In this document: positions 1-64,000 of the stretch, piece by piece | Layout of the letters: every line of letters begins with the position of its first letter | Position numbering within the stretch: position 1 is the stretch's first letter | Origin: Hemiscyllium ocellatum | Lineage: Eukaryota | Assembly (NCBI RefSeq): GCF_020745735.1 | Contig: NC_083409.1 | Coordinates: 16,230,789-16,294,788 of the forward strand | DNA: 64,000 bases | Direction: 5' to 3' | Notes under the pieces: model-generated | The model's database searches: none | Told to the model about the DNA's origin: nothing | Seen by the model: the letters and a program-made list of their open reading frames with translations, nothing else | Made by a program: the position numbers and the translations under genes

Positions 1-1276
1 AAGGCTCTCAGTTTTATCAATTGTGACAATGTTTCAACAAAGAAATGAGACCGGACGGACCACAGGCATCGATCTAGACACCGAAAAGACAATGACAGAA
101 ACAGTCCTGTCTACCCTGCTCTGTCCTCCTTACTGACATTTGGGAGTTAGTGCCAAATTCAGGAGAGCTGTCTCACAGACTAGTCAAGCAACAGCCTGAC
201 ACTGTCATACTCACAGAACCATATAGACAATGTCCCAGACACTACCATCACTGTCCCTGCATGTGTCCTGTCCCACCAGAAAGGCAGACCCAGCAGAGCT
301 GATGACACAGTGGTCTACAGCCAGAAGGGAGTTACCCTGGGAAATCTCAAAGCTGGCTCTGGACCTCATGACACCAGGTTAAACATGGGCGAGGAAACCT
401 CCTGGTGATTACAAGATATCTTGCTCCCTCGGCTGATGAATCAGTCTCTCCTGGGTGTTGAACAACATTTGGAGGAAGCACTGAGGGTGATGACAGCAGA
501 GAGTGTACTCTGGGTGGGGGGTTTCAATGTCCACCACTGAGAGTGGCTCGGCAGCAGCATTACTGATCGAGCTGGTTGGTTCCTCATGGGTGTAGCTGAG
601 GGACTGGCTCTGCAGCTGGAACCAAAAGATGGAAAAAGATGCTTGACCCCATCCTCACCAATCTTGTGGCTGTAGATGCATCTGTCCTTGACAGTGTTGG
701 TAAGAGTGACCATCACACAGTCCTTGTGGAAACAAAGTCTGACCTTCACATTGAGAATCCCCTCCATTGTGTTGTGTGGTACTATCACCGTACTAAATAG
801 GACAGACTCCAAACAGATATTGCAACTCAAGGCAAACTCGTAAATGGGGATGATTGCCAAAGATTGCATAATGCTCAGCACTCTTCTCAACTCCTCAGAT
901 ACTGAAGCAGTCCACGTGCAAATGCAACAATATCTGGACAATATCCAGGTTTTGTCTGAGAAGTGACATTTCCCATTGGTGCCATGCAAATGCCAGCCAA
1001 TCACCATCACCAATAAGAGACAAACTTAACATCGCCCCTTGACAATCAATGCTATTACCATCACTGAATCCCCACGATCAACATTCTTGAGGTGCCATTG
1101 ACCAGAAACACAACTGGATTCACCAAAGAAACACAGTGGTTACAAGAGCAAGTTAGAGGCTAGGAATACTGCATCCAGTAATTCAACTCCTGATCCCCCA
1201 AAGCCTGTCAACCAAGTCAGGAGTGTGAGCAAATACTCCCCACTTGCCTGGACAGGTGCAGCTCCAACAACATTCA

Positions 1277-1429
1277 CAGAGTCATACAGCACAGGAACAA
1301 ACCCTTAAGCCAAACTTCTACATGCTGACCAGGTTTTCTGAAGTGAACTCATCTTATTTGCCTGCATTTCACACATATCCCTTGAAACCTTTCCTATCTA
1401 TGTCGATTGTATCCTATGTCTTTCTTATC
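1277..1429 (-). mobile_element. 5'-truncated CR1 3' end nested in the LINE
   Basis: Reverse complement of a CR1-type tail; host sequence resumes across CATTCA (1271-1276) / CACTCA (1430-1435). Confidence 0.7.
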
Positions 1430-1602
1430 CACTCAAAAAGCTTGATACCATCCAGAGCAAAGCAAACTCCTTGATTGGCATCGCATTCTCAAAGCATCCA
1501 AACTCACCGTCACTGACGCTCCATAGCAGCAGTGTGTATTATCGAAAAGATGCACTGCAGAAATTCATCACTGATCTTCAGATAGCACCTTCCAAACCCA
1601 TG

Positions 1603-1798
1603 GACAAAAATAGAAATTGCAGGAAAAGCTCAGCAGGTCTGGCAGCATCTTGGAGAGAAATCAGAATTAACATTTCAGGTTGAGCATGAAATATTAACTC
1701 TGATTTCTCTTCACAGATGCTGCCAGACCTGCTGAGCTTTTCCAGCACTTTCTATTTTTGTCTCAGATTTACAGCATCTGCAGTTCTTTTGGTTTCCC
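1603..1798. mobile_element. Palindromic Penelope-like pLTR insertion
   Basis: ~75-bp inverted arms (about 1604-1679 / 1688-1760); 12-bp TSD TCCAAACCCA(T/C)G at 1591-1602 and 1799-1810. Confidence 0.8.
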
Positions 1799-2350
1799 TC
1801 CAAACCCACGTTCACTTCCATTTAGAACAAGAGCAGCAGATACATGGGAACACTGTGAGCTGCAAGTTCCCCTCGAAAAAGCTTAGCATCCGGACTTGGA
1901 AATACGTCGCTGATCCCTCAGCCTTGCTGGGTTAAAATGCTGGCATTGTGGGTCAACTTACAGCTTGTGGACGATAACAATTCAAGATGGCAGCTTCCCA
2001 CCACCTTCTCCAGGGCAACTAGGGACAGGGTAAAAAATGTTGGCCCAGCCGGTGAAGCCCACTTCCCACAAGTGAATATGCAAAACCAAATGAAGTGTCC
2101 CTCAGGAGGGGAGAGGGAATGTTCAGGATCCTGAACTCCATTTCCCAGCCCAGGCAGTTTGTCTCCCAATGAATGAATGAGATGCCAATTTGAAGCCCAG
2201 GTTCAGGGCAGTCTCACTCTGTGGACATGAGGTCTATAAGAGAGAATTGGAGATTGAGCTGTAAAGGAAAGATTTGCTGGGTTATGGGGAGAGAGAGGGG
2301 AGCAGTGGGATTCACTGGGTCATTCAAAGGCATGATGGGCTGAATGGCCT

Positions 2351-2593
2351 CCTCCTGTGCTGTCAGATTCCAGGGAGTGCAGACAGTTTACAGTTTTCTC
2401 CCATCTCAGTAACAAACACCCAGCTGCTCCAAGCTCTTTCTTTCACTTCCTCTCTTGATGAAGTTTCAACCTTGTGCTCTGACAGTCTTTGCATTTATTT
2501 TTTACACTGGGGCTTTCTGCTGTGGTCAGAATCTCTAATAATAAGTGTTCAATCAGTGACAATCACAGCAGCTAAGAGCAGTCAGGACTGAGG
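2351..2593 (-). promoter_or_regulatory. Candidate B-cell enhancer block, copy A
   Basis: CAGCTG 2421-2426, TTTCACTTCC (EICE reverse) 2441-2450, TGTGGTC 2521-2527, CTAATAATAA 2535-2544; ~95% identical to 22240-22482. Confidence 0.5.
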
Positions 2594-3275
2594 AGCCAGG
2601 CTCACTGGGAAACACATTGGGAAGATCAAAGCCATCCTCTTCAGCTCCTGGTACAAGCTCCATCCCTCTCCCTGAGCACTGTCTGCTGCTCAACCAGACT
2701 CTTTACAACTTTGGCCTCATCTTTGGGGCTGATTTGAGGCCCAAATCCTCCACATCACAATTATCAGCCACTGAAAATCTCAACCATGTTTTTGTGACCA
2801 TTCCAATGATATCCAGGCCCACATCACAGCCACTGACTTCCGTAAACATCAGCTCATCCCAAACTCTGCTGTCTGTTTTCAAACTCACACCAAGTCCACC
2901 CCATACCCCTGCCCAAACCTCCCCACCCCACCATGACCACCACAATCCTCACTGACTGACATAAGCTCCTGGTCCAGCAACACCTCGATTTTTAAATTCT
3001 CATCCTTGTTCTCAATCTGCTCCCTGTTCTTCCACCCTCCCTATCTCTGTGACCTCCTCCAAGCTGCCTCACTCAGTGTGATCAATAATCTTGGATATAT
3101 GGCTCTCTGTTTCTTCATCCAAATCATTGAGAAATATCGTGAAAAGCTGAGGTCCCAGCACAGATCCCTGGGAATACCACTACTCACATCTGTCTCATTG
3201 GAACACACGCACATTATCCTTCCTCTCTGTCTCCTAGACAGACCCATTCCTGACCCAAGGTAAATGCATTTCTCA
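2351..3275 (-). repeat. Inverted segmental duplicate of 21588-22482 (copy A)
   Basis: Reverse complement aligns with 21588-22482 including a shared L2-to-CR1 fragment junction. Confidence 0.9.
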
Positions 3276-3292
3276 AATTCCATCCAATTCCA

Positions 3293-3430
3293 TGATTTGG
3301 AGATGCCGGTGTTGGACTGTTATGTAAATGTTAAAAATCACACAACACCAGGTTCTAATGCAACAGGTTTGTTTGGAAGTATTAGCGTTTGGAGCACTGC
3401 TCCTTCATCAGATGGTTGTGGAGTGTAAGA
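3293..3430 (-). mobile_element. PLE pLTR fragment with decayed hammerhead motif
   Basis: Reverse complement reads CTGATGA-A-GGAGC-AGT-GCTCC-AAACGCTA; same family as 40544-40775. Confidence 0.7.
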
Positions 3431-3859
3431 TCTGAACCAATGCTTCTTTTGTGGAACATACTTAAATGTTTTTTGGAAGTCCCGATAGACAATAGCCATC
3501 GACATTCCCTTATATCCCAAACTAATGAGCTCCTAACAAAGTGTAATCCGGTTATTTAAAGATGTCTGAACCTTTGTCAATCCAGGCTGTCTCTCTCGGA
3601 CCAGTTCATATTTGTCCGTTATTCTGCCTCTAAAAACAGACTCAATCACTTCCTGACAACAGACATTCAATGGAGATGTTCATTGTAATTGAGGCTCGTA
3701 AACAGCTAGCACTGACACGAGGAGCTGAACAGCCTCCTCCTGTGCTGGCATCTTCTCTGTCTCCTTGACGGAAATATTTTACAGATTAAAAACTAAAGAC
3801 CAGCAGCAAATTTTAAAATATAAATTAAAATCTCCTCAAATAATTTCCACATACAGGGC

Positions 3860-4200
3860 CGGGCGATGTGTAGTAATTGCACAATGGGGAAGGTGGTGGA
3901 GCCCATTGTAGCTCAGAGTGACCACATCTACAGCAAGTGTTGGTTGCTCAAGACACTCCAGCTCCGAGTTGATGAGCTGGAATCTGAGCTTCAAACACTG
4001 CGACACATCAGGGAGGGGGAGAGTTACCTGGACACTGTGTTTGGGGAGACAGTCACACCTTGTAGGTTAAATACTTCAAATTATGGCCAGTGGTCAGGGA
4101 CAGGAGGGTGTGACCAAAAGTGAACAGGCCGATGCAGCCTGGATTTAGCCTTACAGGTGCCTCAGCTCCTTGTCCAACAGGAATGAGGTACTTGCTCCCT
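3860..4200 (+). mobile_element. CR1 ORF1 N-terminal fragment
   Basis: ORF 3866-4123 CSNC..SKC..LRVDELESELQTLRHIREGE: Cys motif plus coiled-coil typical of CR1 ORF1. Confidence 0.75.
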
Positions 4201-4899
4201 GTGTCAATGAGGAAAAGGATTGTCGGGAGAATGGGCAAATGTAGTTTGAGGATTTTGGTGATAGTGACCATAACTCTGTAAGTTTCAAAGTCATTATATA
4301 AAAAGATAAAGATAGGGCAGAAATTATAATGTCTAAACTGGGGAAAATGTAGGGATGTGTAGGTTAGGTGCATTAGCCATGGGAGATGCAGATTTACAGG
4401 GATAAGGTAGGGAGACAAGTCTGGGTGGGATGCTCTTCAGAATGTTGGTGTGGACTCATTGGTCTGAATGGCCTGTTTCACACGGTATGGATTCTATAAT
4501 TCGATGACTCCTAAGGGCAGTCATTGCTGGCTTGGCCAGAGATGTCCATTTCCTATGAATGAATGAAGGAAACCACTGCACCATGGTCCAGGAGACCACT
4601 CAGACTGGGGGAGCATAAAGAAAAGAGGGGTCTTGATAATGAGGGGAACTGATAGCATCCTTTGTGAGCAGGATTGAGAGCCCCACTTGGTGTGTTTCCT
4701 GCCTGGTTTCAAGGTAAGGGCATCTCGAGCCGGCTTTTAAGTATAACAGACTTGGGGGGTGTGGAGGGGTGGGGGCGGTTGAGGATCCAGTTGTTGTTGT
4801 CTGTGTTGGGACCAACAACATCAACAAAAATCGGCAAAAGCTCCTATTTGGACAATATCAGGAAAGCTATCAGAAGGATATTGATTAGACAGATGGAGA

Positions 4900-7190
4900 G
4901 AAATAAGAAAGAGGTGAATACAGCATCAGTGCTGAGGAACAGATTCCAGTGAATGGACCAAATACGAGTTCTATATCCGAATGCATGAAGCGTAAGGAAT
5001 AAATACAATAATCTGCAGGCACAAATTCAAATTTAAGATTGTGGTATCGGATCAATTACTGAGCCATAGTTGCAGAATCATTCAGATTGGGAACGATATC
5101 TATCGGGTTAGAAGGTTCACAGGATGGATATAGGGAAATGGCAGAAGAGGTGGAGCAGCTTCATTGATGAGGGAAAAAATGGCTTCAATGGTGAGGGAGG
5201 TCATAATGAGGAGAAAACATTCAGTGGGACTGAGGAGCAGGAAAGGATCGAAAACTGTAATAGATGTTGGATACAGACCCCCCTGACAGCAGCTCTGAGG
5301 TGCTGGATTATATAAATGGAGGAATTAGACAAGTGTGTAGCAAAGCCAGTGTATTATTAATGGGGAAGTTTAACTTTAACTTAGATTGGGAGACAGACAA
5401 GCCCTCTGTCAGAAAGGTAGTGAATTGCTGCTGTGTGTCCAGAATAGTTTCCAACAGCAATAGGTCCTGGATACAACAAGGGGACAAGCAATATTGGAAT
5501 TAGTAATGAATAATGAGCCAGATTTAGTTCGTAACTATTTGTGCATGAATATTTATCAAATAGTGATCATAACATGATCTAGTTCAGTGTCGCATTTGAA
5601 AGTAAAAAGCATGAATCAGCTGCTAGAATTTGAGATTAAGGTAAGGGCCGACTTTAACGAGATGCGACAGAGACAGTCCACAGTAAACTGGGAAAATCAG
5701 CTCATGGGTAAAACAACTGAAGAACAGTGGGGAATACTTAAAGGAACATTCAGCACAAAACAAAGCCAGTTTATACCTGAGAGGGAAAAGCGAACAAACA
5801 ACAATGGTCAATTAAAGAGATAAGGGAAAGAATAAAATGTTTAAAAAAGGCTTACAGAAAAGCCAAAAAAAGGACAGATTCCGCTGAATGGGAAGGATAC
5901 AAAAGGGCCCCATATCAGCTTCTAAGAGCTACCAAAAGGGATTCTGAAAGGAAACATGTAAGGGATAACAAAATCAATAAGGAGAAATGTTACAGTTCCA
6001 TAAAAGGGAAGCTGGGAGGTCAGGAGCAATGTTGGCCATTAAAGACTGAAAGTGACAATGGGGAAATGACAGCCATGTTAAATAAATACTTTACCTCAAG
6101 ATTTGCAGCAGAAAAGGAAGAGGACTTGCCTGAAGTCCCAAAGGAATTAACAGAGGATCTGTGTCAGGGACTGATTAGATTCCCTGCAGTGTGCAAACAT
6201 GCCTTTTGGCCCAACCAGTCCACACCGACCCTCCGAAGAGTAACCCACCCAGACCCATTTTCCCTCTGACTAATGCACCTAACGCTATGGGCAATTTAGT
6301 ATGGCCAATTCACCTGACCTGCACATCTTTGGATAGTAGAAGGAAACCCATGCAGACAATGTGCAAACTCCACACAGGCAGTTGCCCGAGGCTGGAATTG
6401 AACCTGGGACTCTGGTGCTGTGAGGCAGCAGTGCTAACCATTGTGTCACCTAAATAAAGTTAATGTCAATAGAACATGTGTAATAAGGAAAATAATGGAA
6501 CTAAAGAGTGACAAATCCTCAGGACCTGAGAGTGATAAAGTAGTCATAGACCACATTGCAGATACCCTGACTATAATCTTTCAGAGTTACCTGGATTCAG
6601 GAGTCGTACTTCTGAATTGGAAAATTGCAAATTTCATTTCACATTTAACAAGAATGTTAGAGAAAAACCAGGGAATTACAGGTCACGAAGCCAACGTTTG
6701 TGGTGTGGAAATTGTTGCTGTCTATAATCAAGGATGGGGGTAACTGAAGACCTTGAAAATGGTCAGTTAATCGGGGAGAATCAACATGGATTCATGACAA
6801 GTTGGTCATGGTGAAAAAAACTCATTGAACATTTTTGAAGAGGAAACAAAATTACTGGACACAGTAATGTCAATGGATGTTGTTTATAGGCACTTCCAGA
6901 AGGCATTTGATAAAATCCCATGTAAGAAACTGTTCAACTCAGTTAGAAATCCACAGAATTGAGGCTAAAATACTGCCATACCGAAATTGGTTGACAGGTG
7001 ACAGAAAATAGGGATCATGGATAAGTGCTGAAATTGGCAGGATGTGACCAGTGGTGTCCAATAGGAATGTGTGCGCACACCTCAATTATTTACATTATTT
7101 ATTAATGCATTGGATAATGGCATAGAAAGTCAGATACTCTAGTTTGCTAATGACACAAAGTTAGACAGCTTTGTAGGTAGTGTTCATAGA
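4900..7190 (+). mobile_element. Highly decayed CR1 ORF2 (APE and RT fragments)
   Basis: Broken-frame motifs (LMGKFNF, DFQKAFDKIP-like, KFANDTKL); continues briefly at 7740-7820. Confidence 0.75.
6173..6450 (-). mobile_element. HE1-type V-SINE
   Basis: tRNA-like head, central V-domain-like sequence and CR1-like tail; same family as 62282-62625. Confidence 0.85.
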
Positions 7191-7249
7191 GTCAGAGAGT
7201 CAGCATTCATCCAGTGCAATCTTTAACAGAGTATAATTTACATAGAACT

Positions 7250-7445
7250 CCTTGACTCCATCTCTCTCACTCATTCTCTCTCCCCACCCCTCTCTAACTC
7301 AGCTGCATAGATCTCACTCTGAGTTCCATTCCTCTTTCTCTGTCCAAGCTCTATCCCCCTCTCTCTTAGTGCTCCATCTCTCTCTCTCTCTCTCTGTGTG
7401 TCTCTCTCTCTCTGTCCCTGTGCTCCATCTCTTGCTCTCTAAGCC
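7250..7445. repeat. CT-rich low-complexity tract with (CT)n
   Basis: Direct reading. Confidence 0.85.
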
Positions 7446-7949
7446 GTATCCCTCCCTCCATTGCAGCTGCTGGGAGTTCTATCTGAGCCAATTCCAGTGA
7501 ATCCCATGGAGAATAATGACGGGATATTTGGAGTGTGAGTTTGATGATGTAAATGTGAACCATTGCAGCAAAGACATTACAGATGGTTTGTACAGACAGC
7601 AAAGCCCAAACCAGAGCATTGTGTCAATCAACACAGACCTAATGAAAGCTTCAATAAAATAATTATAAATGCGATTCTCAGAGATATCATTATTCTAGTT
7701 ACAAATGGCGATTTCTCAGTGAAGATCCATCCTGCTGAATATTAGATACAGCTGGGCTTTGAAGAAATATTGGGCAGATGGAGTGTAATGTGGGGGAGTG
7801 TGACCTTGTTCACTTTCACAATAATCATTCAAATGTGACTGGAGAGTTGTTAAGTCCACAGAGCAAAACTTGCCATTGGGTATAATCCATTAGGTGTGAT
7901 AAATACAGAAACTCGCTTAGTTCTAGTTATCAGTGAGTTCTTGTCAACA

Positions 7950-9920
7950 TCCTTTTAACAAATCAATTTTATACAAGAATGACATACAACAAACCCTCTC
8001 TATACAACCTTCTCAGCTGGGAATAGGGCATCCCATATGCCTTCTTCACCACCCTGTCTAGCTATGCTGATAACTTCCGGGATTGATGGAGTTGTACACC
8101 AAGGTCCTTTTGTTCCTCAGTACTCCCAAGGAACATAAGAACATAAGAACTAGGAGCAGGAGTAGGCCATCTGTCCCTTCAACCCTGCTCTGCCATTCAA
8201 TAAGATCATGGCTGATCTTTTCATGGACTCAGCTCCACATTAGACCATAAGACAAAGGAGTGGAAGTAAGGCCATTTGGCCCATCGAGTCCACTCCGTCA
8301 TTCAATCATGGGTGATGGGCATTGAAGGACAGTTACCCGCACTCTCCCTGTAGCCCTTAATTCTGTCCAAGATTAAGAATTTATCAATCTCTGCCTTGAA
8401 GACATTTAATATTTCAGCCGCCACTGCGCTCTGTGGCAATGAATTCCAAAGGCCCATCACTCTCTAGCTGAAGAAATGTCTCCTCAGTTATGTTTTAAAC
8501 TGACCCCCTCTAACTCTAAGGCTGTGCCCATGGGTTCTAGTACCCCCACCTAATGGAAACAATTTCCCAGCATCCACCCTTTCAAAACCATGCATTATCT
8601 TGTAAGTTTCTATTAGATCTCCCCTTCTAAAGTCGAATGAATACAATCCCAAGATCCTCAGCCATTCATCATATATTAGGATTACCATTCCAGGGCTCAC
8701 CCATGTGAATCTCCACTGGACACGGTCCAGTGTCAATATGTCCTTCCTGAGGTGTGGGGCACAAAAGTGGACTAAATGGGGCCTAACCAGAGCTTTATAA
8801 AGTCTCAGTAGCACATCTCATTTTACATTCCAACCCTCTTGAGATAAACTGGAGAAAGTGAGGACTGCAGATGCTGGAGATCAGAGCTGAAAAATGTGTT
8901 GCTGGAAAAGTGCAACAGGTCAGGCAGCATCCAAGGAGCAGGAGAATTGACGTTTCAGGCATAAGCCCTTTTTCATTCCTGCTGCGCATTTTCAGCAACA
9001 CATTTTTCAGCTCTTGAGATAAATGACAATATTACATTTGCATTCTTAACCACGGATTCAACCTGCAAGTTAACCTTTAGAGAATCCGGGACTAGCATTC
9101 CCAGATCACTTTGTACTTTGGCTTTATGTATGTTCTCACCGTTTAGAAAATTGTCCATGCCTGTAGTCTTTTTTCTGAAGTTCAAGACTTGGCATTTACT
9201 CTCACTGTATCTCTTAATTCCTTTATTGTTCAAAAAATCTACTTAGCTTTAAAACATTTACTGAAGTAGCATCAATTTCTTCATTGAGCAAGGAATTTCA
9301 TAGATTTATGACCCTCTGGGTAAGAGGTTCCTTCTCAATTCAGTCCTAAATCTGCTCCCCCTAATTTTGAGGTTAAACCCTCTTGTTTTAGTTCCACCTG
9401 CCAGTGAGGACATCCTCTCTACTTCTGTCTTATCTATTCTCTTTATAATTTTATTTGTTTCTATAAGATTCCCCTCATTCTTCTAAGTTCCAATGAATAT
9501 ATCCCAGTCTACACAGTCTCCCTTCATAAGCGAAACCCCTCCACCCCAGAATCAGCCTGGTGAACTTTCTCTGCATCCCTCCAGTGCCAGTATTGCCTTT
9601 TTCAAGTAAGGAGACCATTACTGCATGCAGTACTCCAGGTGTGGTCTCACCAGCACCCTGTACAGCTGCAACATAATCTTCCCGCTTTTTGAACTCAATC
9701 CCTTTAGCAATGAAGGACAAAATTCCATTTGCCTTCCTAATTGCTTGTTTTATCTGTAGACCAACCCTCTGTGATTCATGCATAAGGATACTCAAGGTAC
9801 ATGCCTTTCATTGTGTATATCCTTCCCTTATTAGACCTCCCAAGTTGGATCACCTCAGAGGTATGAGGATTAAATTACATCTGCCATTGCTCTGCCCAAT
9901 TTACCAGCTGACCAATATCA
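7950..9920 (-). mobile_element. Stacked CR1 RT/3'-end fragments
   Basis: Minus-strand ORFs 8488-8814 (LYKALVRPHL), 8973-9233, 9475-9795 resemble CR1 RT C-terminus; CR1-type tails. Confidence 0.8.
8849..9010. mobile_element. PLE pLTR with short inverted pLTR piece
   Basis: Perfect 13-bp TSD CTCTTGAGATAAA at 8836-8848 and 9011-9023. Confidence 0.85.
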
Positions 9921-10771
9921 GACTGTAGCCTGAGACCCGGTAATCCAAGATGGCCGCAGAGTCAGACACTTCAGAACGAGTTCATCTGCTCCGTCTGTTT
10001 CCTTTTCTTCTTTCTATCCCACTTCTCTTTTCATTTTCTTTTGTGTTTTTCTTTTGTCCTTCTCCCTAATTTCTTCTCCCGGACTCGGACTCCCAGCCTC
10101 AGTTACCAGTCCTCTGACCCAGTGCAGACCTAATGATGTGGCCTCTTGGCTTGATGTGGCAGTGTCCTGGCCTGGCAAGGAGACCTTCCAGAGCTGAAAA
10201 TGTGTTGCTGGAAAAGCGCAGCAGGTCAGGCAGCATCCAAGGAGCAGGAGAGTCGGCGTTTCCGGCATGAGCCCTTCTTCAGGGATACCTTCCAGCCCAA
10301 CGAGGCAGTCCAACATGATGGCCTCTGTTTGATGTGGTGGCCTCTCAGCCCAGCGTGATGGTCACTCGGCCTAGTGTAGCGATCTCTGAGTGGCCCAGAG
10401 TGGTTCTCTCTCAGCCCACATAGTGGTCCTTTCTGTATATGGTGGTCTCTCCACCCGGGAAGGCCTCAGCGTGGACTTCCGGTCTCGAGATGATGACTTA
10501 AAGAATAATCCCATGGTAGCTAAGTTCTTAAGAAATGCTGTAATGTTTGAACTTTCAGCTTTATTTCTTCATTTTCTACTTAAAACTAAAAAAGATCTGC
10601 AACGTGTAACCTTGAACTTTATTCTTTCTTTCTACCTTGTTCTTACGATTCTGTACTGAGGTCCTTGTACCTAAGATGGCGCCTTGTGAGGTGACGTTAC
10701 ATACTTTTCACTGTACTCCAATACTTTTGCAATCGAGAACACGTGACAATAAACTTAAATAAAAATCAAAT
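9921..10771 (+). mobile_element. Non-coding retroposed element (non-autonomous LINE derivative), family not identified
   Basis: 8-bp TSD CAATATCA (9913-9920, 10772-10779); CAAGATGGCCGC near 5' end; GTGACAATAAA then TCAAA-like tail. Confidence 0.6.
10192..10286 (-). mobile_element. 95-bp PLE pLTR mini-insertion with mutated hammerhead
   Basis: TSD ACCTTCCAG 10183-10191 / 10287-10295; minus strand CTGAAGA-A-GGGC-TCAT-GCCG-GAAACGCC. Confidence 0.85.
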
Positions 10772-10999
10772 CAATATCAATAACACCACCAATTTATGTG
10801 GCCTCTGAAAACTTTCTAATTTTACAATCACAGTCAATTTGTTAATGTACATTACAAACAGCAAGGGTCCCAGCCCCAGTCCCTGTCTTACACCACTGGT
10901 CACAGGCTTCCAATCACAAAGACAACCCTCCACCATCACTCTTTGCCTCATATTTGGATCCAATTTGCCAAAATGCCGTGGATCCCATGGGCTCTTACC

Positions 11000-13900
11000 A
11001 TAACTCCAGGAAAGGCAAGAGAGGTAGGCAAGTAGTCCAGGAGTCTTCTGTGGTTATTCCCATTTCAAACAAGTATGCTGTTTTGGAAAATGTAGGGGGT
11101 GATGGAAACTCAGGGGTACTTAGCATGAGCAGCCAAGTTTCTGGTATTGACACTGGCTCTAATGTAATGGGAGGTACGTCGGGTTCCAAACAATCGACTG
11201 TGTTAGGGGACTCTCTAGCCCGAGGTACAGACAGACATTTCAGTGGCCAGCAGTAAAAAATCAGAATTTAAAAAGGAGGTCCTCAAGAGTAGTAATATCT
11301 GAATTACTCCTGGTGCTATGAGCTAGTGAGGGCAGGAACAGGAGGATAGAGCAGATGAATGCATGGCTGAGGAGCTGGTGTATGGGAGAAGGATTCACAT
11401 TTTTGGATCTTTGGAAGCTGTTTTGAGGTAGAAGTAACCTGTACAAGAAGGACAGATTGCACCTAAATTGGAAGGGGACTAATATACTGGCAGGGAGATT
11501 TGCTAGAGCTGCTCAGGAGGATTTAAACTAGTAAGGTGGGCGGGTGGGACCCAGGGAGATAGTGAGGAAAGATTTCATCCTCAGATTGGTAAAGTTGAGA
11601 ACAAAGGCAAGTCAAACAGTCAGGGCAGGCGGGGACAAAGCAGAGAACAAGGTAAGACTGATAAATTAAACTGCATTTATTTCACTGCAAGAGGCCTAAC
11701 AGGGAAGGAAGATGAACATGGGGCGTGGTTAGGAACATGGGACTGGGATATCATAGCAATTACAGAAATATGGCTCAGGGATGGACAGGACTGACCGTTT
11801 AATGTTCTAGGATACAAATGCTACAGGAAGGACAGAAAGGGAGGCACAAGAGGAGGGAGAGTGGCATTTTTGATAAGGGATAGCATTACAGCTGTACTTA
11901 GGGAGGATATTCCCAGAAATACATCCAGGGAAGTTATTCGGATGGAACTGAGAAAAAAGAAGGGGATGATCACCTTGTTGGGATTATAATATAGCTCCCC
12001 TCCAGTAGTCAGCGGGAAATTGACAAACAAATTTGTAAGGAGATTTCAGTTATCAGTAAGAATAATGGGGTGGTTATAGGAGGGGATTTTAACTTTCCAA
12101 ACATAGACTGTGACTGCTATAGTGTGAAGGGTTTAGATGTAGAGGAATTTGTTAAGTGCGTACAATACAATTTTCTGATTCAGAATGTGGATGTACCGAC
12201 TAGAGAAGGTGCAAAGCTCAACCTTGGAAATAAGGCAGGGCAGGTGACTGAGGTGTCAGTGGAGGAGCACTTTTGGTCAGCGACCATAATTCTATTCATT
12301 TTAAAATAGTGAAGGAAAAGGATAGACCAGATCCAGAAGTTGGAGTTCTAAATTGGAGGAAGGCTAATTTTGCCAGTATTAGGCAAGAACTCTGAAAAGC
12401 TGATTGGGGGCAGTTGCTCGCAGGTCATGGGACAGCTGGAAAATAGGAAGCCTTCAGAAATGAGATAAATTGAGCCCAGAGATAGTATATTCTAGTTACG
12501 GTGAAAGGAAAGGCTGGTAGGTGTAGGGAATATTGGATGATGAGAGAAGTTGAGGGTTTGGTTGAGAAAAAGGATGAAGCATATGTCAGGTATAGACAGG
12601 ATAGATTGAGTGAATCCTTAGATGGATACAAAGGCAGTAGGAGTACACTTAAGATGGAAATCAGGAGGGCAACAACATGAGATAGCTTTGGCAAATAGGG
12701 TTAAGGAGAATACAGAGGGGTTTTATGAATACATTAAGGACAAGAGGGTAACTAAGGAGAGAATAGGGCCCCTCAAAGATCAGCAAGGCGACCTTTGTGT
12801 GGAGCCGCAGGAGATGGGGCAGATACCAAATGAGTATTTTGCTTCACTAACTGTGGAGAAGGATATTGAAGATATAGAATGCAGGGAAATAGATGGTGAT
12901 ATCTTGAAAAATGTTCATATTACAGATGAGGAGGTGCCAGATGTCTTTGAAATGCATAAATGTGGATAAATCCCCAAGACCTAATTAGGTATACCCTAGG
13001 ACTCTGTCGGAAGCTAGGGAAGTGATTGCTGGGCCTCTTACTGTGATATTTGTATCCTCAATAGTCACAAAAGATGTGCCAGAAGACTGGAGGTTCACTA
13101 ATTGGTGCCACTACTTAAGAAAGGTGGTAAGGAAAAGCCAGGGAACTGTAGACCAGTCAGCCAGACGTCAATTGTGAGGAAGTTATTGGAAGGAATCCTG
13201 AGGGACAGATTGTCCATAAATTTGGAAAGGCAAAGACTGATTAGGGATAGTCAGCATGGTTCTGTGCATGGGAAATCATGTCTCACAAACTTGATTGAGT
13301 TTTTTGAAGAAGTAACAGAAAGAATTGATGAGGGCAGAACGTTACACTGGATCTGTATGGACTTCAGTAAGACATTCAACAAGGTTCCCCATGGAAGATT
13401 GGTTAGCAAGGTTAGATCTCATGGAATACAGTTAGAACTAGCCATTTGGATACAGAACTGGCTCAAAGGTAGAAGACAGTGGGTGATGGTGGAGGGTTGT
13501 TTTTCAGACGGGACGTCTCTGACCAGTGGAGTGTCATAAGGATTGGTGCTGGGCAACTACTTTTTGTCATTTACATAAATGATTTGGATGTGAACATAGG
13601 AGGTAGAGTTAGTAAGTTTGCAAATGACACCAAAATTGGAGGTGTAGTGGACAGCGAAGAAAGTTACCTCAGATTACACCAGGATCTTGATCCGATGGGC
13701 CAATGGGCTGAGGAATTGCAGATGGAGTTTAATTTAGATAAATGCAAGGTGCTGCAGTTAGGAAAGCAAATCTTAGCAGGACTTATACACTTAATGGTCA
13801 GGTTCTCGGGAGTGTTGCTGAACAAAGAGACCTTGGAGTGCAGGTTCATATCTCTTTGAATGTAGAGTCGTAGGTAGGTAGGATAATGAAGACGACATTT

Positions 13901-14538
13901 GGTATGCTTTACTTTATTGATTAGAGAATTGAGTATGGGTGTTGGGAGGTCACCTAAACCACTTTTGGAGTATTGTGTTCAATTCTGATCTCCTTCCTAT
14001 CAGAAAGATGTTGTGAAACTAGAAAGGGTTCAGAAAAGATTTACAAGGATGTTACTAGGGTTGGAGGATTTAAGCTATACGGAGAAGTTAAATAGACTAG
14101 GGATGTTTTCCCTTGAGTGAGGTGTGACCTTACAGAGGTCCCTGCTGAGGGGTGACCTTACAGAGGTTTACAAAATCATGAGGGACATGGATTGGGCAAA
14201 GAGACCAAGTCTTTTCCCTGAGCTGGTGGAGTCCAGTAATAGAGGGCATGGGTTTAGGGTAAGAGGGGAAAGATATAAAAGAGACTTGAGAAGCAACTTT
14301 TTCACGCACAGAGTGGTGCAAGTGCAGAATGGGGCTGCCAGAGGAAGTGGTAGAGGCTGGTACAATTACAACATTTAAAAGGCATCTGAATGGGTATATC
14401 AATAGGAAGGGTTTGGAGGGATCTGGGCCAGGTGTTGGCAGGTGGGACTAGATTGGGTTGGGATGTCTGGTTGGCATGGACAAGTTGGACCTTAGGGTCT
14501 GTTTCCATGCTGTACATCTCTATGACTCTATGACTCTA
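11000..14538 (+). mobile_element. Long CR1 LINE (partial ORF1, APE, RT, 3' tail), disrupted
   Basis: ORFs 10954-11256 (VLGDSLARGTDR), 12070 (VIGGDFNFPNID), 13102-13539 (MDFSKTFNKVPHGRL), 13479 (KFANDTKIGG); tail CTATGACTCTATGACTCTA. Confidence 0.92.
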
Positions 14539-14674
14539 GAAGGAGGCTGTTCAGCCCCTTGTGTCAGTACTAGCTGTTTACTAACCTCACTCACAATGAA
14601 CATCTCCATTGAATTCTGGATGAGTGGTGCTGGAAGAGCACAGCCATTCAGCCAGCATCCGAGGAGCAGCGAAA

Positions 14675-14706
14675 TCGATGTTTCGGGCATAAGCCCTTCA
14701 TCAGGA
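14675..14706 (-). ncRNA. Minimal hammerhead ribozyme motif (one helix III mismatch)
   Basis: Minus strand CTGATGA-A-GGGC-TTAT-GCCC-GAAA-CATC. Confidence 0.6.
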
Positions 14707-15029
14707 ATAAAGGCAGTGAGCCTGTAGCGTGGAGAGATAAGCTAGAGGAGGGTGGGGGTGGGGAGAAAGTAGCATAGAGTACAAGCAAATGTGTCTGTGG
14801 TAGCGAGTTTGTTTCATGAAATGTTTGAAGAGCTTCAGGGCAGAGGAAATGACCTGGGAGTTGCAGTGGGAGAGGGACTCCCTGAGATTATTGTAGAGAG
14901 AAGCTCTTCAACCATGTCATGAAACAAACTCGCTCCCACAGCCACATTTGCCTGTACTCTATGCTACTTTCTCCCCACCCCCACCCTCCTCTAGCTTATC
15001 TCTCCACACTTCAGGCTCACTGCCTTTAT

Positions 15030-15061
15030 TCCTGATGAAGGGCTTTAGCCCGAAACGTCGA
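15030..15061 (+). ncRNA. Minimal hammerhead ribozyme motif
   Basis: CTGATGA 15032-15038, extra A, GGGC-TTTA-GCCC, GAAA 15052-15055, CGTC; helix I only about 2 bp. Confidence 0.7.
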
Positions 15062-15949
15062 TTTCGCTGCTCCTCGGATGCCGCCTGAACTGCTGTGCTC
15101 TTCCAGCACCATTAATCCAGAATCTGGTTTCCTGCATCTGCAGACATTGTTTTTATCTCTGTTGAATGTCTATTGTTGGGAAGTAATTAAATCTGTTTAG
15201 AGACAGAATGTCCGACAAATGTGAACAGATCAGAGTAAGTCAGCATGGATTAAAAAGGGTCAGACTTCTTTAACTAACCTGGTTACATGTTTTAACGAGG
15301 TCACTAATGTGTGAGATAAGGGAATGTGTTGTTTATATGGACGTCCAGATGACATTCAAGGAAGTTCTGCACAAGTGTTATAATGTTATCGTTGGAACAA
15401 AGAGATGACAGATAAACATATTCTGGATCTTTCTGCACAAATGAATTCTCAAATAAATCTCAGACACGTTGGTGAACTTGGGGTTTTATCAGAGGAAGGA
15501 GCTGAAGGAAGTCAGTTGTTGGAGAAAAATGGTTCTGGGAAAATTAGAATGTCTTAAATCAGCAGGGCCAAATAATCTATTTTCAGGAGTGCTTCAGGAA
15601 GTGGTTGTAAAATATGAGAAACATTGATGGTTATCTGTTTGTCGACTGTGGAATAGGTCCTACAAAATGGAGGGAGTTAATTTAACACGCCTATTGAAAG
15701 AGAGAGAGAGAGAGGGAAAATAAGAAATTTTAGACCAATTAGCCAGAAGTCAGCAGTGGAGAAAATGCTTAAGTTCATTATAAAATATTTTATAGCTTAG
15801 CACTTTGAAAACAGTGGCAGAACTGGACAGAGTCGGCATGAATTGTCGAAAGGGAAATCATGCTTAAAAAATCGACTGGAATTGTTTGAGGATATAGTGA
15901 GTGGATTTGATAAGGGGGGGCCCATGGATATGGTTTGTTTGGACTTTGT

Positions 15950-18900
15950 AAGGGGAATAGATCGGCGGTTCTGTGGTCAAAAACAAGACTCACGAATAGC
16001 ATGTTGCCTCCCAGTTGTACGACTCAGGCATGTCTCAGATCGGCTGCAGGACATTCTGAAGGGGTGGGTGAACAGCTAGCTGTGATGGTGCATGAAGGGA
16101 CTGATGATATCGTAATAAATGGAATGGGGTCCTACAAGCAGAATTTATGGAGTGAGGAACCATATTAAAATGTAGGATCTCAGAGGTAGTAATCTCAGGA
16201 TTGCTCCCAGTGCCATGTGCTAGTCAGAGTCGAAATGAAAATATAGGCAGGATGAATGTGTGGCTTGAGAGATGGTGCAGGAGGGAGGGGTTCAGGTTTT
16301 TGGGACATTGGGACTGGTTCCTGGGGAGGTGGGACAATTACAAATCGAGTGGTCTACACCTGGGCAGGACTGGAACCAGTGTCCTGAGGGATGTGTTTGA
16401 TCACACTCTTGGGGAGGGTTCAAAATAGTGTAGCAGAGGGATGGGAACCAAATGAGGAGGTTAGTGGGCAATAAGGAGGGAGTAACTAAAGCCTGTCAGG
16501 AACTAGATATTGAAGTCAGCGTGACTAAGGTTAAGAGTAGGTAGGGAGCAGATGATGAATGCAAAGGGACAGATGGTCTGAGATGCATTTGTTTTAATGT
16601 GAGAAGTGTAGTAGGTAAGGCAGAGGAATTTAGGGCTTGGACTAGTATCTGGGAGTATGATGTTATTGCTATTACTGAGACGTGGTTGAGGGAATGGCAA
16701 GATTGTTAACTAAATATCCCAGGATACAGATGTATCAGATGCGTTCGAGAGGGAAGTAAAAGGGATGGAGGAGTTGCATTACTGGTCAGAGTGGATATCA
16801 CAGGTGTGGTGAAGGAGGGCACTATGGAGGACTCGAGCAGTGGGGCAATATGGGCAGAGGTCAGAAACAGGAAGGGTGCAGTAACAATGTTGGTGCTATC
16901 CTACAAGCCTCCTAACAGTGAACGTGAGATAGAGGTACAAATATGTAAACAGATTATGGAAAGATGTAGGAGTAACAAGGTGGTGGTGATGGAAGATTTT
17001 AATTTTCCCAACATTGACTGGGATTCACTTCATGTTAGAAGTTAAAATGGAGCAGAATTTGTAAGAAGCATCCAGGAGGATTTCACAGAGTAATGTGGAA
17101 GTAGTCTAACTTAGGAAGGGGCCATACTGGGCTGGTGTTGGGGAATGAGCCCGGCCAGGTGATTGAAATTTCAGTCGGGGATTACTTTGGAAGAGTGATC
17201 ACAATTCCATACGTTTTAGAATGCTCATGGACAAAGATGAGAGTGGTCCTAAAGGAAGAGGGCTAAAGTGGAGGAAGGCCAACTATCCCAAAATTTGGAA
17301 GGAGCTGGGGAATGTGGATTGGGAGCAGCTGTTTAAAGGGAAATCCACATTTGATATGTGGGTGGCTTTTAAAGAGAGGTTGACTAGAGTCAGGACAGAC
17401 ATGTCCCTGTGAAAATAAAGGATTGAAATGGCAGAATTAGGGAACGCTGGATGTCAGATGAATTTGTGAGATTAGCTAAGAGGAAAAAGGATGCATACAT
17501 AAGGTCTAAGTGGCTGAAAACAGACAAAGCTTTGGAAGAATATCGTGAAAGTAGGACCAATCTGAAGTGAGGAATTAAAAGGGCTAAAGGGGTCACAAAA
17601 TATCATGAAGGAAAATCCCAAATCCTTTTATTCATACATAAGGAGCAAGTGGGTGACTAGAGAAAGGGCTGGCCCACTCAAGGACAAAGGAGGAAAGATA
17701 TGTGTGGAGTCAGAAAATGGATGAGATTCTTAATGAGTGCTTTATGTCGGTATTCACCAAGGAGAGGGAAATGACAGATGTTGAAGTTGGGGATAGGTGT
17801 TTGATTACTCGAGGGCAAGTCGATTTAAGTAGGGAGGAAGTGTTGGGTATTTTAAAAGGCATCAAGGTGGACAAGTCCCCAGGTCAGGATGGGATCGATC
17901 CCAGCTTACTGAGGGAAGCAAGAGAGGAAATAGCTGGGGCCTTAATCGATATCTTTGTAGCAACCCTGAACATGGATGAGGGTCCCAGAGGACTGGAGAA
18001 TTGCTAACGTTTAAGAAGGGTAGCCAGGATAATCCAGGTAACTATCACCCAGTGAGCCTGATGTAGTGGTAGGGAAGCTGCTGGAGAAGATACTGAGGGA
18101 TAAGATCTATTTACTTTTGGAAGAAAATTGACTTATCAGTTATAGGCAGCATGAAGTTGTGCAGGGAATGTCGTGTCTTACCAACTTTGTAGATTTTTTT
18201 GAAGAACTGATGAAGTTGATTGAGGAGGGATGGGCTGTGGATGTCATACGCATGGACTTCAGTAAGGTGTTTGATAAAGTTCCCCATGCTAGCCTGATAA
18301 AGAAATTTAAGTCGCATGGGGTCCAGAGTGTACTCACTAGATGGGTAGTGAACAGGTTGGGCAACAGAAGACAGACAGTAGTGGTGGGAGTACTTTCTCA
18401 AAATGGAGAACAGGAATCCGTGCTGGTACCGCTCTTGTTTTTGATCTACATAAATGATCTGGAGGAAGGTATAGGTGGTCTGATTAGCAAGTTTGCAGAT
18501 GACACTAAGATTGGTGGAGTAGCAGATAGTGAAGGGGACTGTCAGAGAATGCAGCAGAATATAGATAGATTGGAGAGTTGGGCAGAGAAACGGATGGATG
18601 GAGTTCAAGCCAGGCAAATGCAGTCTGATGAATTTTGGAAGATCCAAATCTGGAGTAAACTGTACGGTGAATGGAACACCCTGGGAAAATTGATGCCCAG
18701 AGCGACCTGGGTGTTCAGGTCCATTGTACCCTGGAGGTGACAACACAGGTCGACAGAGTGGTCAAGAAGGCATCTTCCTTCACCAGACGTGGTATTCAGT
18801 ACAAGAGTTGGAAGGTCATATTAGAATTATATCAGACTTTGGCTTGGCCACATTTGGAATACTGCGTACAGTTCTGGTTGCCACATTACCAGAAAGATGT

Positions 18901-19404
18901 GGATGCTTTGGAGAGGGTGTAGAGGAGGTTCACCAGGATTGCCTGGTATGGAGGGCACTAGCTATGAAGAGAGGCTTAGTAGATTAGGATTATTTTCATT
19001 AGAAAGTCAAATGTTGAGGGGGGACCAGATTGGGGTCTACAAAATCATGAGAGATATAGACAGGGTGGATAGCAAGAAGCTTTTTCCCAGAGTGGGGGAC
19101 TCAATTACTCTGGGGTCATGAGTTCAAGGTGAGAGTGGAAATATTTAAGGGAGATATGTATGGAAAGTTCTTCACACAGAGGGTGATTGGTCCTGGAACA
19201 CGTTGCCAGTGGAGGTGGTAGAGGCAGGCACAATAGCATCATTTAAGATATATCTAGATAGATACATGGATGGGCAGGGAGCAAAGGGAGACAGACCCTT
19301 GGAAAATTGATGACAGGTTTAGATGGAGGATATGGACCAGTGCAGGCTAGTAGGGCCGAAGGGCCAGTTCCTGTGCTGTAATTTTCGTTGCTCTTTGTTC
19401 TTTG
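15950..19404 (+). mobile_element. Long CR1 LINE (ORF1 esterase-like part, APE, RT, 3' tail), disrupted
   Basis: ORFs 16201 (NVWLERWCRREGFRFLGHWD), 16791 (VVVMEDFNFPNIDWD), 18159 (MDFSKVFDKVPH; KFADDTKIGG). Confidence 0.92.
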
Positions 19405-20690
19405 AACTGAGGAAGCTCAAAGGAACAGAGTGATCTTGGGGTGCTTCTCCACTGATCCCTGAATATGGCAAGACAGGTTAACAGAGCAGTTATGAAGGCA
19501 TAGGGGACACTTGCCTTTGTCATTTCAGGTATTGGTTATAAAAGCAGGAGGATATGGTGCAGTTAAGCAGAACATTGGTTAGGCCACAGCTGGAGTACTG
19601 TGTGCAGTTCAGGTCACCACACTGTAGGAAGGAGGTGATTGCACTGGATGGGGTGCAGAGGGGAATCACCAGGATGTTGTGTGGGATGGAACCTCTCAGT
19701 GATGAAGAGAAATTGGATCAGCTCGGGTTGTTTTCTTCAGAGCAGAGAAGGTGGAGGGGGGCCCTGATAGAGGTGTATAAGGTTATGAGGGGAATGGACA
19801 GGGAGGAGAGAAAGCAGCTGTTCTCCTTCTTGGGAGGGTCAATAACAAGTTGACTCACATTCAATGTGAAAGCTAGGAGGCTTCAAGATGTTTTAAGGAA
19901 AATGTTTTTCATCCAGAGGTTGGTGTGCATCTGGAATGCACAGCCAGAGAGGGGAGTTGAGGTGGGAAACCTCACAAAGTTTAAAATGTACTTGGGTGAG
20001 CAGTTGAAATGTCATAACATTCAAGCTGTGGGCCTCATGTTGGAAAGTGGGACTGGTATAGGTTTAGTGTAGTGTGGCTGGTACACAGTTAATGAACTGA
20101 AGGGCCTCCTCTGTACTGTGTGATTTTATGATTCTGTCGTGGGTAGTTTCAGGCTCCTTAACTGAGGAAGGATGTTCTGGCTGTGGGGGGAGGGCAGTGA
20201 AGGTTTACCAGACTGATTCCTGGGAGGACAGCACTTAGATCTGATGAGAAACTGGATCAGTTAGGATTATATTCATTGGCACTTAGAAGATTGAAAGGAA
20301 TCATATTGTAACCTTGAAAATCCGAACAGGACAAGACTAGAACAACACAGGGAGGATGTTCCTGATGACTGGGGAATCCAAAACTACGAATTATGGTTTA
20401 AAGAAAAGGGAAAGGTTATTTCAGACTGAGCTGAGGAGACATTTCTTTAGCCAGAGACTGGGAAACTCGTGGAATATTCTATCACAGAAAGCAGTTGAGA
20501 CCAAAACATTCAATATTTTCAAGAGAGGATAAGTATTTTCTTAGGACTAAAGGGGATAAATTTTATGGAGAAAAAATGGGAGCAGGGGACTAAGTTGGAT
20601 GATCAGCCGTAGTCATATTGAATGGCAGAGCCAACTCGAAGGGCTGAATGGCTTCCTCTTGCTCCTAGTTCCTTTGTTTCTATGTTTGTT
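19405..20690 (+). mobile_element. Two further CR1 3'-end fragments
   Basis: ORF 19554 (LVRPQLEYCVQF); tails ending near 20135 and 20690. Confidence 0.8.
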
Positions 20691-20699
20691 CATAAACAT

Positions 20700-21590
20700 G
20701 GAAACATATGGAATTATAGAGTCTTAGAGCCATCGAGTCCTACAGCACAGAGACAGGCCCTTTGGCCCAAACTGGACCGTGCTGACCAAAATTTCCATCC
20801 ATGCTAACCCCATTTCCCTGCACTTGGCCCATATCCTTCAAATGTTTTCCTATCTATGTATTTGTCCAAATGTCTTTTAAATGTTGTTAATGTATCCACC
20901 TCAATCACTTCAGCTGGCATTTCATTCCACATGCGTGCCACCCTCTGTGTAAAAATGTTGCCCCTCAGGTTCCCTTTTATTCATTTCTCTCTAACACTAA
21001 ACTGATGCCCTCTCATCCTCGATTCTCCAAACCTATCCATGTCTCTCATGATCTTATACACTTCTAAAGGTTTCCCAACCAGTCTCCTACACTCTAAGAA
21101 AAAAGTCCTAACTTGCCTAACTTCTCCCTATATGTTGAGTCCAGGCAACATCCTTGTAAATTTCTTCTGTACTCTTTCTGGTTTAGTAATATCCTTCCTA
21201 TAACAAGGTGACCAAACTGAATACAATATTCCAAGTGCGACCTCACTGACATCCTGTACAAGATTAGAGATTAGATTCCCTCCAGTGTGGAAACAGGTCT
21301 TCGGTCCAACCAATCCACACCGACCCTCTGAAGAGTAACCCACCTAGACCCATTTCCCACTGACTAATGTACCTAAGACTATGGCCAATTTAACATGGCC
21401 AATTCACCTGACCTGCACATCAAACTTACTAATCATGCCTTACAGTTTCTCATCCAAATCATTAATATTGATAACAAACAGTAATGGGGCCAGCACTGAG
21501 CCCTGAGGCACTCCACTCAACACAGGCCTCCAGTCTGACAAGCATCCTTCCAATATTACCTCTGCTTCCTATCATCAAGACAGTGATAGA
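20700..21590 (-). mobile_element. CR1 3' fragments plus partial HE1-type SINE tail (21261-21420)
   Basis: Reverse-complement CR1 tail and RT-end motifs. Confidence 0.75.
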
Positions 21591-22482
21591 AAAGTATTTG
21601 TCTTTGGTTAGGAATTAGTTTGGAGGTAGGAGACAGAGAAGAGGGATAATGCTGACCAATAAACAAGATGTGAATAGTGGTGTCCCTAGGGATTTGTGCA
21701 GGGGCCTCAGTATTTCACGATATTTCTCAATGACTTGGATGAAGGAATAGAGAGCCAATTATCCAAGATTGCTGACCACACGGAGTGAGGCAGCTTGGAG
21801 GAGGTTACAGAGATAGGGAGAGTGGAGGGCAGAGAGGGATTTGAGAACAAGGATGAGAATTTAAAAATCGAGGTGTTGCTCGACCAGGAGCCAATATAGG
21901 CACGGGGTGCAGGGGGTTGTGGGAACGGGACTTGGTGCAAGTTTGGATACGGGCTGCAGAATTTTGGATGAGCTGAAGGATACGGAGGGCAGTGGCTGTG
22001 ATGTGCATCAGCCATTGGAATGGTCATGTTTGGAGCCCCATAAACATGGCTGAGATTTTCAGTGGCTGATCTTTGTGATATGGAAGATATGGGGCTTAGA
22101 TCATTCTCAAACATGAGACCCAGTTTGTAAAGAGTCTGGTTGAGCAGCAGACAGTGCTCAGGGAGAGGGATGGAGTTTATACCAGAATCTGAAGAGGATG
22201 GCTTTGACCTTCCCAATATGTTTCACAGTGACCCTGGCACCTCAGTCCTGACTGCTCTTAGCTGCTGTGATTGTCACTGATTAGACACTTATTATTAGAG
22301 ATTCTGACCACAGCAGAAAGCCCCAGTGTAAAAAATAACTGCAAAGGCTGTCAGATCGCAAGGTTGAAACTTCACCAAAAGAGGAAGTGAAAGAAGGAGC
22401 TCAGAGCAGCTGGGTGTTTGTTACTGAGACGGGAGAAAACTGTGAACTGTCTGCACTCCCTGGAATCTGACAGCACAGGAGG
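21588..22482 (+). repeat. Inverted segmental duplicate of 2351-3275 (copy B)
   Basis: Aligns to the reverse complement of 2351-3275. Confidence 0.9.
22240..22482 (+). promoter_or_regulatory. Candidate B-cell (Ig kappa) enhancer block, copy B
   Basis: TTATTATTAG (MEF2 consensus) 22289-22298, GACCACA (RUNX) 22306-22312, AAAAGAGGAAGTGAAA (PU.1/IRF EICE) 22377-22392, CAGCTG 22407-22412; all retained in copy A. Confidence 0.55.
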
Positions 22483-22639
22483 CTGGTTCTAGGATTTATT
22501 TTTTGCAGAAACAGCACAGTTTTGGAAAAGGTGTCAGTCACTCTCTCACAAACACACACGCCTGCACTCGGAGATCAGAAACAGAATCCAGCAGCAGCTC
22601 TGTCTCCAAGCTGTGAAACCTGCACAGAATTGTTCCCTC

Positions 22640-23165
22640 ATTCAGTTTATAACTGGCAGGATAGACCAAGCAGGGAAGGCAACACAGTGGTGTGTACAGT
22701 CGGAAGGGAGTTGCCCTGAGAGTCCTCACCATTAACTATGGAACCCATGAAGCCTCATGACAGCAGGTCAAACATGGGGAAGGAAACCTCCTGCTGATTA
22801 TCACATAGCACCGCCCTCCCCTCCAACCTCAACTGAGCAGTCAGTCCTCCTCCATGTTGAACAACACTTGGAGGAAGCACTGAGGATGGGAATGATGCAG
22901 GATATACCCTGAGTAAGGGACTTCAAAGTCCACCATCAAAAGCTGCTCAGAAGCATCACTACTGAGCAAACTGGTCACGCTCCACCTGATTCAGCTGCGA
23001 GACTGGACCTGGGGCAGGTGGTGAGGGAACCGACAAGAGGGAAAAACATACTCACTATCACCTTCACCAATCTGCCTGCTGCTGGTGTATCTGTCCATGA
23101 CAGTATCAGTAAGAGTGACCACAGCACAGACCGTGTGGAGACAAAATCCTGTCTTCCCTTTGAGA
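22640..23165 (+). mobile_element. L2/CR1-group LINE APE fragment
   Basis: VREPTRGKNIL..ISKSDH; homologous to 290-760. Confidence 0.8.
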
Positions 23166-24465
23166 TTATCTTACATTCTGTTGGGCAAGAGATATGGAAT
23201 GTCAGAAAGAACTTTGATTTTAGCAGCAATTGTCAAAGTCTTGGAAATTAGTGCCCATTCAGGTGAGACAGGTGAAGAAACTCAGTGATTGCAATGGCAG
23301 ATTGGATGGGCTCTTGATGGAAATAAACCTGCAAGGCCCTGGGGGTCGAGTAGGGGAGGGGGTGGGACTGACTGGATTGCTCCATGAAATGACCTGACAG
23401 GCTGAATGTTCTCCCCCTGTGCTGGAAATAGGTCTCACTCAATGAGGGGTTCACAATTAGAGAGTCTGGATGCAGTAAATACAGGACAAATTGTTTCTCC
23501 AGGCAGGAGGGTCAGTAACCAGAGGGCACACATTTCAGAAAGGGTCTGAAGTACAAGAGAGAAGATAGGAACATTTTTTATCCAGCGAGTTCATGATGAC
23601 TGTCTGCAAGGTGAGTGGAAGTGGATTCAACAGCAACTTTCAAAAGGGCATTTGGAGAAATAGCTGAAAAGGAAATAATTGCAGGGTTATACAGGAAGGG
23701 CTGGGGAAATGGGACTCATTGGACTCATTTGACTAACAGTCGCAATTAACCCAGTGACCTCTGTCTGTGCTGTTTTAGAGCTTACACATACTTAGACTCA
23801 CCTTTACACAAAGACTGGGAGAAACAGACAACCCAGTTTACAGAAGAGTGTTTTCTCAAGGAAAACTCTCTTGAACCAACTCAGGGAACAGGCCAGACTA
23901 GATTTACTGATGAGGAATAATTCAGCAAATCAATGGCAAGGGAACAGTGAACCAAAAGTGATGGGATTGAACAGTATATTCAATAGCACAACCATTCAGA
24001 GGGGGAGGGATCAAGGGCAGGAAGTCCGAGAGCATGCTGTAGGGGTCTGAAGGCTCTGCTGTCAATGGTGGGATGGAGCAAGCAGCAATGGGCAGGAGAC
24101 CAGAGACAGAAGATGGAAGGGGGAGAGAGGGAATGTGAGTCTGCAGCAGGACACAGACGGAGGGAGGCCATGGTGGCAATTGGCTGGCAGTGAGGTCAGG
24201 GGTCATTCTGGAATGAGAGATGGATAAGACAGGGAAGGGCCCACTCCATATCAGACAAATTGGAGTTTATGGAATATGGCTTTAGGAAGCTGGGAGAGGA
24301 CATTAGAATCATAGAGTTAGGGGGCAGGACGAGCAGGAATTAGGGTTTCTGTGGTCAAGGGGGCGAGGTAGTGCAGAGACAATGTTGTTGAGATTGAAAT
24401 AAGAGGCATACGTGATGGAAAGGATGTGGGGTTTGCAGCTCAGGTGCTGGATAGTCCTGAGGGAA

Positions 24466-24596
24466 GGAGGGCCATGTTTACTGGTCTCTTCTGGAGCATC
24501 CAGTGGGAAGGAGGTCCCTGTTTATTGGTGTCTATTGGAGGTTCCAGTGGAAAGAGGTCCATGTTTATTGGTGTCTATTGGAAGGTGGTCCATGTA
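24466..24596 (+). repeat. ~43-bp minisatellite, left part
   Basis: About 3 diverged units of GGAGGCCATGTTTACTGGTCTCT..GGAGGTTCCAGTGGGAA. Confidence 0.75.
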
Positions 24597-24605
24597 TACA
24601 TCATT

Positions 24606-25835
24606 AAAGAGTCATAGAGGTTTACAGCATGGGACCAGGCCGTTCAGCTCAACTCATCCATGCCGACCAAGTATCCAAAACTGAACTAGTCCCATTTGCA
24701 TGTGTTTGGCCCAATTCTCTCTAAATCCTTCCTATCCATGTTCCTGTAAAAATGTCCTTGAAATGTAGTAATTGTACTCACCTCTACGAATTCTTCTGGC
24801 AGCTCATTACACATACACACTAACCTCTGTGTGAAAATGTTGCCTCTCAGTTTCCTACTAATTTTTTCCCCTCTCAACTTAAGTTACTCCTTCTAGTACT
24901 GGACTCTCCTACCCTGAGGAAAAGACTTTGATTATTCACCTTATCTATGACCCTCATGATTCTATAAACCTCTATAAGGTCACCCCTCAATCTCCTGCAT
25001 TCCTTGGAAAAACATCTTGGCCTATTCATCCTCATCTTGTAATTCAAATCCTCCAATCTTGATAACATCCCTGTTAATCTTTCTTGTATTCAAACCACTG
25101 TCATAACTTCCTTCCTATAGCAGGATGAGCAGAAATGTACTGTGTCCAAATGTGGCCTTCCCAATGCCTTGTACAGCTGTAACATGATGTCCCAGCTCCT
25201 GTACTCCCTGCTTTGACCAGTGTAGATGAGCATGCCAAATACTTTCTTCACCACCCTGTCTACCTGTGACCCCACTTCCAAGGAACTATGTACCTGTACC
25301 CCTCAGTCTCTCTGTTCAACAACACTCCCCATGGCTCTACCATTAATTGTGTAATTCCTGCCCTGGTTTGTCTTTCCAAAATGCAACTCCTTCCATTTAT
25401 CAAAATTTCCATCTGGATTTGTTGACCCACTGGCCCAGTTGATCAAGATGACATTGCACTCTTGGATAACCTTCTTCCCTGTCCACTATGCCAACAATTT
25501 TAACATCAGCCACAAACTTACTGACCATTCCTGCTATTTTCTCATCCAAATTGTTCATATAAATGATGAACAACAGTGGATCCAGGATCGATTCTTTTGA
25601 CAGGCAGTTGGTCACTGGCCTCCAGTCTGAAGAACAACCTTCTCTCACCAGCCTCTGCCTCCTATCATCAGGCCAATTTTATATCCAATTGGTGAGCTCT
25701 CCCTGGATCCTATGTGATATAATCTTACTGAGCAGTCTACCATAGGGAACCTTGTATTAACTCCATGTAGACAGAGTGTACTACTCCATCTTTACCTATC
25801 TTCTTGCTTACTTCTTCAAAAACTCAACCATCTAC
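24606..25835 (-). mobile_element. CR1 RT/3'-end fragment splitting the minisatellite
   Basis: Minus ORFs 24686-25648 (LYKALGRPHL, KFVADVKIVG). Confidence 0.85.
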
Positions 25836-25839
25836 TCAT

Positions 25840-25992
25840 CTCCATTGGAAGTTCCAGTGATTAGGAGGCCCATATTTATTGATCTGTCTTGGAGGATCCA
25901 GTCAGAAGGAGACCAATGTTTACTGGTCTCTAGTGGAGGCTCTTGCAGGAAGGAGGCCATGTTTACTGGACTCTGTAGGAGAGTCCAGTGCA
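25840..25992 (+). repeat. ~43-bp minisatellite, right part
   Basis: About 3.5 units of the same motif as 24466-24596. Confidence 0.75.
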
Positions 25993-26484
25993 TCATGGAC
26001 TCCAAGGTGAGTGTGGGGTTCAGTTCCTTTCTGTTGTAACTGTGTAATGGTTCAACCCACATCCCAGTAAAACACCCTGACTCAGAGACTGATCATGGAA
26101 AGGGAAAGAGAGGGGTAGGAGAGGGGAAGGGATTGGAAAATATTGTGAATGGACAGGCTGGATCAGTGGGTCAGAGCCTGTGCTGCCCCCCCACCCAGCT
26201 CACACTGATGGCCTGAGGATCTCCTCTCTCTGCTGGGCCTTCATGGAATGAGCTTTGTGTCCAAACCAGTCTCCAGTGAGAACAGGCCAAAAGCACAGAA
26301 CTGCCCTTCATTTGACAAGAATCTAGCCATCTTTCTGAGAGAGGCCAAATCCAGGTCAATGTGGAAAATGGGGCCTTAATCCAGGGGAAAACATGCTTCT
26401 GGGGTCAAGGGTTAACATCCATGAGTGGGGCAGAGAGAGGGAGATTCATCCTGAATTCAACTGCCACAACCTGGGACACTGTGA

Positions 26485-26527
26485 GAAAGAGAGAGAAGTG
26501 AGTCAGAGACAAAGGGTGAGTGTCTGT

Positions 26528-26558
<31 letters not shown>

Positions 26559-26925
26559 ACAGAGAGAGAGAGAGAGAGAAAGTGAGAGACATGAGTATGA
26601 TTAGAAACAGAATGACAGAGAGGGAGGGAGTGCGACTGTAGATTGGGAATACAGAGAGGGAGGGAGAGAGACAGAGGGAGGTATAGAGAGGAGAGATAAA
26701 CAGAGGATTTAAATTGAAGCGAGAGAGGGAAGGAGTTATGGAGACAGTGAGAGATGGAAAAATAAAAATTATGAGATGGAGTGAGAAAGCATGAGTGAAT
26801 TGGGGAGAGTGGCTATGAGACAGAGTGAGAGAGAGAGAGAACATGAATGAGATTAACAGTAGGAGAGAGAGGGATAGAGAGAAAGAAGTGGCAGATGTGA
26901 GACAGAGAGAGAGAGAGAGAGAGGT
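26485..26925. repeat. (GT)n, (GA)n and GA-rich low-complexity tract
   Basis: (GT)n about 26530-26557, (AG)n about 26561-26578. Confidence 0.9.
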
Positions 26926-27884
26926 GGATAGGTCCTGGTCACCACATTCTGGGAAGGATGTGACTGTACTTGAGAGGGTGCAGAGATTTACCAAGATGCT
27001 GCCTGGGATGGAGGGTCAGCTGTGGGGAAATCTTGGAAAGGTTGGGATCGTTTCCTTGGAGCAGTGAAGGCTGAGAGGGGACATGATAGAGGGGGATAAG
27101 ATTATTTGGGGCAGTGATACCGTGGGTAAGAAGGCACTTTATATATCAGTAAAGTACTCAATAACCTGTGTCCCAGGTAACACAGACATGGACACAGAAA
27201 CTCGGAACTGGAGTAGGCCTTTTGGCCCTTTGAGCTTGCTCTGTCATTCAGTATGATCATGGCTGATCCTCCATCTCAAAACCATATTCCTGCTTTCTCC
27301 CCATTCCCTTCATGCTGTTAAAATGCAAAACAATTATCTCTCTCCTTTTCTTGAATTTATTCAGTTCCTTGGGTTCCACAGTTGTCCTACCCTTTGAGTG
27401 AAGAAATGTTTCCTCATCTCAGTCCTAAATGGTCTACCCTCTATCCCCCTGAGACTGAGTCCCCTGATTCCAGACTTCCCAACCAGGGGAAACCTCCTCC
27501 CTGCCCAGCCCTGTTAGAATTTTATACATCTCAATCAGATTCCCTCTCATCCTTCTGAACTTGAGTGAGTCCAGGCCCAGTCAAATTGGAGTGAGAGGAG
27601 AATTGAGGAGAAATGTTTTCACCCAGAAGGTGGTGGGAGTCTGGAACTCACTGCCTGAAAGGCTGGTTGAGTCACAAACTCTCGTGACACTGGAGCAGTG
27701 TTTAGATATTCCCTTGTGTTGCTGTAGCCTCCAGGGTGATGGGTCAAGAGCTGGAGGATGGGATTAGTGTCATCAGATCTTTGTTTACTCACACAGACAC
27801 AATGGGCCAAATGGCCTCATTCAATGTTGTTCACATCAATGATTCTCTGAGAGAGCGCGAGAGAGCGAGAGAGAGAGCGAGAGA

Positions 27885-27980
27885 AGGAAGTGTGAGGGGC
27901 TGACGTGGCTCTCTCTGCCTGATGCCATTTACATACTGAGGAACACCCAGTCAGACTCTCACAGGCTGCAGCTTTATAAA
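27885..27980 (+). promoter_or_regulatory. V-gene promoter
   Basis: AGGAAGTG 27885-27892, TGACGTGG 27901-27908, octamer variant ATTTACAT 27927-27934, TATAAA 27975-27980, about 60 nt before the leader ATG. Confidence 0.7.
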
Positions 27981-28040
27981 GCAGAGCCCAGTGAAGGGAG
28001 AATTTATCAGGAACCAGGCACAGGGACAGGAGCACACACC

Positions 28041-28089
28041 ATGATTTCACACATCCAGTTAATCTGGCCCCTGGCATTCTGTGTCGCAG
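28041..28089 (+). CDS. IGKV: Ig light chain leader exon (MISHIQLIWPLAFCVA-G)
   Basis: ATG, hydrophobic peptide, phase-1 GT donor at 28090; intron 28090-28275 ends in CTCAG. Confidence 0.9.
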
Positions 28090-28275
28090 GTACAAATCTC
28101 TCTCCTTCCACCTTGAATCTTTAGCTGCTCTCCACTTGACTCCAATTCCACTGACTTGTGATTGAAGGGAAAATGCTGAAACCAGAGGAATGCTCAGTGT
28201 CTCCAACAATCTCTCATTTGACCGGCTCTTTCTGTGACAGTTCTGACTTCACTGTGTTTCTCTCTGACCCCTCAG

Positions 28276-28572
28276 GTATCAGTGGGGACATCATCATGAC
28301 CCAGTCTCCCCCGGTGCTGTCAGTGGGACTGGGCCAGACTGCAACCACCACCTGTATGACCAGTCAAAGCATTAGCAGCAACCTTGCTTGGTACCAGCAG
28401 CGAGAAGGTCAGAAACCCTCTCTCCTGATCTATGATGCAACAACTCGATTCACAGGAGTCTCCGATCGATTCACCGGCAGTGGATCAGGGACCAGTTTCA
28501 CCCTGACAATCAGCAACGTTCAGAATGAGGATGTCGCTGAATATTACTGTCAGCAGTATAGCAGCGGGTCTT
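28276..28572 (+). CDS. IGKV: Ig kappa-type (shark type III/NS4-like) V segment, unrearranged
   Basis: [64 protein letters not shown]; both Cys and the Trp present, open frame. Confidence 0.96.
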
Positions 28573-28600
28573 CACAGTGATACAGAGCCATACAAAAACC
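28573..28600 (+). other. 12-bp-spacer recombination signal sequence
   Basis: CACAGTG + ATACAGAGCCAT (12) + ACAAAAACC, consensus heptamer and nonamer. Confidence 0.97.
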
Positions 28601-28616
28601 TCAATATGCACAACAC

Positions 28617-28709
28617 CACCTCCTGTACTGACACATCCAACAGTTATATGAAATGTATAATAAGGGACAGATAGTCCCACCTCTTGCACTGACACGTCCA
28701 CAGTTATAT
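28617..28709 (+). repeat. ~33-bp direct repeat pair in the V-J spacer
   Basis: CACCTCCTGTACTGACACATCCAACAGTTATAT (28617-28649) vs CACCTCTTGCACTGACACGTCCACAGTTATAT (28678-28709). Confidence 0.75.
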
Positions 28710-29044
28710 ATAAAGTAAATTGAACAAATTACCCCATGCTGGGATTGTCACTGTCCACTACACACTCCAGTCCCTGTGGTGTCCACCGCTCACTGAAGGC
28801 CTCAAGTTTCCCTCTTACACTCCATGGCCACATGTGAAGAACAGCTGCAAGATTTAACAATGAAAACTAAATTTCACAAACCCCCGAGAGTAGCTGGACA
28901 CAACCCAGGGAGACAGAGAGAGAAAGACACATGAATGAGGGAGAGACAGAGAGGGGTAGGGAGTGAATGAGATTGACCAAGAATAGACAGAGACAGAGAG
29001 AGACAGGGAGAGGTTGAGAGTGACAGGGGGAAGCAGAGAGCAGA

Positions 29045-29083
29045 GGTTTTTATACAGCCTCTGCACTGGGAGCTCTCACTGTG
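29045..29083 (-). other. 23-bp-spacer recombination signal sequence of J
   Basis: GGTTTTTAT (one mismatch to GGTTTTTGT) 29045-29053 + 23 nt + CACTGTG 29077-29083. Confidence 0.95.
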
Positions 29084-29118
29084 GTACACGTTCGGTAAAG
29101 GAACCAAACTCAGACTGA
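29084..29118 (+). CDS. IGKJ: Ig kappa-type J segment (YTFGKGTKLRL-S)
   Basis: F-G-x-G motif directly after the 23-RSS; followed by GCAAGT rather than GTAAGT. Confidence 0.93.
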
Positions 29119-29544
29119 GCAAGTAAACCTCAATTGTCCGTTATTAACCCTGTCAATACTGAAATACACTTTCTAAAACACAAATGCTGAATTGTTGAAG
29201 GTGTTAGTGGGGAGCTGCAGTGAATGAAATGGTTGATTGAGGAGCACTGTGGCGAACAGGGTGTCCAGCTGTACTTCTTTAGTTCCATTGCCCCGCTTAA
29301 GCAGCAAGACAGAAGTCAGTCAGTTTTACTCACTGTGTGGAGGAGCTCTGTCCATTTTCAGCCTGTGGTCCCATTCCTGCAGCATGGAGTGAAATCAGTG
29401 AGTAGCCTCCTGCCAGTCTCAGTGTGACAGACTCAGGGCAGATTTTGATGTGAGCTCTGGATCCCTGTCCCAGTCTCTGATCTCACTGACCTCAGCAGCA
29501 GCAGCACAGTGATACACCGAGCTCCCACCTCCCCCAGCTTTAAC

Positions 29545-31975
29545 TCTGCTCAATCACACAATCACAGAATTGTTACAGTGTACAAAGAGACCATTCCACC
29601 CATCCTGTCTGGACCGGCTCTCTGAATGAGCAATTCACTGAGTGTCATTCTCCTGCCTTCTCCCTGCCACCCTGCACAGTGTTCCTTTTCAACTAACATT
29701 CTCATTCCCTTCGGAATGTTTTAATTGAAGCTGCCTCCACCACACTCTCAGGCAGTGCATTCCACACCTTAACCACTCACTGGCTAAAAATGTTGTTCCC
29801 CATCTCACTTTTGTTACTTTTCCCAATTGCTTTCGATCTGTGGTCTCTTGGTCTGAATCCTTTCTTAATTGGGAACATTTTCTCCCTATTTACTCTGTCC
29901 AGGCCCTTCCTGACTCTGAATTCCTTGAACAAATCTCCTCTCAGCCTTCTCCAAAGAAGACAGTCCCAAATTCTCCAATCAAACTTCATAACTGATGTTC
30001 CTCATCCCTGGAATGATCTTTGGGAACAATTTTTGCCATCGCTACAAAACATTCGCCTCCTTCCAGAATTCTTCACATTATCTATGTCCCTCATGATTTT
30101 CCAAACCTCTACAAGGTCACTCCTCAGAACCTTCCGCTTCAGGGTAAGAAGTCTCAGCTTTTCCAGCAACTCATAGTCACAGAGTCATACCGCGTGGAAA
30201 CAGACCTTTCAGTCCAACTTGTCCATGCTAACCAAATATCCTAAACTGATCTCATCCCATTTGCCAGCATTTGGCTTACATCTCTCGAAAACCAGCCTAT
30301 CCATGTACCCATCCCAATGTGTTTTAAATGCTGTAATTGTAACCACCTCCAACACTTTCTCTGGCAGCTCAATCCAGACACGCACCACCCTCTGTGTGAC
30401 AAGTTACCCCTCAGGTCCCTTTTGAATCTTTTGCCTCTCACCTTAAACTTATGTCCTCTTGTTTTGGAATCCCTTTTCCACGGAAAAGACCTTGGATATA
30501 CACTCAGTTCATGCCCCTCATGGTTTTATAAACATCTATAACGTCATCCCAAGGCCTTAGATGCTGCAGGGAATATAGCCCCAGTTTCTTCAGCCTTTCC
30601 CGATAGCTCAAACCCTCCAAATCCTGGCCACATCCTTGTAAGTCTTTTCTGCAGCTTTTTAAGTTTAACGACATCCTTCCTACCTCAGGATGATAGAATT
30701 GTTCACATCATTCCCAAAGTGGCCTCACCAATCTCCTGTACTGCTGTAACATTATGTTCCAACTCCTGTACTCAATGCAGTGATGAACAAAAGCAAGCAA
30801 ACCAAACACCTTCTTCATCACCCTGTCTACCTGTGACCCCACTTTCAAGGAATAATGTACCTGCATCTTCACCCCTAGGTGTGTTATTCAGCAACACTCC
30901 ACAGGGCCCTCCCATTAACTGTATAACTCCTGCCCTGGTTTGCCTTTCCAAAATGCAACATCTCACATTTATCTAAACTGAACTCCATTTGCCACTCTTC
31001 TGCCCATTGCCCCATCTGATCAAGGTCCCGCTGTACCCTGAGATAATCTTCTTCACTATCCACTGTCCCACCAATTTTGGTGTCATTTACAAACTTACCG
31101 TAACTCCTATATTCACATCCAAATCATTTCTTTAAATGATGAAAAGCATTTGTGGACTCAGCACCAATCCTTGTGGCACACAGCTATTCACAGATCTCCA
31201 GTCTGAAAAGCAACCTTTTCCCAACACTCTCTGCCTCCAATCTTCAAGCCAATTTTTTGACTCCAATGGCTCGCTCCCCCTGGATCCCATGTGGTCTAAC
31301 CTCACAACCAGTCTATCATGTGGAACCTTGTCAAACACTTTACTCTGAAGTCCATATTGACAATGTCTACTGTTCTGTCTTCATCAATTCTTTTGGTCAC
31401 CTCCTGAATCAAATTCAGGAGACATGATTTCCTATGCACAAAGCCACACTGATTATCCAAACGATGTAAATCCTGTCCCACAGAATCCACTCCAACATCT
31501 TACCCAGCACTGACATCAGGCTCACTGGTCTATAGTTCCCTTGCTTTTCCTTTCTGAAATAATGGCATAATCTTAGCCAACCTCTCTGTTTCTCCAGCAC
31601 CTTATCCATGGTTACCGATGATACATATATCTCAGCAAGGGTCCCAAAAATCTCTTCTCCAGTTGCCACAATGTTCTGGGATACACCTGATCAGGTCCTA
31701 GGGTTTATCTACCTTTATGTGTTTTAAGATCTTTAGCGTCTCCTCATTTAGATGTGTTCTCTTTTCAAGACATCACTATTTTTCCAAATTCCCTAGCTTT
31801 CCCCACAATATATACTGACCTAAAGTATTTGTTCAGGATCTCACCCATCTCTTGTGTCTTACCAAAATATAGCACTCCCATTTATCTGAATTAAACTCCA
31901 TCTGCCAGTCCACAGCTGACTGGCCCAGTTGGTCAAGATTCCATTGTATTCTTAGACAGCCTTCTTCACTGCCAA
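29545..31975 (-). mobile_element. Intronic CR1 RT and 3'-end fragments (antisense to Ig)
   Basis: Minus ORFs 29777, 30241, 30772, 31132 (FDKVPHDRL), 31415. Confidence 0.8.
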
Positions 31976-32288
31976 TGATTAGATTAGATTCTCGACAGTG
32001 TGGAAACAGGCCCTTTGGCCCAACAAGTCCACACTGATCTCCGAAGAGTAACCCACCCAGACCCATTTCCCTCTCAGTAATGCATCAAACACTATGGACA
32101 ATTTAGCATGGCCAATTCACCTGACCTGCACACCTCTGGACTGTGGAAGGAAACCAGAGCACCCGGAGGAAAAACACGCAGACACAGGGAGAATGTGCAA
32201 ACTCCACACAGACAGTCACCCAAGGCTGGATTCAAACCTGGGACCCTGGTACTATAAGGCTGCAGTGCTAACCACTGAGCCACCATGC
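31976..32288 (-). mobile_element. HE1-type V-SINE
   Basis: Near full length, GATTA-repeat tail. Confidence 0.88.
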
Positions 32289-32689
32289 TGACCCCCACCC
32301 CTGAGCCACCACTAAGCCACCAATGCCACCTGAAAATTCACCTAAACATACTTTTGCCAGTCTGGTCACTATATTCAGAAATTAAAGACCCCCCCCCATT
32401 TATAACGGCTCTATCATATTTGCAGGTCTCTGTAAATTCCTTGCATTTGTATTTCTCCACATCCTTCCCACTGGGTGGTGACTTATTGACTGCTGTGAGG
32501 ATTCTGTGGTCCTTGGTGTTCCTCTCTGATATTCGCCCCTGGCTCCCACAGCCCTGCCAAGTTAGTTTAAACCCTCTCTAACAGTAGTAAACCACCTCAC
32601 AAAAATCTAAAGCCCTCCCTCATGGATCCTCTTTCCAGCCCAGCAATCACCTGTGTTCACCTCCTGATTCTATTCTCACTTGTGTGGGG

Positions 32690-32776
32690 TGCTGCAAATG
32701 TGTTGCTGGAAAAGCGCAGCAGGTCAGGCAGCATCCAAGGAGCAGGAGAGTCGATGTTTCGGGCCTGAGCCCTTCT
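32690..32776 (-). mobile_element. 87-bp PLE pLTR mini-insertion
   Basis: 14-bp TSD TCACTTG(T/C)GTGGGG at 32676-32689 and 32777-32790. Confidence 0.85.
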
Positions 32777-32798
32777 TCACTTGCGTGGGGCACTGGGA

Positions 32799-32877
32799 GT
32801 AATCTGGAGATTCCTACTTTTGACTTCCTGCTACTAATTAGCAGCAGGAACTCAAAAGTAGGAAGCTCCCAGATTAC
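32799..32877. repeat. Near-perfect hairpin (34/35-nt arms, 10-nt loop)
   Basis: GTAATCTGGAGATTCCTACTTTTGACTTCCTGCT paired with AGCAGGAACTCAAAAGTAGGAAGCTCCCAGATTAC. Confidence 0.85.
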
Positions 32878-33659
32878 TTAAAAGTAGGAAGCTCCAAAAC
32901 CTCTGACTGCAGGACTACATCCCTTTTCTCCCTCTGTCACTGGGACCGATGTGGACCACGAACTGCTGCCTGTTCCCCCTCTCCCCTCAGGGTGGTCTGC
33001 AGCCGCTCAGTGATATCCTTGACGTTGGCACCAGGGAGACAACACACCATCCTGGATTCCCATCTGCAGCTGCAGAAACACCTATCGACTGCCTTCACTC
33101 TCCAATCCCCTCTCACTATCACTCTTCCAGTCTTCCTTGTGCCCCCCTGTACAGCTGAGCCCCCCGTGGTGCCATGGACCTGGCTCTGGCTGCACTCCCC
33201 AGATGAACCATCATTCGCATCAGGATTCTGAACTGAATCCTGGTTGGAGAGTAGGATGTCTGGGGATTCCTGTACTAGCTGCCTGGTCCTTTTGGACTGT
33301 CTGCTGCTCCCCCATTCCCTCTCTCCCTGCATACTCTGAAGCTGCAGAGTGACCACATCTAGAAACGTGCTCTTCACGGACCTCTCAGCCTCACGGACAC
33401 TCCGCACTGACACCAGCTGCTGCTCATGCTCCGAAACCGGAGCTCCAACTGCTGTCACTGACCACACTTCCTGTACTCATGGTATTCCAGGAGCTGGGAA
33501 ACATTCTGAAGTTCCCACATGGATGCACACTCTCTCCACTCTTGGATTATCTCTTTGCAAAGTTCTGATGACAAACAGCTACTGCAGCAGGGCTCAGAGT
33601 CCAGTGTTCAGTGGGTTCAGTGTTCCAGGGTTTTGGGGAAACTCTCCAAAAGACTTTAA

Positions 33660-36600
33660 GAAATAGGAGCAGAAATCAGCCATTCAGCCCATTGAATCTG
33701 CTCTGCCATTTGATCTTGGCAGATATGCTTCTCACCCCCATTCTCCTGCCTACTCCACAGGAACTTTCCATCCCCTTAACAATCACGAACCTATCTATCT
33801 CTGTCTTAAATACACTCAGTGACTTGGCCTCCCTGTCCTCTGTAACAATGAGTTCCACAGATTCACCACCCTCTGGCTGAAGAAATTCCTCCTCATCTCA
33901 GCTCGAAAGGGTCGGCCCTTCAATCTGAGGCTGTGCCTTGGTTACCGAGTCTCTCCTGTTTTCAGAAACATCTTCACCACATCCACTCTATCCAGGTCTA
34001 TCTGTATTCTGTAAATTTCAATAAGATCCCGCCTCGTCCTTCTAAACTCCATTGAGTACAGACCCAGAGTCCTTAACCACACCTCATATGACAAGCCCTC
34101 CATCCCCAGGATCATTCTTGTAAACCCCTCCAATGCCAGCACATTGTTTCTTAGAATATGGGTCCTAAATCTGTTCACAATATTCCAAATTCAGTCTGAT
34201 CAGAGCCTTACACAGCCTCAGCAGTACATCTCTGCTCTTGTAATCTGGCCCTATTGAAATGAATGCTAATATTTCATTTGCTTCCCAAGCACAAACTGCA
34301 CCTGCCTGTTCACCTTAAGAAAATCCTGAATGAGGTTTGTGCTTTAGATTTCCAAAGGCTTTCCTCATTTAGAAAATATCTCCACTCCCTGACTCCATTG
34401 ATTCCTGAAAGATCATCAAAAATGTCTCCACAATCTCCTCAGTGATCTCCTTCAGAACACACTGGTGTAATTCATCCAGTCTGGGTGAGTTATCCACACT
34501 CAGACATTTCAGCTTCCCCAGTACCTCCTCCTTAGTAATGGCCACTGCTCTCACCTCTGTCCCCTGACAGTCTTGAAGTACTGGGACACTGCTGGTGTTT
34601 TCCATTGTGCAGACTGATGTAATGTATGTATTCAATTCCTCTGCTTTTTCTTCATTTCCTATTATTCTTTTTCCAATGTCTATTTCTGCCTCCATCTTCC
34701 TTTTTATATATCTGATGAAACTCTTGCAATCTTCTTTTATATTTCTGGCTCGCTTTCCCCCACATTTCACCTTCTGTACCCTGATTTTTTTTTAGTTATC
34801 CTCTACAGGTTTTTAAAGACTTCCTAATCCTCTGGCCTCCCACTATTTTCCACCACATTGTGTGCTTTTTCTTTTGCTTTTATGCTGTCCTTGACCTCCC
34901 TCATCAGCCATGGTTACATTGTCCTCCCCTTAGTGTGTTTCTTCTTTTTTGGGATGAATTCCTACTCTGCTTCCTGAATTACCCCCAGAAACCCTGCTGT
35001 TTGCTGCCGCACCATCTTACCTGCTCAGCTCCCCTTCCAATCATCTCTGGCCAGCTCCTTCCTCACGTCTTTGTCGTTCCCTTTACTCAACTGAAATACT
35101 GTTCCATCTGATTACAGCTTCTCCCTCTCAAACTACAGGGGGAATTCTATCGTATTATGGTCACTTATCCAGAGGGACACTTTCACCTTCAGCTCACCAA
35201 CCAAGTTTGCCTCATTACACATCACTGAATCAAGAACTGCCTGTTCCAAACCGCAAGCTGTTTCAAATACCATCTCATAGACATTCCATGAAATCTTTTT
35301 GTTGAGACGTGCTACCCAGTCCACCTATCCATTTTTTTAATGGATTTTCTGTCTCCTGATTGATTTCCTTCCCCACACCCTGTTTACTGCTTGGAGACCT
35401 GAACTTGCATCAGATTCTTTATTTCTTGGGTTCCTCAACTCTCCCCACACAGATTCTACACCTTTTGACTGTATCTTTCTTGCTATTGATTTAAAGTCAT
35501 TTCTTACTAACAAGGCAACTCCTGTCCCTCTGCTCTTCTGCCTGTCTTTTTGATAGGATATGGATCCTTGGATATTTAGTTTCCAGCCCGGATCCCCTTA
35601 CAGCCATGTCCCTGTGATACCCACAACATTGTACCTGCCAGTTTCAATCTGAACTACAAGCTCATTGTGTATATCTTGTGCATTTAAGTATAACACCCTC
35701 AGTCCTACATTGACTGCCCTCCTTCTCATCATTGTTCCTCTCATCTGCTGTGCTTGACATTTGATTCCTGATCACTTCCATGCTCTCAGTCCTATTACAT
35801 CTTCTAGAATCTTTGCTGACCTCTCCTGAGCCCTCCTCCACTTTAACTAGTTTAAATTACTTGGAAACTCAATTTACCTCGATTTGGGGCATCACTTTGT
35901 CTCCCTGACTCGGAATGCTTCGTGCATTTAGACACAAAATCTTTAAGGTTGATCTATTCTTGACTTTCCCTGCAATTTTATGGCATCTTTGATATTCAAA
36001 AATTCCGTCCCTTCCTTTTATTTTTTGGTAACAATCAATCCCATCACTAACCAGCAATCCTACCTTCTCCTTTACCTTCCATTTTCTCATTGTCCATCCA
36101 ACTGAACCAAATTCCTTTCTCTTTGGGTTGAGTTCAGGACAATATTTATCCTTGAACCAAAATCATGAAGAATGCTCTTTGATCTCATTGCTTCCAGTGG
36201 GACCTTGCTGTGTAGAAATTGGTTGCCCCTTTCCTGAAATTGCAACAGTGACTGGTTTTCAAGCAAAGTGTAACTGTCTTTGGCAGAGTCTGAGGTGCTG
36301 AGGGCTTGATTGAAACACAATTAGAGTCAGGGAGATGTACAGCATGGAAACAGACTCTTCGATCTGACTCATCCATGTCAACCACAGAGACATAGAGTCA
36401 TAGTGTCAGAGAGATGTACAGCACAGAAATAGATCCTTCTGTGTAACTTGTCCATGCCGACCAGATAAACTAAATTAATCTAGTCCCATTTTTCAGCATT
36501 TGGCCAATATCCTTCTAAACACTTCCTATTCATATACTCACCCAAATGCCTTTTAAATGTTATCATACCAGCCTCCACCACTTCCTCTGGCAGCTCATTC

Positions 36601-37060
36601 CAAAAATGTACCACTCTCGGCAGGAAAACATTATGCCTTAGTTCCCGTTTAAATCATTCTCCTGATACTTTCCACCTATGCTCTCTAGTTCTGGACTCCT
36701 TCACTCTGACCAAAATATCTTCTCTATTCACTTGATCAATGCCCCTCATTGTGTTAGAAACCTCGATATGGTAACCCCTCAGCCTCCAGCGATCCAGGGA
36801 AAATAGCCTCAGCCTATTCAGCCTCTCCCGATCGCACAAATCCTCCAACTTGGCAACATCCTTGGAAATCTTTTCTGAACCATTTTTCCTACAGCAGGGA
36901 GGCCAGAATTCCACAGAGAATTCCAAAAGGGGCCAAACTAATATCCTGTACACTTGCAACAGCTCCCAACTCCAATACTCAATGCGTTGCCCAATAAAGG
37001 AAAGCATGGCAAATGACTTCGTCACTCCCTGACCTACCTGCAATTCCACTTTCAAGGAAC
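33660..37060 (-). mobile_element. Further intronic CR1 fragments (antisense), with a short + strand Deu-type SINE remnant near 36130-36300
   Basis: Minus ORFs 33942, 34369, 35133, 35869, 36654. Confidence 0.75.
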
Positions 37061-37169
37061 TAATCGTTTTTGGGATGAACTGGAAGTCTTTCAGTTGTGC
37101 TTTTCAGAATCATCCTGTTCAGAAACAAACTTCTTGCTTTCACACTCAACTAAAAATAAGATAAAGGAG

Positions 37170-37505
37170 GTGATGATTTAATGGTACTATTGCTGAGCTG
37201 TTCATCCAGAGATCCAGATTAATGTTCTGGGGGCCAGAGTTAGAATCCTGTGGCAGCAGATGGTGGAATGTGAATTCAATAAAAAAATCTGCAATTAAGT
37301 GTCGAATGATGACCATGAAACAATTGTTGATTGTCAGGAAAAAGCCATCTGATTCCCTGATGTCCTTTAGGGAAGGAAACTGCCATCCTCACCATGTGAC
37401 TCCAGACCCACAGCAATGTGGTTGACTCTAAACTGCCCTCTGGGTGATTAGGGATGGGCAATAAATGCTGATCCTATCAGTGACACTCATATCCCAAGAA
37501 GCAAC
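37170..37505 (+). mobile_element. SINE sharing its 3' tail with the LINE at 125-2080
   Basis: Tail TAGGGATGGGCAATAAATGCTG; related copies at 45141-45470 (-), 47720-47970, 51310-51475, 58570-58740, 63840-64000 (-). Confidence 0.65.
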
Positions 37506-37639
37506 TTAAACAATGCCTGTTCTTTTCTGGTGTTTGTTAGGTACTGGCTACAAATGTTCAAACATTTTATCAGTGAATATTCTGACAGTTGAAATCACTT
37601 CAAATGGCAGGGATTAAAATTGTTTCTCTTGTCTTTCAG

Positions 37640-37968
37640 GCCATGACAACTCTCAGCCCAAGCTGACCCTGCTGCCCCCCTTCCCGGAGCAGGTCAATGC
37701 CAAGGGCACGGCCACCCTGGTGTGCCTTGCCAATCACTTCTATCCCGATGAGCTGGAGGTGCAGTGGAAGAAGGACGGTGCAGTCATTTTGGACGGGGTT
37801 CATACCAGCAACTACCTGCGAGCTTCGGACAGCACCTACAGTGTCGGCAGCCTGCTGACCCTCTCTGGGTCTGACTGGGAGTCCAACGCTCGTTTCTCCT
37901 GTGCCCTCACCCACATGACCCTCTCCTCTCCCCTCAGCAAGAGCATCAGGAGATCAGAATGTGTGTAG
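37640..37968 (+). CDS. IGKC: Ig kappa-type constant exon, open frame
   Basis: TTTCAG acceptor; (S)HDNSQPKLTLLPPFPEQVNAKGTATLVCLANHFYPDELEVQWKKDG..FSCALTH..SECV-stop; both domain Cys, Trp and penultimate Cys present. Confidence 0.96.
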
Positions 37969-38395
37969 AGTGTTTCAGACAGTCCACAGAGGAGACACAA
38001 CTTTAAATAGAACAGGGCTGAGCTGGCAGGACAAAGGTCATTGTCAGCACTGAATTTCAACTCTCTTCCTTCTCAGGATTGGCCTAGGGGACACTTCTGA
38101 ATTTCAGGGGGTTAAGGCAGGTCATTGGGACACTGTAGATAGAGCTTTACGCTGTGTCAAACCCGATGCTGTCCCTGTTCTGGGAGTGTTTGATTGGGAC
38201 ATGGTTGATTTGTGATGCCAAGTAAAATCTCTTGAAGTTGCTGAAGACTGTCAGCTGTACAAAACAATGTGAACCTCAGAAGTCTCTGCTTCAGTAAACC
38301 AGATCTCCTTCCTGCTCAGCCGCCAGTTCCAATTTAAGGTTTTGTCACTGTTTGAATTTACAGGATTCTTATGTTATTGAGAAAATCTCCACAAG

Positions 38396-38511
38396 CGGGC
38401 ATTGGATAGGCATTTGGAAGTTATTGGGCTAGTATAGGCTAGGTAGGATTCGGTCGGCGCAACATCGAGGGCCGAAGGGCCTGTACTGCGCTGTATCCTT
38501 CTATGTTCTAT
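38396..38511 (+). mobile_element. 116-bp CR1 3'-end insertion in the C 3' UTR
   Basis: Absent from the paralogous UTR at ~62945-62955; flanked by AAG (38393-38395, 38512-38514); CTATGTTCTAT tail. Confidence 0.88.
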
Positions 38512-38615
38512 AAGTGTTTTCCTCAAGTTCCATTGTGGCTGTGAATTTGTGCAGCTTCCTCTGTCTGGGCTGTTAATTGCTGACTGTTTTCTGTCAATGT
38601 CAATCTGGAAAAGGG

Positions 38616-38621
38616 AATAAA
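38616..38621 (+). terminator. Probable polyadenylation signal of the central cluster
   Basis: AATAAA conserved in the paralog (62843-62848); homology between the paralogs ends about 40 nt later. Confidence 0.75.
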
Positions 38622-38849
38622 GATGAAGAAGATTCAGTCTCTGTCTCTGTGTGCTTTGGAGATTGACCACTCCATTCAGTTGATTGGCTGCATTTCAGCA
38701 TGGCATTGTCACAATTGGCTCATTGGCCTGTCAATCAATGACACATCTGTTGTAGAGGATACTGACAGCCAATCATCAATCACTTTCAAATGATCCCTTT
38801 GATCTGGAATCTGTGGAGGTTACAAGATTCCTAACAGATCTCCATTAAT

Positions 38850-40170
38850 GACCACCTGGACCATCTCTGACACCTCCCTCCCCTTCCTGGACTTCTCCAT
38901 CTCCATTAATGATGACCGACTTGACACTGACATATTTTACAAAACCCACCAACACCGAGGATTCCACTTCTTCCCACCCTACCTCCTGCAAAAATGCCAT
39001 CCCGTATTCCCAATTCCTCTGCCTCCACCATATTTGCTCCCAGGAGGACCAGTTCCACAACAGAACACACCAGATGGCATCCTTCATTAGAGACCGCAAT
39101 TTCCCTTCCCATGTGGTCAAAGATGCCCTCCATCTCATCCACATTCCACTCCTCCGCCCTCAAACCCCACCCCTCCAACCATAACAAGGACGGAACTCCA
39201 CCCCCCCCCCCCAACCCCGGTGCTCACCTTCCACCCTACCATCCTTCGCATAAACCACATCATCCGACGACATTTCCGCCACCTCCAAATGGACCCAACC
39301 ACCATGGATATATTTCCCTCCCCACCCATTCCTGCTTTCCGCAAAGACCGTTCCCTCCGTGACTACGTGGTCAGGTCCACGTCCCCCAACAACCCACCCT
39401 CCCTTCCTGGCACCTCCCCTGCCATCGCATGAATTGCAAAACCTCTGCCAACACCTCCTCCCTCACCTCCATCTAAGGCCCCAAAGGAGCCTTCCACATC
39501 CATCAAATTTTTACCAGCACACCCACCAATATCATTTATTGTATCTGTTGCTCCCGATGCGGTCTCCTCTACATTGAGGAGACTGGACGCCTCCTTGCAG
39601 AGCGCTTTAGGGAACATCTCCAGGACAACCACACCAATCAACCCCACCGCCCTGTGGCCCAACATTTCAACTCCCCCTCCCACTCTGCCAAGTACAGCCA
39701 AGTCCTGGGCATCCTCCGCCGTCGCTCCCTCACCACCCGACGCCTGAAGGAAGAACACCTCAGCTTCCACCTCGGAACACTTCAATCTCATGGCATCAAT
39801 GTGGATGTCACCAGTTTCCTCATTTCCCCTTCCCCCACCTCACCCCAGCTCCAAACTTCCAGCTCAGCACCATCCTCATGACCTGTCCTACCTGCTTATC
39901 TTCCTTTCCACCTATCCACTCCACCCTCCTCTCTGACCTATCATCTCCATCCCCACCCCCATTCACCTATTGTACTCCATGCTACTTTCTCCCCACCCCC
40001 TCTTATTTATCTCACCACTCTGCAGGCACCCTGCCTCTAATCCTTATGAAGGCCTTTTGCCCAAAATGTTGATTTTTCTGCTCCTTGGATGCTTCCTGAG
40101 CTGCTGTGCTTTTCCAGCACCACTTTGATCTCGCCTCTGGTTTCCAGCATCTGCAGTCCTTGTTTTTAAC
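38850..40170 (+). mobile_element. Penelope-like element 3' part (RT thumb, GIY-YIG, pLTR), disrupted
   Basis: SSHPTSCKNAIPYSQF; NIIYCICCSRCGLLYIEETG near 39530-39590; VAQHFNSPSH; pLTR with decayed hammerhead near 40040. Confidence 0.88.
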
Positions 40171-40543
40171 CTAGAAACAGAAAGTTGTGAGGACTCAATA
40201 ATTACAATCTTAGGCATTCCCTCTTTACTCTGTGGTCCAGGCCTCAGGTGCTGGGATCGCACTCTGCACTCTTTGCTGCATGCTGTGTTGTACCTGAAAT
40301 AATCTGAGGCCAATCACTGACACTGCAGGCTGCGTGTCCCTCCAAGTGAGAGTGTACTACATAATGCTGCCTGTCGGTGCCAATCTGAGTGGGTTAGTTA
40401 TTCACAGAGACACCTACAGGCAGCATGGAGTGTGAGCATGTTATTCAATGCTGCCTGACTCTCTGAGTGTGTGTGTTACTCAGTGTTGCCTGTAGGTGTC
40501 TCTGTGTGTGTGTGTTATTCTGCACTGGCTGTAGGCAGTGCAA

Positions 40544-40775
40544 TGATTTGGAGATGCCGGTGTTGGACTGGGGTGTACAAAGTTAAAAATCACGGAACAC
40601 CACGTTATAGTCCAACAGGTTTAATTGGAAGCACACTAGCTTTCAGAGCGCCACTCCATCATCAAGGAAGAATCCTCCACAACCACCTGATGATGGAGCG
40701 GTGCTCCGAAAGCTTGTACTTCCAATTAAACCTGAGGGACTATAACCAGGTGTTGTGTGATTTTTAACTTTGTAT
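40544..40775. mobile_element. Palindromic PLE pLTR pair
   Basis: Minus copy about 40544-40664, plus copy about 40668-40775. Confidence 0.85.
40684..40718 (+). ncRNA. Minimal hammerhead ribozyme motif
   Basis: CAC-CTGATGA-T-GGAGC-GGT-GCTCC-GAAA-GC-TT-GTA. Confidence 0.7.
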
Positions 40776-41004
40776 CTCAATGAGTGGGAGTGTGTTACTC
40801 TGTGCTGCCTGTCGGTGTCTCTGAAGTATTTATCTCTGAGTGATGGGTAGAGAATGGGCTTTGTGATGGGGATTGAAGATTAGGCTTTAATGTTGTCAAA
40901 TCTCGGAAGAAAAACAACTCAGTCTGAGATGGCAGCTCATTGAGTTGGCCAAGGTTAAGAAATCACACAACACCAGGTTATAGTCCAACAGGTTTCTTTG
41001 GAAG

Positions 41005-41039
41005 TACAAGCTTTCAGAGCACTGCTCCTTCATCAGGCA
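41005..41039 (-). ncRNA. Minimal hammerhead ribozyme motif in a pLTR (about 40950-41080)
   Basis: Minus strand TGC-CTGATGA-A-GGAGC-AGT-GCTCT-GAAA-GC-TT-GTA. Confidence 0.65.
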
Positions 41040-41532
41040 GCTAGTGGGGCAGGATCATAGTTCACAGAATTTACAGCGAAATTGAGATGGCAGCTGAGAA
41101 AGGTGAATACTGAGAGTGTATTCTCAGTAAGGGAGGGATTTCAGAGGCAGTGCACACTGTGCTCCCTAATGTGCTCCCCAATTACAAGGGGATTTTCTGG
41201 AGCTGGGATCCTTGCAGTATGGGCTGCCTGCTCAGCCAATGCTGACTAGCCATAGTCATATTTCAATGGTCAATTAGCTCTAAACTAGATGCAGTAATAT
41301 TACCTTACAGGGAGGAGAGCAGTGAGTGAGGCTGAATTCTTGCAGCCCAAAGAGGAATTGCAGTGGATTAATGAAGGGTGCTACCACCATGAAGGTGCCA
41401 CCTTCACTCCTCCTGCCTCAGCTGTCGAGACCCTCAGGTTAAACACACCACCAGTCATCTCTGTCTGTAATGAGTGAGTGGGACTGTGCTCTTCTGGGAT
41501 GATATCCACTTTCCTGGGTGCTGGAGGGAAGG

Positions 41533-41658
41533 AGAAAGTGAAGACTGCAGATGGTAGAGATCAGAGTCAATAGTGTGTTGCCGGGAAACGGTAGCAGGTC
41601 AGGCAGCATCCGAGGAGCAGGATAATCAATGCTTTGGGCATAAGCTCTTCATTAGGAA
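41533..41658 (-). mobile_element. PLE pLTR mini-insertion with decayed hammerhead
   Basis: Probable 11-bp TSD TGGA(G/A)GGAAGG at 41522-41532 and 41659-41669. Confidence 0.7.
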
Positions 41659-42029
41659 TGGAAGGAAGGCCAACCTCTCCCAAAGGCAGCACAACCTGGA
41701 TTGATGGGGAATCAAGAGTAAGCATGGGGAGGTTGAGGGTGACAGAAGGAGGGGGTTGGTCGGCAGGTTGTTATTCAGAGTCAGGTCCCAGAGTATCAGT
41801 CCTTCTGACACTCCGCTTTTTATCTGTCAGCCGGGGCTCCCTGATTGAACAAGGTTAACAGCCCATCAAGAGGCTCATATTTTATTGAAAAAAAATATTT
41901 ATCGAACAAGGAGCACAAGAGCTAAACAAGACAAGACAAAATGAATGGTTTCATTACGAACATCATAAATGAGATTTGGGAAATAAGATTTTAATTCTGG
42001 GTGATGGGAATCTGGAATGGACTGTCACA

Positions 42030-42335
42030 GACTCCACAGTGTGGAAACAGGCCATTTGGCCCAACAAGCCAACACCAACCCTCTGAAGTCAGACTCCCTG
42101 AGACACATTCCCCTACACTTTTACTCAACATTTCCCCTGACTGAGAGATTCTTGATCACTGTGGCAATTTTAGAATGGCCAATTCATCTAACCTGCACAT
42201 CTTTGGATTGTGGGAGGAAACCCACACAGACACAGGGGGAGCGTGCAAACTCCACAAAGACAGTTACCTCGGGCTGGAATCGAACCCAGGTCCCTGGTGC
42301 TGTGAGGCAGCAGTGCAAACCACTGAGCTACCACA
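42030..42335 (-). mobile_element. HE1-type V-SINE
   Basis: Head, V-domain and tail similarity to 62282-62625. Confidence 0.85.
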
Positions 42336-42964
42336 CTGCACATTAAAGAACAGGAGCTTTTGTTAAACTCCGTGAGCCTGACATGATATGAATTATAAAC
42401 ACACAACCCTCTGTCAGGGAAGGTAGTGGAGGCTGGAAACCTTACAACATTTAGATATCATAACATGCAAGGATTTGGGATAAGTGCAAGAAATTGGGCT
42501 TAGCGTGCCTTTAGCGGTAGTTGTGTCAGTGCAGACTCAATGGGCCAAAGGGCCTTTTCTGTGCTGTATTAATCTACGCTCCATGCTGAGAGGGCAGTAC
42601 AGGTTAATGGTGATTAGGTTAGACAGTTCCAAGATGGCAAATCAATGATCAAGGGTCAGAGGAAATGGCTCAAGCTTCAGTGAAGGCCCAAGTAAGTGCT
42701 TGGGAGGAGCGTCAAGGCTAATGGAGACAAGGTCAACGGAGACTGACTAAGGGCGTAGGGTGCTGCCTGGCAATCCAGGGGTTGGAGTGAGGCATGTGGG
42801 GACAAGAGGGGAGTGTGTAGGGAGGAAGTGCAGTTCCAGTTGAAATGCGACCTTTGCCAGCAACATGATCTTCAGCACCAGGGGGTGTCCCTGACTGTGT
42901 CAGGCTCACTGGCTGCTCTCTGTGTGATTCCACACAGCCACCCATGTGGTCACCACGCATGATA

Positions 42965-43195
42965 TTGCTCTTGTCTACACTACTGTCTACACCACCATCT
43001 GCAACTACCGTCTGGACCTTCTGTCTACAACACCATCTGCTCCCACCATCTGCACCCTCAGTCTGCACCACCGTCTGTACCCACTGTCTGCACCCAGCAT
43101 CTACAGCCACTGTCTAGTCCCTCTGTTTGCACCCACCACCTACACCCACTGCCTACACCGCTGTCTGCACCCTCCATCTACACCTCCCATCTTTC
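42965..43195. repeat. Degenerate short-unit tandem repeat (CTGTCTACACC / CTGCACC)
   Basis: Direct reading. Confidence 0.7.
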
Positions 43196-43739
43196 TGCTG
43201 TTGTAAGATTGTATCCAATGATTCCATTGAGATTACTGCACCCGAAGCCTGAATTTTAGAACCGGCAATGATTGTCTTCTAACTCTGACCTACAAAGTCT
43301 GTGTTCCATGTAATGGAAAATTAACAAAATTAACATTTACTCTGAAATCCATTTACTCTGAAACCTGAAAGACGGTGCTTGACTAAAATTAAAACTCTCT
43401 GACACTTTGCTGAAGTATGCAGTTAAGGGACAGCTTCTCCCTGAGGAACTTTGTAAACATTCAACAAGAGAAAAATATAAGAACAGTCTGTCCACAACAA
43501 GGGAATGAAAAGAATAACAACTCAAATCTTCACAGTCTTTGTCCTTGAGAGTGTGATAAGAAACAGGATAAGGCAAATATCTGAATTATGCTCAGGGCCC
43601 TTGCACAAGGCATTTTTGTCAAGTGCATGTGGTCCCCCTGCAATGCAGAGGTTAAAAAAAAATCATAAAGCTCTTTTTGGTTGCTCTTGCTAATAGCTGA
43701 GTCGAGTCAATTTAATTTCCACAACATTCCACAATGGGC

Positions 43740-46700
43740 TGAGTAATATTAATGACTGAATGCTATTTGATTTCTGGATGGCAGGCCTGACGTATAAGGA
43801 GAGGTTGAGTTGGTGAGGATTGTGTTCACTGGAGGTTAGAAGGATGAAGGAAGGGAATCTTGGAGAAAGCTATAAAATTGGAACAGGACGAGACAAGTCA
43901 AATGGAGTAAGGATGTTCCCAATGGTGGGGAAGTCCAGAACCAGGCTCATAGTTTAAGGTTAAGAGATAAACTCTATAGGACAGAGATGAGGAAAATGTC
44001 TTCACCCAGAGAGTGGTGAGTCTGTGGAATTCTCTGTCACAGAAAGTGGTTGAGGCCAAAACATTATGTTTTCAAGAAGGAGGTAGAGATAGCTCTTGTG
44101 GCTAAGGAACCAAGGCATACGGGGTAGGGAGGGATTACAGTAATGTGCTCCATGATCAGCCACAATCATATTGAGTGGCAGAGCAGGCTGGAGGGGCCGA
44201 TGGCCTACTCCTGCTCCTATCCTCTATGTTTCTACATTGCGTAAAATAGATTGCCAGGTGGAGGGCACTCTGTCAGATGGGTAAGTATCCATTCACAGAT
44301 TCCCCCCACACCACTCCCCTTCCATTTTAATTGGGTCCACTCCCTCTCTTCCTATGTCTTTGTTATCTGACCAGTGACTACACCTCCCCTTCACCACTCC
44401 GGCAGGGAGCTGTGCTTATAACCCATCCTTTGTTTTAATTTGCTAACTGGGTGATGTGGCGGTGGGGCTTTCAAAAACAGGAAGCGCTGAATTCTTATCA
44501 CCCCTTGTGCTGATTTTGTTGTGTGCCTCCCTCAATATGGGCGACACAGCACTGCTGCCTCACAGAGCCAGGGAGCCAGTTTCGAGAGTCATACAGCCCA
44601 GAAATAGGCCCTTCGGCCCACCAAGTCTATGCCAACCACCACACACTAAACTATACTAACCCAATTTACTCGCAGTTGACTGGAGCCTACTGTCTCCTGG
44701 AATTAAAAGTGCTCATCCAAATGTATTTTAAAGGTTGTGAGATTTTCAGCCTGCACCACCCTCTCAGGCAGCATGTTCCACATAGCTACCACACACTGGG
44801 TCAAAACATACTTTCACCTTAATCTTATGACCCCTGGTCTTAAACAGGTCTGGGTGAGGAGCGGAGGCTGCAGAACAGTGTGAGAGGTCAGGAGTGGAGA
44901 GATGGAGAACAGTGTGAGGGTGAGGAATGGAGGCTGGAGCAGGAAGATGCTTGTGTTCTGGAAAGCAGCATAAATAGGGAAGAGATCCAAGATCTGGTGG
45001 GAATAGTCTCCATGCTTCCTAACAGTAGCTTTATGGTGGGAAAGAGAATAAATCAGGAGATAATGAGGGCCTGTAACAAAGGCTGCTCATTAATTACAAA
45101 TGACTTTAATCCTCGTCGATTATTATAGTCAGATTTTTCTTTTTCATTCATTGACGGGATGAGGGTGTCACTGACTAGGACAGCATTTATTGCCCACCCC
45201 TAATTGCCCCAGAGGGCAGTTAACAGTCATCCACATTGCTGTGGGATTGGATTCCCATGTAGGCCAGACCAGGGAAGGATGGCAGTTCCTTCCCTAAAGG
45301 ACGTTAGTAAACCAGATGGGTTTTCCTGACAAACAACAGGGATTCATGGTCATTGTTAGATTCTTAATTGCAGACTTTTTAATTGAATTTAAATTCCCCC
45401 GTCTGCCACGGTGGGATTTGAGCCTGTGTCCCCAGAACCATATCTGGGTCTCTGTGCATTAATCACAGAAGGTTAGTGTGTAGGTACAGCAAGTCATCAG
45501 GAAAGCTCATAGAGCATTATGGTGTGTTGTGAGGAGAAACTGAATGCAAGGCTTCATTGAAACAAGCAAGATCCTGAGGGGCCTTGACCGGGTGGATGTG
45601 GAAAGGATGTTTCCTCTTGTGGGAGAATCCAGAACTAGGGATCACAGTTTAAAATTAAGGGAGAGTCCAATCAAAACAGAGATTCAGAAACACATTTTTC
45701 CTCTCAGACTTGTCAGTCTTTGGAATTCCCTTCCTTAAAAGGCAGTGGATGCAGAATTGAGAACCCATCCAGTGTGGAAACAGGCCCTTCAGCCCAACAA
45801 GTCCACACAAACCCTCCGAAGAGTAACTAATCCAGACCCATTTCCCGACCCTATATTTACCCTAGGAAGAGGTAGATAGATTCTTCATGACTGAAGGGAT
45901 GGTACATTATCGGAGAATGTAGAGTTGATGTTAAAACCAGATCAACTGCGATCTCATTGAATAGGGGAGCAGGTTCAAAGGGCCGAGTGGCCTACTTTTG
46001 TTCCTTGCCCATATGTTGCCTCACACACCTTTGCACAAGCAAAGACTGCCACTCGTATTTTCTACCTGCAGATTAAGCTGCTTGTGCAATAGGCCTCATC
46101 TGCACAGTGTTTCCTCCAGCCTTTCACTGTGAGGTGAAAGATAATGGTCCCATAATCAATCCATGAACTCTGTGAGTTGGTTTATTTAAAACAATAAAAT
46201 AAATTACAAGTCATGAAACAGACATTACAGCAAGCAATAATAGGCAGCGCGATGGCTCAGTGGTTAGCACTGCTGCCTCACTGTGCCAGGGAACTGCCTC
46301 AGGTGGGTTTGTGTGGAGTCTGCACATTCTCCCTGTGTCTGCGTGGACTTTCCCTGGGTGCTCTGGTTTCCTCCCACAGTCTAAAGATCTGCAGTCTCGA
46401 TAAATTGGCCATGCTAAATTGCCCAGAGTGTACAGCAATGTGCAGGCTTGGTGGAGTAGCCATTGGAACATACAGAGATAGGATAGGGGTCGAGATAGAA
46501 TGACCTTCGGAGGGGAGGTATGGAGTCAATGGGCTGAATGGCCGACTTCCACACTATAGGGATTCTGTGTTACAAATGCAAGTTGCTTCTTTCCATTCCC
46601 GCCCTGTAGCATGTGGTTCTGTCTCATATCCACTCAAGAGATGGCAGCCCTTTGAAGACAGGAGCAGCCTCTATTCTTTTGGAAAGTACTTCTTCCACTC

Positions 46701-49130
46701 TGTGTCCTTCACAGCCTTGTAGACAGCAACAATGAGATCGGGAATTAACCCAAAGCTATAATCTTCTGGGCTCTTCATTAAACTGTGGAACCTGAAAAGT
46801 ACAATTAATGTCCAAGTCAATGAAGATATTTCTCAGCAATCCCTAAATGCTGAGGTTTAGTACTCAGCAGGCCCCAGGAGGCAAAATAACTGAGTAGATC
46901 ATTGCTCTGAATTGCTCATAAATTTCCCCTTCACATTTCTGGAGGCTTTGATCAGAAAGATTGCTTACCCCTCTCCAATATACAGCTTACAATCAGCTCC
47001 AACTCCCAACCATCCAGCTGAGAGCAGAGCCCTGTACAAACTAGAACCTGGTCAGTGGGAGCACTGTCACCTCTGTCTCATAAGCTTTGGGGAGTCTATT
47101 TTGATCATAGAGTCCTTCAGCACTGGAGGCTGTTCAGAGAATGTTCCCCAGACTGATCCCAGGGATGAAAGGGCTGTCCCATGAGGTGCAGTTAAAGAGC
47201 TTGGGCTTGTACTCACTGGAGTTCAAAAGAATGAGGAGGGATCTGGAAGAGGGATAGAAAATGTGAAAGAGGATTGATAAGGTGGATGTTGAATAGATGC
47301 TCCCCCTTGTGGGACAGTCTGGAACAAGAGGTCATCGATATCGAGTGAGAGGCTGTAGGTTCAGAACTGAGATGAGGAGAAACTACTTCTCCCAGAGGGT
47401 CGTGAATCTGTGAAACTCAATGCCCCAGAGTGCAGTGGAGGCAGAATCAATCAACAGGCTCAAGAACGATGTGTTTCTGATGAAAAGTGAGATAAAGAGC
47501 AATGGGGAGCAGGCAGGAGAGTGGAGTTGAGACCAGGATAAGATCAGCCACAGTCATGTTAAATGGCGGAGCGGGATCGAAGGGCTGAATTGCCTCCTCC
47601 CGCTCCTAATTCCTATGTTGAGCACACAGTCAAGGCTGACACTGCAAACTGAGGGAGCTGTTGTCTTTCAGTGAGATAAAAAACAGAGGTCCTGCCACAA
47701 TAGATCGAACTGTACTATCTCCTCCAGTGACAAATGCTGGAATTTGAATTCAAATCACAAAGCAAGCCTCATTAATGGTGACCACGATAATGATCCCTGA
47801 ATGCTGTCCAGCCTCAGCCTTACCCAGTCTGGACCTCATGTGACTCCAGCCCCACAGCAATCTGGTTAACTCTAAGGTGCCTTCTGAGAGGCCACAGCAA
47901 GGCCAGCAGTTCAAGGGCAATTAGTCTTGGGTAACAAATGCTGATCGATGCCAGTGACACCCACCTCCCAGAAAACAGAATGCAGCAGAGATTGGTGTCA
48001 GCCACAATTGTCAGATCAGACTCCCAATGAGATGGGGAGATGGTTAACAATGTATTCAGCTCAGTATGGAACAGGTCCCCACTTGTTAGCACATCGTCGC
48101 TGATAAAATAAGTGAGAGAAAACAGAAAACTGAAGGCGAGAACACTCGAATGTGGGAATATCATCGAGAATTCAGGCAACTGAAGGAAGATATGAAGAAC
48201 TGCAAAGGAAGACAAAAAGGAAGCAAGAGTTACAGAAAAGTGATTGAGAAAGAGACCTGCAAGGGGTCACAAGAATAACACAAATGTTTTACACAAAAAT
48301 TAGAAAATCATGGGGCTCCGGTGCAATGTGAGCCCTTTAAAAACAATCTGGGAATTCCATGAATGAGATTAAGGGAATGGCCGATGTGTACAATAATTAG
48401 TTATGTCAGTCTTCACAGTCAAGGAACGGGATAATGCAGCTTCCTTGCCAGGGAGGTCCTGCCACAATTGAAGACTGGAATTTGCAAAACTTGATACATG
48501 CCAGAAAACAGCATTGGAAAGCGAGCAACTCTAAAGGCTGACAGATCTTCAGGACCTCAGGGGTTTAAAGGGAGGGGGAGGGGGGAGAAGTTTCAGAGGC
48601 TTTTCCCGTTAGGTTCCAAAGCAGCAACCATTCCTTTAATTTGGAAAATGTCTTGCTGTAACTCCACGGGTTCAAGAAAGATGAGAGCGGGAACCAAGGA
48701 AATTTTATCCTGGTCAATCTAACATCTCTTTTGAGGGTTTCATTGGAATCTATAATTAACAGCCGAGAGAATGAACATGTAGAGAATTGGAAATAGCCCA
48801 CATAGATTTGTGATGGGTAAGTTCTGACTAATGAACCAAATGCATAAACTAAATAGTCGATAGGCCAGCAAGTTCAGAAGTACTTGATAATTTCCCGCAA
48901 AACAGTCTGCTGATCAAAATTAAAACCCATGGGATTGAAGATGAATGTTTGACTTGGTTTGGAGGCTGTTTTAGTGACAGACAACAGGGAAAGAAAGTGA
49001 CATGTGGTGTTCCACAAGGATTCTGTGGTGAGGCCTTAACTACTTACTGTATGTAATAATGAGAATCAGTTCCACATTGACACAAAGACTGATGGAATAG
49101 TAAGCAGTGCAGATGGTCTTTTTGTTTAAA
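43740..49130. mobile_element. Mosaic of CR1 3' fragments (43740-44235 +, 44580-44850 -, 45470-46010 +, 47130-47620 +, 48130-49130 +) and SINE pieces
   Basis: CR1 RT-end motifs and tails. Confidence 0.7.
46243..46568 (+). mobile_element. HE1-type V-SINE
   Basis: TGGCTCAGTGGTTAGCACTGCTGCCTCAC head. Confidence 0.85.
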
Positions 49131-49199
49131 ACTCACTCTGAGGACATCGGTGTTGCTATCTGGGCCAGCGTTTATTACACATTCTGTGTTGTCTTGTGA

Positions 49200-49523
49200 A
49201 TCATGGAATCATCATACAGTGTAGAAGTTGGTCATTCAGCCCATCAAATCCACACCAACCCACCAAACAGCATCCCATCTGGACTGACTCCATTACTGTA
49301 CTGCAGCATTTCCTATGGCCAACCCACCCAGCCAACACATCCTTCGACACTATGTGCAATTTGGCATAGCTAATCCACCTAACCAACATATCTATGGACT
49401 GTGTGGAAGAAACCCACACAGGCATGGGGAAAATGTGCAACCTCCACACAGACAGTCATCCCAGGGTGAAATTGAACCCAAGTCCCTGGTGCTGTGAGGT
49501 AGCAGCACTGACCACTGAGCCAC
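49200..49523 (-). mobile_element. HE1-type V-SINE
   Basis: Reverse-complement match to the family. Confidence 0.8.
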
Positions 49524-50272
49524 AATCCTACCCTTTGCAAGGTGGTGGTGAGCCGCCTTCTTGAACCACTGCAGTCCATGTGCTGTAGATACACCCACAA
49601 TGCTCTTCGTGAAGGAATTTCAGGATTTTAATCCAGCGACACTGGAGGAACGGTAATACATTTTCAAATCAAGATTCTATGTGGATTGGAGGGGAACTTG
49701 TTTTTGGTCGTGTTTTGTGTCCTTCTACATGGAAATGATGTGGGTTTGGAAAGTGCTGTCTCAAGAGACTTGGTGTGAATTCCTGCAGTGCATCTTGTAG
49801 ATGGTGCACACCGCTGTTACTGAGCATCAGTGGTGGAGGGAGTTTATGTTTATTGATGTGGTGCCAATCAAGCAGGCTGCTTTGTACTGGAAGATATCAA
49901 GCTTCTTGATCATTTTTGGAGCAGCACCCATCCAGGCAAGTGGGGAGTAACCCATCACAGTCCTATCCAGAACTTGACTGATCTTTTCTTAATTCATTTA
50001 CTGGATTGGGCGTCACTTGCTATGTCAGCATTTATTGCCCAGAATCAAGTGGGGTGGCACAGCTTTCATAGTACAGGAACTATGAAAGCAACCACCCCAA
50101 CACACACAAACGAAGTTGCATCAGGACATTATTCAAAAGGGCCACAACACACTGCAGCACACCAGAACTACAAAAAGAGGAAGAAGAACACCCATACAAG
50201 GTATTCACCAAAATCAGATACCTGCGCAATTTCATCAACAGATGCCTAAGGGAAAGACAATGAAATGAGGAC

Positions 50273-50845
50273 ATGCCACAGCCCAAAGGACTGGCCACAC
50301 TCCCATACATCAGGAGCATTTCTGAACTGACAATCAGACTGCTGCGACCACTAGGACTCAAAAGAGCACACAAACGAACAGCCACTCTCAGACAACAACT
50401 CACCAGGACAAAGGACCCGATACCCAGCATGAGCAAAACCAACGTAGTGTACAAAATCCCATGCAAGGACTGCACAAAACACTACATAGGACAAACAAGA
50501 AGACAGCTAACAACCCGCATTCATGAACACCAACTAGCCACAGAACGACACGACCAGCTATCCCTAGTAGCCATACACTCAGATGACAAACAACATGAAT
50601 TTGATTGGGACAACACCACTATTATAGGGCAGGCCAAACAGAGAACAGCCAGGGAATTCCTAGAGGCATGGCACTCATCCACAAATTCTATCAACAGACA
50701 CATCGACCTAAACCCTATATACCGGCCACTGCAGCGAACAGCAACTGACAACCGGAAGCGGCAGATTCAAACCAGTATAAATGCCGGAGGAATCAGCACA
50801 GAAGCGCTTCACAGGAGGCTCCCAAGCACTGAAGATGTTGCCTAG
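50273..50845 (+). CDS. PLE linker plus GIY-YIG endonuclease domain (5'-truncated element ORF)
   Basis: LPYI..; NVVYKIPCKDCTKHYIGQT; RIHEH; SLVAIH; HEFDWD; REFLEAWH. Confidence 0.8.
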   Translation: MPQPKGLATLPYIRSISELTIRLLRPLGLKRAHKRTATLRQQLTRTKDPIPSMSKTNVVYKIPCKDCTKHYIGQTRRQLTTRIHEHQLATERHDQLSLVAIHSDDKQHEFDWDNTTIIGQAKQRTAREFLEAWHSSTNSINRHIDLNPIYRPLQRTATDNRKRQIQTSINAGGISTEALHRRLPSTEDVA

Positions 50846-50865
50846 AAAGGGGACGAAACGTTTGC
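50826..50865 (+). ncRNA. Minimal hammerhead ribozyme motif
   Basis: GCA-CTGAAGA-T-GTTGCCT-AGAA-AGGGGAC-GAAA-CG-TT-TGC; 3-bp helix I GCA/TGC. Confidence 0.75.
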
Positions 50866-50996
50866 AACAAAAACTCCCAGCTCGGCGAACAGAACCACAA
50901 CAACGAGCACCCGAGCTACAAATCTTCTCACAAACTTTGAACTAGATTCTTAATCACAAGAGCCAAGTAATGTTCTGAGGGATCTGGGATCACCGT

Positions 50997-51308
50997 GGGG
51001 CAGCACGGTGGTACAGTGGTTAGCACTGCTGCCTCACAGCACCAGAATCCCAGGTTCGACTTTAGCCTCAGGTGACTGCCTTTTATGGAGTTTGCACATT
51101 CTCCCTGTGTCTGCATGGGTTTCCTCCGGGTGTTCCGGTTTCCTCCCACAGTCCAAAGATGTGCAGGTTAGGTGAATTGGTCACGCTAAATTGCCCATAG
51201 TCAGGGGTAAATATGGGGAATGAGTGTGGGTGGGTTACTCTTCAGAGGGTCGGTGTGGACTTGTTCAATGGAAGGGCCTGTTTACATACTGCAGGGAATC
51301 TAATCTAA
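50997..51308 (+). mobile_element. HE1-type V-SINE
   Basis: Full head to AATCT-repeat tail. Confidence 0.88.
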
Positions 51309-51474
51309 ATCCTGGCAATGTATGGAGTGGAATTTTAAATCCAAAAAGACTCTGGAGTTAAGAGTCTAATGACGACCATTGTTGGGGGAGAACCCCATCG
51401 GGCCCACTAATATCCATCAGATTGCTGTCCTTGCCCATCCTGACTGACATATGACTCCAGACCCACAGCAACAC

Positions 51475-51753
51475 AGAATCATAGAATCCCTACGGTATGG
51501 AAGAAGGCCATTCAGCCCATCAAGTACAAGCAGCATTTCACCCAGAACCAGCCCTCTCTCCTAACCCTACACTTCGATGGCCAATCCAGCTAACCTGCAC
51601 ATCTCTGGACTGAGAGAAGAAACTGAGGCACCCGGAGGAAACCCATTCAGACTCAGGGAGAACATACAAATTCAACACAGACAGTTGCCTGAAGGTGGAA
51701 TCAAACCCAGGACCCTGGCGCTGTGAGGCAGTGATGCCAGCCACTGTGCCACC
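51475..51753 (-). mobile_element. HE1-type V-SINE
   Basis: Reverse-complement match to the family. Confidence 0.82.
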
Positions 51754-53899
51754 CATTCCTCATCTCTGATCAAAATGTCTAACCCCTTATTCCCAGACTG
51801 GGACTCTGCTTTAGAATCCCCAGGTAAGGGTTCACCCTTTCAAAATCTACCCTGTCAGGGCCCTGGAGAATTTTAAATGTTTCAGTGACATCTCATCCCA
51901 GCCTTCTGAATTCTAGGGAATCCTGACCCAGTCCCCTCTCTCAACCATTAGACAATTCCTCAGCCCGTCACATGAACTGGGCTAGGTTTGATCATCTCAG
52001 TTAGAGTTTCAAGGAGGGAAGGAGAAAGAAAGACTCTTTCTGCTTTGAATCGATGCTAAAAACTGAAAAAGCAGGAAAATATTGTCACTAAGTATTGTTC
52101 ACATACTCTTACTTTACATCGAAGTGCTGGGTGAGGTTTCTTATGAATTTCAGGCCGTCACTGGTGGTGTCCTTATATTCTTTATTCTTGCCTTGTCTCT
52201 TGTTCATGTCATTTAGGAGAACGGAGTCAACCGAGAAGGAAATGAACAGCAGAGTTTGTTTTCTCTGTTGATTAAATTCTCCTTGTTTGCTCCCCTGAGC
52301 ACCTGAATAAGGGGCGAAGCTTGTGTCTTATAATAAACCAATTGGATTATAACCTGGTGTCGTATGATTTTTGACCATGTCCTCTGATCACATTCAGATT
52401 ATTCCCACAAGCACTGCATGTTCTTGCTTCTCCAGGTCAGCAGGTGGCGATCTTGACAATGGATTTGACAATGGTCTCCATCAGAGAGGACCCACCAATC
52501 AGGGACAGAGACCAGAGATTACAGGCCATGCTCTTGCTCCCCAGTCCCAGACCCGAGCACAACGGGCCCCCTGGAGTCCCGGGTACCGGTTGTTGCAAAT
52601 AGTGCAACTGTTCCTTCTGATTTTTCCCAACTTCACCAGGTCTCCACAATCATTGAGATTCGTTAAATGCAACCTTTGCCAATTAAGGACCCTGACTGAT
52701 GGGAAACAGACTGAAATGGGTCAATAATACAGTTTTGGGGAGTTACAGATGCAGATTGCCAAGTGGAAATCAGATGCTGTGGCTCTAACAGAGATCGGGC
52801 GGGACTAGGGATTCCTGGATACAAGGTGTTCAGTAAAGATAGGAAAGAAGGAAAACTGCAGGAAGTGGTGGGATTGTTCTGGAGCCAGACAGGACTGACC
52901 AACATTAGGCCCTGAGATATGATGTAGATGAAGGGTGGACTGTGCCGGGCTTTAACTCACTGATACCGGAGTAAAACAGGAATTATCTATTTCACAAGAG
53001 AGTGAATGGAACTAACAAACCAGGTGCATGTGAAACATCCACCCCATCCCTGAGAGAGGGGGACAAGAACAGGGACATTCTCAGACAGAAAGGTTGCTAA
53101 AAATGGTATCACCCCGAGAGTGAAGGGTGGGGTGGGATAGTGACAGTGACACTCCCCCAGAGAGTGGGGAAAGTAACACTGACACATTTAAAACTCTATT
53201 ATCACAAACAAGAATTCAAACAGCCACCCACTCCGTCATACGGTGTTGAAGATGCACTGTCCTCATCAAAACATGTTTGCAAACCTCTTCACAACACGTA
53301 AGGGCAGAGAAACATTGAAAACTGTATTATCACGAGTGAGGGTCCATTTAAAACTTGGACCATGATGTTAAATGTTCTCAGCCGTAAACAACACTGGTGT
53401 GTTGATGTCATTATCTTATTAAACAATATTAAAACCTCAGCCAAACATTTTCCTGCAGACAGTGTATTTAAAATATCAAGAGGCTTTCCCCATTGTTGGT
53501 TTGATCAGTGACGTAGCAAGGAAGCAGCAGCTGCCCCATGAACTCCAATAAAAGAATGAGAACAGGCTCTTCATACGGAGCTGGCTCCCGAGAATCCAAT
53601 TCAACAGCAGGGACCAAAGAACAAGGAACAATAGATGTGTGAGGCAATAGATAAAAGAAATGCTCGAGGCAAATATTTCACACAAAGGGAGTTGAGTGCC
53701 TGGAACACACTGTCAGAGGAAGGGGTGGAAGCAGACACAATAGAAGTATTCAAGAAATACCTGCTCTAATGCATGAATAGGTAGGGAATAGAGGAATATG
53801 AATCCTGTAGGTGAAGACAGTTTCAGTATGGAAGGGCAAAATGTATCAGCACAGGGTTGGAGGGCCGAAGGGCCTGTTCCTGTGCTGTATTAAATTCCC

Positions 53900-55625
53900 C
53901 CGCCCCTTGAACCTCTGTTCCCCAATAATTGACCCCTCCACCCTGGGGGAAAAAAAGCCTCATATTCTCCACTCTACATATCCCATTCACAACTTTATAA
54001 ACTTCGATCAGGACATGGAACATAGAACAATACAGCACAGAACAGGCCCTTCGGCCCACCATGTTGTGCCGAACATTTGTCCTAGCTTAAGCACCTATCC
54101 ATGTACCCATCCAATTGTCGCTTAATGGTCACCAATGATTCTGACTCTGCCACTCCCACAGGCTGCGCATTCCATGCCCTCACCACTCTCTGGGTAAATA
54201 ACCGACCCCTGACATCCCCCTATACTTTCCACCCTTCACCTTAAATTTATTTCCTCTTGTAACACTCTGTTGTACCCAGGGAAAAAGTCTCTGACTGTCT
54301 ACTCTATCTATTCCCCAATCATCTTATAAACCTCTATCAAGTCATCCCCCATCCTTCACCGTTCCAATGAGAAAAGGCCTAGCATTCTCAACCTTTCCTC
54401 GTACGACCTTTTCTCCATTCCAGGCAACATCCGGGTAAATCTCCTTTGCACCCTCTCCAAAGCTTCCACATCTTTCCTCAAGTGAGGTGACCAGAACTGC
54501 ACACAGTACTCCAAATGTGCCTTACCAAGGTCCTGTACAGCTGCAACATCACCTCACGACTCTTGAATTCAATCCCTCTGCTAATGAATGCGAATACAAC
54601 ATAAGCCTTCTTACAAGCTCCATCCACCTGAGTGGCAACCTTCAAAGAGCTATGAACATAGACCCCAAGATCCCTCTGCTCCTCACCTTACTAAGAACCC
54701 TATTGTTAACCCTGTATTCAGCATTCTTATTTGTCCTTCCCAAATGGACAACCTCACCCTTGACAGGGTTGAATTCCATCTGCCACTCCTCAGCCCACCT
54801 CTGCATCATATCTAAGTCCCTTTGCAGCTGACAACAGCCCTCCTCACTATCCACAACTCCACCATTCTTCGTATCATCTGCAAATTTACTGACCCACCCT
54901 TCAACTCCCTCTTCCAAATCATGAATAAAAATTACAAACAGCAGAGGACACGCCTCATTTTTCCGCATTCCAGTGAAAGCAAACCCAGTCTATCCAACCT
55001 TTCTTCAGGACTACTATCCGCCATACCAGACAATATCCTGATAAACATTTTCTGCATCGTCTTCAAAACATCCACATCCTTCTGGTAGTGTGGTGACCAG
55101 AACTGTATGCAATATTCCAAGTGTGGCCAAACTAATGTTCAATAAAGCTGCAGCATAACTTGTCTATCCTTATACTCAATGCCCCTTCCAATGAAGGCAA
55201 GCAGGTCATCAGCCTTTTTTACTGCCTTACCTCCCTGTGCTGCCACCTTCAGTGATCTGTGAACATATACACCCAGATCCCTCTGCATATCAATACCCAA
55301 AGGATTCTGCCATTCACTGTATAATTCCCACCTGTACATCACCTTTCAAAATGCATCATCTCACATTTGTCTGGATTAAACTACATTTGCCATTTTTCTG
55401 TTCATGCATCCAACTGATCTAATATCCTGCTGTATCCTCTGACAATCCTTCTCATTATCTGCAACTCTACCAATATTTGTATCAACCATAAACTTACTAA
55501 TTAGACCAGCTACGCTTTGCTCCAAATCATTTATGGAGATCATGAACAGGAGAGTTCCCACCGCTGATCCCCGTGGAATATCACTAGTCACAGCCCACCA
55601 TTCTGAAAACCGTTCTTCCATTGCT
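53900..55625 (-). mobile_element. Nested CR1 RT/3'-end fragments
   Basis: Minus ORF 54642-54968 (KFADDTKNGG; WAEEWQMEFN) and others. Confidence 0.85.
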
Positions 55626-56019
55626 ACCCTTTGACTCCTGTGACTAATCTAGTTCTGTGTCCAATGCTGGGAACATTTTTGACAAGACACCTTGTTGCCA
55701 GCTCGTTACTACAACTTGATCCAGTTCATTCAGAAAGAGGAAAAGGACAATGTGCAGATTGTTGAACAGACCCCTACACCTGGGCCTGAGGCAGGAGCCC
55801 AAGCTCCAACACACTGGCCTCACTTCACACCAACCTTCACACAGTGCGGGGGCATGAACTCCGGCCATCAATCCCTCAGGGACTGGGACGGAGTGAGGGA
55901 ACAGGGGCAATTGTAGAAGAGTCAATAAGGAGTAAAGCAAGATAGAGAGGGTGTGTTGGAAAGTGTTTAATGGAGGAAACATACTTTGTGATACCCAATA
56001 CTGACATAGTCTACGTGTA

Positions 56020-56149
56020 GGGGGAGAAAGTGAAGACTGCAGATGCTGGAGATCAGAGCTGAAAATGTGTTGCTGGAAAGTGCAGCAGGTCAGGCAGCAT
56101 CCAAGGAGCAGGAGAATCGATGTTTCGGGCATGAGCCATTATTCAGGAA
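56020..56149 (-). mobile_element. PLE pLTR mini-insertion with decayed hammerhead
   Basis: Perfect 10-bp TSD TCTACGTGTA at 56010-56019 and 56150-56159. Confidence 0.85.
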
Positions 56150-56369
56150 TCTACGTGTATCACAGAATGAAAAAAAAGCACAATCTGAAGACAATCTAAA
56201 GTCACATCAATGTATTTCTTTTTGATATATCATAGCATGCAGGGCATTTTCATTGTGGCATCCTGATTCGAGAGCTGTACTCTCTAAGATTGAGCCAGTT
56301 GGATCCTCGCAGAGCCCCAGTTATTTGTAATGTTCAGTAATGTGGGGGTACCGATGGTGGACTGGGGAA

Positions 56370-56404
56370 CACCTGACGAAGGAGCAGTGCTTCGAAAACT
56401 TGTG
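56370..56404 (+). ncRNA. Minimal hammerhead ribozyme motif (one helix III mismatch) in a pLTR
   Basis: CAC-CTGACGA-A-GGAGC-AGT-GCTTC-GAAA-AC-TT-GTG. Confidence 0.6.
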
Positions 56405-59400
56405 ATTTCAAATGAACCTGTTAAGCTAGAGCCTGTTGTTGTGTGCCTTCTGACTTTGTATTGTGCGGGCACAGTGATCCAGCTGCCTTCCAGTAACTAT
56501 AGAGTACTTGCAATGCAGCTGAGGAGTATGGGTAATGACTCCTTCCATTAGCCCGTGAACACACCCGCAGTCATTCCAGTGGATTCCAGTGGGAATGACC
56601 TGTCAGTTGCTTCCCAGATATTACATGGTTCACCATCGCCATCTCCAGGACAATTTGGGAAGGGCAACAAATAACCGACACGTCAACGCCCACCCCATAC
56701 CAGGAGAAATCAAAATAAATGGCATATAATTCAAATGATCAAACTGGTGAGGCTTGATTTCATCTCTTTGAAAGACTGGAGCCTTGCCCAGAAACAGAGC
56801 CTTGAAATGGGTGAACCTGGTTTGTCAGACTGCAAGGTGGTGAATCTGGTTTGTCAGACTGCAAGGTGGAGTGTCCTTCGGATTAGCAGTGGGATCAGCA
56901 AAAAAAATCATACGCAGAGATCTAACAAACAGCCATCAAAGCATGCCCCCAAAGTGCAAAGACCAGTATTTGAAGCTCCACGTCTCCATCTCTATCCTTC
57001 CTTGTTGCCCTTCCTCACTGTCCTGCAGAGGGCGGTAGTGAGCCATGAGTTTCTCGAAGAGGATCTGACAGAGGGACAAGGTCATGTCCTCGGCCTGAGC
57101 ACAACTGCCTGACCTGCTGTGCTTTTTCAGCACCACACTTTTCGACTCCGAGCACAACTATCCCTCAGGAGAATGAGCTGTGGCACAAGAGGAAACGTGG
57201 GAGTGTTGGAAAGGCACAGGCAGCCTGGTCAGCCTGCAGAGGGGCAGAAACAGATTTGATGAATGAGCTGATATCCTTCCAAGCTGAGATGCAAACTCAG
57301 GCTTTCAGAGCCACACAGTTTACATTGTTACTGACCGTGGCTCCATGGACAATGTTCCTGCCTCATCGTCAAAATGGTCATCGGATTGAAAGCCACCTCA
57401 GAAATGAGAGAACAGAATCCAGGCCGAGACTGTGGTGCACTACTGAAAGTTGCACAGTCTCTGGCACCATCATTTGAGGCTCCACCACCACCACACCCCG
57501 ACCACCCCCACCCCCACCTCAGGGGGCTCGACAAGATCCGATTCTGAAGAGATTCACTCGGGAGTCCTGCTCAATATTCAACTAGTGCCAACAAAACAGA
57601 TTTGTTTTGTCATTCGTTTACTGTCTGTGGGACGTCACCATCTTGTCCGTGAATGTGACTGCTCTATGCTCACAGCTTTGAATATTCTGAGATGATTAAA
57701 AAAAAACTGCACCAAGAGTTCTTTCCTCATTATCATGTAAAAGGAAAGCAATTAGCAAGTGATAATGCACACTGAGCGTAAACACTGAAGCTTCAGCTGA
57801 AAGGCTTTTTGCACCATGTTAACCTGCTCCTTGGGCATTTCCTTCCAATGTCCGAGATGGTTATCAGGCTGGGATGGAGGCTGACAGATCACATGGAGTC
57901 CTTCAGGCAAGGTACACAAGGGCACAGTCCAGGCTTGTTGCAAATCTTGAAGGGCTGGGAGATTCTCTGTGGCAGTTTCTCGTGCACATCCTCCATGGAA
58001 TTATCACAGATTTTACTGAAATGGAATTAACTCAGAGAGGGGAAGGAAATGGGAAGAATTAACCAGAGAAGGGTGAGCATCAAGAGAGGTGGGAGTGTGT
58101 GGAAAATTCAGTGCCATTAAAATTTCCAACTGGGTTTCACAAGGAAAACTCAAATCGTTACCAGGATATAACAGGGAGAATCCTCACTGACATAAACAGG
58201 CTGAGTGTCAGAAACCCTAAGCCTCCGGTGCCCGACTCTCTCTGAGGCATTACAGTTCATGTGTCAATAAGGGAGACTTGGTGACATGGGGTTATATTAT
58301 AATCAATGACCGGAGAGGCACAGATTAAAGATAAATGGCCAAAGGTTAAGAGGGAAGATAAGGAAGCACATTTTGACCCGGAGGGTGGTGACAGTCTGGG
58401 GCTCACTCCCTGTAAGGGTGGTTGGGGCAGAAACTCTCCCATAACATTGAAGTATTTCGATGTGAAACTGTGATGCCAAGGTATACAGGGCTACAGGCCG
58501 AATGCTGGAACATGGAATTAGAATGGTGAGGTGGTGGTTTTGACTGGGGCTTTGGCTCATTGGGCCAAAGGGCCTTGTTCTTGTAGACCTGTGGCAGATG
58601 TCTGACTCTGCCAGGACTCCAGCAATGTGGCTGACCCTTACCTGCCATTTGAAAGGCCCAGCAAGCCATTCAGTTTCAGGGCAGTTAGGGATGGAGAACA
58701 AATGCTGGTCTTATCAGTGACACCCACATCCCAGGAAAGAATAAACAGCCTCAGTAACACCGTCACCTGAACCTGCAGGTTTTCATGCCCCACTCCAGAG
58801 ACTGGAGCACTATCCTGAGGCTGGCAAAGGCAAAGATGATCGGTTAAACCACTGCCCTCTCAGGTCAATGTGAATGTAAGGGTTTTCTGATCATCTCAGA
58901 CAAAATTCCCCCCCCCCCCCCAGTGTGCTGACCAATACTTCTCTTATCACCAATGGCATCAACACAAATACAAAAACAAAATACTGCAAATCTCAAATAG
59001 AAGCGCGATGTTGGAAAAACGGAACAGGTGCAGCCTCTGTGGGGAGAGGAGGAATTACCTTTTTGAGGTTCAGTGATGTTTTATCAAAAAAGCAGCACCA
59101 TTTTATTTTATTCCATTTTAAGTTGTTTTATTTATTTTATTTAAATTTTGTTGATCAAATTTTAGCCCGCTTGATTGGCACCATTTCCACACACATCCAT
59201 TCCCTCCACACCAACACTCAGTAACATCTGTGTGTTCTATTTACAAGATGCACGGCAATAAATTCATCAAAAGTCCTGAGGCAACACCTTCTAAACCCAT
59301 GATTACTTGAATCAAGATGGACAGGAGCAGAAGATACAATGGGAACATCACCCCAGCAAGTTCCCTCTAAGCTATTCACCAGTTTAACTTGGAAATATCA

Positions 59401-60621
59401 TCACTGGGTCAGAATTCTGGAATTCCCTTCCTCAGGACATTGTGGGTCTACCTACAGCACAGGACAAGTAGAGATGGACAGTAAAAAGGCTGGTAAAGGT
59501 AAGAGGAGGTGTGATTTGGGACCAGAAAGTGAGACTGTGATGTTTCAGTTATTCCTGGACATTGGTGTGATCACATCTCAAATACTGTATTGTGTGTAGT
59601 TTTGGTCTGCTTATTGAGGCTAGAATATAAATGCATTGGAGGTGGTTCAGAGGAGTTTTACCAGATTGATCCCTGGTATGAGTGGGCTGTGTGATGAGGA
59701 AGGATTGGAAAGGCTGGCCTTGTTCTCAGTGGGGTTTAGAAGAGTGAGGGGTTTTCCTGTCCCACTGTATTCTCCAACCCCCTATCTGCTTCCCTCATGT
59801 GTCATACCCTCCTGCCCCTGACTACACGAGGAATTGAACTGTTTAGTCTTGAGGCCTATAACTTCCTTCTGGAACTAATCCTCCAGGTCTCTCCGGCACT
59901 CCCTGATGTATCACTGCTTTTTCAATTCAGCCTTCATTCCAAACTCCCTGAGTGGGAGCTCCTGTAGTTTTATACATTCACTGCAGATGTATTTACCCTG
60001 AATCATTTCAATGCAATAAAGAAATGTTGATCTCACTTACAAATGAAAAATATCCATTCCTTCATTAGAGCAGTAATTGTCTTCAGTCTGTTTTGAAGTT
60101 TCAGTACTTTCCATTTATTAAACTTCCCTAATGGACATGTCCTGAAGCAGTCTATTTAGACAGTCCCTCAAACTAAACAAATCTCAGATTCCTATTTTCT
60201 TGTTTATCATTTTGTTTCATTCAAACCAAGTGCGTGTGCAGGCTCCCATCAGCTGAAGTGACGGTTCCAAATCAGGTTGGAAAAGCAAAGGTAGGCTCCT
60301 TCTCTGAGTTCAACAAACTACCACACTGACCAAACTTCCCAGCATTCCCCTCTGTGCTGGCTGCACTCAGTGCGAGCTGCTGTATATAGGCTGCCCTGTA
60401 TTTATACTATTTCTGATTTATATCACTCCATTCTGTTGTCCTGTTGTTCAGGATATGGGTTAAGCTCACCCATTTCTCAATCAAAAGCTTCCTTCTTTCA
60501 GCCTGAGAGAGACTTTACATTTGCAAACAGGAAATATGACTTCAATGCTGGAATCTGTTCTCAGGATTGATGGGCTCGATGATTTGATTCAGTGAAATAA
60601 CCTCGTCTAATCTCTTCAGGG

Positions 60622-61020
60622 GCTGACATTTCAGGTGTAACTCTTCTTCAGGAAGGTGGGATAGGTGTGAGGGGAGTTGCAGATAAAGGGGTGGGTTGGA
60701 GCAAGATGGTGAGGTGGGGATAGTTTGAGAAAAATAGAGAGTATGACCTGATTGGTCGATGGGAGAGATGAATCCAGAATCATCCCTCCCCTCGACCAAC
60801 CAGGTCCTATCCTCTACCTGTCTCCACCTATCCCCATCTAACCACCCTGCCCCGCCACTCCCTTTAACTGCAGCTCCCCCAAACCCACCCATCCCACTTC
60901 CTGAAGAAGAGTTACACCCAAAACATCGACATCTCCACCTCCTGATGCTGCCTGACTTGCTATGTTCTCCCAGCCTCCTGCTTGTCAACCTTGGATTCCA
61001 GCATTTGCAGTTTTTTTGTC
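60622..61020. mobile_element. Older palindromic PLE pLTR insertion
   Basis: Perfect 16-bp TSD TCTAATCTCTTCAGGG at 60606-60621 and 61021-61036; two outward-facing decayed CTGAAGA-AGAGTTACACC motifs. Confidence 0.82.
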
Positions 61021-62281
61021 TCTAATCTCTTCAGGGCTCAGGATGAGTGTGAGGAGATTGGGCTTTGATGGAACTACGCACAGAATGAAGTCAAAAGAAG
61101 CAAAGCAAGAAAGGCAAGTGGATCGAATACAAGAGAGCAAGTTGTGAGGGAAAACCAATTATTACCAGTTTGGCAATTACAAAGGAGAGAGTGACAACAT
61201 TGAATTGCTTCTGGTGTCATCCTCTGTGCCCTAACATTTCACAGAGCCAGCTCCACATCCATCCATTGGCTTTGTCATTGAGAGTCAAGTTCCCTTCCCA
61301 CAGCCCTTTTTAAAATGTCCTGTACCAGAGAGGCTGAGAATATTTCACCTTTTCTGGGAAGGATAGAGAAATATAGGATGTCAAGGAGCAGATTCTCTGT
61401 CTGACAGAAGGATGTGTGTAGTCTGTGGATTCTGGAGACAGATCACTGAGATATTCCTCACTCCCATCAACACCTGACTTTATTCCGACATCAGTTTCTA
61501 TTCTTCATTATAAAGTACCCCCACCAGTTTCAGACTAGACATTTCACACCCAGCCCCCATTTCCTCACATTGGAATCAAGAACCAAACTTGCCCCATCTC
61601 AGGATTGCCCTCTGAATGTGGTGTCAGTGTGCTAATGCTGTGTTTGATGAAAGAGCCACAGTGGAATCTGGGACTGAATCCAAGGGGTTTCTGAGCCCCC
61701 AGCAGCCTCCCCGCTGTGTGAGATTCTGTTTGGATAAGATTTCAGCCCCATGGTTCCCACTGATACTAAAACCATGGAGTGAGATTGCTGGAGCCACGTG
61801 TGGACTGAGGAACACAACAGTCAGGACAATGAGCTGCTCTGGAATCCACCCTGAGCCCTGGGTGATCCTCACTGAGATGGCCCAGGGGCTACAGAATATG
61901 ACAGCAGAAGGTTTATCATTGATGGTCCTCCCCAGCCGTGACTCCCAGATGCCCCCGGATTGAACATTCTCAATCTGACCCCATGGACACACGGGGCAAT
62001 TCCATCCCATTTGAAGAGGAAAGAAAACCCAGGTCTAATTTATGGAATATGTATTTCTCAAACCCTGTAGAATTGTTATTCTGAGTAACAAGAGCCTGCT
62101 GGTCATATTCATAAATACAGGGTTCCCAATGGCAATGGCTCACAAACAGTTGAGTTGAATTTCTTGGCCTAGGATCTTGTTGAGCCTAAGGGATGGGTGA
62201 GGGAATTTCCATCAGATTATTGTGTTCCCCAGTGTCCCTTCCTGCCTTCCTTCTTTTCTCCATTTATTGGGAAAGAATTCC

Positions 62282-62625
62282 GTGGGTGGCACGGTGGCAG
62301 TGGGTGGCACGGTGGCACAGTGGTTAGCACTGCTGCCTCACAGCGCCTGAGACCCGGGTTCAGTTCCCGACTCAGGCGACTGACTGTGTGGAGTTTGCAC
62401 GTTCTCCTTGTGTCTGCGTGGGTTTCCTCCGGGTGCTCCGTTTCCTCCCACAGTCCAAAGATGTGCAGGTCAGGTGAATTGGCCATGCTAAGTTGCCCGT
62501 AGTGTTAGTTAAGGGTAAATGTAGGGGTATGGGTGGGTTTGCGCTTCGGCGGGTCGGTGTGGACTTGTTGGGCCGAAGGGCCTGTTTCCACACTGTAAGT
62601 AATCTAATCTAAAAAAAAATCTAAA
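62282..62625 (+). mobile_element. Young HE1-type V-SINE with duplicated 5' end
   Basis: GTGGGTGGCACGGTGGCA twice; CpGs retained; AATTCC at 62276-62281 and 62626-62631. Confidence 0.9.
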
Positions 62626-62842
62626 AATTCCTTGGGGCCCTGCATTCCTTCTGAAAGAACCCCTTCTGGACACAGTTGTAGAATTGCCCTCCTGCTCCAG
62701 GGACCCCATTACTCCCTCGATTCTCCCCCTCTTGTTCCAGGCCTTGAAGTTGGAGGTTAACACTTCACACACCTTTCCCTGAGGTTTCAGCTCTGGCCAT
62801 TTCCAAAGCACACACAGAGACAGAGACTGAATCTTCTTCATC

Positions 62843-62848
62843 TTTATT
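62843..62848 (-). terminator. Probable polyadenylation signal of the right-hand cluster
   Basis: TTTATT, positionally homologous to 38616-38621. Confidence 0.7.
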
Positions 62849-63373
62849 CCCTTTTCCAGATTGACATTGACAGAAAACAGTCAGCAATTAACAGCCCAGA
62901 CAGAGGAAGCTGCTCAAATTCACAGCCACAATGGAGCTTGAGGAAAACACTTGTGGAATTTTTCTCAATAACATAAGAATCCTGTCCCTTTAAACAGTGA
63001 CAAAACATTAAATTGGAACTAGCGACTGAGCAGGAAGGAGATCTGGTTTACTGAAGCAGAGACTTCTGAGGTTCACATTATTTTGTACAGCTGACAGTTT
63101 TCAGCATCTTTGAGAGGTTTTACTTGGCATCACTAGTCTTCACTGTCCAATCAAACACTCCTAGAACAGGGTCAGCATGGGGTTTGATACAGAGTAAAGC
63201 TTGTTTTTGATAATTCCAAAGACGTGCCTTAACTCGTGAACGTCAGACGTGTCTCTGAGCCAGTCCTGAGAAGGAAGAGAATTGAAATTCAGTGCTGACA
63301 ATGACCTTTGTCCTGCCAGCTCAGCCCTGTTCTGTTTAAAGTTGTATCTCCTCTGTGGACTGTCTCAAACACT

Positions 63374-63701
63374 CTACACACATTCTGATCTCTTGATGCT
63401 CTTGCTGAGGGGAGAGGGGAGGGTCACGTGGGTGAGGGCACAGGAGAAGCGAGCGTCAGACTCCCAGTCAGACCCAGAGAGGGTCAGCAGGCTGCTGACA
63501 CTGTAGGTGCTGTCCGAAGCTCGCAGGTAGTTGCTGGTCTGAACCCCATCCGAAATGATTGCACCGTCCTTCTTCCACTGCACCTCCAGCTCATCGGATA
63601 GAAGTGATTGGCAAGGCACACCAGGGTGGCAGTGCCCTTGGCATTGACCTGCTCCGGGGAGGGAGGTAGCAGGGTCAGCTTGGGCTGAGAGTTGTCACGG
63701 C
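63374..63701 (-). pseudogene. IGKC: Second Ig kappa-type constant exon with 1-bp deletion (pseudogene or assembly error)
   Basis: 328 nt vs 329 nt; TATCC-GATGAG vs TATCCCGATGAG at 63596-63597; otherwise ~95% identical to 37640-37968 with an intact acceptor at 63702-63703. Confidence 0.85.
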
Positions 63702-64000
63702 CTGAAAGACAAGAGAAACTATTTTAATCCCTGTAATTCAAAGGGATTTCAACTCTGTAGGTTCACTGGCAAAACAATCCATTTGAACATTTGTATCCAA
63801 TACCTAACAAGCCCCATAAAAGGACAGGGACTTTTAAAATTGCTTCTTGTTATGTGAGTGTCACTGGAAGGGCCAGCATTTATTATCCATCCCTAATCGC
63901 CGCTGAGAAAGTGATAGTGAAAGAGAAGGGACAGTTTTGGACCATCATTTTTGGAATGTATGTGAGCAGCTGAAAGGGCTATCAATGGGGGAGCATTTCA

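What the first reader, a model, noticed from the sequence alone, without database searches (positions are those of the whole stretch)
22240..22482. Candidate shark Ig-kappa upstream enhancer: conserved MEF2-RUNX-PU.1/IRF-E-box module
Seen: about 13 differences in 243 bp (~95%) between the two paralogous copies. High identity extends to ~355 bp, then drops to roughly 76% in a sampled 70-bp stretch of the adjoining co-duplicated LINE DNA. Both copies keep YTAWWWWTAR, TGTGGTC, GGAAGTGAAA and CAGCTG. Established: GGAAnnGAAA is the Ets-IRF composite element bound by PU.1 with IRF4/IRF8 in mammalian Ig kappa 3' and lambda enhancers, where E2A sites also act. Inference: a per-cluster B-cell enhancer ~5.6 kb upstream of V, under selection or homogenised by gene conversion. 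I know of no description of it but cannot search.
Basis: partly seen in the sequence, partly recalled or inferred. Interest (0 to 1): 0.75.

Follow-up and report, generated by a model that had tools for sequence, protein, structure and literature searches.

The report
Conserved upstream block of shark kappa genes
A 353-base non-coding block lies a few kilobases upstream of antibody kappa light-chain genes in three carpet-shark species, is kept better than the coding exons, and carries the binding-site pair of bird and mammal light-chain enhancers, so it is probably each gene cluster's own B-cell switch, though its activity is untested.

Summary
Copy B (22240-22482, +) and copy A (2593-2351, -) differ at 13 of 243 bases. 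High identity spans 22130-22482 (22 differences in 355), against 72-85% in the co-duplicated flank.

New here: I fetched kappa clusters of two other sharks. The same 353-bp tract, with the same two edges, lies upstream of V in the V orientation.
- This window: 5.56 kb upstream of the leader ATG.
- Chiloscyllium punctatum: 6.4 kb (94% identical) and 4.7 kb (77%).
- Zebra shark: 2.4 kb (87.5%), better kept than the V region (84%) or C region (83%).

It is therefore part of the cluster unit, not a dispersed repeat. A RUNX site, GGAAGTGAAA and CAGCTG keep exact spacing in 5 of 6 copies. The MEF2-like site does not hold.

Caveats:
- Two C. punctatum copies are much more diverged.
- One cluster shows no tract in 14 kb of gapped draft sequence.
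- Old gene conversion cannot be excluded.
- No activity data exist.

Best reading (about 0.5): a per-cluster B-cell enhancer-type module.

This scan has already flagged the same element at other kappa clusters of this genome. I found no published description.

The parts
22130..22482 (+). Conserved non-coding tract, copy B, belonging to kappa cluster 1. The left third (22130-22239) is kept in the four close copies only.
   Evidence: Same two edges in the comparisons with copy A, C. punctatum L002 3268-3615 (93.7%) and zebra shark L006 7295-7634 (87.5%). Identity matrix.
22240..22482 (+).
   Evidence: 13 of 243 differences from copy A. 69-95% identical among six copies.
2351..2704 (-). Conserved tract, copy A, inverted. 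Any V it belongs to would lie off the left end of the window.
   Evidence: 94.3% identical to C. punctatum L002. Followed by the 'type 2' SINE-like flank that L001, L002 and zebra shark share.
22289..22298 (+). MEF2-like TTATTATTAG.
   Evidence: Fits YTAWWWWTAR in 3 of 6 copies only. Zebra shark has a 2-bp deletion here.
22306..22312 (-). RUNX-type site TGTGGTC, inside the near-invariant TAGAGATTCTGACCA.
   Evidence: Kept in 5 of 6 copies, 74-76 bp upstream of the EICE.
22383..22392 (+). Ets-IRF composite element GGAAGTGAAA.
   Evidence: Identical in 5 of 6 copies. The same 10-mer occurs in the mouse Ig lambda 2-4 enhancer lambda-B site (PMC4872103).
22407..22412 (.). E-box CAGCTG.
   Evidence: Present in all 6 copies. 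Its start is 24 bp after the EICE start in the 5 copies that keep the EICE.
22416..22447 (+).
27927..27981 (+). V promoter region: octamer variant ATTTACAT and TATAAA.
   Evidence: Read directly from the sequence. No exact ATTTGCAT lies near V.
28041..28089 (+). Leader exon of kappa cluster 1.
   Evidence: tblastn with P0007 residues 1-17, 100% identical.
28276..28600 (+). V-kappa exon with a 12-spacer recombination signal: CACAGTG, 12 bp, ACAAAAACC.
   Evidence: Best named relatives are shark kappa light chains.
29045..29121 (+). J segment with a 23-spacer signal: GGTTTTTAT, 23 bp, CACTGTG.
37639..37968 (+). C-kappa exon of cluster 1, open, stop codon at 37966-37968.
20710..21595 (.). SINE/LINE insertion private to copy B. 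It interrupts the older upstream homology.
   Evidence: Contigs of three other organisms join 20709 to 21596. Very high contig depth here.

Best explanation
Window 22130-22482 is one copy of a discrete 353-bp non-coding element. It is part of the Ig kappa mini-locus of orectolobiform sharks, and the window is most like Hemiscyllium ocellatum. The element sits 2.4-6.4 kb upstream of the leader exon in the V orientation.

It most likely acts as that cluster's own B-lineage cis-regulatory module, of enhancer type.

Proposed mechanism (inferred, not shown):
- A PU.1/Spi-family factor with IRF4/8 binds the composite site GGAAGTGAAA.
- An E protein binds CAGCTG, 14 bp further on.
- A Runx factor binds TGTGGTC, 76 bp upstream.
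- Together they open the cluster for V-J joining, drive the V promoter (ATTTACAT and TATAAA), and perhaps help target hypermutation.

Shown here: position, orientation, copy number, conservation and motif spacing.
Inferred: factor binding and every activity.
For: 1. It belongs to the cluster unit. The region from about 19.8 kb to 38.4 kb of the window is collinear with a C. punctatum cluster. The tract lies upstream of V, in the same orientation, in the window (5.56 kb), L002 (6.4 kb), L001 (4.7 kb) and zebra shark L006 (2.4 kb).

2. It has discrete, shared edges at 22130 and 22482, while the DNA on both sides turns over. Several different right flanks and several left flanks occur, and L002 carries insertions exactly at both edges. 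None of the six copies has a large insertion inside the tract.

3. Conservation is above the flanks.
- HocA-HocB: 93.8% against 72-85% (p = 7e-18).
- HocB-L002: 93.7% against 79% (p = 5e-10).
- HocA-L002: 94.3% against 85% in the shared right flank (p = 1e-4).
- HocB-zebra shark: 87.5% against 77.5% in the adjacent flank (p = 5e-4). This is the best-kept segment of the whole cluster there, ahead of the V region (84%) and C region (83%).

4. There is no within-species clustering. The three close copies are 93-94% alike across species as well as within one genome. Recent homogenisation therefore does not explain the identity.

5. Motif level.
- RUNX site, EICE and E-box are present in 5, 5 and 6 of 6 copies.
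- EICE to E-box spacing is identical in the five copies with an EICE. RUNX to EICE is 76 bp in four of them and 74 bp in the fifth.
For RUNX, EICE and E-box alone it is 4 against 11.8.

6. Resemblance to known enhancers.
- The EICE 10-mer equals that of the mouse lambda-B site (PMC4872103).
- The order MEF2-like, then PU.1-IRF, then downstream E-box matches that of human, mouse and chicken Ig lambda enhancers (PMC3972084).

7. It is not coding and not a structured RNA.
Against: - No chromatin, binding, reporter or expression data exist.
- Motif matches are to consensus strings I supplied, not to scored matrices. The EICE string alone occurs at chance frequency in the window.
- The motif-sparing test is only borderline (P = 0.05).
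- The two copies in L001 are far more diverged (tract 65-77%). Against one of them the block is not an outlier along 1.6 kb. Yet the cluster beside one of them has an open, germline-joined VJ-C gene.
- One C. punctatum cluster (L005) with open-looking V, J and C matches has no tract in 14 kb upstream, though the sequence has gaps and a tandem array there.
- The left third of the tract (22130-22239) is 81-96% alike in the four close copies but only 55-72% in the deep comparisons. That pattern fits shared ancestry or conversion as well as constraint.
- I could not calibrate neutral divergence between the species.
Confidence: 0.5

Rival explanations
1. Neutral DNA homogenised in the past. The tract is a gene-conversion or unequal-exchange unit shared among a subset of kappa clusters. 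Its high identity would reflect later common ancestry than the flanks, not function, and the motifs would be incidental.
For: - Sharp edges, with a jump from about 72-79% to 92-95% identity.
- The left third is highly alike only among the four close copies and is not kept in deep comparisons.
- The L001 copies show that the tract can drift to 65-77% beside an apparently open gene.
- C exons of the two clusters in this window are also more alike than their flanks.
- The star-like 3% per copy could date from one old homogenisation.
Against: - Within-genome copies are no more alike than between-species copies, 93.8% against 93-94%. Nothing has homogenised them since Hemiscyllium and Chiloscyllium split.
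- In zebra shark the tract is kept better than the adjacent flank, the C region and, not significantly, the V region.
- Changes tend to avoid the RUNX, EICE and E-box positions, and their spacing is fixed.
- Large insertions pile up at both edges but never inside.
Confidence: 0.2
2. A functional cis element of another class:
- the promoter of a sterile or antisense transcript that opens the cluster;
- a boundary element between head-to-head clusters;
- an element that mainly targets recombination or hypermutation rather than raising transcription.
For: - Clusters lie head to head, with the tracts between them, in both the window and L001.
- Small runs guessed to be RNA, from three further organisms, hold 7-21% of the tract's sampled words.
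- In chicken cells, Ig enhancers with these same site types target hypermutation with little effect on transcription (PMC3972084).
Against: - No CTCF-core, TATA or initiator-type match was found with the consensus strings I tried.
- The motif set is that of lymphoid enhancers.
Confidence: 0.17
3. Part of a transposable element or other dispersed repeat. Its promoter-like motifs would serve the element, and it would lie near Ig genes by chance.
For: - The left third continues an old TE-like sequence, which follows a LINE reverse-transcriptase fragment at about 21700-21790.
- The last 13 bases, ACAGCACAGGAGG, run into SINE-like sequence in the type 2 copies.
- Several different right flanks at one edge is what a mobile-element end looks like.
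Against: - Only two copies occur in 64 kb, and no other match even at low stringency.
- About 7-24 contigs per genome cover it, against more than 128 for the adjacent SINE.
- All four copies whose V side lies in the fetched sequence sit upstream of a kappa V in the same orientation, with homologous flanks.
- The diverged L001 copies are homologous along the whole tract, so it is not a presence/absence insertion.
- No target-site duplication or terminal repeats of its own were seen.
Confidence: 0.04
4. An exon or a structured non-coding RNA gene.
For: - Copy A carries an open 105-codon frame across the block on the opposite strand.
- RNA-like runs hold some of its words.
Against: - The frame is broken by stops in copy B.
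- Its translation finds no protein.
- No Rfam match.
- Folding energy is no better than shuffles, z = 0.21 and -0.90.
Confidence: 0.04

Closest known systems
Tetrapod Ig lambda enhancers: mouse E-lambda 2-4 / 3-1, human Ig-lambda E, chicken cIg-lambda E
   Same: - An Ets-IRF composite site. The 10-mer GGAAGTGAAA is identical to the one in the mouse lambda-B site (PMC4872103).
- An E-box downstream of the PU.1 site.
- A MEF2-type site upstream, so the order of sites is the same (PMC3972084).
- Small size, a few hundred bases.
   Different: - It lies upstream of V, one copy per V-J-C mini-locus. The tetrapod enhancers lie downstream of C.
- No NF-kB consensus.
- The MEF2-like site is kept in only half the copies.
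- A RUNX site is prominent.
- No detectable sequence homology is claimed, and none was tested against the tetrapod sequences.
- Activity is untested.
Mouse Ig kappa 3' enhancer
   Same: - PU.1 with IRF4 on a composite element, plus a conserved E-box (site types listed in PMC3972084).
- It serves a kappa-type locus with a 12-spacer signal on V and a 23-spacer signal on J, as here.
   Different: - The mouse element lies 3' of C-kappa in a single large locus.
- It also carries a conserved NF-kB site (PMC3972084).
- It works together with the intronic and distal enhancers.
Chicken Ig lambda 3'Core (DIVAC element)
   Same: Conserved E-box, putative core-binding-factor (RUNX) site and PU.1 site in a short element (PMC3972084).
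   Different: - It is defined by its hypermutation-targeting activity.
- It lies downstream of C.
- It has a C/EBP site, which was not found conserved here.
Teleost Ig enhancers (catfish and zebrafish IgH 3' enhancer, cod IgL enhancers).
   Same: Enhancers of fish Ig loci, including cluster-type light-chain loci, that rely on E-box-type sites.
   Different: - As I recall, they are downstream or intronic and built on octamer and E-box sites.
- No octamer is present here.
- They have been tested functionally.

Membership tests
Lymphoid Ig light-chain enhancers with an Ets-IRF composite element | Composite site GGAANNGAAA | tested here: met
   GGAAGTGAAA at 22383-22392. Identical in 5 of 6 copies from 3 species. 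The same 10-mer occurs in mouse lambda-B.
Lymphoid Ig light-chain enhancers with an Ets-IRF composite element | E-protein site (CANNTG) close to the composite site | tested here: met
   CAGCTG in all 6 copies. It lies at a fixed 14-bp gap after the EICE in the 5 copies that have one.
Lymphoid Ig light-chain enhancers with an Ets-IRF composite element | MEF2 site, conserved in Ig lambda enhancers | tested here: inconclusive
   The consensus is met in 3 of 6 copies. Zebra shark and both L001 copies depart from it.
Lymphoid Ig light-chain enhancers with an Ets-IRF composite element | NF-kB site | tested here: not met
   No GGGRNNYYCC in any of the six copies.
Lymphoid Ig light-chain enhancers with an Ets-IRF composite element | Position downstream of C, or in the J-C intron | tested here: not met
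   The tract lies 2.4-6.4 kb upstream of the leader exon in all four clusters where V is in view.
Lymphoid Ig light-chain enhancers with an Ets-IRF composite element | Sequence kept above neighbouring non-coding DNA | tested here: met
   Met in the comparisons among the four close copies. Not clearly met against the L001 copies.
Lymphoid Ig light-chain enhancers with an Ets-IRF composite element | Cooperative binding of PU.1/SpiB with IRF4/8, and B-cell-specific enhancer activity | not testable with these tools
   No binding, chromatin or reporter data could be reached. The single read-laying run was used on DNA contigs.
Dispersed repeat / transposable element | Many copies at unrelated sites, with their own ends or target-site duplications | tested here: not met
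   Two copies in 64 kb. About 7-24 contigs per genome against more than 128 for the SINE. Copies are collinear within kappa clusters.
Concerted evolution (ongoing gene conversion among paralogues) | Copies within a genome more alike than copies between species | tested here: not met
   HocA-HocB 93.8%. HocA-L002 93.5% and HocB-L002 92.9% over the tract. Older conversion is not excluded.
Structured RNA / Rfam family | Match to a covariance model, or folding energy below shuffles | tested here: not met
   No Rfam match at E <= 1. z = 0.21 and -0.90.

The most novel reading that the evidence does not exclude
The light-chain enhancer grammar of tetrapods would already have existed in the cluster-type Ig loci of cartilaginous fish. 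That grammar is an Ets-IRF composite site with a nearby E-box, flanked by RUNX or MEF2-type sites.

In sharks each V-J-C mini-locus would carry its own upstream copy. Which of the many clusters a shark B cell activates, rearranges and mutates would then be decided cluster by cluster at this element. That would give a physical handle on the 'limited holocomplex' model of shark Ig exclusion (PMC2435157).
Probability: 0.3. Interest if true: 0.8.

Novelty: new variant of a known kind. Interest (0 to 1): 0.6.

Why it matters
Sharks carry tens of separate V-J-C mini-loci. How one is switched on while the others stay silent is an open question.

The one shark paper I read on this (PMC2435157) invokes a promoter-enhancer complex without naming any element. 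My searches of the paper library found no enhancer described for a cartilaginous-fish Ig gene.

A short, sharply bounded candidate element with a testable site pair makes three experiments possible:
- ATAC or ChIP on shark B cells;
- reporter assays with point mutants;
- comparison of expressed clusters with silent ones.

If it is active, it pushes the PU.1/IRF plus E-protein logic of light-chain enhancers back to the base of jawed vertebrates. It also shows that this logic works from an upstream, per-cluster position.

Tried and rejected
- **Dispersed-repeat reading: rejected**.
- **Coding exon: rejected.** Stops in copy B. Translating copy A's 105-codon frame found no protein.
- **Structured RNA: rejected**.
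- **Recent gene conversion between the two inverted copies in the window.** This was my working idea after seeing only the diverged L001 copies. I dropped it when a C. punctatum copy (L002) and a zebra-shark copy (L006) showed the same tract edges and between-species identity as high as within-genome identity.
- **Cross-species contigs from read laying: not discriminating.** The other organisms are only about 2-4% diverged everywhere.
- **Deeper lineages.** Fetching DNA for basking shark, horn shark, cloudy catshark, the chromosome-level bamboo shark and H. ocellatum itself failed because the files are too large. Conservation beyond Orectolobiformes is therefore unknown.
- **Second protein search**: gave only two more usable loci.
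- **L003 and L004:** they have under 3 kb upstream of V and could not be scored.
- **RNA evidence:** RNA-like runs hold some words of the tract, but the single read-laying run was already spent.
- **Not tried:** no complex prediction or structure prediction was relevant.

Full report
**What the window is**

The window holds one complete Ig kappa mini-locus on the + strand.
- Leader exon from the ATG at 28041.
- V exon 28276-28572, followed by CACAGTG, 12 bp, ACAAAAACC.
- J with GGTTTTTAT, 23 bp, CACTGTG at 29045-29083.
- An open C exon at 37639-37965.

A second cluster lies inverted at the right end. Only its C exon (63377-63708) is in view.

The V frame finds shark kappa chains. The best match is Hemiscyllium ocellatum at 99% identity, so the window is probably from that species or a very close relative.

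**Checking the observation**

- The block 22240-22482 has one other copy in the window, inverted, at 2593-2351.
- I count 13 differences in 243 bases, and 22 in 355 for 22128-22482.
- The homology runs on leftwards to 21588 at 72-85% identity. That stretch contains a LINE reverse-transcriptase fragment and older repeat-like DNA.
- The homology stops dead at 22482 / 2351.
- The identity contrast is highly significant.
- The motifs by themselves are not. GGAANNGAAA occurs 4 times in the window against 3.7 expected. At 95% identity, the 13 differences missing all motifs is unremarkable.

**Is it a dispersed repeat?**

No.
- Low-stringency searches find nothing else like it in 64 kb.
- I laid assembled contigs of four related organisms on 20500-24499. 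The neighbouring SINE is covered by more than 128 contigs, the tract by roughly 7-24.
- The same call shows that 20710-21595 is an insertion private to this copy. Other contigs join 20709 to 21596.
- Those organisms are only 2-4% diverged across the whole stretch, so they say nothing about selection.

**Related clusters from other sharks**

I used the V and full-length kappa proteins to reach annotated genes, then fetched the DNA around them. This gave four loci from Chiloscyllium punctatum with usable upstream sequence or part of it (L001, L002, L003, L004). It also gave one more from that species (L005) and one from zebra shark, Stegostoma tigrinum (L006).

- **L001.** Collinear with the window from about 19.8 kb to 38.4 kb. 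It holds two tract copies.
  - One is 4.7 kb upstream of its leader ATG, in the V orientation.
  - One is inverted at the locus edge. This is the same head-to-head layout as in the window.
- **L002.** The tract is at 3268-3615, 6.4 kb upstream of the ATG. It is 93.7% identical to copy B and 94.3% to copy A. The left flank is 75-79% identical and the shared right flank 85%.
- **L006.** The tract is at 7295-7634, only 2.4 kb upstream of the ATG, and 87.5% identical. DNA homologous to window 19980-20335 abuts its left edge directly.
- **L003 and L004.** Too little upstream sequence to score.
- **L005.** No tract in 14 kb upstream. Collinearity with the window stops at 22594 against a repeat, a tandem array and assembly gaps.

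So the tract is present in four of five scorable clusters.

**Shape of the conserved unit**

- The edges 22130 and 22482 recur in the comparisons with copy A, L002 and L006.
- To the right there are at least two old flank types.
  - Type 1 is found in copy B and the inverted L001 copy.
  - Type 2 is SINE-like and found in copy A, the direct L001 copy, L006 and L002. In L002 a further insertion sits exactly at the edge.
- To the left, L002 has a 235-bp insertion exactly at the edge, and zebra shark lacks the repeat-derived 21588-22129 altogether.
- DNA turnover therefore hugs both edges, and no large insertion lies inside the tract in any of the six copies. This reads as constraint on integrity, though the number of cases is small.

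**How well is it kept?**

- Over the whole tract, copies A, B and L002 are 93-94% alike in every pairing, within or between species. Zebra shark is 87-88% from each of them.
- In the zebra-shark comparison the tract is the best-kept segment of the entire cluster. The V region is 84%, the J region 83%, the C region 83% and the adjacent flank 77.5%.
- In the L002 comparison nothing else exceeds 87%.
- Against this, the two L001 copies are only 74-77% from the close copies and 65% from each other.
- Their left third is no better kept than ordinary flank.
- Along 1.6 kb of the copy B against inverted-L001 alignment the block is not an outlier.
- I could not calibrate neutral divergence between the genera. 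L005 is 87-88% identical to cluster 1 over 8 kb, but it may be a paralogue.

**Selection or conversion?**

- My first thought, recent conversion between the two inverted copies of the window, fails. A bamboo-shark copy is as close to each of them as they are to each other.
- An older homogenisation, before those genera split, followed by neutral drift, still fits most of the numbers. It would also explain why the left third is alike only among the close copies.
- Several things favour constraint:
  - identity in zebra shark that significantly exceeds the adjacent flank and C region and is at least as high as the V region;
  - the clean edges;
  - the pattern of change.
For RUNX, EICE and E-box it is 4 against 11.8.
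- Spacing:
  - The EICE-to-E-box start distance is 24 bp in all five copies that have an EICE.
  - RUNX-to-EICE is 76 bp in four of them and 74 bp in the fifth.
- The MEF2-like site is not reliably kept. The site at about 22455-22465 that I read as EBF- or kB-like is deleted in zebra shark.

**Other classes**

- No conserved reading frame.
- No Rfam family.
- No unusual folding.
- No NF-kB, octamer or CTCF-core consensus.

**Comparison with what is known**

- GGAAGTGAAA is the 10-mer of the lambda-B site of the mouse Ig lambda 2-4 enhancer, a natural PU.1 site (PMC4872103).
- Human, mouse and chicken Ig lambda enhancers share E-box, NF-kB, MEF2 and PU.1-IRF4 sites. The mammalian ones have a further E-box downstream of PU.1.
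- The chicken 3'Core has E-box, CBF and PU.1 sites.
- Mutating these sites impairs hypermutation targeting (PMC3972084).
- The shark tract therefore works like these enhancers on paper. It fails two membership features: position, and the NF-kB site.
- No paper in the searchable library describes an Ig enhancer in a cartilaginous fish.
- PMC2435157 proposes a limiting promoter-enhancer complex for shark Ig activation without identifying an element.

**Earlier notes of this scan**

Other windows of this genome have produced the same candidate several times. One note places a similar block 5.7 kb beyond the right end of this window. I used them only as leads. My tests agree with the upstream position and the conservation across three species. 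They add:
- the exact 353-bp unit;
- the diverged and missing copies;
- the failure of the MEF2 site;
- the test against recent conversion.

**Verdict**

This is a real, sharply bounded, conserved non-coding element of orectolobiform kappa clusters. An enhancer-type function is the best-supported reading (about 0.5). Old homogenisation without function is at about 0.2, and another cis-regulatory role at about 0.17. Nothing about activity has been shown.

Noticed in passing
window 63377-63708 (-): The C exon of the second, inverted kappa cluster has a 1-bp deletion relative to cluster 1 at about 63598 (equivalent to 37744). This shifts the frame, so it is either a pseudogene or an assembly error.
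   Followed up: partly
window 38506-38663 and 62958-62799: A 160-bp block about 540 bp past the C stop codon is 95.6% identical between the two clusters of the window. It is only 82% identical in C. punctatum L005 and 72% in zebra shark.
   Followed up: partly
window 22594-22767; L005 8327-8500: A stretch just downstream of the tract is 95-96% identical to C. punctatum L005, while the next 2.7 kb is 87%. It may be a second kept piece of the type 1 flank.
   Followed up: no
window 26111-26390; L002 8377-8652; L003 48-443: Another upstream island, about 1.7-1.9 kb before the leader ATG, is 87% and 83% identical in two C. punctatum clusters. That is above neighbouring non-coding DNA. No match to it was listed in the zebra-shark locus.
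   Followed up: no
L001 10239-11198: This C. punctatum kappa cluster is germline-joined. The end of V (10519) abuts J (10544), with no intervening recombination signals. Its upstream tract is one of the two degraded copies.
   Followed up: partly
window 2351-3273 and 21588-22482; L001 29-1644 and 4839-5296: Kappa clusters lie in head-to-head pairs with their upstream tracts facing each other, one of each flank type. The same layout occurs in both species, so the pair looks like an old duplication unit.
   Followed up: partly
L005 1550-5540: A tandem array with units matching each other at 70-78%, plus assembly gaps, lies where the upstream tract of this C. punctatum cluster would be expected.
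   Followed up: no
window 27927-27981: The V promoter has an octamer variant ATTTACAT and TATAAA, roughly 110 and 65 bp before the ATG. An AGGAAGTG Ets-type site and TGACGTGG lie further upstream. There is no exact ATTTGCAT near V.
   Followed up: no
window 22118-22482: Small public runs guessed to be RNA, from three further coded organisms, hold 7-21% of the tract's sampled 31-mers.
   Followed up: no
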